Positions 1 through 11,651 of a stretch of DNA of 11,651 nucleotides are shown in pieces. The position numbers were made by a program, and so were the translations under genes. Where the stretch lies: the IMG/VR virus record IMGVR_UViG_2657245006_000001. The stretch is one strand, 5' to 3'. The notes under the pieces were generated by a model, which was not told the DNA's origin, searched no databases, and saw nothing but the letters and a program-made list of their open reading frames with translations. Within the stretch, counting starts at the first letter, position 1. Every line of letters begins with the position of its first letter. This DNA comes from a virus (Duplodnaviria; Heunggongvirae; Uroviricota; Caudoviricetes).

Positions 1-49
1 TAGCCGCCCACGCTCCCCAACGCTCAAGAACCATCTGAATATCACGCAT
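1..49 (-). CDS. Q-like late antiterminator, N-terminal 16 codons only (gene continues beyond window start)
   Basis: Reverse complement of 1-49 reads MRDIQMVLERWGAWAA from an ATG at 49..47, with GGAG about 8 nt upstream. The N-terminus is recalled as typical of lambdoid Q proteins and the position next to the DUF968 gene fits Qin-type order. Too short to confirm from sequence alone. Confidence 0.4.
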   Translation of the reverse strand, partial: MRDIQMVLERWGAWAA

Positions 50-66
50 CAACTTACTCCACAAAA

Positions 67-1116
67 TTAGGCCAGCACACCAATTGCCAGCGCGTGATCG
101 ATAAATCGAAAAATCAGCTCCAGTTGGGAGCCATACTTCTCTTCAAATGCCACGGTATCCGTATGCAGTTCGTCGTGATGCTTTCTGCATAAAGGCAACA
201 CAAAAAGATCATGTGCTTTGGTTCCCATTCCGCCCTGCCCGTGACCAATCAGATGATGCGGATCGTCGGCTGGCATACCGCAGCAAGCACACGGCTGTGT
301 CTTCACCCAGCGAGTGTATTTCTCCTTAACCCAGCGGCGACGTTTAGGTAGCTTCATGAAAGATTCCGGAGACTCAGGATCAACGGTGATGCTTACCACC
401 GTCCTTTCCTGTAGTGGGTGTTGTTCCTGGTGGGCGTGAGGCAACAGTGCAAGATTTTTTGTGCGCTGTTTCAATATGCTGGTGGCGGTCTGCTCTCCCG
501 GTACGATGTCGCTTTCGCGGTACATTGAGCGGATTTTTTCCGCTGGTAATCCCAGCGAGCGACGTAATACCGCTTCAGGTAGCGCATCCGCCACCTGATT
601 TCGGACCGCCCACCAGGATAATTCAGCCAGAGATAATTCACGCTCCTGCGTACCGCTTATTGCGTGACCGATGACGTCAATCATCCATGCTGACAGGTTT
701 TGATGAGCAAGTTGCTCGAGTGATTCGGATGTCTGGTCACGCAGCTGGTTGTCGCAGTGCCAGCACAACACCATTGCGCCGGTACCATAACGGTGAATGA
801 CGGTTTCACTGTGGTGATAATCGCCGTGTGGCCACTGGCAGGATTTAATATGGCGCAACAGCCAGTCAGACAATGCACCAGCACCACCAGCAGCACGAAT
901 CACCCGTGCGTTACTGAAAAACGGCAGCAATGTTTTGTCTTCCACCAGCGGCTGGCGAACGGCAGGAACGACCCCGGACGGCAGATTACGCATGCTTTTC
1001 GGTTCCGGCTCCACCAGTACCCGGGTATTGTGGAATACCGGCATGGATTCACGGCCCGGCTTAACGATCACCACCCCGAGTTCCGGTACCAGAACAGGTC
1101 GAAGTAATACCCGCAC
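67..1116 (-). CDS. DUF968-family prophage protein (YdfU-like), 349 aa, C-terminal Cys/His-rich HNH-like motif
   Basis: Uninterrupted 349-codon ORF with TAA at 67-69. GTG start at 1116..1114 sits 4 nt after a GGAGG (1125..1121) that overlaps the stop of the upstream gene, indicating translational coupling. C-terminus carries CACCG...HH...HGQGG...CRKHHDELH. Family assignment is from memory. Confidence 0.75.
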   Translation of the reverse strand: MRVLLRPVLVPELGVVIVKPGRESMPVFHNTRVLVEPEPKSMRNLPSGVVPAVRQPLVEDKTLLPFFSNARVIRAAGGAGALSDWLLRHIKSCQWPHGDYHHSETVIHRYGTGAMVLCWHCDNQLRDQTSESLEQLAHQNLSAWMIDVIGHAISGTQERELSLAELSWWAVRNQVADALPEAVLRRSLGLPAEKIRSMYRESDIVPGEQTATSILKQRTKNLALLPHAHQEQHPLQERTVVSITVDPESPESFMKLPKRRRWVKEKYTRWVKTQPCACCGMPADDPHHLIGHGQGGMGTKAHDLFVLPLCRKHHDELHTDTVAFEEKYGSQLELIFRFIDHALAIGVLA

Positions 1117-1117
1117 G

Positions 1118-1396
1118 TTACCTCCAGATCCGTTGCTGGTATGTGCGGGATGAACGCGGTGGGCGTTCGGAGTAAGGGAGTCTGACTGAGATTATCCAGT
1201 GACGGTAGTCGAGGCTAAGAGCTTTCTTAACCTCGTATCCGCGCCTGCGGTAACACTGAATTATCCATTCCGCCTGCTCTTCAGTGCATGGAGGATGCTG
1301 GAACCAGTCTGATTTGAATGCGTGAAAACGCCGTCCGCACCTACTGGCAAAGACGGCAGAATCATTAGAATTGTGTAATTTGGTATCGTGCGCCAT
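1118..1396 (-). CDS. Hypothetical small protein (92 aa), possibly Rem-like by position
   Basis: ORF-track ORF 1118..1525 trimmed to the internal ATG at 1396..1394, because the 5' part of the ORF overlaps the hok terminator hairpin and U-tract (1466-1495). Stop is immediately 5' of the DUF968 GTG start. Shine-Dalgarno is weak and the C-terminal third has odd composition. Confidence 0.4.
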   Translation of the reverse strand: MAHDTKLHNSNDSAVFASRCGRRFHAFKSDWFQHPPCTEEQAEWIIQCYRRRGYEVKKALSLDYRHWIISVRLPYSERPPRSSRTYQQRIWR

Positions 1397-1465
1397 CGGT
1401 TGTCTCTGCTGGCGCAGCAGGTGCCAGTTGTTCAGGCTGGCGTGCGAATTGTAAACCAGAATGCC

Positions 1466-1495
1466 AGGAAAAAACAAAACCCGCCGAAGCGGGTT
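1466..1495 (-). terminator. Intrinsic terminator of the hok transcript
   Basis: On the minus strand the transcript reads AACCCGC-TTCG-GCGGGTT followed by TTGTTTTTT: 7-bp GC-rich stem, 4-nt loop and U-run (plus 1478-1495 stem-loop, 1467-1477 A-run), about 70 nt downstream of the hok stop. Confidence 0.7.
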
Positions 1496-1563
1496 ACGTG
1501 CGGGTGCGTTGAGGATGCCTGACACATCAGAGGTGGCGAGGGATTTCTCCCCCGCCAGGTCTC

Positions 1564-1719
1564 TTACTCCTCAGGTTCGTAAGCTGTGAAGACAGCGACC
1601 TCCGTCTGGCCGGTTCGGATTCGTACCTCGCAGAGGTCTTTCCTCGTTACCAGTGCCGTCACTATGACGGTTAAACAGATGACGATCAGGGCGATTAACA
1701 TCGCCTTTTGCTGCTTCAT
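1564..1719 (-). CDS. hok: Hok/Gef-family type I toxin, 51 aa
   Basis: Hand translation gives MKQQKAMLIALIVICLTVIVTALVTRKDLCEVRIRTGQTEVAVFTAYEPEE: one N-terminal transmembrane helix and the conserved Hok periplasmic tail with Cys. AAGGAG lies 9 nt upstream of the ATG at 1719. Not in the ORF track because it is under 60 aa. Recalled as near-identical to HokD (RelF). Confidence 0.85.
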   Translation of the reverse strand: MKQQKAMLIALIVICLTVIVTALVTRKDLCEVRIRTGQTEVAVFTAYEPEE

Positions 1720-1775
1720 AGCCTGCTTCTCCTTGACCTTTCGGTCCGTAAGAGGCTAATCTCTATGTGTCGCAT
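1716..1775 (-). CDS. Mok-like leader ORF (19 aa) whose stop overlaps the hok start codon
   Basis: ATG at 1775..1773 opens MRHIEISLLRTERSRRSRL. Its TGA (1718..1716) overlaps the hok ATG (1719..1717). Resembles the mok/hok coupling arrangement but is much shorter than plasmid R1 mok; Shine-Dalgarno is weak. Confidence 0.3.
   Translation of the reverse strand: MRHIEISLLRTERSRRSRL
1733..1762 (+). promoter_or_regulatory. Candidate Sok-type antisense promoter facing into the hok leader
   Basis: TTGACC (1733-1738), 18-nt spacer, TAATCT (1757-1762) on the plus strand. A transcript starting near 1769 would be antisense to the leader-ORF initiation region (start 1775). A hairpin GCGTC-ttgcag-GACGC (1801-1816) flanked by direct TAATGTTAA repeats lies downstream. 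Confidence 0.3.
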
Positions 1776-1977
1776 AGATATGGCCTCAGATTAATGTTAA
1801 GCGTCTTGCAGGACGCGTAATGTTAACTGGGGCTTTTCTCTATCTGCCTTTTGGTGTTCATGCCTGAGACAGATAGCCTCAAGCACCCGCAGTCATTCTA
1901 CTTAACTAAGATTTCCCCGCAAACCGTTTTTGTCCGGCACAGTAAATATCCAACTAAACCAATGGCGTTCGCTGTAT

Positions 1978-2157
1978 TTACCGCCAGTATTCAATGCACA
2001 TGACCGCCATGAACACCCCTAAAAAAAGGGCATTTATATATCCAAATATTAATATCAAAACATCAACTTTTTCCATATACCTTGCTGTGAAGATGATGGG
2101 CATACATGATACGAACAACCAGAACGCAACAAACAAAAACTGCAATGCGTTTTTCAT
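1978..2157 (-). CDS. Small membrane protein, 59 aa, two predicted transmembrane helices, in an AT-rich island
   Basis: ORF-track ORF 1978..2196 trimmed to the ATG at 2157..2155, which has AGGAGG 4 nt upstream. Product MKNALQFLFVAFWLFVSCMPIIFTARYMEKVDVLILIFGYINALFLGVFMAVMCIEYWR has two hydrophobic stretches. Sampled lines here hand-count to about 32-37% GC against roughly 50% for flanking genes. Confidence 0.55.
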   Translation of the reverse strand: MKNALQFLFVAFWLFVSCMPIIFTARYMEKVDVLILIFGYINALFLGVFMAVMCIEYWR

Positions 2158-2327
2158 TATTCCTCCTACAATCAATGTGCAATTACATTTAAACACACCT
2201 CAATTTGGCCGGACATATAAATATCTAAACCAGAAAAAATCACTTACATAGCGTTACAAACTCTTTAGTCTAAATATTCATCGTAAAACATTCCCCATAC
2301 TTATCAGCCCGTTCTGCGCCAGGTAGC

Positions 2328-2644
2328 TCATTGCCTTATCTGGGAATCTGTAATCAGGTTTCCGGATGCTGGTGGATTTTCGCGTTTTAGTTGTTCATAA
2401 AAGTGCACAGCTTTAACCAGTTCTTCTGATGTAACCGGGACTGGCGGGGCAGTGAATAAGGCCTGAATTTCATAGTTCGGCCTGTCGTTACAATCCTCTT
2501 TTTTCGGTACATATTTCCAGTCACCAGACCACTACTTCCCCTGAAAGTCCGTAACGCCTTTTTTTTCACGTAGCGATATCGCCATGCCACTGTTTTTGCT
2601 TGCCCCGCCGTTTCATGCCCTTCCTGATAATTAACCTCGCTCAT
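2328..2644 (-). pseudogene. Disrupted small gene: reading frame breaks between an A8 and an A6 tract
   Basis: Frame 1 from the ATG at 2644 gives the 85-aa track ORF with odd basic composition. A different frame gives a protein-like tail (...EIQALFTAPPVPVTSEELVKAVHFYEQLKRENPPASGNLITDSQIRQ) running to a TGA at 2328-2330, past the frame-1 stop. That frame contains an in-frame TAG (2532-2534) and an upstream ATG at 2585. The A8 run is plus T8 at 2559-2566. Confidence 0.3.
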
Positions 2645-2817
2645 TCATCGCCCCACTCATCACAATATGCTTCGACCGGAGTTTTTCCTGCTTCATAATC
2701 ATCACGCCATGCTTCAGCATCAGCAGCACTGCCACCACGTAACTCTGCATAGTCCATTAACAGTTCATGCCATTCTTCAAAACTGACGTTGTATTTAGTT
2801 GAACCAAAATCAGCCAT
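2641..2817 (-). CDS. Small acidic protein, 58 aa
   Basis: Hand translation gives MADFGSTKYNVSFEEWHELLMDYAELRGGSAADAEAWRDDYEAGKTPVEAYCDEWGDE. Its ATG overlaps the stop of the upstream 60-aa gene by 8 nt (ATGGCTGA), and its TGA overlaps the next ATG (ATGA). Not in the ORF track because it is under 60 aa. Confidence 0.5.
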   Translation of the reverse strand: MADFGSTKYNVSFEEWHELLMDYAELRGGSAADAEAWRDDYEAGKTPVEAYCDEWGDE

Positions 2818-2992
2818 TTTGTTCTTCCTCTTCGTCTTTTATTTCGTGATATGAGTAATTGCAGTAGTTAAAGAAAATATCTTTTGCTTCGTCATGTATT
2901 TCATCAGGCGTCGCATCATCATCCACTTCGAATTCATCCTCGAAATCTCCACCGGCTATTCCCGTTTCAATAATTATTTTAAACTTTCGCAT
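2810..2992 (-). CDS. Small highly acidic protein, 60 aa
   Basis: ATG at 2992..2990; product MRKFKIIIETGIAGGDFEDEFEVDDDATPDEIHDEAKDIFFNYCNYSYHEIKDEEEEQNG with a very acidic C-terminal half. Preceded on the mRNA by GGAGG, then a hairpin, then 7 nt. Confidence 0.55.
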   Translation of the reverse strand: MRKFKIIIETGIAGGDFEDEFEVDDDATPDEIHDEAKDIFFNYCNYSYHEIKDEEEEQNG

Positions 2993-2999
2993 TTAACTA

Positions 3000-3015
3000 C
3001 CGCCCTTTCGGGCGG
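3000..3015 (-). promoter_or_regulatory. GNRA-tetraloop hairpin between the Shine-Dalgarno and start codon of the 60-aa gene
   Basis: Minus-strand RNA reads GGAGG (3020..3016), then CCGCCC-GAAA-GGGCGG (3015..3000), then UAGUUAA, then AUG (2992). The loop is GAAA only on the minus-strand transcript (UUUC on the other strand). No U-tract follows, so it is not a terminator. Confidence 0.4.
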
Positions 3016-3085
3016 CCTCCTGATGTTCTGAGGGTGCAGAAATCCCTCCGGTTAAGGATTAAATTTTTAACAGAGCTAAATTTAA

Positions 3086-3442
3086 TTATTCAGTTCTGGA
3101 TTTTGTCGCCCTGCGTATCCGCGCTTTCGCGTTACGCTCAATCTGAATTAGCTTTTCTATATTTTTTCGCCTTTCCCGCTCCTCCTGACGCAAGAGCCTT
3201 ACATCATCTGCCAGTCTGGTTTCTCTTTTCGCCACAGAGAGCATCCAGTCAAATGGCTCCACAACTGCACCGCAGATTTTACAGCGGACCTGACGCTCTT
3301 TTTCGTCAACCCGGACAGAGGCGTGATGACAATATGGTCTTTCCGATGGCTCATAAAGAAAATTAACCTGATTACGAGGGTCATCCTCTTTTACCGGAAA
3401 TAAAACGATATTGCTTAACTCATCCTCTGGTTTTATTTCCAT
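3086..3442 (-). CDS. Hypothetical protein, 118 aa, Cys/His cluster and basic coiled-coil-like C-terminus
   Basis: Preferred start is the ATG at 3442..3440 with AGGAG 6 nt upstream (MEIKPEDELSN...). The track ORF extends to a GTG at 3499 directly after the upstream stop, a possible alternative. Motif YCHH...RCKICG, then an RE/K-rich tail. Confidence 0.55.
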   Translation of the reverse strand: MEIKPEDELSNIVLFPVKEDDPRNQVNFLYEPSERPYCHHASVRVDEKERQVRCKICGAVVEPFDWMLSVAKRETRLADDVRLLRQEERERRKNIEKLIQIERNAKARIRRATKSRTE

Positions 3443-3499
3443 GCTCCTCTCCTTTGATGCGAATGCCAGCGGTAATTGAAGCCTGATAGCTAATTTCAC

Positions 3500-3922
3500 T
3501 CACAGTACCGCCTCCTGAAAATTACCCTGATAGAAAGCCAGTACACGCTGCATAGCTTCACTCTTCCGGCACTCGCGACAGATTATGTTTAGGCGACTGT
3601 CGTAGCGACGTATTTCTCCGTCAGGTGATGACCAGATAAGGTCCGGATCAACCACAGCAGGTTTCTTCACCTTTGCCCTCGAGAGTTTTTTGCGGGCGTT
3701 TTGCCAGTCCTTACGCGCCTGTTCAGAGGGGAATAACCCGTAGCCGGAGTTGTATACATCGCCGCTGGCAACCAGCTCTCTTGCGAGAACGCTCATCAGA
3801 TATCTTGTCGCACCTGTCTTGACTTCCAGTTGCCGTAACGTCTCACGCCCACTCTGGCGTACGAGTTCAACAACCTGCCCTTTAATTTTTTCTCGCTCTT
3901 CTTGTGTAAAAACTTTTGCCAC
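3500..3922 (-). CDS. Hypothetical protein, 140 aa, putative helix-turn-helix
   Basis: GTG start at 3922..3920 with AGGAGG 4 nt upstream; TGA at 3502..3500. Contains an HTH-like stretch (TLRQLEVKTGATRYLMSVLARELV). Sits directly downstream of the replication initiator. Confidence 0.6.
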   Translation of the reverse strand: MAKVFTQEEREKIKGQVVELVRQSGRETLRQLEVKTGATRYLMSVLARELVASGDVYNSGYGLFPSEQARKDWQNARKKLSRAKVKKPAVVDPDLIWSSPDGEIRRYDSRLNIICRECRKSEAMQRVLAFYQGNFQEAVL

Positions 3923-3962
3923 AAGCCCTCCTGAAAATTACCTCATGACCAGAAATCAACAC

Positions 3963-5033
3963 TTACCCCCTGAAGCCCGGTGGAATTTCGGTATCCGGTT
4001 CAGAAATATGATTCACACAACGCTGGTTGTTCGTGCCGCTTACCGGGAGCAACCAGGGGTTCTCAAAATTCCGGTCCGGTCCAAAAAACGTCGTCGCTCG
4101 CTGAACAAATTCCGTTCCCGTTTTCCCGGTAGCCGCCAAGTATCTTGCGTAACGCCTCACGCCATCCAGCATGGCCTCTGGTGGCACCCCCTCGCGTAAT
4201 CTGGCCTTCCAGGCACTGAAAGCGGATTTCTTCGGGTTTGCTCCGGCACGCAACGGGTACTCCCGCCAGACCTGTTCGAACACATCCGGATAATCCACTC
4301 GTCCCACAGACAGCCCGGTGTTTTCCGGGACTACCCGATCGGCTTCCCGCTGAATGGCGGAATCGGCTTCAGGCTGCTGCAGTTGGTGTGATTGCTCCGG
4401 CCTTGGGGTCATCACCTGCTGCACAGCGCCCGAATCGGCTTTCAGCGCATACGCTGAATCGGCTTCCGGTGTCGTGCCTGCTGGCTGACCAGGATTGACG
4501 GTCTGAACATCCCCTGCCTGGTTCGTGGCGTTTTTTACGCCATGGACCATAGTGTTTTGATCTTCTTGATCTGTATCTTTATCTGTATCTTTATCTGTCG
4601 TGACTCGTCGTGACATGTGCGTGACATTTCGTGACGCGCCGTGACAATCGCCATTTTGTTCCCGCTTTCTTTCCCTCTCTCGCTGCGCCCTCTTGCGCTC
4701 TGCCGGAGATTTTGCGGTTTGCGAAATATTGCCGTTGTCCTCTTTCAGCACCTGGCGTTTTTCCCATCCAGTGATTAAATCACCATCAAGTACCCGCCCC
4801 TGCATCGTCTGCAAAATTGAATCAATTACCTCTTCTGTCACGTCGAGCGCACTTGCCAAATCTTCTGTCGTGACATCAATGTGACCTCGCGTGACATTTC
4901 GTGACGCGCTCACCAGGAGGTGGATATACACTGCCATCACTGTTGCAATTGGCTGCCCTGACACCCTGGCAATTGTTCGCCACTTAGGGTCATTTGGCAT
5001 GTCATGCCATAATCTGAGCCAGGCGTTAGCCAT
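3963..5033 (-). CDS. Replication initiator (lambda O-like role), 356 aa: winged-helix N-terminal domain, acidic repeat linker, conserved C-terminal domain
   Basis: ATG at 5033..5031 with GAGGT 5 nt upstream (the track ORF begins two codons earlier at a GTG). Position after the cro and CII-like genes matches lambda O. The gene contains two phased GTGAC repeat arrays. The C-terminal motif FEQVWREYPLRAG...FVQRATTFFGPDRNFENPWLLP is recalled as a phage replication-associated family. Confidence 0.65.
   Translation of the reverse strand: MANAWLRLWHDMPNDPKWRTIARVSGQPIATVMAVYIHLLVSASRNVTRGHIDVTTEDLASALDVTEEVIDSILQTMQGRVLDGDLITGWEKRQVLKEDNGNISQTAKSPAERKRAQRERERKREQNGDCHGASRNVTHMSRRVTTDKDTDKDTDQEDQNTMVHGVKNATNQAGDVQTVNPGQPAGTTPEADSAYALKADSGAVQQVMTPRPEQSHQLQQPEADSAIQREADRVVPENTGLSVGRVDYPDVFEQVWREYPLRAGANPKKSAFSAWKARLREGVPPEAMLDGVRRYARYLAATGKTGTEFVQRATTFFGPDRNFENPWLLPVSGTNNQRCVNHISEPDTEIPPGFRG
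4569..4650. repeat. Iteron-like array 1 inside the initiator gene: 12-bp tandem repeat plus five phased GTGAC motifs
   Basis: ATCTGTATCTTT occurs twice in tandem (4569-4592). GTGAC occurs at 4600, 4610, 4621, 4631 and 4641, spaced 10-11 bp. The 19-mer GTGACATTTCGTGACGCGC (4621-4639) is repeated exactly at 4891-4909. A polypyrimidine tract follows at 4651-4710. Confidence 0.55.
4831..4910. repeat. Iteron-like array 2 inside the initiator gene: four phased GTGAC motifs plus one inverted copy
   Basis: GTGAC at 4870, 4881, 4891 and 4901 with 10-11 bp spacing; inverted GTCAC at 4837-4841; TCTTCTGTC repeated at 4831 and 4861; shares the exact 19-mer with array 1. Confidence 0.55.
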
Positions 5034-5104
5034 ACTCACCTCTTCTGATACCGAATCTTTTTACTCACGAGTTGCCGGAAGCGATTCGATATGGCTATTG
5101 TCAG

Positions 5105-5530
5105 TCAATGTACTGCCACAGCATTTCCTGCCGGGCCACCACGGTTCATCTGATTGAAACCGGCGATTGCCACTGCGACAAAATCATCAGCGTCTCTCAC
5201 CAGTCGCTCCCGCGTCTCCACCAGCTCCCGAAAATAAGCTGAACTGTGGCTGCGCATTCTGGCCACCAGCAAAGGTGGCATTGCCTTTTCGATCGCTGGT
5301 AACAACGCCTGAATTTTTTCAACTGCATCAGGGGTGTCTTTCTCTACCCAGCGGAAAATTTTCTGGGTATTGCGAGCCAGGGCTTCCGGATGGCTGTCGT
5401 CATACAGTTCCGGGAACGTCATTCCCAGCTCGAAATACGCTTTGGTAATTTTCGCAGCCGGTACTTTTTCGCCGTCCGGATGCGCCCAGGCATTCATCGC
5501 CATGCGGATGTGTTCATGCTTGATTTTCAT
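5105..5530 (-). CDS. ydaT: YdaT-family protein (functional analogue of CII), 141 aa
   Basis: ATG at 5530..5528 overlaps the cro-like stop (ATGA). N-terminus MKIKHEHIRMAM... and C-terminus ...AVAVH are recalled as the YdaT family. Position immediately after cro matches lambda cII. Confidence 0.7.
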   Translation of the reverse strand: MKIKHEHIRMAMNAWAHPDGEKVPAAKITKAYFELGMTFPELYDDSHPEALARNTQKIFRWVEKDTPDAVEKIQALLPAIEKAMPPLLVARMRSHSSAYFRELVETRERLVRDADDFVAVAIAGFNQMNRGGPAGNAVAVH

Positions 5531-5757
5531 GAATCCCCCCCTTGGTTAGAAGGCGGATTATGATCAGAACCGGGAATGACAACCGTCGGTATGTGTAACT
5601 CATATTTGAGCGCCCCGGCAGTGACTGCCTGAATTAGCAACGCCCATTTCCACGGAACCTCTTCCCCCCACATGCTGACTGTGGTTTTTGACGTTCCTAG
5701 AGCTGCGGCTGTTTTAACAACTCCGCCAAAATAGCCTAATACTTCTGATTTTTTCAT
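5527..5757 (-). CDS. cro: Cro-like HTH repressor (YdaS/Cro family), 76 aa
   Basis: ATG at 5757..5755 with GGAG 6 nt upstream; the upstream in-frame extension in the track ORF has no Shine-Dalgarno. HTH motif GGVVKTAAALGTSKTTVSMW. Divergent from the CI-like gene across a 91-bp region. Confidence 0.75.
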   Translation of the reverse strand: MKKSEVLGYFGGVVKTAAALGTSKTTVSMWGEEVPWKWALLIQAVTAGALKYELHIPTVVIPGSDHNPPSNQGGDS

Positions 5758-5848
5758 GAGTCGCTCCATAAAACTGAACGTCAAAAGTTTAATAATCAAA
5801 ACCAAAGAAAGTCAAGAAACAAAACCATCTGTGTTTTAAAATCAAAAC
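5758..5848. promoter_or_regulatory. Divergent immunity promoter and operator region between cro and cI
   Basis: AT-rich 91-bp spacer. AATCAAAAC is repeated at 5792-5800 and 5840-5848, with TCAAAAG at 5781-5787. Imperfect palindrome TGTTTT-aaaatc-AAAACA at 5832-5849. TAAAAT (5837-5842) lies about 7 nt before the cI ATG and no Shine-Dalgarno precedes it, consistent with a leaderless cI mRNA as in lambda PRM. A leftward -35 TTGACT (minus strand, 5815..5810) could serve cro. Confidence 0.45.
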
Positions 5849-6487
5849 ATGAGCAAGCAAACTATATCTGAACGCATAACCCAACGTATGCATGCGCTAA
5901 ACCTGAAAGGCAAAGACCTTGTCAATGGCACTGGCGCATCAAAAGGCTCCGTAAGTCAATGGATGAACGGTGGAGGAGCGCCGTCCTCGCGTTACATAAG
6001 TTCACTGGCAAAAATATTGAAAGTAAACGAAAATTGGCTTCTTAATGGAGGAGAGTTAAATACAGGTGATTCGCTTGATCTATCTTTACCGCCGATAAAA
6101 ACGGTTCCGCTACTATCACTTCAGCAGGCAGCAAGCTGGAGTGATTATATGAAAAATTCCTCAATAACCTCTTGTGTGCAGCTTGTCGGAGAAATCCCGG
6201 TCAATACCTTTGCAGTTGTTCTAGAGAGTGACAGTATGTCAACATCTGGTGGGGGAGTTTCCATCCCAAATGGTTCAACAGTTTTTGTTGATCCCGATCG
6301 AACCGTACAACCAGGAAATATTGTCCTTGCCTTACCCAAAGGGACCACAACACCTGTCATTCGTAAACTGGAGATAGAAGGGCCGGATATTCTTTTAGTC
6401 CCCACGAATCCTCGCTACCCTTCAATTATGCTGGATGATCTATCTTGCATATTGGGCGTATGCTTTAAAATTCAACAAGATATTTAA
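5849..6487 (+). CDS. cI: CI-like prophage repressor, 212 aa: N-terminal XRE-type HTH plus C-terminal S24 (LexA-like) autopeptidase domain
   Basis: ATG at 5849, TAA at 6485-6487. N-terminal HTH (ISERITQRMHALNLKGKDLVNGTGASKGSVSQWMNG). C-terminal domain has the Ser nucleophile context ESDSM and a downstream Lys (VIRKLEIEG), as in LexA and lambda CI. Confidence 0.85.
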   Translation: MSKQTISERITQRMHALNLKGKDLVNGTGASKGSVSQWMNGGGAPSSRYISSLAKILKVNENWLLNGGELNTGDSLDLSLPPIKTVPLLSLQQAASWSDYMKNSSITSCVQLVGEIPVNTFAVVLESDSMSTSGGGVSIPNGSTVFVDPDRTVQPGNIVLALPKGTTTPVIRKLEIEGPDILLVPTNPRYPSIMLDDLSCILGVCFKIQQDI

Positions 6488-6571
6488 CCAACCTCATCTA
6501 TTTGATTAACTGTATGCCATCGTGGTGATGGCTTAACAGCTGCCTGCTTAAAATGTTTTGATAAAAAAACA

Positions 6572-6600
6572 TTGACCTGGAAAGTTCGTCTTTCTAAACT
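6572..6600 (+). promoter_or_regulatory. Candidate early-left (pL-like) promoter
   Basis: TTGACC (6572-6577), 17-nt spacer, TAAACT (6595-6600), with an A-tract just upstream (6561-6570). A short hairpin GCCATC-gtggt-GATGGC (6516-6532) follows the cI stop. Confidence 0.35.
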
Positions 6601-6779
6601 TCATTCATTCCCTCACCCCATCCTACAGAATGCAGGGCAATACTTCGAGTTACCAGGCAGTGGTCAGGGGTTAAGTAGCCAGCCCGAGGCGTAAGAACAT
6701 GACGGCAGGGTTCAACTTTAATAACTATGCAGCAGGTTTTTGTTCCGCTACCCCGGCGTTAAGGGGAAATGAGGTCAGC

Positions 6780-6935
6780 ATGGATACTATCGATCTTGGC
6801 AACAACGAATCTCTGGTGTACGGCGTGTTTCCAAACCAGGACGGCACCTTCACCGCAATGACGTATACCAAAAGCAAAACGTTTAAAACCGAAAATGGTG
6901 CCCGTCGCTGGCTGGAAAGAAACTCAGGTGAGTGA
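6780..6935 (+). CDS. Small hypothetical protein, 51 aa (alternative start at 6699 gives 78 aa)
   Basis: ATG at 6780 with GAGG 5 nt upstream; the ATG at 6699 has GAGG 9 nt upstream. Product MDTIDLGNNESLVYGVFPNQDGTFTAMTYTKSKTFKTENGARRWLERNSGE. Possibly YdaF-like by size and position (recalled, unverified). Confidence 0.5.
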   Translation: MDTIDLGNNESLVYGVFPNQDGTFTAMTYTKSKTFKTENGARRWLERNSGE

Positions 6936-6936
6936 T

Positions 6937-7065
6937 ATGGATTTTGACACAATCATGGAAAAGGCTTACGAAGAATACTTCGAAGGCCTTGCCGAAGGCG
7001 AAGAAGCTCACAGCTTCAACGAATTTAAACAGGCGCTTTCCAGTTCGGCAAAATCTAACGGCTGA
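6937..7065 (+). CDS. Small acidic hypothetical protein, 42 aa
   Basis: ATG at 6937, one nucleotide after the upstream TGA, with AGGTGAG upstream. Product MDFDTIMEKAYEEYFEGLAEGEEAHSFNEFKQALSSSAKSNG, stop at 7063-7065. The track ORF 6932..7141 is in another frame and looks spurious. Confidence 0.45.
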   Translation: MDFDTIMEKAYEEYFEGLAEGEEAHSFNEFKQALSSSAKSNG

Positions 7066-7094
7066 TAAGCGAAACAGCACCGCGAGGAATCAGT

Positions 7095-7313
7095 ATGCAG
7101 AAACGAGAACCCGTCATCATCGCGCCAGACTATACCGATGATGAACTTTATGAGTGGATGCGCCAGAAAATTAATGCAGCGCAGGATCTGAAATGGGCCA
7201 ATGAAGCCAGGGCTAAGCAGGCTGAAAATCTGTCCGCTCTGGAGCAGGATATCACCAATCTGGAAAAAGCAGCGGCATTAAGCATTGCCAGAATGATTAC
7301 ATACCCGCGTTAA
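7095..7313 (+). CDS. Hypothetical protein, 72 aa, probably helical
   Basis: ATG at 7095 with GAGG 7 nt upstream; TAA at 7311-7313. No recognisable family. Confidence 0.6.
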   Translation: MQKREPVIIAPDYTDDELYEWMRQKINAAQDLKWANEARAKQAENLSALEQDITNLEKAAALSIARMITYPR

Positions 7314-7668
7314 TAGCTAACCAACGAAGCTAAGGTTGGTAATTAAGGAGTTCTCCACGGGTGAGGTGGAGTGCGTGCGCCGGACACGGGTGAGCATCCG
7401 GCACTGACAGTTTACTGAAAGGATATTTCCCTGAAAAGTCAGACCATAACGCGAAAGCGCACGGCGAGGTAGCTGGTTCATAGATAGCCTGTCGTTAAAT
7501 TTTCGTCGACCGTGCGCTTCCGGTTGTGGCAACCCGCGAAATGGTGCGGCGGTAAGTATGGCGGGGTTATTTCTTCCCCGTTGAGGACACCGGGTTGTCA
7601 GGTTGACCATACGCTTAAGTGACAACCCCGCTGCAACGCCCTCTGTTATCAATTTTCTGGTGACGTTT
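7314..7668 (+). other. GC-rich structured non-coding block with no ORF (candidate structured RNA, regulatory element or gene remnant)
   Basis: All three plus frames are full of stops; the only minus ORF (7317..7652) starts at a non-ATG codon and is Arg-rich. Perfect stems: 7455-7464 with 7510-7519 (10 bp), 7592-7600 with 7620-7628 (9 bp), 7379-7384 with 7397-7402, 7320-7325 with 7335-7340. CACGGGTGAG repeated at 7356 and 7385. A sampled line hand-counts to about 60% GC. Confidence 0.3.
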
Positions 7669-7711
7669 GGCGGTATCAGTTTTACTCCGTGACTGCTCTG
7701 CCGCCCTTTTT
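7669..7711 (+). terminator. Candidate intrinsic terminator at the end of the structured block
   Basis: GGCGG (7669-7673) pairs with CCGCC (7701-7705); an imperfect inner stem extends the hairpin; T-run at 7707-7711 follows. A U-tract exists only for the plus strand. Confidence 0.4.
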
Positions 7712-7880
7712 AAAGTGAATTTTGTGATGTGGTGAATGCGGCTGAGCGCACGCGGAACAGTTAAAACCAAAAACAGTGTTATGGGTGGATTCTCTGTATC
7801 CGGCGTTAATTGTTAACTGGTTAACGTCACCTGGAGGCACCAGGCACTGCATCACAAAATTCATTGTTGAGGACGCGATA

Positions 7881-8069
7881 ATGAAAACGTTATTACCAAA
7901 CGTTAATACGTCTGAAGGTTGTTTTGAAATTGGTGTCACTATCAGTAACCCAGTATTTACTGAAGATGCCATTAACAAGAGAAAACAAGAACGGGAGCTA
8001 TTAAATAAAATATGCATTGTTTCAATGCTGGCTCGTTTACGTCTGATGCCAAAAGGATGTGCACAATGA
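7881..8069 (+). CDS. Small hypothetical protein, 62 aa
   Basis: ATG at 7881 with GAGGA 7 nt upstream; its stop overlaps the next ATG (ATGA at 8066-8069). Product MKTLLPNVNTSEGCFEIGVTISNPVFTEDAINKRKQERELLNKICIVSMLARLRLMPKGCAQ. Confidence 0.5.
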   Translation: MKTLLPNVNTSEGCFEIGVTISNPVFTEDAINKRKQERELLNKICIVSMLARLRLMPKGCAQ

Positions 8070-8257
8070 ATTCAGCATTTGTGCTTGTTCTGACAGTTTT
8101 TCTTGTTTCCGGAGAGCCAGTTGATATTGCAGTCAGTGTTCACAGGACAATGCAGGAGTGTATGACTGCAGCAACCGAACAGAAAATTCCCGGTAACTGT
8201 TACCCGGTCGATAAAGTTATTCACCAGGATAATATCGAAATCCCGGCAGGTCTTTAA
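8066..8257 (+). CDS. Small protein, 63 aa, with N-terminal signal peptide or membrane anchor
   Basis: ATG at 8066, coupled to the upstream gene. Product MNSAFVLVLTVFLVSGEPVDIAVSVHRTMQECMTAATEQKIPGNCYPVDKVIHQDNIEIPAGL; hydrophobic N-terminus, three Cys in the soluble part. Confidence 0.5.
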   Translation: MNSAFVLVLTVFLVSGEPVDIAVSVHRTMQECMTAATEQKIPGNCYPVDKVIHQDNIEIPAGL

Positions 8258-8349
8258 AACAGTTCCGTAATAAATATCCGGTTTCATTCTTATATGCCAG
8301 CAATGGCAGGGATTTGTTCATCCTTAAATCTGTCATGAGGTTAAAACAA

Positions 8350-10821
8350 ATGAGTAAAGTCTTTATTTGCGCCGCTATTCCTGACGAACTGGCAACAAGG
8401 GAAGAAGGCGCTGTGGCTGTAGCCACAGCCATTGAAGCTGGCGACGAACGCCGTGCTCGAGCAAAATTTCACTGGCAATTCCTGGAACATTATCCGGCTG
8501 CTCAGGACTGCGCTTATAAATTTATTGTCTGCGAGGATAAACCTGGCATACCCCGCCCTGCCCTCGATTCATGGGATGCTGAATATATGCAGGAAAACCG
8601 CTGGGATGAGGAGTCTGCTTCTTTTGTCCCGGTTGAGACTGAATCCGATCCGATGAACGTCACTTTTGACAAGCTGGCCCCTGAAGTACAGAACGCTGTC
8701 ATGGTTAAGTTCGACACATGTGAAAACATCACCGTTGATATGGTTATTAGCGCACAGGAATTGTTGCAGGAAGACATGGCAACATTCGACGGACATATCG
8801 TTGAAGCGTTGATGAAAATGCCAGAAGTTAACGCCATGTATCCGGAGCTTAAGTTGCACGCCATTGGGTGGGTTAAGCATAAATGTATTCCTGGTGCTAA
8901 ATGGCCCGAAATTCAGGCAGAGATGCGCATCTGGAAAAAACGTCGCGAAGGTGAACGCAAGGAAACCGGAAAATACACGTCTGTTGTTGATCTCGCCCGC
9001 GCCAGAGCCAATCAACAGTACACTGAAAATTCAACAGGAAAAATCAGCCCGGTCATTGCTGCCATTCATCGCGAATACAAGCAGACATGGAAAACACTGG
9101 ATGACGAACTGGCCTACGCTCTCTGGCCTGGTGATGTGGATGCCGGAAACATTGACGGCAGCATCCATCGCTGGGCAAAAAATGAAGTTATCGACAACGA
9201 CCGCGAAGACTGGAAGCGTATCTCGGCATCAATGCGCAAACAGCCTGATGCCCTTCGCTACGACCGCCAAACTATTTTTGGCCTTGTCCGTGAGCGTCCG
9301 ATCGACATTCACAAAGATCCCGTAGCACTGAACAAATATATCTGCGAATACCTGACGACAAAGGGCGTGTTTGAGAATGAAGAAACAGACCTGGGCACTG
9401 TTGATGTTCTCCAGTCATCAGAAACACAAACTGATGCAGTGGAAACTGAGGTATCTGATATCCCAAAAAATGAAACCGCGCCGGAAGCTGAACCATCTGT
9501 AGAGCGTGAGGGGCCGTTCTATTTCCTCTTCGCAGATAAGGACGGAGAAAAATACGGTCGCGCAAACAAACTTTCTGGTCTGGATAAGGCACTGGCTGCT
9601 GGCGCCACTGAAATCACAAAAGAAGAATATTTTGCCCGAAAAAATGGCACATACACGGGCTTACCGCAAAATGTAGATACCGCTGAAGATTCAGAACAAC
9701 CAGAGCCGATAAAAGTTACCGCTGACGAAGTAAACAAAATTATGCAGGCAGCCAATATCATCCAGCCTGACGCCGATAAGTTGCTTGCTGCATCACGTGG
9801 TGAATTTGTTGAAGGGATTAGTGACCCGAATGATCCGAAATGGGTTAAGGGGATCCAGACCCGCGATTCTGTGAACCAGAACCAGCATGAATCGGAACGG
9901 AACTACCAAAAAGCGGAACAAAACAGCCCAAATGCGTTACAAAACGAGCCAGAAACGAAACAGCCTGAATCAGTGGCGCAACAGGAAGTGGAAAAAGTCT
10001 GCACCGCCTGCGGTCAGACCGGCGGCGGCAACTGCCCTGATTGTGGCGCGGTAATGGGCGACGCAACATACCAGGAAACATTCGATGAAGAGTATCAGAT
10101 TGAAGTTCAGGAAGATGATCCGGAGGAAATGGAAGGCGCTGAACATCCACACAAGGAGAACACTGGCGGCAATCAGCATCACGATAGCGATAATGAAACT
10201 GGCGAGACGGCAGATCACTCAATTAAGGTGAACGGTCATCAAGAAATCACATCCACCAGCAGGACGTGTGACCATCTAATGATCGACCTTGAAACCATGG
10301 GAAAAAATCCTGATGCCCCGATCATCTCAATAGGTGCAATATTTTTCGATCCGCAAACCGGAGATATGGGACCGGAATTTAGTAAGACTATCGATCTGGA
10401 AACTGCTGGCGGAGTCATTGATCGGGACACCATTAAATGGTGGCTTAAGCAATCACGCGAAGCGCAATCTGCCATTATGACCGATGAAATCCCGTTAGAT
10501 GATGCACTGTTACAATTGTGGGAATTTATCGACGAAAACTCCGGTGAATTTTTTGTTCAGGTCTGGGGAAATGGAGCCAACTTCGACAACACGATTTTGC
10601 GCCGTTCATACGAACGGCAGGGGATCCCCTGCCCGTGGCGTTACTACAACGATCGCGATGTACGCACAATCGTTGAGCTGGGGAAAGCCATAGACTTCGA
10701 TGCCAGAACGGCTATTCCATTCGAAGGTGAGCGCCATAATGCACTTGATGACGCCCGTTACCAGGCAAAATACGTTTCAGTTATCTGGCAAAAACTGATC
10801 CCGAGTCAGGCTGATTCTTAA
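8350..10821 (+). CDS. Large early-left protein, about 823 aa: long N-terminal region of unknown function, acidic linker, C4 zinc ribbon, C-terminal DEDDh 3'-5' exonuclease domain
   Basis: Preferred ATG at 8350 with GAGG upstream (the track ORF starts at a TTG at 8314); TAA at 10819-10821. C-terminal roughly 190 aa (from about 10264) carries DEDDh motifs: MIDLET, WGNGANFD, HNALDDA. Zinc ribbon CTACGQTGGGNCPDCG near 10000-10046. Possibly related to proteins annotated as exodeoxyribonuclease VIII in prophages (recalled, unverified). Confidence 0.8.
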   Translation: MSKVFICAAIPDELATREEGAVAVATAIEAGDERRARAKFHWQFLEHYPAAQDCAYKFIVCEDKPGIPRPALDSWDAEYMQENRWDEESASFVPVETESDPMNVTFDKLAPEVQNAVMVKFDTCENITVDMVISAQELLQEDMATFDGHIVEALMKMPEVNAMYPELKLHAIGWVKHKCIPGAKWPEIQAEMRIWKKRREGERKETGKYTSVVDLARARANQQYTENSTGKISPVIAAIHREYKQTWKTLDDELAYALWPGDVDAGNIDGSIHRWAKNEVIDNDREDWKRISASMRKQPDALRYDRQTIFGLVRERPIDIHKDPVALNKYICEYLTTKGVFENEETDLGTVDVLQSSETQTDAVETEVSDIPKNETAPEAEPSVEREGPFYFLFADKDGEKYGRANKLSGLDKALAAGATEITKEEYFARKNGTYTGLPQNVDTAEDSEQPEPIKVTADEVNKIMQAANIIQPDADKLLAASRGEFVEGISDPNDPKWVKGIQTRDSVNQNQHESERNYQKAEQNSPNALQNEPETKQPESVAQQEVEKVCTACGQTGGGNCPDCGAVMGDATYQETFDEEYQIEVQEDDPEEMEGAEHPHKENTGGNQHHDSDNETGETADHSIKVNGHQEITSTSRTCDHLMIDLETMGKNPDAPIISIGAIFFDPQTGDMGPEFSKTIDLETAGGVIDRDTIKWWLKQSREAQSAIMTDEIPLDDALLQLWEFIDENSGEFFVQVWGNGANFDNTILRRSYERQGIPCPWRYYNDRDVRTIVELGKAIDFDARTAIPFEGERHNALDDARYQAKYVSVIWQKLIPSQADS

Positions 10822-10832
10822 TGTTCAACTGT

Positions 10833-10864
10833 CGCCGGTTGTGACTGGTATTCTGCAACCGGCG
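10833..10864 (+). promoter_or_regulatory. Strong hairpin between the exonuclease gene and xis
   Basis: CGCCGGTTG (10833-10841) pairs with CAACCGGCG (10856-10864): 9-bp perfect stem, 14-nt loop, no U-tract after it. Confidence 0.3.
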
Positions 10865-10893
10865 CTCGTCTGATGTAAGAGATAAAGAAATCG

Positions 10894-11145
10894 ATGAGCG
10901 AAGTAATCATGATTGTCTCTCCCGGCAAATGGGTATCCGAAGAGCAGTTAATTGCGCTGAAAGGAATAAAAAAAGGTACGTTAAAAAAGGCCCGGGAAAA
11001 ATCGTTTATGGAAGGAAGGGAATATAAGCATGTCGCTCATGACGGTATGCCATGGGATAACAGTCCATGCTTTTACAACCTGGAAGAAATTGATCGCTGG
11101 ATTGAGCGCCAGGCATCAGCAAGACCAAGACGTCATCTTACTTGA
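10894..11145 (+). CDS. xis: Excisionase (lambda Xis-like), 83 aa
   Basis: ATG at 10894, TGA at 11143-11145, immediately upstream of the integrase. Contains GREY in ...KKAREKSFMEGREYKHVAHDG..., recalled as resembling the lambda Xis motif ...VKDGREYLFHESA.... Shine-Dalgarno is weak. Confidence 0.65.
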   Translation: MSEVIMIVSPGKWVSEEQLIALKGIKKGTLKKAREKSFMEGREYKHVAHDGMPWDNSPCFYNLEEIDRWIERQASARPRRHLT

Positions 11146-11179
11146 CTAAAAGCCACACTAACTAATGAGAGAAATTGAA

Positions 11180-11651
11180 ATGAAATATCCGACAGGCGTG
11201 GAAAACCATGGAGGGAAATTACGTATCTGGTTTGTTTATAAAGGCGTAAGAGTCAGGGAAAACCTGGGGGTTCCTGACACAGCAAAAAACAGGCGCGTTG
11301 CAGGTGAGCTACGCGCCTCTGTTTGTTACGCAATAAAAACTGGTGTTTTCGACTATGCAAAACAGTTTCCCTCCTCACGCAATCTGGAAAAATTTGGTGA
11401 GACCCGACAAGATTTAACCATAAAAGAACTGGCTGAAAAATTTCTGGCACTGAAAGAAACTGAAGTCGCAAAAACATCACTCAACACATACCGTGCCGTC
11501 ATCAAAAATATCCTGAGCATAATCGGTGAAAAAAATCTTGCCTCATCGATTAATAAAGAAAAATTACTGGAGGTTCGTAAAGAGCGTAAGCGTGCAGCAA
11601 GAACCGTATTGACGGGGATGTGTTATTCAGTCGGCAGTGCTACGCGCCAGG
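11180..11651 (+). CDS. int: Tyrosine integrase, N-terminal arm-binding part only (gene continues beyond window end)
   Basis: ATG at 11180 with GAGAG upstream; open to the window end (157 codons). N-terminus MKYPTGVENHGGKLRIWFVYKGVRVRENLG... follows the pattern recalled for Rac IntR-type integrases (PTGVE..G..RIWF...G.R.RE.L). Confidence 0.85.
   Translation, partial: MKYPTGVENHGGKLRIWFVYKGVRVRENLGVPDTAKNRRVAGELRASVCYAIKTGVFDYAKQFPSSRNLEKFGETRQDLTIKELAEKFLALKETEVAKTSLNTYRAVIKNILSIIGEKNLASSINKEKLLEVRKERKRAARTVLTGMCYSVGSATRQ

Follow-up and report, generated by a model that had tools for sequence, protein, structure and literature searches.

A hok/sok cassette of the hokW/sokW lineage, probably intact and with a 19-codon mok-like leader, in a lambda-like prophage

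The hok/sok family was described in the 1980s and 1990s, and the question raised by the locus analyzed here is whether a hok-like gene in viral DNA belongs to a complete unit of this family or to a differently built variant of it. A first reading of the 11,651-nt stretch (hereafter the window, at its full length), made from the letters only, placed at positions 1466–1830 a toxin gene without relBE, preceded by a leader open reading frame (ORF) shorter than canonical mok, and suggested both an autonomous type I module and, possibly, a different mode of regulation. We consider it likely, with a probability of about 0.8, that the locus is an intact type I toxin–antitoxin cassette of the hok/sok kind, of the hokW/sokW (that is, hokD-type) lineage, to which the mechanism known from plasmid R1 and prophage Sp5 may be transferred. 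It is an already known, very common unit, real but ordinary. Direct observations on the window cassette concern its sequence, homology, predicted folds, and distribution.

The cassette extends from about 1925 to 1468 on the minus strand. The sequence-only reading thus pointed to the right locus but underestimated its extent, as the range 1466–1830 leaves out the 5' third of the toxin mRNA, which would start at 1888, and the candidate −10 element of that mRNA (1900–1895). Several features support the autonomy of the module: a promoter-like −10 element of its own, a fold-back between the tac and fbi boxes, the leader ORF, an antisense unit resembling Sok, and a terminator. The assembly is far beyond chance expectation: the leader matches the Rfam model RF01794 with 106.7 bits (E-value 5.8e-24), and folding of the full-length mRNA gives a z-score of −9.6.

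The toxin gene, taken from the ORF list, occupies positions 1564–1719 (minus strand) and encodes a 51-aa protein identical to K-12 HokD. It matches Pfam PF01848 (HOK_GEF) with 82.9 bits (cutoff 22; E-value 1.2e-23) and PHROG 251, “MokW-like host killing,” with 114.7 bits. Positions 1440–1960 of the window are 100% identical in E. coli FDAARGOS_536; the protein encoded there, WP_000813254.1, is also the accession of HokD in a K-12-derived strain, hence, the earlier assignment of the toxin to the HokD (RelF) type stands. The hok Shine-Dalgarno sequence AAGGAG (1729–1734, minus strand), read from the sequence, is located inside the leader ORF and is invariant in the alignment of the window, 933W, R1-type, and hokC loci. 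As a separate observation, the Tyr47 codon of hok is UAC followed by G (UACG, 1581–1578, minus strand), which we take to be the sequence context recognized by TadA. The hokD mRNA is edited at about 6%, and a conserved Cys at alignment position 46 is coded by RNA editing in HokC, HokD, and HokE (PMC12214031). The HokD coding sequence has been reported to be toxic; a summary of earlier work in the same preprint lists hokA, hokB, and hokC as tested, with no post-segregational killing (bioRxiv 10.1101/2025.08.07.668861).

The candidate −10 element of the hok mRNA, TAGAAT (1895–1900, minus strand), was read from the sequence, 6 nt ahead of the start of the Rfam match, and is backed by homology: it aligns with TAGAAT in 933W, TATAAT in K-12 hokC, and TATGAT in the R1-type locus, each located 6–7 nt before a GG start. 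The −35 element is weak (TTTGCG/TTGCGG near 1923–1917, minus strand). A generic sigma-70 promoter scan called neither the hok nor the Sok promoter; both were assigned by their position relative to homologous promoters that have been annotated or mutated in experiments, not by a consensus score. The full-length hok mRNA would then span positions 1888 to 1470 of the minus strand, about 417 nt, its 5' end being set at position 1 of the Rfam model and its 3' end at the terminator. The match to RF01794 (named “sok,” with the model built on the sense strand of the hok leader) covers positions 1717–1888 (minus strand) and the model from 1 to 157 of 157, well above the gathering score of 59. The same model matches the R1-type, hokC, hokW, and Rac loci; it does not match K-12 hokD.

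The predicted RNA from 1888 to 1472 has a minimum free energy of −175.2 kcal/mol (z-score −9.63 relative to shuffled sequences). Here, the first 12 nt, the tac box GGGUGCUUGAGG (1877–1888, minus strand; the mRNA 5' end and the start of the RF01794 match), are paired with the fbi box CCUCAA(C)GCACCC (1502–1514, minus strand), complementary to tac with one bulged C and located just upstream of the terminator. If the last 44 nt are removed, the 5' end is predicted to fold as a local hairpin instead, which is what the published switch between a full-length inactive form and a truncated active form predicts (PMC9841398). An R1-type locus used as a positive control folded in the same way, with GGCGCUU pairing with AAGCGCC; both its tac and its fbi differ from those of the window, with complementarity retained. 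Among 91 unique close relatives there was no tac/fbi covariation to count: fbi varies only at the bulged C (sometimes T), and the invariance of tac in this set is uninformative, tac being fixed by the selection filter. The transcript would end at an intrinsic terminator (1468–1495, minus strand) with a 7-bp stem containing five GC pairs, followed by TTGTTTTTTC; the stem at 1495–1478 with its T-run is the sole minus-strand terminator found by the scanner. The description of this element as a clean terminator was accurate.

On the opposite strand, the Sok promoter is placed by positional homology at 1733–1762 (plus strand), with the −35 element TTGACC (1733–1738), an 18-nt spacer, and the −10 element TAATCT (1757–1762). 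In alignments, the promoters of sokW and sokC, both annotated genes, fall at this place, as does the site in the R1-type locus that we take to be the R1 Sok promoter, the record itself having no sok annotation. The generic scan missed this promoter because only three of six positions match in the −10 element. The predicted Sok RNA covers 1769–1837 (plus strand), about 69 nt, and overlaps the leader ATG and Shine-Dalgarno sequence; its ends were transferred by alignment. The annotated 5' ends of sokW (AF125520) and sokC (NC_000913) map to the same G, position 1769 of the window, and the 3' end of sokW maps to 1837. The plus-strand promoter-like element of the sequence-only reading hence aligns with the promoters of annotated sok genes, and the antisense RNA it had predicted at 1769–1830 agrees with the transferred ends exactly on the 5' side and nearly so on the 3' side. 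The predicted fold (−29.8 kcal/mol, z-score −5.7) consists of a single-stranded 5' tail, a long hairpin, and a U-rich tail. By alignment and predicted fold, the unit thus resembles a cis-antisense Sok gene, with a promoter of its own, a single-stranded 5' end, a terminator hairpin, and overlap with the leader start. In Sp5, cells were no longer protected against HokW once the −10 element homologous to TAATCT had been changed, and providing sokW in trans brought part of the protection back (PMC8621323).

At the tip of the Sok hairpin, positions 1802–1819, the lineage of the window has a 16–18-nt palindromic insertion relative to the Rfam consensus, hokC, and R1, which lengthens the hairpin of both Sok and its target. 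A sub-lineage (L023, L027, and related loci) has a leader 22 nt shorter, with tac 147 nt from the ATG, and differs in the hairpin-tip region; judged by spacing and leader sequences, it appears to be without the insertion. It reaches the in-frame 57-nt spacing described below via a different indel.

The cassette is part of a lambda-like, Qin/Rac-related prophage, in which it is flanked by the replication genes and, on the other side, the region of the Q antiterminator. The order on the minus strand is a cro-like gene, a cII-like gene, a replication initiator, a Ren-like gene, small ORFs, hok, and genes for a 92-aa protein and a DUF968 protein; RusA and Q come after the DUF968 gene in the identical genome. 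A cI-like repressor gene (5849–6487, plus strand) is divergent from cro. Upstream of the window hok there are no relB or relE ORFs; prophage genes are found there instead, which confirms the absence of relBE noted earlier, and, with a full leader present, the locus is not a relBE–hokD (relBEF) operon. Elsewhere in the window, positions 7655–7706 (plus strand) contain the DicF antisense sRNA (Rfam RF00039, 76.7 bits, full length), and a DicB-like ORF is located just downstream, within 7776–8069 (plus strand); together they mark the prophage as Qin/dicB-type. The hok promoter region is preceded, at a distance of about 55 nt, by a small, strongly hydrophobic ORF (1978–2196, minus strand; 59–72 aa) that matched nothing in Pfam or PHROG and is unannotated in the identical RefSeq genome.

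This setting bears on how far the cassette is autonomous. The hok gene has the orientation of the early rightward operon, with cro, cII, and the replication genes on one side and the DUF968, RusA, and Q genes on the other, and a scan found no terminator-like site between 1900 and 2300; therefore, read-through at induction could add to or override the cassette's own control. Such read-through would fit Sp5, where mitomycin C raises HokW and lowers sokW in a RecA-dependent manner and speeds phage release, and where deletion of the locus halved phage release (PMC8621323). Taken further, Hok would in vivo be made mainly from read-through of the early operon after induction, the hok promoter with its weak −35 element would be of minor importance, and Sok would be a gate that is overrun, the whole aiding lysis as proposed for Sp5. 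We regard this stronger version as rather unlikely: in the window, 933W, hokC, and R1-type loci alike, a conserved −10 element precedes a conserved GG start by 6–7 nt, the cassette boundary lies just upstream of the hok promoter in many contexts, and read-through RNAs would carry a 5' extension altering the tac end. The two routes, from the early operon and from the cassette's own promoter, are not mutually exclusive.

The remaining question is that of the leader. Read from the sequence, the mok-like ORF (1716–1775, minus strand) has 19 codons, MRHIEISLLRTERSRRSRL, followed by TGA. Its ATG is at 1775–1773, 8 nt downstream of the Shine-Dalgarno sequence GAGG (1784–1787, minus strand; likewise read from the sequence), an arrangement common to R1-type and hokC loci, and its TGA (1718–1716) overlaps the hok ATG (1719–1717) as ATGA. 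The 19-codon leader with a stop on the hok start, as first described, is therefore directly readable on the minus strand, and it has the attributes of a mok-type leader: a Shine-Dalgarno sequence of its own, a start within the Sok target, 19 codons crossing the hok Shine-Dalgarno sequence (1734–1729), and a stop at 1718–1716. The claim that it is shorter than canonical mok holds relative to annotated mok genes, but not for the part preceding hok, which has 19 codons in R1, mokC, and mokW as well. In R1, the first 19 codons of mok are upstream of hok, and translation past the hok start is dispensable (PMC9841398). The proposal that regulation may differ because of the short leader thus lacks support, and we rejected the leader as a new regulatory variant, given that R1, mokC, and mokW share the 19 pre-hok codons and only those are needed in R1. 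A point against an active cassette is that R1 loses its toxicity when stop codons are introduced ahead of the hok start (PMC9841398); the leader of the window stops exactly on that start.

Aligned with the Rac-type locus, which has a 58-nt allele, the window leader shows a 2-nt deletion just after its ATG. We infer that it is a minimal mok produced by this deletion rather than a different regulatory design, because the 19 codons known to matter in R1 are kept and the ATGA overlap has the geometry of termination–reinitiation. The spacing between the leader ATG and the hok ATG was surveyed in 125 hokD/hokW-type instances, namely, 120 IMG/VR loci, four reference loci, and the window. The spacing is 57 nt in about 101 instances, where the leader is in frame with hok and “Mok,” as in the mokW annotation, amounts to a Hok extended to 70 aa; 14 instances are of the 56-nt window type, in which a leader of 19 codons stops on the hok ATG; and four have 58 nt, with an overlapping frame of 68 aa that, by alignment, seems to be the frame of R1. 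Six instances are without leader homology, four of them relBE-type (K-12-like) and two unclassified. About 770 E. coli records contain the 79-nt leader segment of the window at 100% identity, and no annotated feature covers it there. The hok ORF is intact in each of the 13 complete IMG/VR copies of the 56-nt allele. The combination of 56 nt, 19 codons, and a stop on the hok ATG also occurs, among species-representative genomes, at the hokC-type loci of E. ruysiae and E. whittamii, where it is of independent origin.

The most variable 10-nt bin inside the cassette is 1770–1779. It contains the start of the leader together with the 5' end and the recognition site of Sok, and the indels behind the 56-, 57-, and 58-nt spacings fall in it. 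In each of two genomes with three co-resident copies, all copies differ at these positions; many haplotypes circulate, and the differences are weak evidence compatible with diversification of Sok specificity. One may tentatively suppose, although we would not expect it to hold, that the leader frame varies freely among the three spacings as a by-product of Sok-target diversification, which would let several prophage copies share one genome without cross-silencing, the window allele being a natural “minimal mok”; if so, the allele would show that only ribosome transit to the hok start matters. In any case, nature offers in the 56-nt allele a counterpart to the mutagenesis of R1, in which mok translation proved necessary only up to the hok start.

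The least probable alternative is that the 2-nt deletion truncates mok and uncouples hok, so that the toxin is never made and the allele rides as a silent relic on successful prophages; this we consider quite improbable, since, while the leader ORF is indeed frameshifted relative to the 57- and 58-nt alleles, toxicity in R1 is lost when mok ends prematurely ahead of the hok start (PMC9841398), several chromosomal hok loci have been reported inactive (bioRxiv 10.1101/2025.08.07.668861; PMC12214031), and the allele is in the minority (14/125 sampled loci), its stop follows the hok Shine-Dalgarno sequence and overlaps the hok ATG in the classic termination–reinitiation geometry, translation up to the hok start is sufficient in R1 (PMC9841398), all other cassette elements are intact, hok is kept in 13/13 complete copies with the allele unchanged in about 770 E. 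coli records, and the same arrangement arose independently in the hokC lineage of two other species.

For an intact cassette, the mechanism transferred from plasmid R1 hok/sok and Sp5 hokW/sokW would run as follows. A weak promoter would drive a stable transcript about 417 nt long (minus strand, from 1888 to about 1470), in which the 5' tac box pairs with the 3' fbi box, the locked RNA being neither translated nor bound by Sok. Slow 3' trimming would remove fbi, so that the 5' end refolds and the leader Shine-Dalgarno sequence is exposed; ribosomes would cross the 19-codon leader and the hok Shine-Dalgarno sequence, stop at the UGA on the hok AUG, and restart on hok, and the resulting 51-aa peptide would damage the inner membrane. 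The short, unstable Sok RNA (plus strand, about 1769–1837), made from a stronger promoter, would pair across the leader start and block translation of the leader and hence of hok, with the duplex marked for RNase III. Transcription, RNA processing, toxicity, and Sok control of the window allele would thus presumably follow those of the characterized relatives.

The cassette is widespread. Of 5426 complete E. coli genomes, 3814 contain at least 80% of the 521-nt query; genomes having any show a median of two places and as many as 10, and the search located 12,607 places altogether. The cassette also occurs in 102 phage records, among them 933W, VT2-Sakai, and many Stx phages. When the window is compared with 124 other loci, homology breaks off at about 1890–1936 on one side and about 1470–1500 on the other; since it ends at both edges in varied flanks, the cassette is a discrete one. 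A nucleotide search of plasmids (the “distant” setting) yielded hokD-type copies only, many of them on records near 95 kb in length, and did not reach R1 hok; the R1-type locus was retrieved by a protein search. The hokD-type plasmid copies, 89–91% identical, are on many plasmids of about 72–370 kb (most of 93–125 kb) from E. coli, Salmonella, and Klebsiella; 476 of the 605 matching plasmid records are typed as non-mobilizable, and the plasmids carrying these cassettes may be phage-plasmids. Some host labels call for caution. The record PP818812.1, “Actinobacillus phage vB_Apl-pPE4,” has a 95% identical hok cassette, odd for a Pasteurellaceae host; the phage may well derive from E. coli, or its host may have been assigned wrongly. 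Short contigs labeled Acinetobacter idrijaensis and Xanthomonas pisi, with hok 96–100% identical, look like contamination.

Annotation follows the cassette incompletely. RefSeq (PGAP) gives only the hokD coding sequence in these genomes, with neither a sok non-coding RNA nor a leader ORF, although the Rfam score is well above the gathering threshold; as a consequence, the antitoxin is invisible to annotation-based surveys. In one locus (L127), the annotation instead has a “hypothetical protein” on the other strand, which begins about 40 nt beyond the hok stop codon and crosses the 3' UTR and the terminator. The discovery value of the window locus is low: for its closest relative, annotation (in phage 933W) dates from 1999 and validation from 2021, and most E. 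coli genomes carry the cassette.

The sequence-only reading had named plasmid R1 and the chromosomal hok loci as the systems to compare; the element order proves to be the same in the R1-type locus, and hokC and hokW also match RF01794. The closest system is hokW/mokW/sokW of 933W/Sp5 (AF125520), with about 92% nucleotide identity to the window cassette; mokW, hokW, and sokW are annotated in 933W. The tac box, the fbi box, and the hok Shine-Dalgarno sequence are identical, the Sok start base and the lambdoid prophage setting are the same, the extended Sok hairpin is near-identical, with one base differing, and the RF01794 scores are nearly equal (113.5 bits for 933W vs. 106.7 for the window). 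The differences are in the leader, whose ATG in 933W precedes the hok ATG by 57 nt, in frame, so that MokW has been annotated as an N-terminally extended Hok of 70 aa, whereas that of the window is at 56 nt and its ORF stops on the hok ATG; in the sequence around the leader ATG, that is, the Sok 5' end; at the C-terminus of the toxin, VFVDYESEK in HokW and VFTAYEPEE in the window; and downstream, where homology to 933W ends before the terminator hairpin. For Sp5, the toxicity of HokW, the antitoxin activity of sokW, and dependence on the sokW promoter, RNase III, and Hfq have been shown (Takada et al. 2021, PMC8621323).

Plasmid R1 hok/mok/sok (parB) shares with the window the −10 element, the GG start with tac, GAGG 8 nt before the leader ATG, the 19 pre-hok codons, the hok Shine-Dalgarno sequence AAGGAG, fbi just before the terminator, and the place of the Sok promoter, and the R1-type locus matches RF01794 with 87.2 bits. 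R1 hok is, however, too diverged from the window for a nucleotide search to find it; HokW, which differs from the window Hok only near the C-terminus, is 44% identical to R1 Hok (PMC8621323). Moreover, R1 mok continues out of frame to 70 aa (PMC9841398), the R1 Sok hairpin is without the 16–18-nt extension seen in the lineage of the window, and R1 hok/sok is a plasmid-stabilization locus, whereas that of the window is a prophage gene. K-12 hokC (gef)/mokC/sokC has the best RF01794 score of the set (118.3 bits) and, like the window, a 19-codon leader, with the annotated SokC start on the same base as predicted here; it differs in the reading frame that mokC shares with hokC (57 nt), in its chromosomal location, and in having IS186 immediately downstream.

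The last comparison, with hokD (relF) of the K-12 prophage Qin, reverses the initial view. The Hok protein is identical, the coding sequence, the 3' UTR including fbi, and the terminator are near-identical, and the downstream region is syntenic, with the gene for the 92-aa hypothetical protein followed by that for the DUF968 protein YdfU, although K-12 has rem between. Homology, however, starts only at position 1733 of the window, 14 nt before the hok ATG, and RF01794 does not match: relB–relE occupy the place of the promoter, the tac box, the leader ORF, the Sok target, and the Sok gene. K-12 hokD has been described as inactivated by rearrangement, and K-12 hok loci other than hokB have lost canonical components via IS insertion or rearrangement (PMC12214031). 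The difference from Qin relBE–hokD noted in the sequence-only reading is thus real, but the window is not the unusual member of the pair: the textbook K-12 relBE–hokD is the derived, rearranged exception, and the intact hokD-type locus is common.

What the first reader, a model, noticed from the sequence alone, without database searches (positions are those of the whole stretch)
1978..2327. AT-rich island encoding a 59-aa two-helix membrane protein with a near-consensus ribosome-binding site
GC falls to roughly one third here against about half in neighbouring genes, which suggests a horizontally acquired insertion. The protein has two hydrophobic helices and sits next to the hok/sok locus. 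It could be a small membrane toxin, a superinfection-exclusion factor or a holin-like protein.
Basis: partly seen in the sequence, partly recalled or inferred. Interest (0 to 1): 0.5.

Follow-up and report, generated by a model that had tools for sequence, protein, structure and literature searches.

The report
Small prophage membrane-hairpin gene cassette
The low-GC patch holds a real but uncharacterised gene for a 59-residue, two-helix membrane protein, carried on a ~350-bp swappable cassette just upstream of the hok/sok toxin locus of a Qin-type E. coli prophage; it is a modest, mostly ordinary find whose function is still unknown.

Summary
A minus-strand ORF (ATG 2157, stop 1978-1980) encodes 59 aa with two hydrophobic helices and an AGGAGG site 4 nt upstream. 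It sits in the lowest-GC 350 nt of the window (36.6% vs 48%), 14-18 nt upstream of the inferred hok -35 hexamer.

It is a real gene. An exhaustive HMMER search found one paralog, also 59 aa and 41% identical, in a decayed Rac-site remnant in 1045 of 5426 E. coli genomes. The two align without gaps, codon-position identity is 0.58/0.73/0.47, and dN/dS is about 0.19. All 17 alignment gaps lie outside the ORF.

The family occurs only in E. coli/Shigella and matches no Pfam, PHROG, NCBIfam or PADLOC model. RefSeq annotates it in none of the three loci inspected.

The ~345-bp cassette (about 1936-2280) is present in 15 of 80 prophages with an identical HokD. In others the slot holds a 27-aa single-helix ORF or unrelated DNA.

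Foreign origin is only partly supported: GC3 is 0.51, so the low GC comes mainly from hydrophobic codons.

Function is untested. A holin is unlikely and a type I toxin has no support. A membrane-acting accessory protein is my best guess. One oddity remains: all 13 within-lineage polymorphisms are nonsynonymous.

The parts
1978..2157 (-). Coding sequence of the 59-aa two-helix membrane protein (MKNALQFLFVAFWLFVSCMPIIFTARYMEKVDVLILIFGYINALFLGVFMAVMCIEYWR), stop codon included
   Evidence: ORF list and sequence. Hydropathy. AF2 hairpin. Gapless 41%-identical paralog with dN/dS ~0.19. Intact in 107 of 108 independently sampled copies.
2162..2167 (-). Shine-Dalgarno AGGAGG, 4 nt upstream of the ATG. 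Position 2164 is A/G polymorphic (53 A : 55 G) among related copies.
   Evidence: Sequence. Polymorphism table.
2158..2292 (-). Leader of the cassette. The stretch homologous to the paralog locus begins at 2292. No convincing sigma-70 promoter was found. It overlaps the gene remnant 2281-2361 at 2281-2292.
   Evidence: Local alignment of window 2292->1940 with L209 5856-6217: 61% identity, E=3e-19. Promoter scans.
1936..1977 (-). 3' tail of the cassette. No terminator was found. It ends 14-18 nt before the inferred hok -35 hexamer.
1936..2280 (-). The whole ~345-bp mosaic cassette. In L249, L218 and L261 the same slot holds a 75-nt segment instead.
   Evidence: Homology breakpoints at window 1935 and 2278. 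Sequences at the junctions.
2281..2361 (-). Remnant 3' end of the upstream '...GLISVEDILR'-type gene (translates KPDYRFPDKAMSYLAQNGLISMGNVLR*). It is part of a frameshifted pseudogene that extends to 2644.
   Evidence: RefSeq marks the stretch equivalent to window 2328-2644 as a pseudogene, 'frameshifted; internal stop'.
2021..2027 (.). A7/T7 homopolymer inside codons 44-46, the site of frameshift variants in databases
   Evidence: 1 of 108 copies has a deletion here. Truncated protein clusters P0019, P0021, P0024 and P0025 diverge at this point.
1994..2251 (+). Opposite-strand 85-aa ORF, annotated 'hornerin' or 'hypothetical' in some phage records; judged spurious
   Evidence: Annotations. 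No family hit. Two stop-creating variants in the population sample. Two stops in the same frame of the paralog.
1717..1888 (-). hok mRNA 5' region with mok/sok (context, not part of the cassette)
   Evidence: Rfam RF01794, 106.7 bits.
1895..1922 (-). Inferred hok promoter: -35 TTGCGG at 1922-1917, -10 TAGAAT at 1900-1895
   Evidence: My reading of the sequence relative to the Rfam model start at 1888. This is inference.
1564..1719 (-). hokD coding sequence (context)
   Evidence: Pfam PF01848, E=1.2e-23. RefSeq names it hokD.

Best explanation
Shown:
- Window 2157-1978(-) is a genuine protein-coding gene for a 59-residue protein that is almost entirely two hydrophobic helices joined by a 7-residue loop.
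- It belongs to a two-member family restricted to E. coli/Shigella.
- It rides on a ~345-bp cassette (about 1936-2280). The cassette occupies the slot between the stop codon of a nin-region gene, here decayed, and the hok promoter of a Qin-type lambdoid prophage.
- Related prophages carry a 27-aa single-helix ORF or unrelated DNA in that slot.

Inferred:
- The protein inserts into the inner membrane as an N-in/C-in hairpin. Basic residues sit at the N terminus and R59 at the C terminus, and the loop is acidic in the paralog.
- It is translated from its own strong Shine-Dalgarno on the early-right (cro to Q) transcript after induction, possibly also from a weak promoter in its leader.
- It acts inside the membrane by self-association or by binding the transmembrane helices of a host protein. 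The conserved faces are W13-S17-P20/I21-T24 in helix 1 and G39-N42/A43-G47 (a small-xxx-small zipper with a buried Asn) in helix 2.

My committed guess is an accessory, moron-like membrane modulator (exclusion or host-membrane takeover), not a lysis gene.
For: Coding:
- Exhaustive phmmer over 1.84 billion representatives found one paralog (P0037/P0043). It has the same length and 41% identity, E=3.7e-9.
- The alignment is gapless with the same start and stop. Codon-position identity is 0.58/0.73/0.47, pN is 0.33 against pS 0.72, and dN/dS is ~0.19. No other frame aligns better than 18 of 59.
- All 17 gap positions of the 366-column DNA alignment fall outside the ORF.
- Site diversity in the ORF is lower than in flanks in both lineages: 10/177 vs 57/376, p=0.001; and 3/180 vs 70/1124, p=0.009.
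- The ORF is intact in 107 of 108 copies sampled through a leader pattern.
- In shuffles, an ORF with two hydrophobic segments appears in 0.5% and one with a Shine-Dalgarno in 0.4%.

Structure:
- Hydropathy and the AF2 hairpin at pLDDT 73.
- 19 invariant residues across the two subfamilies.

Cassette:
- Present in 15 of 80 HokD-identical loci, with more than 30 alternatives.
- Breakpoints at 1935 and 2278, and a 27-aa ORF in the alternative form.
- In phage MN652886 the slot holds an unrelated 87-aa gene.

Operon context:
- All genes from the cro-like dicC to Q are on the same strand.
Against: - There is no expression evidence of any kind.
- No sigma-70 promoter of >=9/12 and no terminator were found around the gene.
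- RefSeq leaves it unannotated in the loci inspected.
- All 13 within-lineage polymorphisms are nonsynonymous. That is not what recent purifying selection on a protein predicts (P ~0.02-0.055 under neutrality).
- The Shine-Dalgarno is polymorphic (AGGAGG/AGGGGG).
- Frameshifted copies exist.
- The upstream neighbour is a pseudogene, so this stretch of the prophage is decaying.
- The functional part of the statement rests only on architecture and conserved residues.
Confidence: 0.55

Rival explanations
1. A relic gene. It once encoded a functional membrane protein, as the paralog comparison shows, but in this defective Qin-type prophage it now drifts neutrally and does nothing.
For: - 10 of 10 polymorphisms in this lineage are nonsynonymous.
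- The Shine-Dalgarno is polymorphic.
- Many truncated or frameshifted database variants exist.
- The adjacent gene is a frameshifted pseudogene.
- No promoter was found.
Against: - ORF site diversity is about a third of that in the flanks (p=0.001).
- 107 of 108 copies are intact.
- The common variants fall only at positions that also differ between the paralogs.
- The paralog in phylogroup B2 strains is the one conserved stretch in a graveyard of pseudogenes: 3 variable sites in 308 nt against ~6% in the flanks, p=3e-5.
Confidence: 0.15
2. A type I-like toxin. The small hydrophobic protein is toxic when made, and its mRNA is held in check by an unrecognised antisense or overlapping small RNA, in parallel with the neighbouring hok/sok.
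For: - It is a small hydrophobic protein with a strong Shine-Dalgarno.
- It sits next to a bona fide type I locus.
- Leader and tail travel with the ORF in both paralogs.
- The lack of synonymous polymorphism (0 of 13) could reflect a second constraint on the same nucleotides.
Against: - No Rfam family covers the cassette.
- No promoter or terminator was found on the opposite strand.
- Folding energies do not differ from shuffles: z = -1.3 sense, +0.07 antisense.
- It has two helices and 59 aa, whereas most type I toxins have one helix (my knowledge).
- It does not match Hok/Gef.
Confidence: 0.12
3. A holin or pinholin-like lysis protein with two transmembrane domains.
For: The size, the two transmembrane helices, the likely N-in/C-in topology and the small-xxx-small motif in helix 2 resemble class II holins such as the phage 21 pinholin. 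This is a resemblance from my own knowledge, not a test.
Against: - It lies in the early region upstream of Q, not in a lysis cassette next to an endolysin.
- It has no charged C-terminal tail (the protein ends ...IEYWR) and no dual-start motif.
- It has no Pfam or PHROG holin hit.
- Foldseek found nothing significant.
- The paralog survives alone in a remnant with no lysis genes.
Confidence: 0.03
4. A chance ORF in an AT-rich, T-skewed non-coding spacer. T-rich DNA translates to hydrophobic residues.
For: - An ATG-ORF of >=59 aa arises in 20% of shuffles.
- The opposite strand also carries an 85-aa ORF.
- RefSeq does not call the gene.
Against: - The paralog has the same length and boundaries, a coding substitution pattern, and gaps only outside the ORF.
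- In shuffles, an ORF of >=59 aa with two hydrophobic segments appears in 0.5% and one with a Shine-Dalgarno in 0.4%.
Confidence: 0.03

Closest known systems
Class II holins / pinholins (e.g. phage 21 S21-68)
   Same: Phage-borne and about 60-70 aa. Two transmembrane helices with likely N-in/C-in topology. Small-residue (glycine-zipper-like) face in the second helix. This comparison rests on my knowledge.
   Different: No sequence or profile similarity. Not in a lysis cassette, but upstream of Q in the early operon. No charged C-terminal tail and no dual start.
Hok/Gef and other type I toxins (the neighbouring hokD/sok)
   Same: A small hydrophobic inner-membrane protein with a strong ribosome-binding site, prophage-borne and physically adjacent to hok/sok.
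   Different: Two helices instead of one. No PF01848 match. No antisense RNA signal or structured leader detected.
Small membrane superinfection-exclusion proteins and morons (T4 Imm, HK97 gp15)
   Same: Small inner-membrane proteins encoded by phages or prophages. They are present in some relatives and absent in others, and differ in composition from their neighbours (my knowledge).
   Different: No homology. No recognisable own promoter or terminator. Expression in the lysogen and any exclusion phenotype are untested.
The 27-aa ORF MTWPEAFTTAGIAMAVALVVYSICRWG, which fills the same slot in related prophages
   Same: Same position between the '...SVEDILR' gene and the hok promoter. Also a tiny, unannotated, hydrophobic membrane peptide.
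   Different: One helix, GC-rich, and translationally coupled by an ATGA overlap. It shows abundant synonymous variation (11 codons). No detectable similarity to the 59-aa protein.

Membership tests
Hok/Gef type I toxin family (PF01848) | Match to the family profile | tested here: not met
   No Pfam hit for the 59-aa protein at E<=0.1, whereas the neighbouring ORF matches at 1.2e-23.
Type I toxin-antitoxin system (generic) | A cis- or trans-encoded antisense RNA, or a structured regulatory leader, controlling the toxin mRNA | tested here: inconclusive
   No Rfam hit on the cassette. No antisense promoter or terminator. Fold z-scores are -1.3 and +0.07. Sequence signals cannot exclude an RNA.
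Type I toxin-antitoxin system (generic) | Toxicity of the small protein when expressed | not testable with these tools
   Needs an expression experiment.
Holin (class II / pinholin) | Located in the late lysis cassette, next to an endolysin and downstream of Q | tested here: not met
   The gene lies between the replication genes and Q on the early-right strand.
Holin (class II / pinholin) | Two transmembrane domains followed by a charged cytoplasmic C-terminal tail | tested here: not met
   Two helices are present, but the protein ends 4 residues after helix 2 (EYWR).
Holin (class II / pinholin) | Match to a holin profile (Pfam or PHROGs) | tested here: not met
   Zero families in Pfam and PHROGs.
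Moron (accessory gene cassette of lambdoid phages) | Present in some genomes and absent at the same junction in close relatives | tested here: met
   15 of 80 HokD-identical loci carry it. Breakpoints are at 1935 and 2278.
Moron (accessory gene cassette of lambdoid phages) | Own promoter and terminator flanking the gene | tested here: not met
   No >=9/12 sigma-70 site and no intrinsic terminator. An extended -10-like TGACATAAT exists only in the paralog leader.
Moron (accessory gene cassette of lambdoid phages) | Base composition different from neighbouring genes | tested here: inconclusive
   Overall GC is 36.6% against ~46-51% in the flanks, but GC3 is 0.51, within the 0.28-0.69 range of the neighbouring genes.
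Known anti-phage defence systems (PADLOC-DB) | Match to a defence-protein model | tested here: not met
   No hit at E<=1.
Superinfection exclusion proteins | Expressed in the lysogen and blocks infection by other phages | not testable with these tools
   Needs plating assays.

The most novel reading that the evidence does not exclude
The 59-aa hairpin family is an actively used, fast-evolving membrane effector: either a prophage exclusion or defence factor, or a new two-helix toxin with an overlapping RNA regulator. Its amino-acid-changing polymorphism (13 of 13) would then reflect diversifying selection. One copy would have been domesticated by phylogroup B2 E. coli, where it is the only conserved element in a dead prophage remnant. 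The slot upstream of hok would be a dedicated exchange site for small membrane-peptide genes.
Probability: 0.15. Interest if true: 0.55.

Novelty: new member of a known kind. Interest (0 to 1): 0.3.

Why it matters
Small membrane proteins of prophages are routinely missed. This one is absent from the RefSeq annotations inspected and from Pfam, PHROGs, NCBIfam and PADLOC. Yet the cassette DNA is in about 29% of complete E. coli genomes, and the paralog locus is in a further 19%.

Showing that it is a real, conserved gene gives a concrete candidate for tests of phage exclusion, membrane toxicity or host modulation. It also corrects a mis-annotation: the opposite-strand 'hornerin' ORF.

The analysis further shows that the junction upstream of hok is a mosaic hotspot that often carries tiny membrane-peptide genes.

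None of this overturns current understanding. It is an incremental addition to the catalogue of prophage accessory genes.

Tried and rejected
- Profile libraries: Pfam, PHROGs, NCBIfam and PADLOC gave nothing for the ORF or for the opposite-strand ORF.
- Word-indexed protein searches, with the single sequence and with a profile, found only E. coli/Shigella copies and the paralog.
- A scan of one genome per species found 3 loci, all E. coli or Shigella.
- One of those, L088 (85% identical), looked like a useful divergent copy. Its ORF carries three single-base deletions, and the whole region has 105 gap positions. I set it aside as uninformative, possibly a sequencing or assembly artefact.
- The first haplotype analysis used loci retrieved by protein match and was therefore biased. 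I discarded it in favour of samples retrieved through flanking DNA patterns.
- Foldseek against viral and PDB libraries gave only generic helical hairpins at E>=1.
- RNA folding of both strands showed no excess structure.
- Promoter and terminator scans were negative.
- Full-text literature searches for the peptide sequences found no paper. A topical search found nothing specific.
- K-12 Qin lacks the cassette, so K-12 small-protein and Ribo-seq resources do not help.
- No similarity was found between the 59-aa protein and the 27-aa alternative ORF.
- A 25-nt imperfect direct repeat (1929-1953 and 2204-2228) looked like a possible cassette boundary. It is 72% identical, I saw no matching repeat when I eyeballed the paralog sequence, and I treat it as probable chance.

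Full report
OBSERVATION

The finding is in the sequence as described. On the minus strand an ATG at 2157 opens a 59-codon frame that stops at 1980-1978. AGGAGG lies at 2167-2162, 4 nt before the ATG. A GTG at 2196 would extend the ORF to 72 aa. I prefer the ATG because the GAGG before the GTG is only 1 nt away from it, and because the ATG is the start shared with the paralog described below.

Hydropathy shows two segments, about residues 4-25 and 33-55, around the loop RYMEKVD. AlphaFold2 on a 10-sequence alignment gives helices 2-24 and 31-58 at mean pLDDT 73.

GC of 1978-2327 is 36.6% against 48.0% for the window. This is the lowest 1% of 350-nt windows. A second low patch lies at about 2740-3107.

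The neighbour is a complete hok/sok locus. Pfam HOK_GEF matches 1564-1719(-) at E=1.2e-23, and Rfam sok matches 1717-1888(-) at 106.7 bits.

CONTEXT

The window is a Qin-type lambdoid prophage. DicF lies at 7655-7706. Window 6742-9116 is 99.3% identical to the K-12 Qin ydfA-ydfE stretch. The order on the minus strand runs from the cro-like dicC through cII/YdaT-like, O-like, DUF977, small genes, the cassette, hokD, DUF968 and RusA to Q.

K-12 Qin itself lacks the cassette.

The cassette DNA is found in 1584 of 5426 complete E. coli genomes at 95-100% identity. RefSeq annotates nothing on it in the two loci I opened. Some phage GenBank records annotate the opposite-strand 85-aa ORF as 'hornerin' or 'hypothetical'. 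GenBank genomes sometimes call the ORF 'hypothetical protein' or 'putative membrane protein'.

IS IT A GENE?

Chance alone is a poor explanation. In 5000 dinucleotide shuffles of 1932-2330, an ATG-ORF of >=59 aa occurs in 20%. One with two hydrophobic segments occurs in 0.5%, and one with a Shine-Dalgarno in 0.4%.

The decisive evidence is comparative.

- Word-indexed searches found only near-identical E. coli/Shigella copies and truncated variants. One genome per species across 185,579 species gave three loci, all E. coli or Shigella.
- An exhaustive phmmer run over 1.84 billion representatives added one diverged relative, P0037/P0043. It is also exactly 59 aa and 41% identical, E=3.7e-9.
- The two coding sequences align without gaps and share start and stop positions. 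Identity by codon position is 0.58, 0.73 and 0.47. pN is 0.33 against pS 0.72, giving dN/dS of about 0.19. No other frame gives more than 18 of 59 identities, and the frame of the opposite-strand ORF has two stops in the paralog.
- At the DNA level the homology runs from window 2292 to 1940 (L209 5856-6217, 61% identity, E=3e-19). All 17 gap positions lie in the leader or tail and none in the 180 coding bases.
- A profile of both subfamilies found no third subfamily.

I conclude that this is a real protein-coding family with two members.

THE PARALOG

P0043 sits in a ~1.9-kb AT-rich remnant between ttcA with an integrase fragment and uspF. This is the Rac attachment region. It occurs in 1045 of 5426 genomes, including LF82, EC958 and ATCC 11775. 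Its annotated neighbours there are all pseudogenes, and RefSeq does not annotate the ORF.

I sampled 32 copies through a flanking DNA pattern, 31 from metagenome or viral contigs plus LF82. The stretch 5922-6229, which covers the ORF with short flanks, has 3 variable sites in 308 nt. The surrounding remnant has about 6% (p=3e-5). The ORF alone has 3/180 against 70/1124 (p=0.009). This points to constraint on the module in that lineage.

WITHIN-LINEAGE VARIATION

For the window lineage I sampled 108 copies (43 haplotypes) through a 33-nt leader pattern that is independent of the ORF.

- 107 copies are intact. One has a deletion in the T7 run.
- ORF site diversity is 10/177 against 57/376 outside it (p=0.001).
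- All 10 substitutions are nonsynonymous: V16A, M28I, V31I, I37M, Y40H, A43V, L44I, V48G, V52G and M53T. The three in the B2 paralog are nonsynonymous too.
- Under neutrality about 20-26% should be synonymous, so P(0 of 13) is about 0.02-0.055.
- The five common variants fall at positions that also differ between the paralogs. M37 and H40 are the paralog's residues.

I cannot explain the missing synonymous changes. Small numbers, diversifying selection or a second constraint on the nucleotides are all possible.

THE CASSETTE AND ITS SLOT

Among 80 viral contigs encoding an identical HokD, 15 carry the ORF. In 60 of the others, homology to the window ends at about 1900-1936, just upstream of the inferred hok promoter. 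More than 30 unrelated sequences follow, some of them AT-rich cargo.

Relative to L249, L218 and L261, homology to the window runs 3100-2369, then 2361-2278 at 71-79%, then resumes at 1935. Window 2361-2281 translates to KPDYRFPDKAMSYLAQNGLISMGNVLR*. This is the 3' end of a nin-region gene that is intact in those loci (171 aa in L249) and frameshifted here.

In those loci the 75 nt between that stop codon and the hok promoter encode MTWPEAFTTAGIAMAVALVVYSICRWG. This 27-aa single-helix ORF overlaps the upstream stop as ATGA. It is present in 15 of 80 loci. It shows synonymous-only variation at 11 codons across 9 DNA alleles, so it is very likely a real gene. It is unannotated in the one RefSeq locus I inspected. 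It is not detectably related to the 59-aa protein.

So the cassette, about 1936-2280, replaces that small gene. In phage MN652886 the slot holds an unrelated 87-aa soluble protein. Conversely, 108 of 119 copies of the cassette have the sok/mok region downstream.

IS IT FOREIGN DNA?

Only partly. The ORF's GC by codon position is 0.34, 0.27 and 0.51, with T at 54% of second positions. Neighbouring genes have GC3 of 0.28-0.69.

The low GC of the coding part therefore reflects hydrophobic amino acids, not a foreign mutational bias. The remainder is intergenic leader at 36.5%. The paralog sits in AT-rich surroundings and has GC3 of 0.34.

Mosaic presence and absence, not composition, is the sound evidence for horizontal exchange.

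HOW IT LIKELY WORKS

What is shown: a conserved 59-aa hairpin with no soluble domain. Nineteen residues are invariant across the subfamilies. They include W13, S17, C18, P20, I21, I22 and T24 in helix 1, and L36, F38, G39, N42, A43 and L44 in helix 2. G47 is nearly invariant, and the C-terminal E56, W58 and R59 are also invariant.

What is inferred:

- Topology is N-in/C-in, from K2 (R2K3 in the paralog) and R59, with an acidic loop in the paralog.
- G39-A43-G47 with N42 form a small-residue, polar face typical of tight helix packing. This suggests self-association or binding to a host membrane protein.
- I found no own promoter or terminator. Expression would then come mainly from the early-right transcript after induction, using the gene's own Shine-Dalgarno.
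- The B2 remnant lacks such an operon. Its leader contains an extended -10-like TGACATAAT, so a weak own promoter cannot be excluded.

I commit to an accessory membrane modulator, for exclusion or host-membrane takeover. I have moderate confidence in the gene and low confidence in the function.

RIVALS

- Relic gene: supported by the nonsynonymous-only polymorphism, the polymorphic Shine-Dalgarno, frameshift variants and the decaying neighbour. Opposed by the reduced diversity and the B2 conservation.
- Type I toxin: adjacency to hok and a possible extra nucleotide constraint speak for it. No RNA signal of any kind was found.
- Holin: contradicted by position, by the missing C-terminal tail and by the absence of profile hits.
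- Chance ORF: refuted by the paralog comparison.

COMPARISON AND NOVELTY

The protein works like other small phage membrane proteins and resembles pinholins only in gross architecture. It is not a member of Hok/Gef, any holin family or any PADLOC model.

Foldseek found only generic hairpins. Literature searches for the sequences found nothing.

It is a new, uncharacterised member of a familiar kind. Interest is modest, at 0.3.

Noticed in passing
L249 2206-2289 (also L218, L261, L296 ~1717-1800); absent from the window: A 27-aa single-helix ORF, MTWPEAFTTAGIAMAVALVVYSICRWG, overlaps the stop of the upstream '...SVEDILR' gene as ATGA. It fills the slot upstream of the hok promoter in 15 of 80 HokD-identical prophages. 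Eleven codons vary only synonymously across 9 DNA alleles, so it looks like a real gene. It is unannotated in the one RefSeq locus inspected.
   Followed up: partly
L209 6001-6180 (LF82: L215 ~3302-3481): A 59-aa paralog (P0043) lies in a decayed Rac-attachment-site remnant between ttcA with an integrase fragment and uspF, in 1045 of 5426 E. coli genomes. It is the only conserved stretch among pseudogenes and is unannotated in RefSeq.
   Followed up: yes
window 1900-1936: The junction just upstream of the hok promoter is a mosaic hotspot. More than 30 unrelated upstream sequences occur among 65 HokD-identical loci, and several are AT-rich cargo with membrane or unknown proteins (e.g. L274 153 aa, L242 178 aa).
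   Followed up: partly
window 1981-2157 and L209 6001-6177: All 13 within-lineage polymorphisms in the two paralogs are nonsynonymous and none is synonymous, although overall diversity is lower than in the flanks. This is unexplained.
   Followed up: partly
window 1994-2251 (+): The opposite-strand 85-aa ORF is annotated 'hornerin' (ON470612) or 'hypothetical protein' (PV340562) in phage records. Population variants create stops in it, and the paralog has stops in that frame, so it is a mis-annotation.
   Followed up: yes
window 2281-2644 (-): A frameshifted pseudogene of a nin-region gene that is intact at 171 aa in L249. Related copies differ by a 57-bp insertion or deletion near 2351-2364.
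   Followed up: partly
window 2021-2027: An A7/T7 homopolymer lies inside the ORF. Several database protein clusters (P0019, P0021, P0024, P0025) are frameshifted exactly here. These could be sequencing errors or slippage.
   Followed up: no
window 7655-7706 (+) and 7704-7913 (+): A full-length DicF sRNA (76.7 bits) is followed by a sub-threshold STnc100-like match (34.4 bits against a gathering score of 47).
   Followed up: no
window 1474-1555 (-): A sub-threshold isrK-like match (27.1 bits against a gathering score of 50) lies just downstream of hok. It overlaps the only intrinsic terminator found in the scanned region 1400-2800, at 1495-1478(-).
   Followed up: no
window 1929-1953 and 2204-2228: An imperfect 25-nt direct repeat (72% identity) has one copy at the cassette's hok-side edge and one in the leader. 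It brackets the ribosome-binding site and the ORF. I saw no matching repeat in the paralog sequence, so it may be chance.
   Followed up: partly
window 2218-2283 (-): The predicted RNA fold places a long imperfect hairpin in the leader, pairing AAUAUUUAGAC... with ...GUUUAGAUAUU. The overall fold z-score is only -1.3.
   Followed up: no

Follow-up and report, generated by a model that had tools for sequence, protein, structure and literature searches.

Is the small coding region that reads from position 2644 to 2328 on the minus strand a gene in decay, or is it a gene that slippage at its homopolymer tracts can switch on and off? Both readings had been offered in a preliminary description made from the letters, in which no single frame gave a clean protein. 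We analysed the locus within the whole 11,651-nt stretch of DNA, hereafter the window, and we are highly confident that it is a pseudogene, hit several times, of an accessory gene of PHROG family 660 in a lambdoid E. coli prophage. The preliminary description of 2328-2644 was largely accurate, but it left the minus strand unstated and missed two deletions as well as a relic of the gene that extends to 2278.

The pseudogene status of the locus is already known, as RefSeq/PGAP flags it. In E. coli MS6198 the annotated pseudogene MS6198_RS31675 (NZ_CP015834.1, 1431022-1431338) is labelled “hypothetical protein; frameshifted; internal stop”, and its interval corresponds exactly to window 2644-2328, with identical sequence across the 801 nt that were compared. 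The 801-nt region around the feature is found at 99% identity or more in 629 RefSeq E. coli records. The PGAP call differs from our description in that it ends at the stop of the 104-aa frame and mentions neither the two deletions nor the C-terminal relic. At full length, the window and its MS6198 counterpart (1422015-1433665) are identical around the feature but not colinear across all 11.6 kb; a comparison position by position breaks down, which points to one or more indels or mosaic segments in other parts of the window relative to MS6198.

The window is an E. coli lambdoid prophage that resembles Qin and Rac. Its gene content includes an integrase, an excisionase, an exonuclease, dicB, the DicF RNA, ydfC, ydfB, and repressor and cro-like genes, together with YdaT, replication genes, DUF977 and DUF7167 genes, and then the 58-aa gene, the feature itself, sok/hokD, DUF968 and RusA. 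The pseudogene has the replication genes on one side and the hok/sok and nin-like region on the other. A promoter and terminator scan of 1900-3200 gave nothing relevant, and an Rfam scan of the window returned sok and DicF only, with no match in the feature region. The sok antitoxin RNA is full-length (106.7 bits) and lies beside hokD (window 1717-1888 and 1564-1719, both on the minus strand), while the DicF sRNA (76.7 bits; window 7655-7706, plus strand) lies beside dicB, ydfC and ydfB. These neighbours, sok/hokD on the one hand and DicF/dicB/ydfC/ydfB on the other, mark the prophage as Qin-like.

Intact relatives of the gene are common in E. coli prophages. A search with the protein repaired in silico retrieved 325 E. 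coli prophage homologues at E <= 1e-3, the best with 91% identity at 100% query coverage, and the intact homologues have sizes of 171, 119 and 104 aa. The repaired translation matches phrog_660, an “unknown function” family, with an E-value of 5.5e-28; Pfam and NCBIfam searches gave no match for it. An AlphaFold2 model of the 171-aa homologue P0007, built on a 30-sequence alignment, was too poor for a fold search (mean pLDDT 46.8, pTM 0.32). The position of the gene is conserved in the lambdoid early-right region of both phage vB_EcoS-689R5 and MS6198, directly after the DUF7167 gene and the 58-aa phrog_519 gene; in vB_EcoS-689R5 this position is occupied by an intact 119-aa gene (URC08893.1). 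The members of PHROG 660 (104-171 aa, among them URC08893.1 and the 171-aa P0007 and P0018) have in common with the window copy the N-terminal module MSE[IV]NYQEGHE...AWRYRYVKKGVTDFQ...GDWKYVP.KEDCNDRP.YEIQALF...FYEQ.KRENPP, the same position after the DUF7167 and phrog_519 genes, and the same ATGA coupling of the start codon to the upstream gene. This coupling had been recognized in the preliminary description and holds. By similarity and by genomic position the window copy belongs to PHROG 660; unlike the other members, it has no uninterrupted reading frame, being disrupted by a +2 frameshift, a TAG codon and two deletions.

We located the lesions by DNA alignment to intact alleles of 171, 119 and 104 aa, of which the 171-aa form shares the downstream flank of the window (Table 1). 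Such an alignment had been proposed as a check in the preliminary description, and it placed the indel and the nonsense change as well as both deletions. Relative to the 171-aa form there are four lesions: two additional nucleotides in an A run, the TAG, a deletion of 90 nt and a deletion of 61 nt. The preliminary description had assigned the breaks to an A8 and an A6 tract, and for the A8 tract this assignment is correct. The A8 tract is the sole frameshift within 2644-2387 and also the sole homopolymer of eight or more bases in the 11.6-kb window. The A6 tract, on the other hand, is a substitution and not a break: none of the alignments contains an indel there, and the homologous frame runs continuously across it, with Lys-Lys in the window where the intact alleles have Thr-Lys.

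Past the A8 tract the homology continues in a second frame, which reads GVTDFQGK, then the TAG, and then WSGDWKYVPKKEDC...ENPPASGNLITDSQIRQ (in full, WSGDWKYVPKKEDCNDRPNYEIQALFTAPPVPVTSEELVKAVHFYEQLKRENPPASGNLITDSQIRQ), running beyond the stop of the 85-aa ORF to the TGA at 2330-2328. Both the protein-like tail in another frame and the in-frame TAG had been noticed from the letters, and our alignments agree on the two points, the TAG being located in the homologous frame.

Table 1. Features of the PHROG 660 pseudogene and its surroundings (window coordinates).
Feature	Position	Strand	Remarks
Whole pseudogene relic	2278-2644	minus	From ATG 2644-2642 to the ancestral TGA 2280-2278 (stop of the 171-aa form); aligned with intact alleles of 171, 119 and 104 aa
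Upstream 58-aa gene, phrog_519, unknown function	2641-2817	minus	Its TGA (2643-2641) and the ATG of the feature overlap as ATGA
85-aa ORF	2387-2644	minus	Residues 1-28 authentic N-terminus, residues 29-85 out-of-frame read-through; stop 2389-2387
A8 tract (T8 on the plus strand)	2559-2566	minus	+2 nt relative to the A6 of all intact alleles
TAG nonsense codon	2532-2534	minus	Codon 37 in the homologous frame, 8 codons past the tract; CAG, CCG, CTG, ATG or GCG in intact alleles
A6 tract, no lesion	2499-2504	minus	ACAAAA to AAAAAA by one C-to-A substitution (Thr to Lys)
AATCCACCAG, lone remaining copy of the imperfect 10-bp direct repeat AATCCRCCAG	2369-2378	minus	Junction of the 90-nt in-frame deletion
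Junction of the 61-nt deletion, frame-shifting	about 2361-2364	minus	New tail SGNLITDSQIRQ, then stop
TGA stop of the truncated 104-aa frame	2328-2330	minus	End of the PGAP call
Relic of the ancestral C-terminus, third frame	2278-2343	minus	PDKAMSYLAQNGLISMGNVLR, then stop; compare PEKAMDYLKRNGLISVEDVLR in P0007

In the 171-aa form, two copies of AATCCRCCAG flank 90 nt that correspond to 30 codons (VETGAWKD...ADNPP), and the P0007 protein accordingly shows a duplicated ENPP/DNPP motif. The deletion at 2361-2364 measures 61 nt against the 171-aa form and 57 nt against the type of allele found in PhiR42_1, and P0001, P0002 and L023, which are 104-aa alleles with an otherwise open frame, share this junction. 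Because both deletions are common to open 104-aa alleles, the immediate ancestor of the window copy was probably a 104-aa form.

Other copies carry different damage. The allele of phage PhiR42_1 (PV340562, 10155-11010), which is of the type with A6 and TAG, keeps the 57 nt that are missing from the window and has a second in-frame TAG (SGN-stop-INGL...); compared with the 171-aa form it has also lost 4 nt. The dead-gene lineages have gathered differing lesions. Two proteins of 105 aa, P0003 (WP_461949013.1) and P0060 (from 10 Logan contigs), keep the A8 frame shift (KKKALRTFRGSSG...), and their protein sequences make it appear that a second indel downstream returns the homologous frame. The TAG is bypassed in both, which leaves a 105-aa ORF open, with 9-30 scrambled residues in its middle. 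Either genuine second-site events or faulty assembly could account for them.

To see how tract length and reading frame are associated, IMG/VR was scanned for the conserved sequence that flanks the tract, and 120 loci were analysed. The tract is A6 in 75 out of 75 intact (open-frame) alleles and is thus fixed wherever the gene is intact. Among the 46 disrupted alleles we found A6 with TAG, A6 with one G lost (also with TAG), A7 with TAG and A8 with TAG, plus three contigs in which A8 is combined with TGG. Every IMG/VR allele with a change in the tract is frame-broken, and all but these three also have the TAG. The length of the tract follows the SNP haplotype: copies that are 0-2 SNPs away from the window have A8, apart from a separate A7 sub-clade, which is set off by 8-9 differences in 1.1 kb, and the alleles with A6 and TAG are 22-47 SNPs away.

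A set of 5,426 complete E. coli genomes was queried with exact haplotypes of 67-71 nt. Copies with the flanks of the window number about 927, in 918 of these genomes, and essentially all of them contain the TAG, so that it occurs in every flank-sharing tract variant. The counts of the TAG haplotypes are about 476 for A6, 51 for A6 with a lost G, 61 for A7 and 339 for A8, and one for A9 (sum about 928), and they are approximate, since the bins at 99% identity or more hold a few partial alignments (13 of 14 in the A9 bin) and the A6 bin was drawn from a wider hit set; the figure for A8 rests on the exact 70-nt haplotype. Neither A8 nor A6 combined with TGG has an exact match in the 5,426 genomes, a result which for A8 with TGG covers exact copies (megablast, 28-nt exact word). 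In the PGAP annotation the A9 allele bears the remark “internal stop”, and those with A7 and A6 the remark “frameshifted; internal stop”. Pooled over codons 1-91, dN/dS is 0.35 for intact and 0.67 for dead alleles; the pairs are non-independent and the positional slicing is unchecked for indels, and the contrast agrees weakly with drift after gene death.

How may the gene have come to its present state? The ancestral gene was about 171 aa long and translationally coupled through ATGA to the gene of 58 aa upstream. Its four lesions in this lineage are the in-frame loss of 90 nt between the two AATCCRCCAG repeats, the frame-shifting deletion of 61 nt, which leaves a 104-aa ORF with a new tail, the change of a sense codon to TAG at codon 37, and the expansion of the A6 run to A8. 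Both deletions may have arisen by repeat- or microhomology-mediated recombination, and the expansion probably by replication slippage. We infer that the TAG preceded the changes in the tract, and that the A run drifted only once selection on the reading frame had been lost. The order of events is blurred because of recombination in this mosaic region, and the contigs with A8 and TGG, two of which (L019 and L050) have an open -1 frame, indicate that in some backgrounds the frameshift may be the first or only lesion. Of the two possibilities raised at the outset, decay is the one to which the +2 frameshift, the nonsense codon, the two deletions and the PGAP label all point. We expect no functional product from the locus; it would give at most an 85-aa junk product from the coupled start or, after a -1 slip, a peptide of about 37 aa.

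Could the 85-aa ORF nevertheless be a genuine gene as written, with the similarity in the other frame being coincidental or vestigial? Its ATG is coupled to the upstream gene, and with this good start it may be translated. Certain pipelines list it as a hypothetical protein (at least 1000 contigs), and an independent second indel, in which A6 is followed by one G fewer, leads into the same frame and yields an 84-aa ORF. However, the 85-aa sequence is limited to near-identical copies, with 47 distinct members in its 90% cluster, whereas the homology of every diverged relative lies in the other frame, over the whole length. The preliminary description had named conservation of the 85-aa protein as written as evidence against its own reading, and such conservation is not observed. 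Furthermore, residues 29-85 have no family match, and the ORF is not retained in the A7 and A6-TAG alleles of this lineage. The openness of the alternative frame was considered as a sign of selection and rejected: intact alleles, in which this frame is never read, already keep it open for 40 codons, and its openness therefore looks compositional. We regard a genuine 85-aa gene as very unlikely; from its sequence relationships, the ORF is an out-of-frame read-through and not a conserved protein. The point is one of annotation, as several pipelines still call this out-of-frame ORF a hypothetical protein.

The case for recoding is that programmed -1 frameshifting or transcriptional slippage restores the homologous frame in the window copy and makes a real product. 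The heptamer A_AAA_AAG is an efficient dnaX-type -1 motif in E. coli. In the zero frame from ATG 2644 the window reads GTG AAA AAA AAG, which puts A_AAA_AAG in register, and since the A8 tract creates this in-frame heptamer, some ribosomes probably shift to -1 in the window allele. What they would find there is GVTDFQGK and then the TAG, only 8 further codons. The site shares with dnaX-type frameshifting the identical heptamer in the correct zero-frame register, but it lacks a substantial conserved -1 product, a downstream hairpin and conservation of the shift site. The segment 2600-2500 of the minus strand folds with -20.3 kcal/mol, which is not significant against shuffles (z -0.55), and inspection of GGCGATATCGCTACGTG by eye revealed no obvious SD-like stimulator. 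The heptamer exists only in the mutant A8 allele, as the intact alleles with their A6 need no shift. A_AAA_AAG motifs in E. coli have been surveyed (PMC4066793), and we came across no mention of the gene in this survey. Taken for the window copy, recoding into a real product is highly improbable.

The rare alleles with A8 and TGG deserve a separate comment. They are located on the IMG/VR contigs L019, L050 and L103 (tract at L050:1358-1394). Past the in-register A_AAA_AAG, L019 and L050 keep the -1 frame open for about 142 codons up to the ancestral stop, in the 171-aa architecture, and this speaks for recoding; against it speaks the absence of the A8-TGG combination, as an exact match, from the complete genomes. 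L103 has unrelated sequence in place of its 3' part. One could imagine that the A run is a recurrent slippage hotspot and that L019 and L050, which have A8 without the TAG, leak the full 171-aa protein via -1 frameshifting or transcriptional slippage. We hold this to be unlikely. If it were true, a frameshift mutation would be partly self-rescued by the slippery site that it creates, and the window allele would be a later, fully dead descendant. The window allele itself is beyond rescue because of its TAG.

The other reading offered at the outset was an on/off switch, in which slippage of the A run toggles a contingency gene between ON and OFF states. As in the contingency loci of Haemophilus, Neisseria and Campylobacter, a coding homopolymer lies exactly at the point where the frame is lost, and its length is polymorphic within the species, with A6, A7, A8 and A9 all seen in E. 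coli. Moreover, the A9 allele lies close to that of the window, with 3 SNPs between them in 1.39 kb. A6 and A9 both restore the frame, yet the TAG follows 8 codons downstream at every tract length, so that these in-frame lengths are still null and no tract length opens the gene; two further deletions lie downstream as well. Unlike in contingency loci, there is no ON-state length that gives an intact ORF, and the tract, which is A6 in functional alleles, is short and shows no variation where the gene is intact. The variation also lies between clades and not within them: length is inherited with the SNP haplotype and does not vary among identical haplotypes, the sole near-identical variant being the one A9 copy against about 339 with A8. 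We give the switch hardly any credence and drop this part of the preliminary description. A false lead is thereby removed, as a homopolymer at a frame break resembles a phase-variation switch while the population data show a gene that is already dead. The locus may serve as a small illustration of how decay differs from contingency, with a single tract state in all 75 of the intact alleles sampled as opposed to five states in the roughly 927 TAG-bearing copies.

Finally, that an otherwise intact gene was merely misread at its homopolymer has practically no chance of being correct: homopolymer-length errors are common on some sequencing platforms, but the exact A8-TAG haplotype recurs in about 339 independent complete genomes and in several phage and viral contigs, a replication across assemblies that refutes an artefact, and neither the TAG nor the deletions are homopolymer errors.

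Some observations concern the neighbours of this multiply hit pseudogene. Between it and sok/hokD lies a very hydrophobic ORF of 59 aa (MKNALQFLFVAFWLFVSCMPIIF...; window 1978-2157, minus strand) with a strong AGGAGG ribosome-binding site just upstream. PGAP leaves it unannotated in MS6198, deposits on at least 1000 contigs give it as a hypothetical protein or a putative membrane protein, and it matches no Pfam, PHROG or NCBIfam family. On the opposite strand, an 85-aa ORF (window 1994-2251, plus strand) is named “hornerin” in the phage records ON470612 and ON470619; both the call and the name are almost certainly spurious. In E. coli ATCC 8739 (NZ_CP022959, 2272588-2274055) an internal stop makes the DUF7167 gene a pseudogene, and in strain CP53 this gene is shortened, with an IS5 just upstream. 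In view of this decay of neighbouring small genes in ATCC 8739 and CP53, selection on the whole accessory block seems relaxed in some lineages.

Follow-up and report, generated by a model that had tools for sequence, protein, structure and literature searches.

A single replication initiator gene in a lambdoid Escherichia coli prophage carries a candidate origin and a DnaT-type tail that may recruit a DnaC-type helicase loader

The stretch of DNA analysed here (hereafter, the window; 11,651 nucleotides of the Caudoviricetes record IMGVR_UViG_2657245006_000001 in IMG/VR) contains the early replication region, with a single replication gene, of an E. coli prophage of the lambdoid (Qin/Rac-like) kind. 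Three genes follow one another on the minus strand. The first, the replication initiator gene (3963..5033, minus strand), encodes 356 aa and matches phrog_3729, 'replication initiation protein', over its full length (E 1.8e-256); NCBI annotations name it 'phage replisome organizer' and give it the same 356 aa. Translation probably begins at the ATG at 5033, with AAGAGG 5 nt before it, although the longest open reading frame (ORF) runs over 3963-5039 from a GTG at 5039 and encodes 358 aa, the form used for residue numbering throughout. An ORF check also confirmed the two small genes that the earlier note had described after the initiator: a 140-aa DUF977/LygF/Ren-like gene (3500..3922, minus strand; PF06163, E 4e-28; phrog_142, E 2e-47) and a 118-aa zinc-ribbon and coiled-coil gene (3086..3442, minus strand; phrog_1621, a family with no assigned function, E 3e-56). 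The longest ORF of the latter, 3086-3499, has 137 aa; the 118-aa form, starting from the ATG at 3442, agrees with the PGAP call in strain EC32.

Immediately upstream of the initiator lies a YdaT/cII-like gene (5105..5530, minus strand; PF06254, E 7e-10; phrog_163, E 2e-45). It is preceded by a Cro-like gene (5527..5805, minus strand; PF14549 P22_Cro, E 1.6e-15), the first of the rightward early operon, whose likely start is internal, at about 5769 (the PGAP protein has 80 aa). A CI-type repressor gene with HTH and S24 peptidase domains (5849..6487, plus strand; PF00717, PF01381, phrog_4) is divergent from this operon. The initiator is found at 98-100% identity in at least 80 IMG/VR contigs, and the window is covered to at least 80% in 185 E. 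coli genomes. The window is also strongly enriched in Chi.

Profiles for DnaB, DnaC/IstB and lambda P (Pfam, PHROGs, NCBIfam) found no match in the initiator, the DUF977 protein or the zinc-ribbon protein, nor among the remaining ORFs of the window. Likewise, no AAA+ ATPase or Walker A motif of the DnaC/IstB type (PF01695) was found in these three proteins or in the neighbouring ORFs, and the Phage_lambda_P domain (PF06992) is absent downstream of the initiator according to Pfam and PHROGs. As a control, the DnaC-like genes of sister loci were readily recognised by the searches. The earlier note had allowed that a helicase might be encoded close by on a longer contig; such a gene was sought in longer sequences and was not found. 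Helicase or loader annotations are absent from the EC32 prophage, from integrase to capsid, and both functions are absent from the complete genomes of phages Evi and Tritos (40 and 46 kb, respectively), which carry the same initiator, and from the plaque-forming phage LLS. The description of an initiator with no recognisable helicase or loader is, thus, borne out in the window, in the full prophage, and in complete related phage genomes.

Lambdoid modules of this 'O-only' type have already been reported. In a 2025 survey (Genome Res 2025, PMC12315714), they make up 34 of 314 lambdoid phages, or about one in ten, and their replication is described as not understood; the C-terminal tail described below is not mentioned in its retrieved passages. 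The papers on Eru typing treat such regions descriptively only, and no mechanistic description of loader-less initiator modules was found in the openly searchable literature.

Four parts can be told apart in the initiator. A presumed DNA-binding domain at the N-terminus is joined by an extended disordered linker to a small helical domain, and the C-terminal end is formed by a tail of about 13-25 residues. The first of these, a helical domain (about aa 1-128; 4656..5033, minus strand), is presumed to bind the origin and covaries with the iteron sequence; AF2 places helices at residues 2-82, with a pLDDT of 74-85. The acidic, Pro/Gln-rich linker (about aa 129-245; 4305..4655, minus strand) has an AF2 pLDDT of about 30, differs in length between homologues, and holds origin elements. 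The small C-terminal domain (about aa 246-333; 4041..4304, minus strand) is of the 'YPxxFEQVWxxYPxRAGxNPK…GVRRY…TFFGP' type and is followed by a DnaT-type tail, SGTNNQRCVNHISEPDTEIPPGFRG (3966..4040, minus strand), a candidate handle for a DnaB-bound DnaC-type loader.

Assignment of the initiator to a family by profile relies on PHROG 3729 alone. Against Pfam, nothing was found at E<=0.1 besides a sub-threshold HTH_Crp_2 match, and the N-terminal domains of lambda O or replisome organizers and the Phg_2220_C domain are absent. Comparison of the full-length AF2 model with the PDB using Foldseek yielded weak winged-helix matches alone (E>3), which are uninformative. The globular C-terminal domain was considered as a diverged DnaT domain and rejected: it is not demonstrably DnaT-like, the hhalign probability against a DnaT-like profile being 1.7%. 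A profile of this domain did not retrieve DnaT from the PDB, and the initiator has no Pfam match to the three-helix ssDNA-binding domain PF17948. Relatives of the domain outside Enterobacterales lack the tail; the C-terminal (DDBH2) domains of DnaD and DnaB(Bsu), from Firmicute primosomes, were also considered for comparison with it.

The anatomy of the initiator gene suggests that it contains the replication origin. Two clusters of iterons can be distinguished, the first (4869..4905, minus strand) with four GTCAC(G) repeats spaced by 10, 10, and 11 bp and one inverted copy nearby, at 4837-4842, and the second (4599..4645, minus strand) with five GTCACG repeats spaced by 10, 10, 11, and 10 bp. 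All nine GTCAC copies of the gene fall within these clusters, with a 10-11 bp phasing that sets them on one helical face while they occupy differing codon frames. The window contains 13 copies of the hexamer CGTGAC, vs 4.7 expected (0/200 shuffles). Directly after the second cluster lies a candidate unwinding element (4555..4594, minus strand), the 40 nt of highest AT content in the gene (75%, vs 46% for the gene), inside which the 12-nt unit GATAAAGATACA stands in two tandem copies. It is followed by an imperfect palindrome (4519..4549) with a 13-pair stem, whose predicted DNA fold of -8.7 kcal/mol (z -3.05) is equalled in stability by 2 of 200 shuffles. The two-cluster layout is shared by four homologues (L008, L009, L011, and L013), and it is unchanged in locus L012, which has another N-terminal domain together with another iteron. 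This candidate origin inside the initiator gene is new here.

The order of iterons, AT-rich stretch, and palindrome is lambda-ori-like. In lambda, the origin lies inside the O gene, and O recruits the P-DnaB complex. The likeness extends to the place in the operon, behind cro and a cII-like gene, to the in-gene elements, to the ren-like gene downstream, and to the build of the initiator, in which a flexible linker connects the origin-binding part at the N-terminus with the partner-binding part at the C-terminus. Nevertheless, the window has no P gene and no Pfam lambda O domains, it has two iteron clusters instead of one, and its tail is of the DnaT type, whereas that of lambda O is of the …LDLTNTDW… type (C-terminus …KLDLTNTDWIYGVDL).

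The last 25 residues of the initiator are identical to residues 155-179 of E. coli DnaT at 15 of 25 positions (60%; BLASTP, 1e-7). Both proteins share the terminal motif …SEPDxxIPPGFRG, and the end of the initiator, …ISEPDTEIPPGFRG, is nearly the same as that of DnaT. The tail also matches the PDB entries 6aep, 2ru8, and 9zbt, as well as positions 156-179 of the NCBIfam model NF002770 for the DnaT C-terminus (E 0.0016). When the whole initiator is compared with DnaT by BLASTP, the alignment is confined to the tail; the N-terminal oligomerisation domain and the acidic PriB-binding linker of DnaT are absent. In both systems, the gene bearing the tail precedes, or relies on, a DnaC-type loader, but the initiator would be targeted by sequence-specific iterons and DnaT is targeted by PriA/PriB.

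Similar tails end initiators of otherwise different build. The initiators of the YdaU-YdaV pair of Rac and of the gp15-gp16 pair of the Shigella Stx phage 75/02 ('Eru4') have the same tail and a DUF977 gene downstream, and gp15 has the window's C-terminal domain in common (82% DNA identity); unlike the window, both loci encode their own DnaC-like loader. The O-only phage LLS resembles the window in its lone initiator gene with neither helicase nor loader and in the C-terminus IPEGFRG, but the globular domains of its initiator are unrelated (HTH_36 and Phg_2220_C). This HTH_36 + Phg_2220_C family, all members of which are solo, keeps IPxGFRG invariant at pairwise identities of 40-99%, while the approximately 20 preceding residues vary. 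The variable residue of IPxGFRG showed no clear difference between solo and DnaC-coupled lineages. Fusions of O-like and DnaT sequences are a recognised kind, as DopC, of the domesticated O-like/P-like pair DopC-DopE (PMC5509034), has its C-terminal part replaced by DnaT-derived sequence. However, the partner of DopC is a P-like loader, and DopC probably has the globular domain of DnaT rather than its tail, as do 45 P-coupled initiators among the matches listed.

The association between tail and loader was then assessed across viral contigs. Since searching them with an initiator alignment returned near-identical copies only, useless for diversity (a scan of genome contigs gave 10 loci), IMG/VR was sampled in three ways: by tail pattern, by DnaC-like genes, and by P-like genes. 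Each sample consists of the best 80 loci or the matches listed and includes redundant E. coli prophages, the first one is motif-chosen, and loci were sorted into loader classes through BLAST clustering with a small set of references instead of curated profiles for each locus. The tail pattern retrieved at least 199 ORFs in 40 lineages, with six N-terminal families and five families of pre-tail domains. Among the matches listed, 186 tail-bearing loci could be classified: 67 of them (27 lineages) continue with a DnaC-like gene, a loader is lacking in 119 (16 lineages), and none is followed by a P-like gene. Conversely, the ORF upstream of a DnaC-like gene has the tail in 79 of 79 cases and the ORF upstream of a P-like gene in 0 of 79, among the matches listed (Fisher's exact test, 9e-47 for loci and 3e-30 for unique tails). 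Of the 79 P-coupled initiators listed, 45 possess a globular domain that is DnaT-like, and the C-terminal domain type of the window is present in 17. Initiators coupled to P-type loaders carry a different, acidic …LDxxxW… tail, as lambda O does. This tracking of loader type by tail type in viral contigs, the match of the initiator tail to that of DnaT, and the presence of the tail in LLS are new here. The tail codons adjoin the loader gene (median gap of 6 nt), and the covariation may, therefore, partly reflect a single co-inherited recombination block rather than function. The tail persists in solo lineages. Among the matches listed, copies of the window's initiator (at least 90% identity) are accompanied by a DnaC-like gene in 7 loci and stand without one in 91.

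As the DnaT tail is found in phages, among the matches listed, only beside a DnaC-type loader or where no loader is encoded, the prophage probably borrows the DnaC-DnaB complex of its host. The DnaC-like proteins encoded by phages are homologous to E. coli DnaC over their full length (6qel, E 9e-76), so a handle for the former plausibly fits the latter. The reading favoured here, judged somewhat better than even, is that of a single-gene module in which a DnaB-bound loader of the DnaC type, in this case the host's own, is recruited through the initiator tail. The initiator would bind its iterons and open the AT-rich region; its tail would then capture a DnaC-type loader complexed with host DnaB (in loader-less modules, the host's own DnaC-DnaB), after which the host replisome would assemble. 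Physical binding of the tail to DnaC or to DnaB-DnaC is, at this stage, predicted from the comparisons above. The earlier note had proposed, as one alternative, that the initiator uses its C-terminal domain to recruit the host helicase directly. A recruiting role for the C-terminal part gains comparative support, but the element concerned appears to be the extreme tail, and its likely target is the DnaB-bound DnaC-type loader.

A broader and more tentative proposal, given slightly less than an even chance, is that …[ST]xP[DE]xxIPxGFRG is a portable motif on which loaders of the DnaC family dock, common to DnaT and to at least 40 phage initiator lineages. These lineages are built from unrelated domains. 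If true, this would explain the loading of host DnaB by lambdoid phages that lack a loader, identify the missing contact in the handover from the PriA-PriB-DnaT preprimosome to DnaB-DnaC, and suggest that the dnaT-dnaC operon descended from a phage initiator-loader module. The strict association of tail and loader singles out one short peptide as the candidate contact in both O-only phage replication and the restart preprimosome. Cellular dnaT and dnaC form one operon, and genetic interactions between both are cited in a 2026 preprimosome paper (PMC13377028), which suggests DnaT's N-terminal domain, not the tail, as the recruiter of DnaB/DnaC. According to a 2024 paper, contact of DnaC with PriA, PriB, or DnaT has not been shown so far. 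Residue A84 of DnaC is altered in the variant DnaC1331, which blocks the PriA/PriB pathway. Tail type could also serve as a simple annotation rule to predict the host factor that a phage initiator needs, which bears on the replication typing and host range of Stx phages.

The same tail could, alternatively, mimic DnaT in the restart preprimosome, recruiting PriA and/or PriB together with the C-terminal domain once the initiator has opened the origin, so that the PriA-PriB-DnaT pathway loads DnaB; the direct partner of the tail would then be a restart protein instead of DnaC. The tail originates from a preprimosome protein, the C-terminal domain of DnaT docks on PriA (PMC13377028), and sister initiators bear an entire DnaT-like ssDNA-binding domain, all of which would suit this reading. 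Nevertheless, every E. coli host has PriA and PriB, whichever loader the phage uses, and the strict absence of the tail in P-type modules (0/79) together with its presence beside DnaC-like genes (79/79, both among the matches listed) is, thus, not predicted. The modelled PriA contact, moreover, used DnaT 84-153 (PDB 4OU7), which does not include the tail. Recruitment through PriA and PriB is, on balance, unlikely, though it deserves consideration.

Removal of residues 154-179 from DnaT weakens ssDNA binding about threefold and reduces cooperativity (PMC4132743), so the tail may serve DNA binding or oligomerisation. It could then be a general ssDNA-binding or self-association element stabilising the open origin, with no specific loader contact, and DnaB would be loaded through ordinary host routes (DnaA-independent, transcription- or recombination-dependent loading). 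The better and more cooperative ssDNA binding of DnaT 84-179 compared with DnaT 84-153 favours such a role. The dependence of LLS-type phage growth on RecBCD-promoted recombination, reported in PMC12315714, and the Chi enrichment of the window would fit the recombination route. However, a generic tail should suit P-type loaders equally, yet it was found beside none of the 79 among the matches listed, and the invariant IPxGFRG core resembles a short protein-docking motif. A purely DNA-binding or self-associating tail is, therefore, considered quite unlikely.

Loader-less modules might also be decaying remnants that recently lost a DnaC-like gene and, with it, autonomous replication, the tail being a leftover. 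The seven loci with both the same initiator and a DnaC-like gene (among the matches listed) are in line with this, and some carriers are clearly truncated prophages, e.g., L012, which has host-like transporter genes after DUF977. Decay is, nevertheless, very improbable as a general explanation: Evi and Tritos have full structural modules and were deposited as complete phage genomes, and at least 16 independent lineages are solo, including the all-solo family with the invariant motif. Moreover, LLS, in which the tail belongs to the only replication gene, is plaque-forming on E. coli K-12, and O-only modules reach the frequency given above (PMC12315714).

The earlier note had envisaged that one of the two small proteins might be a new loader. 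It is scarcely credible that either of them replaces P or DnaC as a small, novel loader or adaptor for the helicase: both genes are directly downstream in the same operon, and in 20 of 40 lineages, among the matches listed, a DUF977 gene comes after the initiator at a median gap of 40 nt, but DUF977 is found in equal measure behind modules that are solo, contain a DnaC-like gene, or are of the primase type (one of the last), it is absent from LLS and further solo lineages, Evi and Tritos have no zinc-ribbon gene, and profile searches of both proteins matched neither to a loader profile. The DUF977 gene is best read as a Ren-like accessory gene. Its product scores 98.5 bits against PF06163 (cut-off of 22.1), phrog_142 is the 'Ren-like exclusion protein' family, its C-terminal motif is homologous to that of lambda Ren (60% identical over 20 aa), and its gene occupies the position of lambda ren. 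The zinc-ribbon gene, whose product has a sub-threshold Zn_Ribbon_TF match, appears to be a variable accessory rather than a loader gene, its family (D5) accompanying 8 of 40 initiator lineages, among the matches listed, at variable distance (median offset of 1191 nt).

The absence of a helicase or helicase loader from the replication module is real. The three genes named in the earlier note are present with the sizes given there: the initiator (3963-5033, minus strand, 356 aa, annotated 'phage replisome organizer'), then a DUF977 gene (3500-3922, minus strand, 140 aa) and a zinc-ribbon gene (3086-3442, minus strand, 118 aa). Neither these genes nor any other ORF of the window gave a DnaB, DnaC/IstB or lambda-P profile match in Pfam, PHROGs or NCBIfam. 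A helicase gene lying just outside the region was also sought, but neither helicase nor loader occurs in the complete prophage of strain EC32, from integrase to capsid, or in phages Evi and Tritos, whose genomes are complete and include the same initiator and DUF977. The loader-less arrangement is already in print as an open puzzle: in PMC12315714 (2025), 34 of 314 Enterobacterales lambdoid phages have only an O homologue, without helicase or loader, and the replication of this O-only type 'is not yet understood'.

Over its whole length, the initiator matches PHROG 3729, 'replication initiation protein' (E 1.8e-256). AlphaFold predicts a helical N-terminal domain (residues 2-82, counted from a 358-aa ORF with GTG at 5039; pLDDT 74-85), an extra helix (111-128), a disordered linker (129-245), a small helical C-terminal domain (250-305), and an unstructured tail. 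The last 25 residues (SGTNNQRCVNHISEPDTEIPPGFRG) align to residues 155-179 of E. coli DnaT (60% identity, E 1e-7), and outside this tail the two proteins do not align. For the globular C-terminal domain, a likeness to DnaT could not be demonstrated: a Pfam search gave no match, and hhalign against a profile of genuine DnaT-like domains gave a probability of 1.7%. Among homologues, these parts are found as mosaics: the window's N-terminal domain joined to a true DnaT-like domain (PF17948), ending in an acidic …LDCPDW… tail; both domains as in the window with an acidic tail; or another N-terminal domain with an identical C-terminal domain and the DnaT tail. Relatives of the C-terminal domain without the tail occur in Halomonas, Kushneria, a Gemmatimonadaceae MAG, and others (loci L100-L105).

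This 'FEQVW…YPxRAG…GVRRY' domain extends far beyond Enterobacterales, there without a DnaT-type tail; at one such locus (L101), the next ORF bears a P-loop motif (GKPGAGKS) and is possibly a helicase. In a relative from a Scandinavium sp. (L097:4001-4789), the tail motif is internal (…IPPGFRGHVPEDQET), and a 547-aa ORF follows, overlapping the stop codon. Some database 'proteins' (P0103, P0106, P0018, P0019) are read-through or chimeric calls joining the initiator to the downstream P-like gene, DUF977, or tail-fibre domains, and such fused calls could mislead surveys of domain architecture.

A rule was first seen in the neighbourhoods of nine initiator-type proteins, where DnaT-type tails went with a DnaC-like gene or none, and acidic tails with a lambda-P-like gene. 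It was tested by three IMG/VR samplings: by tail (a scan for the DNA pattern of PD..IP.GFRG), by DnaC-like genes, and by P-like genes; each comprises the best 80 loci or the matches listed, redundant E. coli prophages included, and loader classes come from BLAST clustering to a few references rather than from curated profiles. Among the matches listed, the tail scan returned 199 complete ORFs with a terminal tail (136 unique, 40 lineages at 90% identity), spanning six N-terminal and five pre-tail domain families that share no BLAST similarity with one another (E<1e-3, single linkage). Thirteen loci with too little downstream sequence were left out; in the 186 classified, again among the matches listed, the next gene was DnaC-like in 67 (27 lineages, median gap 6 nt), not a loader in 119 (16 lineages), and lambda-P-like in none (0 lineages). 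DnaC-coupled and solo members, the latter having no loader gene, occurred together in three lineages.

Sampling by loader gave the same picture: among the matches listed, the tail is terminal in 79/79 ORFs upstream of DnaC-like genes (42 distinct tail sequences) and in 0/79 upstream of P-like genes (63 distinct tails), with Fisher's exact values of 9e-47 for loci and 3e-30 for unique tails. The association with loader type rests on the tail, not on the globular domain: the 79 P-coupled initiators include 45 whose globular domain is DnaT-like and 17 with the window's C-terminal domain type, yet the DnaT tail is in none. About three-quarters of P-coupled tails fit, close to their end, the acidic pattern [LIVM][DE]x(2-4)W, and lambda O terminates in …KLDLTNTDWIYGVDL. 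P-coupled initiators (L226-L305) mostly carry one or two terminal acidic motifs, …NLxEP[LV]DxEEW… and …LD[CS]xDW/R..DD, resembling …LDLTNTDWIYGVDL of lambda O (lambda record, L386:187-1086); these are a candidate P-docking tail, a putative counterpart of the DnaT-type tail.

On the simplest reading, a DnaC-type loader in complex with DnaB would be held through the tail, and phages without their own loader would use the host's instead. The DnaC-like proteins of phages are homologous to E. coli DnaC over their full length (E 9e-76 to 6qel). Among the matches listed, the window's initiator, at identities of at least 90%, has a DnaC-like gene with it in 7 loci and lacks one in 91. In an always-solo family (HTH_36 + Phg_2220_C), IPxGFRG is invariant over 40-99% pairwise identity; the ~20 residues before it drift. 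Phage LLS, the O-only example of PMC12315714, plaques on E. coli K-12; its sole replication protein belongs to this family and ends in …KIPEGFRG, a sequence that the scan pattern could not have picked up. The cellular tail-bearer, dnaT, is in one operon with dnaC (PMC13377028).

Because the codons of the tail lie right next to the loader gene, co-inheritance of one recombination block may account for part of the covariation. In the literature, DnaC is not reported to touch PriA, PriB, or DnaT directly; the 2026 preprimosome paper (PMC13377028) proposes the DnaT N-terminal domain as recruiter, and the DnaT tail adds modestly to ssDNA binding and cooperativity (PMC4132743). Given these limits of linkage and literature, and those of sampling and loader classing, the overall mechanism, in which the tail engages a DnaC-type loader on DnaB (the host's in solo modules), is favoured with moderate confidence; the stronger claim, of a motif dedicated to docking DnaC, is put forward tentatively. 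The earlier proposal that the initiator's C-terminal domain recruits the host helicase directly is kept in part, since the C-terminal tail does track the loader, but recruitment would pass through a DnaC-type loader rather than being direct.

The other proposal, that a small protein is a new loader, is not supported for DUF977, which matches PF06163 and PHROG 142 'Ren-like exclusion protein', has a C-terminal motif in common with lambda Ren (60% identity, 20 aa), sits at the ren position, and follows solo, DnaC-like-loader (Shigella phage 75/02, Rac-SA53), and primase-type modules; being found beside modules with their own loader and missing from LLS, it does not stand in for a loader. The zinc-ribbon protein falls in a PHROG that is uncharacterised; its gene, lacking in Evi and Tritos and found at variable distance in 8/40 lineages among the matches listed, is treated as a variable accessory.

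Compared with lambda O-P, the module is alike, but the P step would be outsourced; YdaU-YdaV and 'Eru4' (initiator plus DnaC-like protein) come closest, differing in having a loader, and the module is a member of the O-only class of PMC12315714. Fusions of O-like and DnaT-derived parts were noted earlier (DopC, PMC5509034); the literature searched describes neither the tail motif nor its occurrence across many initiator architectures, nor that it pairs exclusively with DnaC-type loaders or none. The loader-less module as such is common and already annotated; what is new is the mechanism proposed for it, which touches an open question of replication restart.

A candidate origin lies within the initiator gene, its function being suggested by anatomy and covariation. 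The nine GTCAC copies of the gene all lie in one or other of two clusters (gene positions 135-166 and 395-436); their 10-11 bp spacing puts them on one helix face, and their different codon frames mark a DNA feature, not a peptide repeat. The window has 13 copies of CGTGAC, where 4.7 are expected (0/200 shuffles). The gene's most AT-rich 40 nt (75% versus 46%) directly follow the second cluster, and an imperfect palindrome comes next. The lambda ori has the same order of iterons, AT-rich region, palindrome; the lambda record confirmed four iterons inside O, but not the other parts. Homologues sharing the N-terminal domain keep the two-cluster layout. At L012, an unrelated N-terminal domain precedes the same C-terminal domain and tail, and five copies of a different 14-nt iteron (AAGGGGCTTCGAAG) form two clusters (5185-5209, 5441-5476) 245 bp apart with 11-bp phasing, a layout like the window's, which argues that the architecture was kept and the specificity exchanged. 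Within the AT-rich stretch, a 12-nt tandem (4564-4587; TCTTGATCTGTA / TCTTTATCTGTA) encodes TDKDTDKD; repeat number differs among homologues (TDKDTDKDTD, TDTDTDTD, DKDKDKD), which points to DNA prone to slippage at the presumed unwinding element.

The window comes from a Qin/Rac-like lambdoid prophage of E. coli, of which it is the early region; some 185 complete E. coli genomes contain 80% or more of it (identity about 96-98%), and its central part is common to several deposited phage genomes. On the minus strand, a Cro-like gene (5527-5805) and a YdaT/cII-like gene (5105-5530) precede the initiator, and several small genes, hok/sok, and DUF968 lie beyond the zinc-ribbon gene. The plus strand carries a CI-type repressor, DicF, dicB-region genes, an excisionase, and an 835-aa exonuclease with a 3'-5' exonuclease domain. 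Rfam places sok antitoxin RNA at 1717-1888 (minus), adjoining hok (1564-1719), and DicF sRNA at 7655-7706 (plus), upstream of the dicB-like region. The repressor (5849-6487) is a full 212-aa HTH + S24 protein, whereas EC32, the closest complete-genome match, has a 112-aa S24-only 'LexA family protein' at the same position (L001:17681-18019); the immunity regions thus differ between otherwise near-identical prophages. Chi (GCTGGTGG) occurs seven times in 11.65 kb (478-485, 884-891, 942-949, 2368-2375, 5218-5225, 5263-5270, 10253-10260) against 0.29 expected (0/200 shuffles), an excess in keeping with PMC12315714, which describes a Chi-rich class of lambdoid phages that lack an anti-RecBCD gene.

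Follow-up and report, generated by a model that had tools for sequence, protein, structure and literature searches.

The window, a stretch of 11,651 nt, carries on its minus strand a phage replication initiator gene that contains two groups of short direct repeats. The gene starts with an ATG at position 5033 preceded by GAGG, and the mechanically called open reading frame begins with a GTG at 5039. Its product matches the profile of PHROG 3729, 'replication initiation protein' (E-value 1.7e-256), and copies that are 98-99% identical are present in 7 E. coli phages under the names replication protein O or replisome organiser. Upstream of the initiator lie genes for a Cro-like protein (P22_Cro-like) and a CII/YdaT-like protein (phrog_163), and a DUF977/Ren-like gene follows it; a CI-like S24 repressor gene lies opposite the Cro-like, CII-like and initiator genes. 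The initiator occupies the O-gene slot of a Rac/lambda-like E. coli prophage. No lambda P gene follows it, and the downstream minus-strand ORFs of at least 85 aa (2387-3922 and 67-1525; three others are 58-72 aa long) have no match to helicase or loader families. Among 5426 complete E. coli genomes, 2186 carry the N-terminal-domain segment that bears the repeats, including O157:H7 prophages, and several isolated temperate coliphages have it as well. The protein is mostly annotated as 'hypothetical'.

The initiator protein is predicted to consist of an N-terminal helical, winged-helix-like domain (aa ~1-95), a basic helix (110-126), a disordered linker, and a C-terminal region with a DnaT-like tail. 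The structure model, which has a moderate overall confidence (pLDDT 70.6; above 84 for most of residues 11-90), places helices at residues 16-25, 29-45, 56-63 and 67-77 and a hairpin at 78-86. A Foldseek search with the N-terminal model returned no significant match; the top matches are the wHTH regulators DasR, FixK2, CRP, MepR and ArsR, with a best E-value of only 0.26. Neither Pfam (at E <= 0.01) nor NCBIfam assigns the initiator to a family. Two replisome-organizer PHROGs match the N-terminal region weakly (phrog_4880, E 4e-6; phrog_5968, E 2.9e-4), and close relatives are named 'phage replisome organizer' at NCBI. The last ~23 residues closely resemble the C-terminal tail of DnaT, and the protein does not correspond to full-length DnaT or to the ssDNA-binding domain of DnaT (18.1 bits with the NCBIfam DnaT model vs a cutoff of 201, the match being confined to residues 333-356). 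A PDB sequence search yielded nothing beyond the DnaT tail and one designed repeat protein, and the latter match was dismissed as spurious.

Phased GTGAC arrays and adjoining elements

All GTGAC repeats fall within the initiator ORF (Table 1). The nine direct copies in two clusters with 10-11 bp spacing that were listed in the first-pass annotation were all located on the plus strand, five of them at 4600, 4610, 4621, 4631 and 4641 (spacings of 10, 11, 10 and 10 bp) and four at 4870, 4881, 4891 and 4901 (spacings of 11, 10 and 10 bp). The inverted copy and the 12-bp tandem repeat (TCTTKATCTGTM, three copies at 4564-4599) that accompanied them in that annotation are also present. The hexamer CGTGAC accounts for eight of the nine direct copies and for the inverted one, the remaining copy being TGTGAC at 4880. 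The clustering is far beyond chance. The window has nine same-strand GTGAC motifs in 342 bp; among 1000 dinucleotide-preserving shuffles, the highest count was 5 and the mean 2.4. The longest run of copies spaced by 10/11 bp has five members vs a maximum of 2 in the shuffles. No unrelated 5-mer in the window forms a phased run longer than 2, and no other iteron cluster is present in these 11.6 kb. DnaA boxes were not found near the arrays; the two one-mismatch sites in the window are both distant and at chance level.

Table 1. Features of the initiator gene and its internal repeats (positions in the window)
Feature	Position	Strand	Description
Initiator gene	3963..5033	-	356 aa; from the ORF list and its translation
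Inverted repeat	4519..4549	.	13-bp stem, 5-nt loop; on the side of the A+T-rich tract away from the iterons
A+T-rich tract, candidate DNA-unwinding element	4556..4599	+	(GATAAA/GATACA)n on the coding strand; encodes DKDTDKDTDQED
L-array (array 1 of the first-pass annotation)	4599..4645	+	five phased CGTGAC cores; encodes the disordered interdomain linker
Polypyrimidine tract	4646..4700	+	78-85% pyrimidine; coding strand purine-rich; encodes the basic helix AERKRAQRERERKREQ
Inverted CGTGAC copy	4837..4842	-	single; ~28 bp from the N-array; encodes D-V-T (aa 64-66)
N-array	4869..4905	+	four phased cores CGTGAC, TGTGAC, CGTGAC, CGTGAC; gene nt 128-164

The N-array, read in three frames, encodes residues 43-55, a loop (ASRNVTRGHIDVT) that connects two helices in the N-terminal domain. 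The L-array encodes ...GASRNVTHMSRRVTT; the acidic peptide DKDTDKDTD, previously assigned to this array, is in fact the product of the neighboring 12-bp repeat. In the structure model, a loop accommodates the N-array peptide and the disordered linker that of the L-array, and judging from the model these are positions that tolerate a sequence imposed by the DNA. The window holds two copies of the 19-mer GTGACATTTCGTGACGCGC, at 4621 and 4891, so that the exact duplication reported earlier stands, yet it is specific to this lineage: it is not kept in the linker array of relatives at 83-88% DNA identity, and the spacers of this array differ in E. coli relatives that are 85% identical. Two further candidate signals were set aside, namely a promoter-like match in the L-array (4621-4648), which is a weak 9/12 fit to the consensus and occurs at background frequency, and a palindrome GTGATTAAATCAC between the arrays (4771-4783), which is absent from relatives at 83-88% DNA identity.

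The A+T-rich tract that includes the 12-bp repeat is 70% A+T, with 75% pyrimidine on the plus strand, and the least stable 30-mer of the whole gene (4565-4594; dG -31.8, z +2.6) lies inside it. In 38 of 40 relatives, including one from a host with 69% GC, the segment right after the last linker iteron is A+T-rich (mean 66%, vs 45% for the locus) and purine-skewed (73%), and its GAT/AAA codons persist in hosts with 66-69% GC. The tract also encodes the acidic linker, and its A+T content is only 70%. The first-pass annotation had stated that an AT-rich unwinding element is lacking; this is wrong, because iterons, tract and hairpin follow each other in the order of the lambda origin, with the tract at the position of its lambda counterpart. 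The L-array and the adjoining A+T-rich tract are regarded as a candidate core origin.

The inverted repeat beyond the tract is predicted to fold as DNA with -10.9 kcal/mol (z -5.15), a value not equaled in any of 200 shuffles. It is kept in Shigella phage 75/02 Stx, where a compensatory T:A to A:T swap alters two amino acids, and a comparison of 36 relatives showed a mild enrichment of small palindromes at this place in the gene. The polypyrimidine tract on the other side of the L-array is present as had been described. It was not taken as an unwinding element, because it encodes a conserved basic helix, in which residues R113, K114, R115, R118 and R120 are invariant, and is not especially AT-rich (38-50% A+T). 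Its composition probably reflects constraint on the protein and not a role as a DNA element.

Conservation of the cores across relatives

By comparing related initiator genes, we found the repeat, read as GTCAC on the coding strand, at gene nt 128, 138, 148 and 159. In about 22 loci from about 20 genera, these sites are accompanied by a second array at nt ~370-430. The loci with both arrays include those from Aquitalea, Bordetella, Pseudomonas, Stenotrophomonas, Serratia and Acidovorax, and the GC content of the hosts ranges from 34 to 69%. The L-array consists of 3-5 copies in these relatives. The spacing between cores is 10 bp in 149 cases and 11 bp in 35 cases. The conserved unit is a 6-bp core (GTCACG, followed by A/C) with variable flanks; in the linker the cores are invariant, and there is free variation in the spacers and in the peptide that the array encodes. 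The inverted copy at gene nt 192 is found in most relatives of the GTCAC type and is missing in a few, and it is thus less strictly conserved. In many genera, each of the two arrays contains a two-core unit that encodes SRNVT.

The invariant residues that overlap the cores are encoded by a single codon set (GCG TCA, GTC ACG, GGT CAC, GTC ACG) in 20 of 20 relatives, whereas 25 other invariant residues use all of their synonymous codons. The codon entropy is 0.19 bits at the cores vs 1.56 elsewhere (Mann-Whitney p = 7.5e-6). The unit, whose 10-11 bp do not make up whole codons, occurs in each of the three reading frames. Copy number shifts by whole units of 10/21 bp: relatives at 83-88% DNA identity have an N-array of six copies due to a 21-bp, two-unit insertion, and a one-unit (10-bp) insertion in the L-array frameshifts the initiator gene in an O157:H7 strain. 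Sister subfamilies have the same domain and the same layout with GTAACG or CGAACGC, in both arrays together. Since the core codons are frozen, the unit is read in three frames and the core switches in both arrays, selection is on the DNA and not on the peptide; the cores are under purifying selection at the DNA level, independent of the encoded peptide. Most likely, the GTGAC repeats are conserved sites for protein binding.

Subfamilies whose cores differ have closely similar N-terminal domains, and therefore the specificity determinants are not evident. The arrays are not uniformly distributed in the family, as some members possess only the linker array (L045, L060) and in four others (L037, L040, L052, L059) in-gene repeats are wholly absent. 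Several relatives are mosaics. The initiator of phage 75/02 Stx shares the C-terminal half with the protein studied here and has an unrelated N-terminal half, a DnaC partner gene and a different repeat, GAAGGGGCT, in two groups ~250 bp apart. The O157-type relative shares aa 1-151 and the iterons and has an unrelated C-terminus and a different, lambda-P-like partner gene (PF06992, E 3e-15); its initiator carries the DnaT domain PF17948 (E 3e-17). The mosaic breakpoints between the N- and C-terminal modules coincide with the linker array and the AT-rich repeat.

Comparison with known replication systems

The locus shares its overall anatomy with the lambda origin, which also lies inside the initiator gene, between the N-terminal DNA-binding and the C-terminal partner-binding parts. 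In both cases, an A-rich, purine-skewed tract comes after the direct repeats when the gene is read in its coding direction, and an inverted repeat comes next, as seen by comparison with the lambda sequence; the gene is located in the early right operon after cro and cII. Stx-phage variants of the lambda origin have six iterons, and extra iterons add in-frame residues to the protein, as reported for P27 and 933W (PMC7466680), which is similar to the extra iteron units in the N-array of the relatives. The lambda-style placement of iterons in the gene, proposed in the first-pass annotation, is strongly supported at the level of sequence comparison by the O-slot position of the gene, the selection acting on DNA and the joint switching of cores. 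Unlike in lambda, the initiator is not an O homologue (no Pfam match), and no P gene accompanies it. The lambda iterons are 18-19 bp long, contain an internal dyad and are about two turns apart, whereas the cores here are 6 bp long, have a period of 10-11 bp and lack a dyad. A second array with an inverted copy, ~230-270 bp upstream in the coding sequence of the DNA-binding domain, is a further difference.

The G38P initiator of Bacillus phage SPP1, a replisome organiser of the Phage_rep_org_N type, has an N-terminal origin-binding domain and sites in its own gene beside an AT-rich segment, as reportedly described by Missich et al. in 1997. The predicted binding sites in the present gene are likewise next to an AT-rich segment, as in the G38P/oriL system. 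Unlike in SPP1, there are no G39P/G40P-like loader/helicase genes here, the repeat sequence and layout differ, and the homology is only marginal (phrog_4880, the weak match given above, and no Pfam match at E <= 0.01). Two separated clusters of one short initiator-binding repeat occur in plasmids P1 and F (origin and control iterons) and in phage P4 (ori/crr), and the two repeat clusters of the present gene make looping or handcuffing similarly possible. In contrast to those replicons, the clusters here are ~230-270 bp apart and both within the initiator ORF, and no homology of sequence or protein is seen.

The E. coli K-12 Rac prophage carries an active origin, oriJ (PMC3945230). Its gene neighborhood, with the racR repressor, ydaS/cro-like gene, ydaT, replication gene and DUF977 gene, is of the same type as that of the present locus, and K-12 ydaU also has internal direct repeats. 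In Rac, the replication proteins are a DUF1376-type YdaU and a DnaC-like YdaV, the repeats are AGATGTTCAA, and the sequences are not homologous to those studied here; thus, the K-12 Rac replication module belongs to a different initiator family and was rejected as a member of this one.

A predicted origin and the alternatives to it

We consider it probable that the arrays, the A+T-rich tract and the hairpin together form the vegetative (theta-type) origin of a Rac/lambda-like temperate phage, located inside its own initiator gene. We infer a mechanism in which the initiator itself binds the cores, the tract serves as the unwinding site, the N-array has an auxiliary role and the helicase is recruited through the C-terminal part. 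The N-terminal winged-helix-like domain would bind the 6-bp CGTGAC cores, one per helical turn, so that the bound molecules would all be on one face of the DNA. The five-site L-array would nucleate an oligomeric, O-some-like complex beside the (GATAAA)n tract, which would melt, and the hairpin would bound the melted region. The N-array and the inverted copy, ~230-270 bp away, may act as an auxiliary site in stabilisation by looping or in control, and the C-terminal part with its DnaT-like tail may bring in the host DnaB/DnaC machinery. As the iterons are part of the sequence that codes for the N-terminal domain and the linker, they are necessarily inherited along with the domain, and this is no proof that the domain binds them.

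A more specific scheme, which we regard as rather unlikely, is a loader-less origin. The arrays, joined on an initiator oligomer, would melt the (GATAAA)n tract, and the DnaT-like tail (~20 residues) would enter the DnaT-dependent DnaB/DnaC loading of the host, thus replacing a phage loader of the P/DnaC type. Since the N-array codes for a surface loop in the presumed binding domain, changes in iterons and in the loop would be mechanically coupled, and if this scheme is true, such coupling could make origin specificity switch faster (GTCACG, GTAACG, CGAACGC).

Among the other explanations of the arrays, it is unlikely that they are mainly control sites bound by the initiator, involved in autoregulation, in blocking the transcription of the initiator gene or in handcuffing similar to incA/incC of P1/F, with unwinding taking place elsewhere. 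Control iterons are known in plasmids of the P1/F/R6K type, and the two separated arrays with an inverted copy resemble such iterons and operator-like inverted repeats. Members with the linker array alone also favor a control function, as they suggest that the N-array is dispensable for basic function. On the other hand, a conserved A-rich tract invariably adjoins the linker array, with a hairpin beyond it in this lineage, and this arrangement is the core anatomy of the lambda type. The window holds no other iteron cluster; a control role of the N-array would be compatible with the origin reading and not opposed to it. Binding of the cores by a protein unrelated to the initiator, such as the CII/YdaT-like or Ren-like neighbor or a host factor, is very unlikely. 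It would agree with an N-terminal domain that is nearly unchanged across subfamilies with different cores, but the neighbors vary while the iterons are identical (Ren-like here, lambda-P-like in the O157 relative; 75/02 Stx has DnaC), and the arrays track the initiator gene across bacterial classes with widely differing hosts. Moreover, the characterised in-gene iterons of phages are all bound by the cognate initiator (lambda: PMC7466680).

That the arrays serve in packaging (pac), in site-specific recombination, as a hotspot of modular exchange or in some other process on DNA appears highly improbable. Mosaic breakpoints fall right at the linker array and the AT-rich repeat, but the domain boundary and the repeats themselves explain this equally well, and the arrays have features typical of origins and not of pac or att sites: they are located in an early operon for replication, are helically phased and border on an AT-rich tract. 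Finally, it is barely conceivable that the repeats have no DNA function and are a by-product of coding duplication or of a conserved peptide motif (SRNVTRGH..VT). This motif is invariant in the GTCAC subfamily, and low-complexity linkers often grow by slippage. Such an origin of the repeats as mere coding duplications, for which the first-pass annotation had allowed, is contradicted by synonymous codons that are frozen only at the cores, with the 25 control residues saturated, and by linker peptides that vary while the cores do not. The reading of the unit in three frames, the unit insertion that breaks the frame in one strain and the swap of the whole peptide in step with the core of both arrays in other subfamilies argue in the same direction.

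The predicted origin is most likely an uncharacterised example of a textbook design that stays within the lambda paradigm. No published account of this GTGAC origin was found in the literature on in-gene phage origins, iterons, oriJ/Rac, replication modules and the DnaT tail, and an earlier in silico prediction is possible. The locus provides an unusually clean natural case in which a DNA signal and a coding sequence overlap: one hexamer occurs in three reading frames, its codons stay fixed in hosts of 34% to 69% GC, and the site and the peptide switch jointly by subfamily. The origin parts (the CGTGAC core, its phasing, the AT-rich tract and the hairpin) would offer a handle on prophage induction and escape replication, and a defined origin would help to build compatible phage-derived replicons. 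They may also allow origin annotation throughout the family, which occurs in many genera of proteobacteria and also outside them.

Phased CGTGAC repeats in a prophage initiator gene

All repeats fall within a minus-strand ORF (3963-5039) with a likely start at the ATG at 5033, giving an initiator of 356 aa. Pfam and NCBIfam yielded no classification for this protein; PHROGs assigned it to phrog_3729, 'replication initiation protein' (E 1.7e-256), with weak matches of its N-terminal 160 residues to 'replisome organizer' families and matches of its C-terminal part to families named DnaD-like loader or primosomal protein. The initiator occupies the O-gene slot of this locus, a Rac/lambda-like early-right prophage operon. 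A RecE-type exonuclease, DicF and hok/sok are located more distantly in the window; hok/sok and DicF are usual cargo in Rac/Qin-like prophages. Seven deposited E. coli phages carry the initiator gene at 98-99% identity, under the annotations replication protein O, replisome organiser or primosomal protein I. The repeat-bearing N-terminal segment is present in 2186 of the 5426 complete genomes of E. coli.

Features of the initiator locus and its surroundings in the window
Feature	Position	Strand	Remarks
GTGAC, linker array	4600, 4610, 4621, 4631, 4641	+	successive spacing 10 or 11 bp
GTGAC, N-array	4870, 4881, 4891, 4901	+	successive spacing 10 or 11 bp
GTGAC, single inverted copy	4837-4841	-	
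12-bp unit, three in tandem	4564-4599		
A+T-rich tract, candidate unwinding element	4556-4599		70% A+T; the 12-bp tandem repeat of the first-pass annotation
Inverted repeat, 13-bp stem	4519-4549		after, and adjoining, the AT-rich tract
DUF977/Ren-like gene	3500-3922	-	follows initiator
CII/YdaT-like gene	5105-5530	-	precedes initiator
Cro-like gene	5527-5805	-	
CI-like S24 repressor	5849-6487		divergent transcription
sok antitoxin RNA	1717-1888	-	Rfam, 106.7 bits; implies a hok/sok toxin-antitoxin locus
DicF sRNA	7655-7706	+	Rfam, 76.7 bits

The first-pass annotation had described nine phased GTGAC copies in two clusters, one inverted copy, a 12-bp tandem repeat and an exact 19-mer duplication, all of which are confirmed by the coordinates and, for the clustering, by shuffling. 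All direct copies but one (8 of 9) extend to the hexamer CGTGAC, as does the inverted copy. When the window was shuffled 1000 times with dinucleotides preserved, at most 5 same-strand GTGAC copies fell within 342 bp (9 observed), and the longest run at 10/11-bp spacing never exceeded 2 (5 observed); no unrelated 5-mer of the real window was found to behave comparably. The 19-mer GTGACATTTCGTGACGCGC occurs in the window at 4621 and 4891 only.

The two-core unit GTCACG(A/C)AATGTCAC, which encodes S-R-N-V-T, is found in both arrays across many genera (window 4599-4645 and 4869-4905; relatives L012-L035), and this recurrence explains the 19-mer duplication in the window lineage. It could reflect either gene conversion between the arrays or a preferred spacer.

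Selection on the repeats as DNA

Three independent lines of sequence evidence say that the repeats are a DNA signal and not a protein repeat. As the unit is 10-11 bp long, successive copies are read in different frames; the coding strand of the N-array, GCG-TCA-CGA-AAT-GTC-ACG-CGA-GGT-CAC-ATT-GAT-GTC-ACG, encodes A-S-R-N-V-T-R-G-H-I-D-V-T. Among E. coli relatives with 83-88% DNA identity, the 4-5-bp spacers vary while the CGTGAC cores are invariant, and in close E. coli relatives copy number shifts in steps of entire units: six N-array copies result from an insertion of two units (21 bp). An extra 10-bp unit in the linker array of E. coli O157:H7 17B6-2 (L006, gene 949-2002) causes a frameshift in the initiator, a pseudogene in RefSeq; thus, iteron slippage can knock out a prophage replication gene.

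Distant relatives were collected by scanning a single genome from each species with two seeds, which gave 52 loci with the N-terminal domain; one seed was the peptide pattern [AG]S[RQ]NVTRGH, which biases the proteins recovered, not the synonymous codon choice. GTCAC, the core as read on the coding strand, is located at exactly gene nt 128, 138, 148 and 159 in ∼22 of the 52 loci, including those of Aquitalea, Entomomonas, Rahnella, Serratia, Bordetella, Gilvimarinus, Pseudomonas, Acidovorax, Stenotrophomonas, Castellaniella, Pseudothauera and Chromobacterium (locus GC 34-69%). Most of these also have an inverted copy (nt 192) as well as a second array (nt ∼370-430) with 3-5 copies. In 20 of these loci, the invariant residues overlapping the cores use essentially one codon each (GTC, ACG, GGT and CAC in 20/20 loci, TCA in 19/20, GCG in 18/20), whereas all synonymous codons are used for 25 invariant residues elsewhere in the N-terminal domain (mean codon entropy 0.19 versus 1.56 bits; Mann-Whitney p = 7.5e-6). 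Linker-array peptides diverge widely between genera (e.g. GDCHGASRNVTHMSRRVTTD, EEGHDESRKVTGSHDR, SAGHEASRDVTLD), while the cores GTCACG(A/C) are constant.

An AlphaFold2 model of initiator residues 1-158 (39-sequence alignment, mean pLDDT 70.6) contains a compact helical domain with helices 16-25, 29-45, 56-63 and 67-77 and a beta-hairpin 78-86, with pLDDT 84-93 for most of residues 11-90. The N-array peptide forms a helix end and the loop 46-55, the exact site of whole-unit insertions in relatives. Residues 96-158 are disordered except for a basic helix 110-126, and the linker-array peptide has pLDDT below 50. The arrays are thus predicted to lie in a loop and a disordered linker, where DNA-dictated sequence would be tolerable. 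A Foldseek search with the N-terminal model gave nothing significant (best E 0.26); winged-helix regulators head the list of matches, which is consistent with a wHTH fold and no proof of it.

Core switching and module shuffling

In other subfamilies the domain is retained and the two arrays sit at unchanged gene positions, but both carry another core: GTAACG(C) in L031, L034, L039, L042, L049 and L050, and CGAACGC in L038, L041, L043, L044, L046, L047, L053 and L054. L045 has CGAACGC in the linker array only, and L060 has a GAACGCC-type linker array. The N-array loop peptide shifts with the core (SRNVTRGHVDVT, SNATERGRTQN, CNAVKRGETQCNA), and the cores are related (NN[A/C]ACG), which suggests that specificity has shifted in steps. 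No recognisable in-gene iterons were found in L037, L040, L051, L052, L055 and L059, which have the conserved N-terminal domain; L052 and L059 are also interrupted after aa ∼110 by an unrelated insertion, for which the sole match is a below-threshold one to MUG113 (PF13455) in L052.

Shigella phage 75/02 Stx (L002) has the C-terminal half in common with the initiator (65% aa identity) and an unrelated N-terminal half. Its different repeat, GAAGGGGCT, occurs twice in direct orientation next to a (TTCCTG)n linker repeat and twice inverted ∼250 bp off (3589-3653, 3883-3905), with an AT-rich hairpin region (3690-3730) between the two groups; these repeats are probably that phage's own origin. An O157-type protein matches the initiator over aa 1-151 (85%) and its gene has the CGTGAC arrays; its C-terminus is unrelated, with a DnaT domain (PF17948), and its downstream neighbour is a lambda-P-like gene. 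This shuffling points the same way as the core covariation. Linkage of arrays and domain is physically unavoidable, the arrays being inside the coding sequence of the N-terminal domain and linker, and by itself is no proof of binding.

Candidate origin and proposed mechanism

In iteron-bearing relatives, reading in the coding direction, the last linker iteron gives way directly to an A-rich, purine-rich tract, typically AGATAAAGATAAAGA. The 45 nt past the linker array have a mean A+T content of 66% versus 45% for the locus (exceeding the locus value in 38 of the 40 examined) and are 73% purine on the coding strand; the GAT/AAA codons are retained even at host GC of 66-69%. The window tract includes the gene's least stable 30-mer (4565-4594), and its composition and conservation after the linker array overturn the claim of the first-pass annotation that a classical AT-rich unwinding element is absent. 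The polypyrimidine tract at 4646-4700, to which that annotation had pointed, was rejected as such an element: it is not rich in A+T, and the conserved basic helix is encoded there.

The adjoining hairpin (DNA fold -10.9 kcal/mol, z -5.15) is kept in 75/02 Stx, where a compensatory T:A to A:T swap at the loop-closing pair changes two amino acids. Across 36 relatives, this position shows a mild enrichment of small GC-rich palindromes (score 6.28 versus background 5.24, sd 1.08).

The last ∼23 aa of the initiator (QRCVNHISEPDTEIPPGFRG, window 3966-4034) closely match E. coli DnaT at its extreme C-terminus (PDB 6aep, 2ru8, 9zbt), and this type of tail is also found on several otherwise unrelated C-terminal modules of the family. 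The DnaT C-terminal domain forms filaments on ssDNA and marks the DnaB loading site (PMC13377028). No helicase or helicase-loader family match was found among the six larger downstream ORFs, to which the scan was confined (three others are below 75 aa). We infer that the initiator borrows part of the host DnaT/DnaB-loading pathway; the tail may mimic DnaT and so reach the host helicase-loading machinery.

Since L045 and L060 have the linker array only, sequence comparison suggests that this array and the tract form the core origin. The sequences themselves show that the parts exist, that they are phased, selected as DNA and covarying, and that they are ordered as in lambda; the core-binding protein, unwinding site, N-array role and helicase recruitment we infer as follows. 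Initiator N-domains would bind one core per helical turn on a single DNA face; the linker array would nucleate an O-some-like oligomer beside the (GATAAA)n tract, which would melt; the N-array and inverted copy, ∼230-270 bp off, would loop to stabilise the complex, or would regulate it; and the C-terminal region would bring in host DnaB/DnaC.

Operation would be that of the lambda paradigm, in which the origin lies mid initiator gene with iterons and an AT-rich tract (PMC7466680). In lambda ori (NC_001416), the four iterons lead on the coding strand into GACACAAAAGACACTATTACAAAAGAAAAAAGAAAAGATTATTCG and, in our reading of that sequence, an inverted repeat comes after the AT-rich tract; the window has the same order, its hairpin being positioned as the lambda palindrome right of ori. 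The initiator has no homology to lambda O and is not in its family, the cores are short and one helical turn apart instead of 18-19-bp dyad iterons, and the window has two arrays and no P gene. Any kinship of the N-terminal domain with the SPP1 G38P 'replisome organiser' domain is distant. The module also differs from the oriJ module ydaU-ydaV of E. coli K-12 Rac (L003), whose unrelated initiator gene ydaU (DUF1376; 2761-3063) contains five internal direct repeats, ∼AGATGTTCAA, that may be the oriJ iterons.

In the phage collection, the N-terminal domain is present only in recently sequenced Escherichia, Aeromonas, Pseudomonas, Ralstonia and Microcystis phages and in no model phage, and literature searches, whose coverage left out the main phage replication-module review, found no description of the origin; the candidate is therefore considered uncharacterised. 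The candidate origin has a bipartite layout and a striking overlap of coding and non-coding information.

Follow-up and report, generated by a model that had tools for sequence, protein, structure and literature searches.

What do the three short open reading frames that follow the candidate pL promoter in the early left region of this phage encode, and what might their products do? The window (the whole stretch of 11,651 nt that was analyzed, from a Caudoviricetes virus record) corresponds to the immunity and early region of an E. coli lambdoid prophage. An initial annotation had placed here three small genes for proteins of 51 (or 78), 42, and 72 amino acids, and the ORF listing confirmed all three on the plus strand at the places given. 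The features on which the argument draws are the following:

5849-6487, plus strand: gene of a cI-type repressor of 212 aa with HTH and S24 (LexA-like) domains (Pfam Peptidase_S24, E 4.3e-13; HTH_3)
6554-6572, no strand assigned: operator-like 19-mer TGTTTTGATAAAAAAACAT, with related copies at 5786-5804 and 5832-5850 (repeat search)
6572-6600, plus strand: candidate sigma-70 promoter of pL type (dicBp-equivalent), TTGACC, 17 nt, TAAACT
6699-6779, plus strand: in-frame upstream extension of ydfA (ATG 6699, giving 78 aa), most likely an untranslated leader
6780-6935, plus strand: ydfA, 51 aa, DUF1391 family
6937-7065, plus strand: ydfB, 42 aa, strongly acidic
7095-7313, plus strand: ydfC, 72 aa
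7314-7654, plus strand: untranslated spacer between ydfC and dicF (ydfC 3' UTR), without a conserved ORF
7655-7706, plus strand: DicF small RNA (Rfam RF00039, full length)
7881-8069, plus strand: dicB, cell-division inhibitor of 62 aa (Pfam PF05358, E 2.6e-39; RefSeq of the matching locus)
8066-8257, plus strand: ydfD homologue (DUF1482), 63 aa (Pfam PF07358, E 3.9e-26)

The identity of the three genes as ydfABC follows from the Pfam DUF1391 match of the first protein, the identities to E. coli K-12 proteins, the RefSeq labels, and the downstream order DicF-dicB-ydfD. The 51-aa protein was found to be 100% identical to K-12 b1571 and matched Pfam PF07151 with 98.5 bits (cut-off 27.3; E 1.7e-28) over the complete profile, positions 1 to 48 of 48. 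The 42-aa protein shares 40 of its 42 residues (95%) with b1572 and matched PHROG 2061 (E 6.6e-27), and the 72-aa protein is identical to b1573 at 72 of 72 residues (100%) and matched PHROG 1744 (E 1.6e-39). In RefSeq, the matching loci carry the labels ydfA, ydfB, and ydfC, with "protein YdfB" and "protein YdfC" as the names of the second and third products. Downstream, an Rfam search scored DicF at 76.7 bits (gathering score 48; E 6.6e-16). The gene order ydfA, ydfB, ydfC, DicF, dicB, ydfD lies on one strand, as in K-12, with a gap of 1 nt from the ydfA stop to the ydfB ATG and of 29 nt from ydfB to ydfC; past ydfD, comparison with the annotated locus placed a gene for an 835-aa exonuclease and an excisionase-like ORF. 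The genes ydfABC have been named and annotated for more than 30 years, and their operon is well studied. In the literature, ydfABC-dicF-dicB-ydfD is the "dicBF" operon (PMC5069750, PMC9438474, PMC10448788). The gene set is thus already known, named, and annotated in RefSeq, and the finding of three small genes at this position is correct and not new. The initial annotation had missed both their identity as K-12 ydfA, ydfB, and ydfC and their membership in the dicBF operon.

Could such frames nevertheless be chance or decaying ORFs of a cryptic prophage that give no functional protein? They are very short, in K-12 they are repressed within a defective prophage, and evidence for the translation of ydfABC was not found in the dicBF literature, which documents mRNA (PMC10448788). 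We consider this reading extremely unlikely, in view of the good Shine-Dalgarno sites, the bias toward synonymous substitution, the conservation across E. coli, Salmonella, Cronobacter, and Pantoea phages, the occurrence in sequenced phage records, and the confident structure models obtained for YdfA and YdfC. A GAGG lies 5 nt 5' of the ydfA ATG, AGGTGAG precedes ydfB, and GAGGAA precedes ydfC. When ydfA was compared with ydaF of the Rac prophage, substitutions numbered 5, 6, and 20 at the three codon positions (pN/pS 0.18), and for ydfB against an unannotated ORF of Cronobacter phage phiES15 they numbered 6, 5, and 15 (pN/pS 0.22). Against a diverged E. coli locus, pN/pS was 0.12 for ydfA and 0.17 for ydfB, and across the diverged copies that we compared ydfA ranged from 0.12 to 0.21. 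For ydfC, comparison with a 56%-identical copy gave a pN/pS of 0.34 in the N-terminal 34 codons, while the C-terminal half, at 0.96, was near neutral or saturated. As estimated from these alignments, the amino acid sequences of all three genes are shown to be under purifying selection, with pN/pS of about 0.1-0.3. These values, together with the Shine-Dalgarno sites and the third-position bias, mark all three as protein-coding. Hence, we consider it very likely that the three ORFs are ydfA, ydfB, and ydfC, that they are real protein-coding genes, and that they occupy the promoter-proximal part of a dicBF operon.

The same data bear on the boundaries of the genes. The 42-aa frame had been described as acidic, as masked by a spurious ORF in another frame, and as invisible. 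It is indeed acidic (10 D+E against 3 K+R; charge about -7.4, pI 4.2) and falls below the 60-aa cut-off, at which the ORFs found were one of 69 aa in another frame (6932-7141, GTG start) and one of 65 aa on the minus strand, and nothing else. The 69-aa frame is the masking one, and the third-position bias in the ydfB frame rules it out; the supposed invisibility does not extend to RefSeq, which annotates the gene. We also considered a 56-aa form of YdfB from ATG 6895 and discarded it, since this form lacks a Shine-Dalgarno sequence and would overlap ydfA, and since the homologue in phiES15 begins where the 42-aa form does. As for the two lengths offered for the first protein, the frame is open from 6699, as had been noted, but the 78-aa extension is not conserved, and we rejected it as the conserved form in favor of the 51-aa start at ATG 6780. 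DNA homology to the Qin prophage of K-12 begins ~38 nt 5' of that ATG. The N-terminal extensions among YdfA database homologues are mutually unrelated beyond the ribosome-binding region, and Salmonella forms start near the 51-aa position. One variant has a GTG at that very codon. In K-12, the in-frame extension has a TTG start only, and a separate ATG-containing upstream ORF of 32 aa (listed from TTG) lies in another frame. Some translation from ATG 6699 is conceivable, since a GAGG stands 9 nt 5' of it.

Upstream, the region has the makings of a repressor-controlled early promoter. The promoter-like site at 6572-6600 matches the consensus at 9 of 12 positions, in a scan that overall returned 4 sites against 3.6 expected from shuffled sequence. 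It lies downstream of the repressor gene, and the 19-nt element adjoins its -35 hexamer (TTGACC). A search for repeats and inverted pairs found the two further copies of this element between the divergent repressor and cro-like genes. Such an arrangement of repeat and promoter is the layout that would be expected for OL/pL and OR. It supports a putative repressor-controlled promoter of pL type before ydfA, in keeping with the initial annotation, which had set the three genes directly after a candidate pL. Repressor control of the operon is inferred from the shared operator-like repeat. Repression by DicA from an adjacent dicA/dicC, as for dicBF, was not found here: The locus has the operon module of dicBF but a different immunity module. 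We propose that the S24 cI-type repressor, which would replace DicA, controls the ydfABC operon of a Qin-like prophage. Folding of the leader between promoter and ydfA gave a z score of +1.87, that is, a structure that is not unusual relative to shuffled sequence, and a riboswitch or put-like RNA in the 5' leader was dropped as a candidate on this value.

In K-12, a single polycistronic transcript runs from a promoter before ydfA and is processed to DicF, as documented by Northern blot and RT-PCR, and stationary-phase cells contain detectable ydfABC-dicF transcript (PMC10448788). Given the identical gene order, ydfABC would here too form the 5' portion of the polycistronic transcript that yields DicF. 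This raises the possibility that the ORFs act mainly in cis, as a translated leader that shields the transcript from Rho or RNase and so sets the amounts of DicF and DicB, with peptides that have no function of their own. Consistent with such a role, ydfABC have no phenotype attached to them, and the fold computed for the ydfC-dicF spacer is more stable than that of shuffled sequence (z = -2.4); processing by RNase E and by RNase III has been described in this spacer (PMC5069750, PMC10448788). A leader of this type would not, however, account for purifying selection at the amino acid level (pN/pS and third-position bias, as above), nor for a folded domain, DUF1391, that is reused in large multi-domain proteins. 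The genes moreover occur without dicF, as seen for ydaF in Rac, ydfB in phiES15, DUF1391 in Pantoea phage Nafs113, and the ydfC-like ORF in phage SfIV. We accordingly regard a purely cis-acting function as very unlikely, and favor products that act as proteins.

How these genes are distributed suggests what kind of proteins they are. By megablast, the ydfABC block matched 4115 of 5426 complete E. coli genomes (about 76%), and all three genes were found together in 2311 of the 5426. The block is also present in sequenced phage records, including those of Tritos, PhiR42_1, and vB_EcoS-689R5. Taxonomically, the three families are narrow and hardly extend beyond Escherichia, Shigella, and Salmonella; ydfB is found in Cronobacter as well, and DUF1391 in Pantoea phages. 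Within this range we observed reassorted loci that carry ydfA and ydfB without ydfC, ydfC alone, or DUF1391 alone. Shigella phage SfIV encodes a 40%-identical, unannotated YdfC-like ORF as the first after its repressor. This reassortment points to three independent accessory modules that share one genomic slot rather than to an obligate complex. In mEp460 and in Nafs113, DUF1391 is followed by genes whose translations, read by eye, had no evident likeness to each other or to YdfB.

YdfB is presumably helical, and a role as a decoy or DNA mimic would be speculative. YdfC was predicted with good confidence by AlphaFold2 (pLDDT 88.9) as a single helix at residues 15-69 that follows an extended N-terminus; this N-terminus carries the motif EPVIIAPDYTDDELYEWM, which is nearly invariant in the family alignment. 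The long, variable helix is probably a coiled coil.

It might be asked whether at least one of the three is a developmental regulator, such as a protease inhibitor of the cIII kind, an anti-repressor, or an antiterminator by which transcription would pass the terminator of DicF and reach dicB, the exonuclease gene, xis, and int. The modeled YdfC is a long amphipathic helix, and the helical core of cIII is superficially like it. Furthermore, ydfABC open the early-left operon, the place taken in lambda by N, and a homologue of N was not noticed in the window. Downstream, read-through at the Rho-independent terminator after DicF is only partial (PMC5069750). Yet the three proteins contain no arginine-rich motif and gave no Pfam match to the N, cIII, or anti-repressor families. 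Identical YdfA and YdfC are found behind unrelated repressors (DicA in K-12, the S24 cI-type repressor here, and a different CI in Tritos), and the genes are individually dispensable across related prophages. These observations make a regulatory role unlikely. Our best guess is instead that the three ORFs would be translated into small cytoplasmic proteins that serve as independent, exchangeable accessory factors. They would bind host or DNA targets in trans, soon after induction or infection, and would be neither toxins nor core phage regulators.

For YdfA, the AlphaFold2 model, built from a 52-sequence alignment, reached a pLDDT of 81.8 and consists of four strands and a C-terminal helix. 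Structure-based comparison gave little to go on: A Foldseek search of the model, including against the PDB, returned no significant match, and a PDB sequence search with each of the three proteins and with the DUF1391 family profile gave nothing significant, the best match being a designed beta-propeller at E 0.016, with a head decoration protein (E 0.38) and HisF (E 0.28) as the other best matches, likewise not significant. Matches of YdfA to AP2/ERF and integrase arm-type DNA-binding domains, which consist of a three-stranded sheet and a helix, were below significance, with dsRBD and UPF0339 folds scoring equally, and hhalign of the DUF1391 profile against the integrase arm-binding domain gave a probability of 0.6%. 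The net charge of YdfA is -1.5, and its nearly invariant residues include the acidic E10 and D21; this charge and these conserved acidic residues are not typical of a DNA-binding surface. In the PADLOC library, YdfA had only a chance-level match to AbiEi (E 0.0092, 13.7 bits) and YdfB and YdfC had none, and a search of the proteins against NCBIfam gave no significant match. The label "head-DNA stabilization protein D" that some phage records attach to YdfA was set aside, as it looks like an annotation artefact.

A lead came from the relatives of YdfA. A phmmer search of 1.84 billion representative proteins returned 230 of them, and 16 among the best 150 of these 230 were longer than 200 aa. 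In 7 of these 16 long relatives, DUF1391 lies beside DarA_N or beside ArdC-N and DUF3560. These seven proteins match PHROG 1926 ("released from the phage upon host infection") or PHROG 7245 ("anti-restriction protein"), and one of them is encoded on a phage contig that also carries portal and tail genes. The fusion is not universal, as one ArdC-N/DUF3560 plasmid protein that we examined lacks DUF1391. Proteins with DarA-N/ArdC-N domains have been described as polyvalent proteins, with DarA of phage P1 among them (Iyer et al. 2017, PMC5512222); that paper does not mention DUF1391, YdfA, or YdaF. Under those three names, the connection of DUF1391 with DarA-N/ArdC-N was not found reported in the searchable literature. 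It is the one new lead of this analysis, a weak, guilt-by-association link that may tie YdfA to anti-defence.

Taken at face value, this lead yields a picture in which YdfA would be a free-standing DUF1391 module that is otherwise embedded in virion-associated or plasmid multi-domain proteins, and that phages and conjugative elements may there deliver by ejection along with DarA-N or ArdC-N. The most specific hypothesis, tentative but worth stating, is that YdfA may protect incoming or replicating DNA from host defence; the idea derives solely from the co-occurrence of DUF1391 with DarA-N/ArdC-N domains. In a more elaborate form, which we hold to be possible though doubtful, YdfA, perhaps helped by the translationally coupled acidic YdfB, would be an unrecognized anti-restriction or anti-defence factor that is made first after prophage derepression and protects replicating phage DNA. 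In the large proteins, DUF1391 could also have a neutral role, as an adaptor, a linker, or a module for packaging.

When ydfABC and ydfD were induced from Plac in K-12 without dicF and dicB, growth, viability, and morphology were like wild type (PMC5069750). This lack of effect indicates that the three proteins are not overt toxins, and the result counts against a host-takeover role, which the initial annotation had proposed side by side with anti-defence. Its statement that the function is unknown holds, as literature from 2016 to 2026 leaves ydfA, ydfB, and ydfC without an assigned function (PMC5069750, PMC10448788, PMC11551758, bioRxiv 10.1101/2024.09.21.614188, bioRxiv 10.1101/2025.03.22.644768). 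In an ASKA over-expression screen, ydfA and ydfB appeared among hundreds of candidates for peroxide or hypochlorite resistance, which is not specific. The three genes belong to the uncharacterized "y-ome" of K-12, and about 76% of complete E. coli genomes have matches to them. The occurrence of DUF1391 beside DarA-N/ArdC-N supplies a concrete and cheap anti-restriction or DNA-protection hypothesis for the first gene of the operon, and the anti-defence reading, if true, would assign a function to y-ome genes matched in some three-quarters of these genomes.

Finally, we compared the locus with named systems. The closest is dicBF of the Qin prophage in K-12 MG1655 (b1571-b1573), which has the same proteins (100%, 95%, and 100% identity), the same spacing, and the same downstream order. 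The two differ in the control region, which here is unrelated to Qin further than ~38 nt 5' of the ydfA ATG, and in the repressor, which here has 212 aa with HTH and S24 (LexA-like) domains, as opposed to the 135-aa DicA of Qin. The exonuclease gene is intact here and encodes 835 aa; in K-12, IS2 interrupts ydfE, which is a pseudogene. In the Rac prophage of K-12, the DUF1391 protein YdaF shares 89% identity with YdfA across 46 residues, and ydaF, too, belongs to the first operon downstream of racR, the repressor gene of the prophage. Rac differs in that a small partner, ydaG, sits upstream of ydaF, in that ydfC is absent, and in that kilR replaces dicB; YdaG was considered as a YdfB homologue and rejected, as no homology was detectable. 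With the polyvalent proteins, YdfA shares the DUF1391 motif LGNNE...G...DG.F.A.T..SK.FKT..GA..W (Pfam E 1e-17 to 1e-23), but YdfA is the bare 51-aa domain behind an early promoter, whereas the polyvalent proteins are multi-domain proteins of 440-935 aa. AP2 domains, in turn, have a basic sheet surface, which YdfA does not. The N, cIII, Kil, and Gam proteins of lambda resemble the three in position (a leftward operon whose promoter lies downstream of the repressor gene) and in small size. They have no sequence or profile similarity to them, as had been judged earlier by inspection: A Pfam scan at E up to 0.01 returned DUF1391 only. Inhibition of division, which in lambda is the task of Kil, falls here to DicB and DicF, further downstream in the same operon.

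The domain that constitutes YdfA, DUF1391 (Pfam PF07151), also occurs as a built-in part of much larger phage proteins of 440-935 aa, where its neighbor is DarA_N or ArdC-N + DUF3560. It was found embedded in the following:

P0369, P0389, P0390, P0396, P0397, P0409 and P0427, YdfA relatives from a phmmer search
Locus L010, 8001-10808

Under the names DUF1391, YdfA and YdaF, this link was not found in the paper on polyvalent proteins (PMC5512222). Several phage GenBank records (ON470583.1, ON470580.1 and others) call YdfA "head-DNA stabilization protein D." We consider this label to be probably an annotation artefact: The sole trace of likeness between YdfA and a head decoration protein was a nonsignificant phmmer match (E = 0.38).

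YdfC displayed an uneven pattern of conservation. Upon comparing the window gene (7095-7313) with its counterpart in the related locus L011 (5001-5216), we observed that the N-terminal 22 residues were nearly invariant, along with a C-terminal helix that had diverged to ~38% identity with a pN/pS of ~1. This combination of a nearly invariant N terminus and a diverged helix suggests either recombination within ydfC or diversifying selection acting on the helix. Two small genes were also present, unannotated, in the genomes of reference phages:

Cronobacter phage phiES15 (L006), 3540-3668: YdfB homologue, 42 aa
Shigella phage SfIV (L013), 3501-3707: YdfC-like ORF, ~68 aa, the first ORF past the repressor

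The sequences flanking ydfABC were examined as well. The 340-nt untranslated spacer between ydfC and DicF (7314-7654) was predicted to have a more stable fold than its shuffled versions (z = -2.4), with one shuffle among 100 matching it. This stability fits the reported processing by RNase III and RNase E. On the 5′ side of ydfA, the leaders of K-12 (L002, 1903-2001) and of the window (6699-6779) were nonhomologous; both hold a small ORF, with an ATG or TTG start, that reaches or enters the ydfA ribosome-binding site, being out of frame with ydfA in K-12 but in frame in the window.

Elsewhere, the window carries a type I toxin-antitoxin locus of the hok/sok kind on the minus strand (1564-1888):

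1564-1719: HokD-like ORF, 51 aa
1717-1888: match to sok antisense RNA (Rfam RF01794, 106.7 bits)

Two further genes set the window apart from K-12. The first encodes an exonuclease:

8314-10821: intact exonuclease gene, 835 aa, with a C-terminal DEDDh-type domain

Its homologue in L011 matches Pfam YdfE_N + YdfE_C, and whereas the K-12 counterpart, ydfE, is an IS2-truncated pseudogene, the window gene is intact. The second is the repressor gene (5849-6487) upstream of the dicBF-type operon, whose product is LexA-like with an S24 peptidase domain in the window, in contrast to dicA in K-12 Qin. The K-12 Qin dicBF operon was reported not to be SOS-inducible (PMC5069750); with an S24-domain repressor ahead of the operon, DicF, DicB, and YdfABC may be SOS-induced in the prophage type represented by the window.

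Follow-up and report, generated by a model that had tools for sequence, protein, structure and literature searches.

DicF and its untranslated precursor in the ydfC–dicB interval of a probable Qin-like lambdoid prophage

The window analysed here, an 11,651-nucleotide stretch of Caudoviricetes DNA (IMG/VR record IMGVR_UViG_2657245006_000001), contains a block at positions 7314–7711 that is very probably the untranslated ydfC–dicB part of the dicBF operon, a PL-type operon of a Qin-like lambdoid prophage of Escherichia coli. Three segments follow one another along the plus strand: a variable junction directly after ydfC (7314–7444), a conserved leader (7445–7654) and the Hfq-dependent small RNA (sRNA) DicF (7655–7707) with its intrinsic terminator. 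DicF is a prophage sRNA that regulates cell division and metabolism. The initial annotation, made from the letters of the window, described the block as a structured non-coding sequence that could not be placed in any RNA family; this ‘unassignable’ block is the long-known DicF together with its untranslated precursor and has already been described. The part of the block outside DicF corresponds to the published ‘long untranslated region containing dicF’ (PMC5069750).

The assignment comes from an Rfam scan, in which positions 7655–7706 match the DicF family (RF00039) over its full length (model positions 1–52 of 52), with 76.7 bits against a gathering score of 48 and an E-value of 6.6e-16; the statement that no RNA family could be assigned is thereby overturned for the 3′ 52 nucleotides of the block. 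The 53 nucleotides at 7655–7707 (+) are identical, at 53 of 53 positions, to E. coli K-12 dicF (b1574; 2883–2935 of the K-12 locus, L001), including the 5′ and 3′ target-pairing regions, and the record of phage Tritos labels the same feature ‘DicF antisense sRNA’. Judged by its letters, the identity of DicF is secure, the sequence being that of the characterised gene. The terminator noticed earlier at the 3′ end of the block is DicF’s own intrinsic terminator: a hairpin at 7669–7705, whose 12 pairs are kept across 83 variants, is followed by the U-tract TTTTT at 7707–7711 (+), in line with the published descriptions (PMC5069750, PMC9438474).

Synteny which, like this identity and the conservation pattern described below, was observed directly in the present analysis, leads to the same locus. 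The gene order is ydfA–ydfB–ydfC, a 341-nucleotide spacer, dicF, dicB and ydfD. Coding sequence 5′ of the untranslated stretch ends with ydfC (7095–7313, +), a 72-residue ORF that carries this name in E. coli genomes and in K-12; after the block comes the cell-division inhibitor gene dicB (7881–8069, +), whose product matches Pfam PF05358 with 136.8 bits over model positions 1–62 of 62. Pfam searches with the flanking ORFs also return YdfA (DUF1391) and YdfD (DUF1482), in the K-12 order. Downstream of ydfD lies a gene for an 835-residue exonuclease (8314–10821, +), and upstream of the operon are a divergent LexA-like cI repressor and a P22-type Cro. DicF has ydfC on one side and dicB on the other, within a prophage operon of PL type under repressor control, on which Pfam and the annotations of K-12 and Tritos agree. 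The gene order and the strong DicB match define a Qin-type dicBF locus and not a Rac/sieB locus; the initial annotation had noted that the block sits where Rac-type phages carry sieB-like exclusion genes. In the dicBF region of the cryptic K-12 prophage Qin, which is ~98% identical and has the same order ydfA–ydfB–ydfC–dicF–dicB–ydfD, the ydfC–dicF spacer is 340 nucleotides long, as opposed to 341 in the window. Of 5426 complete E. coli genomes, 4383 contain the stretch, in every case under a ydfC/dicB annotation, with a median of two copies per genome and up to nine places; ~30 sequenced phages carry it as well.

The structural elements initially reported for the block are present in its sequence as described. 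A perfect 10-bp stem pairs 7455–7464 (aagcgcacgg) with 7510–7519 (ccgtgcgctt), a 9-bp stem pairs 7592–7600 (gggttgtca) with 7620–7628 (tgacaaccc), and two 6-bp stems join 7379–7384 (gccgga) to 7397–7402 (tccggc) and 7320–7325 (accaac) to 7335–7340 (gttggt). The alternative pairing of 7562–7568 (cggggtt) with 7624–7630 (aaccccg) is equally present, and the repeated decamer CACGGGTGAG occurs in exactly two copies, at 7356 and 7385. The composition had been overestimated: the computed GC content of 7314–7711 is 52.8% (48% for the whole window), not ~60%. On the plus strand, fold z-scores are −2.69 for 7314–7654, with one of 100 shuffles as good, and −2.71 for 7445–7711, with three of 200 shuffles as good; the opposite strand of 7314–7654 scores −4.21, stronger than the plus strand. 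Taken as a whole, the predicted structure of the block exceeds chance only modestly. RNAalifold returned near-equal and oddly scaled energies for the two strands, and for this reason its energies were not used for strand choice and assignment of the strand by structure was left aside. As a separate observation, an antisense transcript across 7314–7654 and dicF is possible, a weak sigma-70-like site (TTAACA-16-GAGAAT) lying on the minus strand at 7789–7816.

The variable junction (7314–7444, +) contains the decamer and four small hairpins, at 7320–7340, 7352–7372, 7379–7402 and 7404–7443, and is crossed by homology breakpoints among 131 loci that carry the DicF core. In this comparative set, upstream homology to the window stops at 7235 (where ydfC is present), 7334, 7356, 7374 or 7426–7445, and the last four of these breakpoints run through the junction hairpins. 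PPompW/Stx2a phages have a two-gene insert at 7333/7334, and different cassettes stand here in other prophages, among them a family of proteins of 116–216 residues starting MEFKDLP together with reverse-strand ORFs; the zone is also represented by 2565–3218 of locus L003. The zone directly after ydfC is thus an insertion hot-spot for gene cassettes, which is one modest addition to what has been published on the locus. No function is given to the junction hairpins or to the decamer, because the breakpoints cut the hairpins and neither K-12 nor phage Tritos conserves the decamer.

Since the upstream breakpoints are discrete, the last 210–220 nucleotides directly 5′ of DicF are kept in 130 of the 131 loci, whichever gene lies upstream, with 87–100% identity to the leader of the window (7445–7654, +), which forms the 5′ extension of the DicF precursor. 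The sole exception is a Salmonella copy that has only the DicF core in common. A scan of contigs with a 20-base DicF core returned eight loci, among which only the Salmonella one is divergent, and because this locus has nothing in common with the window 5′ of DicF, the scan yielded no distant leader homologues. Among 83 distinct variants the leader measures 206–214 nucleotides, and its variation sits mainly in loops. Entropy is 0.053 in leader columns predicted to be paired, equal to that of DicF itself, versus 0.333 in unpaired columns, a contrast biased by the prediction of the structure from the same alignment. That DicF is inherited together with a leader of ~210–220 nucleotides (206–214 across variants), as one module, is a second modest addition.

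Four hairpins are predicted in the leader and at its border with DicF, all on the plus strand. HP1 (7452–7522) is a long hairpin that contains the 10-bp stem, which is kept in 31 of 31 sequence variants; its apical ~35 nucleotides have been swapped for unrelated sequences, in at least eight versions, while the basal stem is kept. HP2 (7560–7582; GGCGGGG/CCCCGTT) shows one-nucleotide indels in its loop and is replaced in four variants by the non-homologous CTGGGG...CTCCAG, which again forms a hairpin in this position. HP3 (7592–7628), formed by the 9-bp stem, is nearly invariant, with some G-C to G-U changes and one unrepaired A·C mismatch in nine variants. The last hairpin (7644–7665) joins UGUUAUCA to UGGUGACG, its loop AUU|UUC holding the 5′ end of DicF, so that the 5′ seed of the sRNA (7658–7665) is paired with the leader (7644–7651); all eight pairs are kept, and each of 13 one-sided changes preserves pairing. 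Covariation of the stems, a check that the initial annotation had suggested, is absent: in the alignment of 83 distinct leader-plus-DicF sequences, none of 51 pairs is changed on both sides and no leader helix has a compensatory change, in an alignment whose stems hardly vary, with 99.4% of cells paired and shuffle controls equal to the observed values. Because compensatory changes are nil, the leader helices are predictions argued for by thermodynamics and by conservation of the stem sequences. We judge the initial proposal of a structured RNA to be sound, the block being a real, non-coding and structured region.

The RNA species, nucleases and targets of this locus have been established by others, for a K-12 DicF identical in sequence to the one described here. 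DicF has an RNase E-generated 5′ end (PMC5069750; bioRxiv 10.1101/2023.04.14.536235) and two alternative 3′ ends (PMC5069750; reviewed in PMC9438474): the terminator yields the 53-nucleotide form, and cleavage of the full-length mRNA by RNase III yields a 72-nucleotide form (PMC5069750). Ragunathan et al. described a 190-nucleotide species beside the 53-nucleotide one; the 5′ end of the former is RNase III-dependent, with cleavage at 813/814 and no internal promoter, it accumulates in stationary phase, and the bands seen in K-12 are ydfABC and ydfABC-dicF, with no longer species (bioRxiv 10.1101/2023.04.14.536235). A promoter scan found no sigma-70-like promoter on the plus strand within 7314–7654, the same simple scan having also missed K-12 dicBp.

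These published figures can be projected onto the window, the cleavage positions being derived from RNA lengths, the 813/814 figure and a promoter read from the sequence, and not from mapped ends. By arithmetic, the 190-nucleotide species begins at 7707 − 190 + 1 = 7518. The K-12 promoter, read by eye as TTGACC-17-TAATCT, places +1 near position 1938 of the K-12 locus (L001), and +813/814 then corresponds to window position ~7522. Both estimates fall within 7518–7523, the 3′ base of HP1; because two independent calculations land there, HP1 (7452–7522) is probably the duplex that RNase III cuts to set the 5′ end of the 190-nucleotide species. The 3′ end of the 72-nucleotide form, at 7655 + 72 − 1 = 7726, falls midway along the 5′ arm of a long-range duplex of 21 bp (7714–7734/7845–7865), which closes the dicF–dicB spacer (7714–7865, +; fold z-score −4.31) and whose pairs are kept in 62 variants with alternation of U·G and C-G and of G·U and G-C. 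This duplex is the probable RNase III site for the 72-nucleotide 3′ end. That both published RNase III-dependent ends fall on specific conserved helices is a further modest addition.

Together, these elements suggest the following course. The operon transcript would start at the repressor-controlled promoter upstream of ydfA, and most transcripts would end at the DicF terminator. RNase III would cut the leader duplex, presumably HP1, to release the 190-nucleotide species, and RNase E would then cut the AU-rich loop at 7654/7655 to produce the 53-nucleotide DicF, a repressor of ftsZ, xylR, pykA and manX. In read-through transcripts, an RNase III cut just past the terminator, presumably in the duplex 7714–7734/7845–7865, would produce the 72-nucleotide DicF. 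From the predicted pairing at 7644–7665 we infer that the precursor would mask the 5′ seed of DicF.

The dicF–dicB spacer also contains, at 7718–7858, a partial, sub-threshold match to STnc100 (RF02076), with 34.1 bits versus a gathering score of 47 and an E-value of 1e-5. STnc100 is a prophage-associated RNA (bioRxiv 10.64898/2026.05.13.724894). The match covers model positions 21–154 of 206 and lies outside 7314–7711, and membership of the STnc100/PasD group is not claimed; the spacer may be a diverged relative of these prophage RNAs or simply a structured 5′ UTR of dicB.

The same architecture exists around another sRNA in phiSTEC1589, an N-type Stx1c phage, where HP1 is followed by an sRNA with its terminator, the same long-range duplex and a division-inhibitor gene (1801–2260 of locus L132). 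This phage keeps the equivalent of window positions 7334–7531, including HP1, and is without 7532–7612, so that HP2 and HP3 are deleted. Its DicF-like RNA (2009–2059 of L132) scores 35.6 bits, under the DicF gathering score, has a different 5′ seed and carries a 12-bp terminator stem that is fully compensated; the division-inhibitor gene downstream is also different, and the operon has an annotated N protein. Since phiSTEC1589 has the same architecture around a different DicF-like RNA, the architecture is older than the particular sRNA, and the phiSTEC1589 RNA may be a DicF paralogue with other targets.

Alternative readings of the spacer concern its coding capacity, its distribution and the role of the leader. 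The earlier statement that the block has no credible ORF on either strand holds in so far as nothing there codes for protein; it has to be amended for the minus strand, where an uninterrupted frame of 111 codons with a TTG start spans 7317–7652. Gene callers mark parts of this frame in RefSeq genomes and phage records, and RefSeq calls its last 54 codons (7317–7481, −) the hypothetical protein WP_001331716.1. The spacer could then be a decayed gene, as the initial annotation had considered, or a real small gene such as the minus-strand ORF or its WP_001331716.1 part, and we regard either as highly improbable. The predicted product is Arg-rich, oddly composed and without a Pfam match; the length polymorphism of the leader does not follow a three-nucleotide step; only ~33 of 83 variants keep the frame whole, and in ~50 of 83 it is broken; and the mosaic breakpoints cut through it. 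At 27 variable sites in near-identical copies, seven changes are synonymous, 18 non-synonymous and two nonsense, and third codon positions are not favoured. A decayed gene fails on these indels and substitutions, and the substitution pattern indicates that WP_001331716.1 is a spurious gene call. The suggestion of a dispersed enterobacterial repeat of the REP, ERIC or BIME type draws on the hairpins and on the many copies, at up to nine places per genome, and can for practical purposes be dismissed: it fails because all copies stand in the ydfC–dicB context of lambdoid prophages, with the median of two matching the number of prophages, and the window holds no tandem or dispersed copy elsewhere.

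Two further readings give the leader an activity of its own. The 137-nucleotide extension of the 190-nucleotide species could be a functional RNA domain, acting as a seed-masking pro-sRNA until the RNase E cut, serving as a sponge or additional regulator, or influencing how the RNA is processed or how stable it is, which we hold to be possible but unlikely. Such a role would suit the association of the leader with DicF irrespective of the upstream gene, stem columns as invariant as the sRNA, the substitution of HP2 by an unrelated hairpin, the pairing of the seed with exclusively pairing-preserving changes and the build-up of the 190-nucleotide species in stationary phase. Against this, covariation is absent, the entropy contrast is biased, phiSTEC1589 has a DicF-like RNA in spite of the deletion of 7532–7612, the Salmonella copy has the core only, and the conservation of the leader could reflect recent spread of one module. 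A related proposition, that the extension (~7518–7654) is an RNA domain in its own right, for example a pro-sRNA switch that would hold the seed used for xylR and pykA pairing in a helix until RNase E cuts, or an element that would set termination at DicF versus read-through into dicB and the recombination genes, is likewise possible but unlikely. Far less probable is cis-acting antitermination, put-like or classical, by which the leader would suppress the DicF terminator and allow expression of dicB, the exonuclease gene, xis and int without N. As noted initially, no N-like protein is visible: Pfam finds none among the operon ORFs. The minimum free energy fold of 7445–7711 moreover contains a 25-bp pairing (7538–7567/7684–7711) that displaces the terminator hairpin and is 5 kcal/mol more stable (−100.1 versus −95.0 kcal/mol), and the heptamer GGCGGTA of the terminator’s 5′ arm recurs in the leader. 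However, 112 of 1000 dinucleotide shuffles match this duplex, among natural variants it is more often disrupted than retained, and it is missing from the HP2-replacement variants and from phiSTEC1589, which is without the leader arm. BoxA-like matches are at chance (four found versus 4.5 expected), with none between the promoter and DicF; a decamer search for a nut or put signal returned nothing above chance; and in K-12 no transcript extends beyond ydfABC-dicF. HK022 put and the lambda and P22 nut sites likewise lie in the early-left operon, upstream of a terminator and in hairpin-rich RNA, but here the rightward operon contains no paired copy, and boxA, an N-like gene, a family match and a conserved anti-terminator pairing are all missing; Rfam reports no family except DicF inside 7314–7711 at E ≤ 10; the put-like element proposed initially is not borne out by these comparisons. 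An exact 14-mer, TAACGCGAAAGCGC, does occur once per early operon in transcribed orientation, at 7447–7460 (+) and 3121–3134 (−), and is the only other match to the block in the window; the pair is probably due to chance and not nut-like, because the second copy is inside a coding region (codons ...ERNAKARI...).

The reading of the block as DicF with its untranslated precursor also has parallels among other Hfq sRNAs. SroC (from gltIJKL), CpxQ and SdhX are 3′ UTR-derived or intra-operonic Hfq sRNAs released by RNase E, and resemble DicF in having an early intrinsic terminator within or after the mRNA and an RNase E-made 5′ end (PMC9438474). Unlike them, DicF lies more than 340 nucleotides past the stop codon, occurs in RNase III-dependent 190- and 72-nucleotide forms and has coding genes downstream. 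In the RefSeq genomes inspected, except K-12, ydfC and dicB are listed and dicF is not, and some list the spurious antisense ORF; dicF is missing from RefSeq and from most phage annotations of the locus, which is why a textbook sRNA appeared unassignable. This is a caution for genome scanning and not a discovery. The roles of DicF and DicB in controlling cell division, sugar metabolism, EHEC virulence and phage resistance are all published.

The prophage that carries the block is less decayed than its K-12 counterpart. Its repressor (5849–6487, +) is a 212-residue protein with HTH and Peptidase_S24 domains, LexA-like and presumably SOS-cleavable, whereas K-12 Qin has the 135-residue DicA; YdfA is longer than in Qin; and the exonuclease gene is intact at 835 residues, where Qin has the ydfE pseudogene and IS2. 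With a LexA-like repressor and an intact exonuclease, this prophage may therefore be inducible. Elsewhere in the window, a full-length match to the sok antitoxin RNA (RF01794, 106.7 bits) at 1717–1888 (−) adjoins a 51-residue ORF at 1564–1719 (−), presumably a Hok-type toxin, and the two look like a hok/sok module within the prophage.

Follow-up and report, generated by a model that had tools for sequence, protein, structure and literature searches.

We found that the spacer between the DicF small RNA and the dicB gene, at positions 7707–7873 of the window (the whole stretch of Caudoviricetes DNA that was analysed, 11,651 nucleotides), is a conserved four-helix RNA that is structurally related to the Rfam family STnc100. 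The operon in the window is the early-left (dicBF) one, and the prophage to which it belongs is lambdoid and Qin-like. In the reading that we favour, and consider quite probable, the known genes dicB and ydfD lie behind this STnc100-like RNA, its closing helix (H1) is cut by RNase III and the ATGA overlap of the two genes couples their synthesis. Both genes are already known, well-characterised prophage genes, and nothing new is added here about either; the work has some novelty, limited to the recognition that the dicB and kilR cassettes share a structured, STnc100-like RNA as their spacer.

An earlier note on this DNA had described two overlapping small genes of 62 and 63 amino acids, joined by an ATGA overlap. 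Both open reading frames are present, and the overlap was confirmed at 8066–8069.

7881–8069, + strand: dicB, 62 aa, cell-division inhibition protein (PF05358, NF049927, identity to WP_000854559.1).
8066–8257, + strand: ydfD, 63 aa, lysis protein (DUF1482; PF07358, identity to WP_001083297.1), in ATGA overlap with dicB.

The first reading frame matched the Pfam DicB model PF05358 over residues 1–62 of 62 (E = 1.9e-40; 136.8 bits against a cut-off of 27) and the NCBIfam model NF049927, "cell division inhibition protein DicB" (132.8 bits against a cutoff of 100), and the 63-aa frame matched the Pfam model PF07358 (DUF1482; E = 3.9e-26; 91.1 bits against a cut-off of 25). Their translations are WP_000854559.1 and WP_001083297.1 of L001, the 100%-matching record, and K-12 carries the same two accessions; the genes are dicB and ydfD, with proteins identical to those of K-12. 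Megablast with 7500–8400 gave matches in 4654 of 5426 complete E. coli genomes (~86%), in which the annotation beneath is dicB, ydfD and the exonuclease, and K-12 MG1655 showed 99.8% DNA identity over this segment. The same pair occurs in isolated phages, for example Tritos, PhiR42_1 and mEp460, and the overlap is kept as ATGA or GTGA in most homologues, L010 being a locus that lacks it. A longer in-frame reading frame of 97 aa (7776–8069) bears the annotation dicB in phage mEp460. It was rejected as dicB because chance alone would leave its additional 35 codons free of stops about 19% of the time, because it overlaps the RNA element and because the title of a 1988 paper by Cam names the internal start as the one from which DicB is translated.

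The 63-aa protein had also been credited with a signal-peptide-like N-terminus. Sequence inspection and comparison with homologues showed a hydrophobic stretch of ~12–13 residues followed by VSG|E, which diverged homologues keep as SAF[AV]L[VM][LM]TVFL..GE, but no basic n-region. A layout pairing a cytoplasmic protein with a membrane or secreted one is unproven for these genes, and the reported target of YdfD, IspG, is cytoplasmic.

The suggestion of a host-interference or exclusion module at the position of kil genes was correct as to functional class, given the published activities of the identical proteins, and Rac-type prophages carry kilR in the same slot. DicB acts through MinC to inhibit cell division and shuts out lambda-like phages that require ManYZ (PMC6832061). 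It binds MinC and directs it to the septum, blocking FtsZ rings, and the same DicB–MinC interaction stops DNA entry of ManYZ-dependent phages (PMC6832061, PMC10448788). YdfD causes cell lysis, which DicB suppresses; it is reported to bind IspG through its residues 1–28, causing starvation for isoprenoid precursors in which dividing cells lyse, and it is neutralised once DicB or SulA halts division (PMC8835842).

The gene order of the operon (repressor, ydfA/B/C, DicF, dicB, ydfD, exonuclease, excisionase) is accompanied by the following features outside the spacer.

6572–6600, + strand: PL-like promoter candidate from a consensus scan (TTGACC, 17 nt, TAAACT), the likely equivalent of dicBp.
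6780–6935, 6937–7065 and 7095–7313, + strand: small reading frames like ydfA, ydfB and ydfC, at the same offsets from dicB as in L001 and K-12.
7654–7706, + strand: DicF sRNA, 53 nt including its terminator hairpin, with a U-run at 7707–7711 (Rfam RF00039; RefSeq offset).
8295–8318, + strand: candidate weak terminator-like hairpin with a T-rich tail after ydfD (scan match).

The promoter candidate lies downstream of the repressor gene, in the position of K-12 dicBp between the repressor gene and ydfA, and the ydfA/B/C-like frames, with a Pfam DUF1391 match on 6699–6932, are the promoter-proximal genes. The likeness to the K-12 Qin dicBF operon extends from the identical proteins to the order ydfA–ydfB–ydfC–DicF–spacer–dicB–ydfD–exonuclease–xis–int. 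The two differ in the repressor, which in the window is a protein of 212 aa, encoded at 5849–6487, with a helix-turn-helix (HTH) and an S24-peptidase domain whereas K-12 has the 135-aa DicA, and in the downstream exonuclease, which is intact in the window but truncated by IS2 in K-12. Transcription of the operon is driven by the DicA-repressed promoter dicBp, upstream of ydfA; with a ydfA probe, northern blotting revealed one species that ends at DicF and a second, longer one, ydfABC–dicFB–ydfD (PMC10448788). By arithmetic alone, the reported transcripts of 1,146 nt and 1,608 nt (PMC10448788) would end at ~7850 and ~8312 of the window, and the hairpin at 8295–8318 is a plausible end of the longer one.

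The earlier note had placed the gene pair after a terminator. That terminator is real: it is the 3′ hairpin of DicF itself, plus its U-run, as follows from the placement of DicF by both Rfam and RefSeq. RF00039 (DicF) matched 7655–7706 over model positions 1–52 with 76.7 bits against a gathering score of 48, and RefSeq K-12 dicF (1649382–1649434) maps, by its offset from dicB, to 7654–7706.

Behind this hairpin lies an inverted repeat with arms of 19 nt (7716–7734 and 7845–7863), detected in a repeat search, that brackets the GTTAA and CCTGG motifs of the spacer and forms part of the following structure.

7707–7873, + strand: STnc100-like structured RNA spacer, four helices, 167 nt (MFE fold, Rfam, RNAalifold, own covariance model).
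7707–7734 with 7845–7873, + strand: H1, closing helix, with its core at 7727–7734/7845–7852.
7716–7734, + strand: 5′ arm of the extended H1, an inverted repeat with 7845–7863; predicted RNase III cut at ~7725–7727 (giving the 72-nt DicF).
7738–7742 with 7748–7753, + strand: H2, a hairpin.
7765–7800, + strand: variable centre.
7802–7811 with 7819–7828, + strand: H3, in which GTTAA repeats 1 and 3 are paired and repeat 2 lies in the loop.
7830–7834 with 7840–7844, + strand: H4, CCUGG/CCAGG with loop AGGCA.
7845–7873, + strand: 3′ arm of H1, whose last bases, in the predicted pair table, pair the dicB Shine–Dalgarno sequence (GAGGA, 7869–7873) with the DicF U-run.

The RNA of 7707–7880 folds with an MFE of −62.9 kcal/mol (z = −5.5), and none of 200 shuffled sequences folded as well. 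H1 has 28 pairs and one bulge in the MFE fold and so has the length of an RNase III site (about two turns, roughly 20 bp or more). The predicted unpaired probability of the dicB Shine–Dalgarno sequence is 0.14–0.18 in the unprocessed RNA versus 0.34 after the predicted cut. Strong occlusion of the ribosome-binding site by H1 was dropped as an explanation since this predicted gain in accessibility is only about two-fold, which makes translational control by H1 at most a weak suggestion.

Rfam STnc100 (RF02076) matched the window at 7718–7858 (model positions 21–154 of 206; E = 4e-6 to 7e-6) with 34.1 bits, which is below the gathering threshold of 47 bits although the helices are the same. Like the STnc100/PasD sRNAs, the window copy has the four-helix architecture and the invariant motifs GGUGAAU and CACC-NGG-AGGCA-CCN-GGCACC; it differs from them in its sub-threshold score, in lacking a promoter box and a terminator of its own, in lying directly behind the DicF terminator and in having H1 extended to about 21–28 bp. 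A scan of viral contigs with the pattern CACCNGGAGGCACCNGGCAC retrieved at least 120 loci, several of which score 77–165 bits as STnc100. The pattern fixed H4 and the 3′ half of the H1 core, so that their invariance is partly by construction, and left H2, H3 and distal H1 free; the H4 positions that it did leave free were complementary in each of 144 occurrences (G/C in 91, T/A in 53). In a set of 29 diverged copies, in which window-type copies were mixed with those of 77–165 bits, RNAalifold recovered H1–H4 independently and 16 of 26 pairs showed double-sided changes, with compensatory double changes at 8 of 8 pairs of H3. Across these copies, 90.8% of cells were paired, compared with 72.0% in shuffled alignments (reached in 0 of 500) and 36–44% in slid registers, and the covariation score was 0.500 against 0.174. 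Our own covariance model matched 7723–7855 of the window with 90 bits.

No other segment of the locus is conserved as well as the spacer. In nine diverged dicB loci, the spacer helices were 96–99.6% identical to those of the window, whereas identity was 76% for dicB codons 21–62, 73% for ydfD and 85% for the DicF terminator hairpin. The high identity of dicB-linked copies reaches into the synonymous sites of dicB codons 1–20, and it could in part stem from recent recombination instead of selection acting on the RNA. As the most conserved part of a locus in which K-12 has no annotation for it, the spacer RNA is a modest lead. Copies linked to dicB differed from the others in their surroundings and in H1, which is lengthened from about 8 bp to about 21–28 bp.

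dicB-linked copies (25 unique): 24 directly after a terminator; 0 with a TTGAC box at promoter distance; median uninterrupted H1 of 21 bp.
Other copies (70 unique): 2 directly after a terminator; 21 with a TTGAC box at promoter distance; median uninterrupted H1 of 8 bp.

These data bear on the GTTAA repeats and the CCTGG/CCAGG inverted repeat, which the earlier note had read as a possible operator giving the gene pair its own control. The motifs themselves were as described, with GTTAA starting at 7805, 7812 and 7820 (the latter two as GTTAAC) and CCTGG (7830–7834) and CCAGG (7840–7844) flanking AGGCA. The GTTAA cluster is not due to chance, given that of 5000 simulations of the window under a first-order Markov model only 1 contained three GTTAA in a 16-nt span on one strand or the other; across the window, GTTAA is enriched (44 matches against 21.7 expected). 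However, both motifs are parts of RNA helices, in which compensatory change, across a large and widespread family of prophage RNAs, has kept the pairing and not the sequence. In the Rac-type copy L014 (GACTGTAATT...GGTTGCAGTC), GTTAA repeats 1 and 3 are lost and every pair is retained, and with the H3 double changes seen family-wide, the repeat sequence was found not to be conserved among homologous loci. That pairing is conserved rather than the repeat sequence argues against a protein-binding DNA repeat, and the compensatory changes led us to reject the DNA-operator reading of both motifs.

A broader form of that reading holds that the GTTAA direct repeats and the palindrome are a repressor operator on an independent promoter for dicB–ydfD, located after the DicF terminator. 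The motifs are, in its favour, non-random and extremely conserved; a promoter upstream of dicB is given in database annotation and by Cam et al. 1988, both as cited in PMC10448788 and PMC11430063; and a weak promoter-like site with 8 of 12 matches can be seen by eye (GTGACT at 7689–7694, 16 nt, TAAAGT at 7711–7716). On the other side, GTTAA is replaced in L014 and across the family with pairing kept, as expected for RNA, and no sigma-70-like promoter on the + strand passed the scan of 7707–7880 (DicF to dicB). The TTGAC box of the free-standing relatives is present in none of the 25 dicB-linked copies. Northern blotting and RT-PCR placed dicB–ydfD on a polycistronic ydfABC–dicFB–ydfD transcript from dicBp, with no evidence of internal promoters (Ragunathan 2023, PMC10448788), and replacing dicBp with Plac made DicB phenotypes IPTG-dependent (PMC6832061). 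Own control of the gene pair thus finds no support in the scan or in the reported transcript, with which the older literature and annotation disagree; despite the negative scan, the weak site may still be a sigma-70 promoter. The operator model as a whole appears to us very improbable.

Comparison with Rac-type prophages supports the favoured reading of the spacer as a structured RNA. An element ~80% identical to it lies directly upstream of kilR in these prophages, and the homology ends just before the Shine–Dalgarno sequence of the following gene, dicB or kilR. The kilR-linked copies score 78–92 bits with our covariance model, including that of K-12 Rac (1418260–1418393), and 35.5 and 44.3 bits, again sub-threshold, with STnc100. 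In K-12 Rac, the annotated Hfq-associated sRNA KilS lies just upstream of the element, in the position of DicF, so that here too a DicF-like sRNA and, after it, a homologous spacer of the STnc100-like type come before kilR. Rac kilR and lambda kil occupy the same early-left slot before recombination or exonuclease genes, and both are FtsZ-directed division inhibitors of the PL operon. By contrast, DicB acts via MinC and ZipA, not directly on FtsZ as KilR and Kil do, and kilR is followed by ydaE where dicB is followed by the DUF1482 lysis gene. BLASTP between DicB and KilR gave no alignment at E ≤ 100, and homology of the two proteins was rejected on this ground; they are alike only in position and function. 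The spacer is thus a separable module, and the two cassettes share a design that comprises a division-related sRNA with its terminator, the STnc100-like spacer and a toxic division inhibitor.

The sharp end of homology just before the dicB or kilR Shine–Dalgarno sequence would also fit a block conserved mainly as a recombination junction, or linker, between phage modules, whose fold has no present function at dicB. The reach of the conserved block into the synonymous sites of dicB codons 1–20 and the presence of the same element beside many different genes speak for such a linker. Yet the family-wide covariation indicates selection on pairing, the extension of H1 is confined to the dicB and kilR contexts and an RNase III-dependent event has been reported in the dicF–dicB spacer (PMC5069750). 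We consider it improbable that the block is conserved mainly in this way.

Cleavage of H1, which the favoured reading includes, is suggested by the size of DicF. A 72-nt DicF arises by RNase III processing of full-length dicBF RNA (PMC5069750, PMC9438474, citing Faubladier 1990), and the dicF–dicB spacer is among the listed RNase III substrates (PMC2777011). Counting 71 nt on from 7654 gives 7725, by arithmetic from this second-hand length; because 7725 falls within the 5′ arm of H1, we infer that H1 is the helix that RNase III cuts. In RNA sequencing, a position labelled dicF–dicB and flagged as known (K-12 1649470) had 26 reads in an rnc mutant and 0 in the wild type; it corresponds to window position 7742, inside the element and 8 nt beyond the 5′ arm of H1, with only these 26 reads behind it. 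For Rac, the rnc-dependent kilR–sieB position 1418510 gives no support for H1 cleavage because it lies near the KilS 5′ end, outside the STnc100-like element at 1418260–1418393. The upstream RNase III site of the window, which yields the 5′ end of the 190-nt DicF, falls near 7518, where the MFE fold was uninformative as to a long helix. RNase III-cut helices are found in phage early transcripts at the lambda N leader, lambda sib and the T7 early intercistronic sites. Like these, the dicF–dicB helix is long and intercistronic in a polycistronic transcript, and its cutting would separate functional RNAs; it differs from them in closing an RNA of several helices that forms a conserved family in itself.

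According to the literature, most transcripts end at the DicF terminator, and dicB–ydfD is carried by those that read through it. We propose that the extended H1 is the site at which, as earlier work has it, RNase III cuts downstream of DicF; cuts in both of its arms would release the 72-nt DicF and an excised structured core of ~130 nt. The cut in the 3′ arm, at about 7852–7856, would leave a dicB–ydfD mRNA with a leader of ~25 nt, whereas in uncut RNA the DicF U-run would stay paired to the dicB Shine–Dalgarno sequence. The ATGA overlap may couple YdfD synthesis to DicB synthesis, so that, in this proposal, the lysis protein would not be made without its antidote. A further possibility, which we put forward tentatively and hold to be somewhat doubtful, is that the spacer was co-opted from the STnc100/PasD superfamily of prophage RNAs and serves, in Qin- and Rac-type prophages, as a portable, RNase III-gated insulator between DicF or KilS and dicB or kilR, which would set the maturation of the toxin mRNA and perhaps release a third regulatory RNA. 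If the spacer gates the toxin through RNase III, this would explain how DicF and KilS can be made without lethal DicB or KilR, and the STnc100/PasD family would gain its first functional context and a testable role.

Control of downstream termination, for instance by a put-like, polymerase-modifying antiterminator RNA as in phage HK022, was also considered for the element. The prophage has no obvious N homologue, kilR expression depends on read-through under NusG/Rho control (PMC10798246) and two adjacent stem-loops with invariant loops are present, all of which speak for such a role. However, our covariance model found no match in the HK022 genome at E ≤ 1, and homology to putL/putR was dropped on this ground; in addition, the element lies downstream of the DicF terminator, not before it, and the reported K-12 transcript ends just after ydfD (PMC10448788). 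We give this explanation almost no credence.

Finally, the spacer might be a trans-acting sRNA of the STnc100/PasD class, with its own targets and with its own promoter or release by RNase III, its proximity to dicB being secondary. Evidence against such an sRNA comes from RefSeq K-12, which annotates no RNA between dicF and dicB, from the dicB-linked copies, in which neither a promoter box (TTGAC in 0 of 25) nor a terminator of their own was found and which lie directly behind another terminator in 24 of 25 cases, and from the 0 wild-type reads at the spacer position against 26 in the rnc mutant, which point to removal and not accumulation of the spacer RNA. It is therefore unlikely, in our estimate, that the spacer acts chiefly in this way, although the free-standing relatives carry TTGAC boxes and terminators and score as STnc100, expression of STnc100 copies has been reported for EHEC (PMC5331693) and PasD, which binds Hfq, has many partners (preprint 10.64898/2026.05.13.724894). 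An sRNA function would be compatible with RNase III processing of the spacer between DicF and dicB, and the two are not mutually exclusive. The loops of H3 and H4 are invariant, and the repeat search found the 5′ end of DicF to be complementary to the H3/H4 junction, as might be expected of an sRNA.

The spacer RNA that separates DicF from dicB carries a stretch that could pair with DicF itself. The 5' end of DicF, UUCUGGUGACGUU (window 7655-7667), is complementary to AACGUCACCUGGA (window 7823-7835), with 9 contiguous pairs and 12 of 13 positions paired overall. This target comprises the 3' strand of helix H3 and the 5' strand of helix H4 of the spacer RNA. Because its motif, UCACC(U/G)GGA, is invariant throughout the STnc100-like family, pairing of DicF with these RNAs is thinkable, and on sequence grounds it might occur in cis or in trans. 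It is also possible that the complementarity is a product of chance.

Sequence conservation continues from the spacer into dicB. Across diverged loci, third-position identity in dicB codons 1-20 (window 7881-7940) was 0.80-1.0, indicating conserved synonymous sites, and in codons 21-62 of the same loci it was only 0.31-0.43. The conserved block therefore takes in the spacer and extends some 60 nt into the coding sequence, which could reflect either a recombination junction or a function at the nucleotide level.

In the Rac prophage of K-12, an annotated sRNA, KilS, occupies the position of DicF, directly upstream of an STnc100-like element and kilR. The features of this region (L141, 1418200-1418800) in NC_000913.3 are:

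1418405-1418502, minus strand, KilS, annotated sRNA
1418260-1418393, STnc100-like element

An RNase III-dependent position lies at the 5' end of KilS (NC_000913.3, 1418510), and the RNase III site that generates the 190-nt form of DicF thus has a parallel in Rac. STnc100-family RNAs were also found in other settings, with four copies in tandem on one viral contig (L029, IMG/VR, 2265-3380) and one copy between tRNA genes of the E. coli plasmid pGF4-B (L015, 2001-2112).

The overlap of dicB and ydfD is not universal. On plasmid pSTEC711_1 (L010, 1728-2116), where DicB is 60 aa long, a 2-nt gap separates the genes, and in two diverged loci (L011 and L013) the ydfD homologue has a GTG start, giving a GTGA overlap. 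A dicB with 95% identity and an E. coli-type spacer are present on contig L006 (JAGZPX010000007.1). The label assigns this contig to a metagenome-assembled genome of Veillonella parvula, probably through mis-binning of an enterobacterial prophage sequence.

Other genes of the window are as follows:

5849-6487, prophage repressor, 212 aa, HTH and S24-peptidase (LexA/cI-like)
8347-10821, gene next after ydfD, intact, 824 aa, Rv2179c-like 3'-5' exonuclease domain at the C-terminus
1717-1888, minus strand, sok, Rfam 106.7 bits
1564-1719, minus strand, Hok-like ORF, 51 aa

The repressor differs from that of K-12, DicA, which has 135 aa; likeness to DicA is limited to its N-terminal 71 residues. Since an S24-peptidase repressor stands in place of DicA, the dicB operon here may, unlike its counterpart in K-12 Qin, be SOS-inducible. 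A further difference concerns the exonuclease protein, which is intact in the window, whereas in K-12 an IS2 element cuts the homologue (ydfE region) short. Separately, sok and the Hok-like ORF form a hok/sok-type type I toxin-antitoxin locus (1564-1888, minus strand).

Follow-up and report, generated by a model that had tools for sequence, protein, structure and literature searches.

What is the role of a phage early protein that joins a large N-terminal region and a zinc ribbon to a 3'-5' exonuclease, and that is encoded with no annealase beside it? This question is raised by an 823-aa protein encoded in an 11,651-nt stretch of DNA (hereafter the window) from a virus of the Caudoviricetes (IMG/VR record IMGVR_UViG_2657245006_000001), for which a first-pass annotation considered the function within the early-left operon to be unclear. 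We describe here the architecture of this protein, its neighbourhood and its relatives, from which we infer a substrate and a biological role.

An intact ydfE-type gene in E. coli prophages

The open reading frame is located on the + strand at positions 8350–10821, from an ATG at 8350 to a stop codon at 10819–10821 (823 aa plus stop), with a GAGG sequence about 10 nt upstream of the ATG; an alternative TTG start at 8314 would give a protein of 835 aa. The motifs MIDLET, GANFD and HNALDDA, which the first-pass annotation had read in this frame, were found as written, within LMIDLETMG (aa 643–651), GNGANFDNT (aa 740–748) and RHNALDDARY (aa 795–804), respectively. The ydfE sequence of K-12 corresponds to the first 767 nt of the gene at 100% identity, up to an IS2 insertion. 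Judged by its sequence, the window gene is the uninterrupted form of this Qin prophage pseudogene, which is truncated by IS2 or by a deletion in K-12 and BL21. PHROG 2082 matched the protein from end to end, and ORFs overlapping 8350–10821 in other frames or on the opposite strand gave no match.

The same ORF was detected, at a coverage of at least 80%, in 3537 of the 5426 complete E. coli genomes, in many cases with multiple copies per genome, and copies with 99% identity were present in phages HannyBb, PhiR42_1 and Tritos; with these occurrences, the possibility of a chance ORF or of a fusion artefact, the latter having also been considered, can be set aside. The gene is very common in E. 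coli prophages, and the version with a DEDDh domain (see below) is the commonest in E. coli. The dN/dS ratio was 0.23–0.28 overall and 0.07–0.20 for the N-terminal domains, i.e., 0.07–0.14 for aa 1–226 and 0.15–0.20 for aa 245–340. The N-terminal region, hereafter the scaffold, is under purifying selection.

The N-terminal scaffold is homologous to the non-catalytic part of RecE

The scaffold is strongly acidic, with a pI of 4.6 and a net charge of -68. In the full-length AF2 model, the mean pLDDT was 65, and the conserved motif, the zinc ribbon and the acidic linker were not confidently folded. From the N-terminus, the scaffold is characterized by a pair of domains, an alpha/beta domain (aa 1–100) and a helical domain (aa 105–226), both encoded at 8350–9027 (+ strand) and mostly predicted with a pLDDT >90. 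This pair is a remote homologue of RecE aa 11–274, which corresponds to the non-catalytic family PF06630 ('Exonuc_VIII'). Indeed, hhalign comparison of the two N-terminal families aligned window aa 14–260 with RecE 11–274 (probability 98.7%, E 2.5e-16); the PF06630 profile itself did not match the window protein. Precomputed matches to the Pfam families YdfE_N (PF27430), to which this domain pair is assigned, and YdfE_C (PF27432) were available for seven relatives (P0001–P0007) that are 100% identical to the query over aa 1–470. The next helical domain (aa 245–340; 9082–9369, +) is probably YdfE_C and is homologous to RecE aa 278–351. It is followed by an acidic disordered linker (aa 341–387; 9370–9510, +; pLDDT <50, net charge -13) and by a small beta-beta-alpha-beta-alpha domain, N3 (aa 388–432; 9511–9645, +), which was found in YdfE-type relatives and gave no BLASTP match to RecE.

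Further downstream, a conserved motif (motif M, aa 474–506, DADKLLAASRGEFVEGISDPNDPKWVKGIQTRD; 9769–9867, +) contains the core GISDPxDxKW, which was invariant in 18 relatives spanning architectures with DEDDh, PD-(D/E)XK and Rad52-like C-termini. In a motif-alignment search for related loci, motif M was restricted to the Enterobacteriaceae. The form present in the window protein, GISDPNDPKW, is shared with RecE. Since motif M is conserved yet predicted to be unstructured, it is probably a docking motif, and this single short invariant motif can be flagged as a likely interaction site. A Cys4 zinc ribbon, C551-x2-C554-x7-C562-x2-C565 (10000–10044, +), as expected from the first-pass annotation, is also common to RecE (C522–C536 region), and is followed by a second acidic disordered linker (aa 569–637; 10054–10260, +).

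Within this linker, at nt 10216 (aa 623), the DNA ceases to be homologous to recE; the matching position is RecE codon 588, where the minimal active nuclease fragment begins. BLASTP against K-12 RecE aligned aa 262–625 with RecE 278–591 (E 7e-62), with about 85% identity over approximately aa 474–625, zinc ribbon included, and no similarity to RecE 595–866 was detected by this search; PF16473 stands in its place. Similarly, the NCBIfam RecE equivalog NF007259 covered aa 246–625 only (model positions 271–602 of 877), and its score of 281 bits versus a cutoff of 1269 led us to reject an identity as RecE (exodeoxyribonuclease VIII).

As judged from these alignments, the N-terminal ~625 aa are homologous, over their whole length and in the same order, to the non-catalytic residues 1–591 of RecE, which makes the protein a paralogue of RecE in which another nuclease module has been installed. 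Pfam (local copy) and fold searches of the N-terminal region yielded no catalytic motif, no family match, no significant fold match and no solved structural relative. The earlier view of this region as large and unknown thus stood with regard to the missing catalytic motif, but not with regard to its origin: together with the zinc ribbon, it is no orphan but a homologue of the N-terminal two-thirds of RecE, to which a 2023 review (PMC11611040) could still assign no known role. The gene shows that these two-thirds form a conserved, selected module. About two-thirds of complete E. coli genomes contain this scaffold in a form that has neither the RecE nuclease nor RecT; being separable from RecET recombination, it offers a clean genetic handle on its own function.

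The C-terminal domain is a predicted DEDDh exonuclease

The C-terminal domain (aa 642–813; 10273–10788, +) matched PF16473 (Rv2179c-like) with an E-value of 1.1e-66 and 224.3 bits versus a gathering threshold of 27, over profile positions 2–177 of 177. The closest solved structure by sequence was T4 DexA (PDB 8KEL/8KEN; E 5e-6, about 28% identity), a DNA 3'-5' exonuclease (PMC12153337). Residues D646, E648, D746, H796 and D801 align with D7, E9, D119, H186 and D191 of DexA, respectively. The domain is thus predicted to be a DnaQ-like DEDDh 3'-5' exonuclease of the DexA/Rv2179c type and not a PD-(D/E)XK nuclease as in RecE or lambda Exo, in agreement with the first-pass annotation; with all five catalytic residues intact, a catalytically dead domain, which had been envisaged there, is not indicated.

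T4 DexA belongs to the same DEDDh family but is a stand-alone protein of 227 aa with extra loops, encoded by a virulent phage, whereas a 640-aa scaffold precedes the window domain. Other stand-alone PF16473 exonucleases, such as AGR48394.1 of phage 1720a-02 and WP_001061343.1 of E. coli, are about 60% identical to the window domain and carry the same catalytic motifs; however, they are about 190 aa long, lack the scaffold, and are encoded among ea/yfdQ-yfdR-type genes rather than in the recombination slot.

Genomic neighbourhood and association with recT

A cI/LexA-type repressor with HTH and S24 peptidase domains (5849–6487, +) is encoded just upstream of the early-left operon. The operon includes, upstream of the ydfE-type gene, the DicF sRNA (7655–7706, +; Rfam RF00039, 76.7 bits) and, directly upstream, dicB (about 7881–8069) and ydfD (about 8066–8257; together 7881–8257, +), in the same order as in K-12 Qin. 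The ydfE-type gene is the last of the operon before xis and int. The excisionase gene xis (DUF1233; 10894–11145, +) lies 72 nt downstream and is followed by an integrase ORF that starts at 11165 and runs off the window, which leaves no room for recT. The repressor and xis/int were the only neighbours kept across diverged contexts.

Pfam and PHROG searches identified no annealase gene (RecT, Bet, Erf or Rad52-like) adjoining the exonuclease gene in the window. The other + strand ORFs between the repressor and xis are all of 97 aa or fewer and encode YdfA-like (DUF1391), YdfB/YdfC-like, DicB and YdfD-like (DUF1482) proteins, in addition to DicF. None of them matched an annealase, so the claim that no such protein is encoded between cI and xis was confirmed, and these searches revealed no single-strand annealing protein (SSAP) in the adjacent small ORFs. 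No SSAP family was found among the early-right genes of the window either, and the complete genome of PhiR42_1, which carries a 99% identical gene, has no annotated annealase.

We surveyed 101 related loci. Across the family, the lack of an annealase conforms to a strict pattern: recT was immediately downstream in 21 out of the 21 loci with a PD-(D/E)XK C-terminus and was present in none of the 72 loci with a DEDDh C-terminus, both sets including many near-identical E. coli copies and hence far fewer independent lineages. The systematic search covered recT; for the other annealase families, Pfam was applied to the window and to a few loci. All four combinations of N-terminus and C-terminus were observed. 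For example, a natural chimera (P0128, locus L004) joins RecE aa 1–277 (100% identity) to a DEDDh domain of the window type (98%), in a Rac-type prophage where it is directly followed by xis-int.

In a third class, the C-terminus joined to this scaffold is a probable Rad52-like annealase, and Gam-like genes flank the fusion. This assignment relies on sub-threshold Pfam matches in five of the six members and on a weak hhalign match to an approximate RAD52 sequence; HMMER against PDB did not confirm it. Truncated forms were also present among the IMG/VR loci. The short C-terminal tails of two relatives (P0126 and P0133) showed, by eye, no resemblance to RcbA, RalR, RacC, YdaE or KilR.

RecE of the K-12 Rac prophage occupies the same slot, at the end of the early-left operon, and shares with the window protein the domains of the N-terminal ~600 aa, the GISDPNDPKW motif, the zinc ribbon and the acidic linker. 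It differs by its PD-(D/E)XK 5'-3' dsDNA exonuclease (RecE 588–866), which is replaced in the window protein by the DEDDh 3'-5' domain, and by the downstream genes recT, ralR and rcbA, none of which follows the window gene. More generally, the lambda Exo-Bet, RecE-RecT and 'SynExo'/EATR systems have in common with the window gene the genomic slot, the operon timing and the RecE-type scaffold; however, a RecE-RecT/SynExo two-component recombinase has an adjoining annealase gene. Given the opposite predicted polarity of the nuclease and the absence of an annealase, the exonuclease-annealase pair that defines two-component recombinases is missing here.

Possible function of the protein

The best explanation, which we consider somewhat better than an even bet, is that the protein is produced once the prophage is derepressed and acts, tethered to its scaffold and independently of an annealase, as a 3'-5' DNA exonuclease. 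Inactivation of the cI-type repressor would lead to its production alongside DicF, DicB and YdfD. The scaffold would place the exonuclease on its target, probably via a partner that binds the conserved motif, and the DEDDh domain would trim DNA 3' ends with no dedicated annealase. Such trimming could process DNA ends during phage recombination or replication, or else degrade the DNA of the host or of a competitor. The effector has been exchanged at the RecE-588 boundary, from a PD-(D/E)XK 5'-3' nuclease with recT to a DexA/Rv2179c-type DEDDh domain. Since the scaffold is acidic and has no fold relative, we infer its targeting role from its conservation and modularity. Moreover, as a 3'-5' exonuclease removes the 3' tails used by RecA and annealases, a pro-recombination role is not obvious. 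If the DEDDh variant does support recombination or defence, it would represent a new tool or a novel prophage-host interaction; otherwise, it would be an ordinary accessory nuclease.

A broader and clearly more tentative proposal sees the N-terminal region of RecE/YdfE as a portable 'hub' for recombination, which would dock to a host or phage factor via GISDPNDPKW and accept one effector in place of another, whether a 5'-3' exonuclease working with RecT, a Rad52-like annealase in fusion or a 3'-5' exonuclease. With the latter, it might provide a hitherto unrecognised, annealase-free 3'-5'-resection pathway of phages for recombination or for action against the host or a competitor.

It is unlikely that the protein is a prophage defence or superinfection-exclusion nuclease of the 'HREX' type, degrading the modified (5hmC) DNA of T-even phages while sparing the host. 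Consistent with such a role, the neighbouring dicB has reported phage-exclusion effects, and most E. coli genomes retain the gene, often as multiple copies. The C-terminal domain belongs to the DexA family; a plasmid-borne E. coli homologue of DexA, EcD, is reported to protect against T4, such homologues being most frequent in Escherichia (NAR 2025, PMC12153337). At least some of the bacterial DexA homologues recently proposed as defence nucleases are, like the window domain, domains of prophage early proteins. However, the two residues with which DexA reportedly reads 5hmC differ in the alignment, W152 being replaced by Y766 and D169 by A780, the latter column being uncertain because the alignment has 26–28% identity; the tetramerisation residue D90, whose loss is a mark of the EcD type, is retained as D718. 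EcD is short and stand-alone, whereas the window gene is an early gene embedded in a prophage operon. As deduced from primers, with a guessed frame for the reverse primer, EcD starts at its MIDxET motif (MIDTET...) and ends with ...TIPETYD; it differs in sequence from the window protein. EcD was not found in any locus fetched: its forward primer was absent from all of them, and its reverse primer was absent from IMG/VR. Furthermore, the operon is expected to be repressed in the lysogen, PADLOC returned no defence-model match, and the shared scaffold otherwise bears recombination effectors. A diverged E. coli hit (H154), tried as a candidate for EcD, proved to be a different stand-alone homologue.

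We give a similarly low probability to an annealase-independent recombination enzyme, in which 3'-5' resection would expose complementary 5' tails, whose annealing would be spontaneous or assisted by the host, while the RecE-type scaffold holds the ends together. There is a precedent for recombination driven by a 3'-5' exonuclease in E. coli, namely XthA-dependent in vivo cloning. In addition, the gene occupies the recE-recT/exo-bet slot, and its scaffold, fused to nuclease or annealase modules in relatives, is shared with the RecE N-terminal region, for which Fu 2012 (cited in PMC11611040) reported an enhancement of linear-linear recombination. This argument is nevertheless indirect throughout: no annealing or end-binding activity was predicted, and the acidic scaffold has no fold likeness to Ku/Gam end-binding proteins or SSAPs.

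Less probable still is an exoribonuclease whose substrate would be phage or host RNA, for instance in the turnover of early transcripts or the breakdown of a nucleotide or oligonucleotide signal. An RNA substrate has to be considered because PF16473 takes its name from Rv2179c, an exoribonuclease of Mycobacterium tuberculosis; PGAP likewise names many copies '3'-5' exoribonuclease', and the operon holds a processed sRNA, DicF. However, the sole solved structure found by sequence is that of a DNA exonuclease, T4 DexA; moreover, what the domain replaces is a DNA exonuclease, and the scaffold is otherwise linked to modules for DNA recombination. No functional study was found in the literature on Rv2179c, PF16473 or ydfE.

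Finally, the broken K-12 and BL21 copies and the truncated IMG/VR loci might suggest a prophage remnant in decay or a fusion artefact, without any present function. This is very improbable given the overall dN/dS of about 0.25 (about 0.1 for the N-terminal domain), the intact catalytic residues, and the occurrence of the full-length gene in 3537 genomes as well as in phages that form plaques or are inducible.

In public annotation, the protein is called "exonuclease" or "exodeoxyribonuclease VIII". The latter label is widespread and is corrected by the present analysis, since it was assigned through the non-catalytic region.

Genomic context of the gene

The window corresponds to the immunity and early region of a lambdoid prophage of the Qin type. 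Its minus strand carries the early-right genes, among them those for P22-Cro-like, YdaT-like, DUF977 and DUF968/HNH proteins, and hok with sok. On the plus strand, a cI/LexA-type repressor gene (5849-6487) is followed by a YdfA-like DUF1391 ORF, YdfB/YdfC-like ORFs, DicF (Rfam, 76.7 bits), dicB, ydfD, the 823-aa gene (8350-10821), an excisionase gene and the start of an integrase gene. This order matches that of Qin in E. coli K-12, and the first 767 nt of the 823-aa gene matched the pseudogene ydfE of K-12 at 100% identity, as far as its IS2 interruption; the gene is therefore an intact ydfE. Of 5426 complete E. coli genomes, 3537 contain at least 80% of it, with two matching places in the median genome and ten at most, and phages HannyBb, PhiR42_1 and Tritos carry it at 99% identity. 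Its annotations are inconsistent ("exonuclease", "3'-5' exonuclease", "3'-5' exoribonuclease" or "exodeoxyribonuclease VIII").

The repressor is a 212-aa protein with HTH and S24-peptidase domains, of the self-cleaving LexA/cI type, whereas K-12 Qin has the 135-aa, HTH-only DicA at this place; the dicB operon of the window should thus be SOS-inducible. A 51-aa hok/gef-family toxin ORF (1564-1719, minus strand; Pfam E 1e-23) and a full-length sok antisense RNA (1717-1888, minus strand; RF01794, 106.7 bits) form the hok/sok module of the early-right/nin region, where K-12 Qin has hokD in a comparable position. Two 111-aa ORFs antisense to the dicF-dicB stretch (7317-7652 and 7682-8017, minus strand) had no match in Pfam or PHROG and probably reflect false ORF predictions across the DicF/dicB transcript; hypothetical proteins are annotated at about the same positions in the PhiR42_1 record. 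The replication-initiator (lambda O) position is occupied by a 358-aa ORF (3963-5039, minus strand) without a Pfam match, and an ORF of similar size, also without a Pfam match, was observed at this place in two related loci (L004 and L006).

Exonuclease domain and overall architecture

The ORF runs without interruption over 823 codons from an ATG, with GAGG about 10 nt upstream. The first-pass annotation had recognized a DnaQ-like (DEDDh) 3'-5' exonuclease from the C-terminal motifs LMIDLET, GANFD and HNALDDA. All three are present, and the assignment was confirmed by a complete PF16473 "Rv2179c-like" 3'-5' exonuclease domain (aa 642-813; E 1.1e-66, 224 bits versus a gathering score of 27). 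The sole solved relative found by sequence was T4 DexA, an exonuclease of 227 aa (PDB 8KEL/8KEN; E 5e-6). In a four-way alignment, D646, E648, D746, H796 and D801 corresponded to the DexA catalytic residues D7, E9, D119, H186 and D191; since all five coincide, the domain looks catalytically competent at the sequence level. A Cys4 knuckle pair (C551, C554, C562 and C565) lies 80 residues upstream of the domain and is followed by a 69-residue linker with a net charge of -18, in a protein that is very acidic as a whole (pI 4.6).

AlphaFold2 modelling of aa 1-470 with 40 diverse relatives (mean pLDDT 85) predicted an alpha/beta unit over aa 1-100, helical domains at aa 105-226 and at aa 245-340, an acidic disordered linker and, at aa 388-432, a small beta-beta-alpha-beta-alpha domain. 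When the whole protein was modelled, the DEDDh domain was folded, and the conserved motif, zinc ribbon and acidic linker were of low confidence.

In comparisons with six alleles, dN/dS was 0.23-0.28 over the whole gene, 0.07-0.14 within aa 1-260 and 0.15-0.20 within aa 261-350. Divergence at synonymous sites was about 0.2 in the N-terminal domains (aa 1-350), 0.01-0.10 in the DEDDh domain and, for most alleles, about 0.6 across the linker and small beta domain (aa 351-454; window 9400-9710). Such unevenness indicates recombination between alleles, and the gene appears to have been put together from segments of differing history. By these ratios and this pattern, the gene is functional and mosaic rather than a relic.

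Relation to RecE

The large region upstream of the exonuclease had been described as unknown. It is instead RecE-like, zinc ribbon included. A 2023 review still lists the N-terminus of RecE itself as "of unknown function", besides enhancing linear-linear recombination (PMC11611040). By BLASTP, aa 262-625 aligned with K-12 RecE 278-591 (E 7e-62), with about 85% identity from about aa 474 on, zinc ribbon and acidic linker included. DNA similarity to recE spans 9774-10216 and ends at RecE codon 588, where the minimal active fragment "E588" begins (PMC11257833). For aa 1-260, BLAST gave no match to RecE; the two N-terminal family profiles aligned over 231 columns (probability 98.7%, E 2.5e-16).

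The NCBIfam exodeoxyribonuclease VIII equivalog covers only aa 246-625 (model positions 271-602), with a score of 281 bits, far under its 1269-bit cutoff, and Pfam PF06630 "Exonuc_VIII" represents only the non-catalytic N-terminus of RecE. This coverage and the partial equivalog matches explain why DEDDh proteins are annotated "exodeoxyribonuclease VIII", as in the phage records H2, H3 and H18-H21. In precomputed annotation, the newer families YdfE_N and YdfE_C span the N-terminus.

Module exchange and the presence of recT

An exhaustive HMMER search with aa 1-640 over 1.84 billion representatives recovered only 246 relatives. Mapping of modules by BLASTP showed that the family is combinatorial: N-termini are of YdfE or RecE type, and C-termini are DEDDh, RecE-type PD-(D/E)XK, DUF3799-type PD-(D/E)XK or others without a Pfam match. 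For example, P0128 joins RecE aa 1-277 (100% identity) to a DEDDh domain of the window type (98%), in a Rac-type prophage (sieB, kilR, ydaE) with xis-int directly after the gene, and P0131 joins a YdfE-type N-terminus to a PD-(D/E)XK C-terminus, its gene being overlapped by a downstream RecT gene. The most conserved element, LAAxRGE[FY]VEGISDPxDxKW, has a GISDPxDxKW core that was invariant in the DEDDh, PD-(D/E)XK and Rad52-like architectures sampled. Loci were fetched with this motif from 185,579 species genomes (20 loci, all from Enterobacteriaceae or gut metagenome-assembled genomes) and from IMG/VR (at least 586 contigs).

Among 101 loci analysed, many of them near-identical, recT lay immediately downstream in 21 of 21 loci with a PD-(D/E)XK C-terminus and was present in none of 72 with a DEDDh C-terminus. 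Loci of Escherichia, Citrobacter, Enterobacter and Kluyvera all followed this pattern. The repressor and xis/int were the sole neighbours conserved across six diverged DEDDh contexts. The window agreed with the earlier statement that no RecT-, Bet- or Erf-like gene lies between cI and xis: all ORFs in this interval except the 823-aa gene are of at most 97 aa, and each was assigned to a named small-protein family. No SSAP-family match was found among the early-right genes or among ORFs that overlap the gene, whether in another frame or on the opposite strand, and RecT, Bet, Erf, Sak and NinB are all absent from the annotation of the complete PhiR42_1 genome.

In 13 representatives, the nuclease is replaced by another domain (P0129, at L111:5001-7337, P0135, P0136, P0154, P0169, P0184, P0189, P0196, P0214, P0234, P0238, P0257 and P0261). 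Its top Pfam match was Rad52_Rad22, at sub-threshold values (E 0.0012-0.023), in five of the six diverged members tested and always to the C-terminal part of the model. The domain bears the Rad52 signature KKSLTDAxKKALSxLGFSADV and aligned with human RAD52 48-161 across the signature segments (hhalign E 0.046); HMMER gave no match in the PDB. In L111 the gene lies between Gam-like and Mu-Gam-like/Gp157 genes. These features suggest, short of proof, that the scaffold may carry an annealase and is linked to recombination modules in general; the PHROG label "exonuclease" on these proteins is probably wrong.

Two otherwise different proteins, P0126 (L006:5001-7109) and P0133, have in place of the nuclease a common C-terminal tail of about 45 aa (…Q(Q/R)LTIAA(L/I)xGLCANPA…), which, compared by eye, showed no likeness to the small Rac proteins RcbA, RalR, RacC, YdaE and KilR. 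This tail may serve as a further effector or as a docking element. In one Enterobacteriaceae prophage (L025:3339-4741), the early-left operon has an insertion of two ORFs upstream of the gene for the DEDDh scaffold protein, one of 157 aa (DUF6932) and one of 310 aa without a family match. As a pair, they could represent accessory or defence cargo.

Possible roles and significance

We show here that the protein is a paralogue of RecE: with the exchange placed at the domain boundary, a DEDDh exonuclease of DexA type has taken over from the nuclease-plus-RecT cassette. This variant is consistently without an annealase, as judged by recT across the loci and by Pfam families in the window and a few loci. 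The protein would be made when the early-left operon is derepressed, and the scaffold would position the 3'-5' exonuclease on DNA ends, probably via the invariant motif. Candidate roles are the processing of DNA ends during recombination or replication, recombination that proceeds by 3'-5' resection and needs no annealase and, by analogy with DexA, host-DNA scavenging; from sequence, an RNase role is a further, less likely possibility. EcD, a DexA homologue of E. coli, has been claimed to exclude modified-DNA phages (PMC12153337), and a similar role is another candidate. Several points count against it: the reported 5hmC-reading residues are not conserved in the window domain, the operon is expected to be repressed in the lysogen, and PADLOC gave no match.

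The family itself is known from catalogues (PHROG 2082, Pfam YdfE_N/YdfE_C and PF16473, PGAP names) and does not constitute a new class of system; it belongs with the RecE family and DexA-type exonucleases. Our literature search found no paper studying it and no description of either the RecE-scaffold/DEDDh exchange or the strict link of recT to the PD-(D/E)XK module. The variant makes the function of the RecE N-terminus directly approachable. "Bacterial DexA homologues" have been treated as host defence genes, most frequent in Escherichia and Citrobacter, in a study that never mentions prophages (PMC12153337; NAR 2025). The DexA-like domains observed here sit within a prophage early gene or in stand-alone genes of the prophage ea region (loci L003 and L112). 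At least some of the homologues are likely phage-borne.
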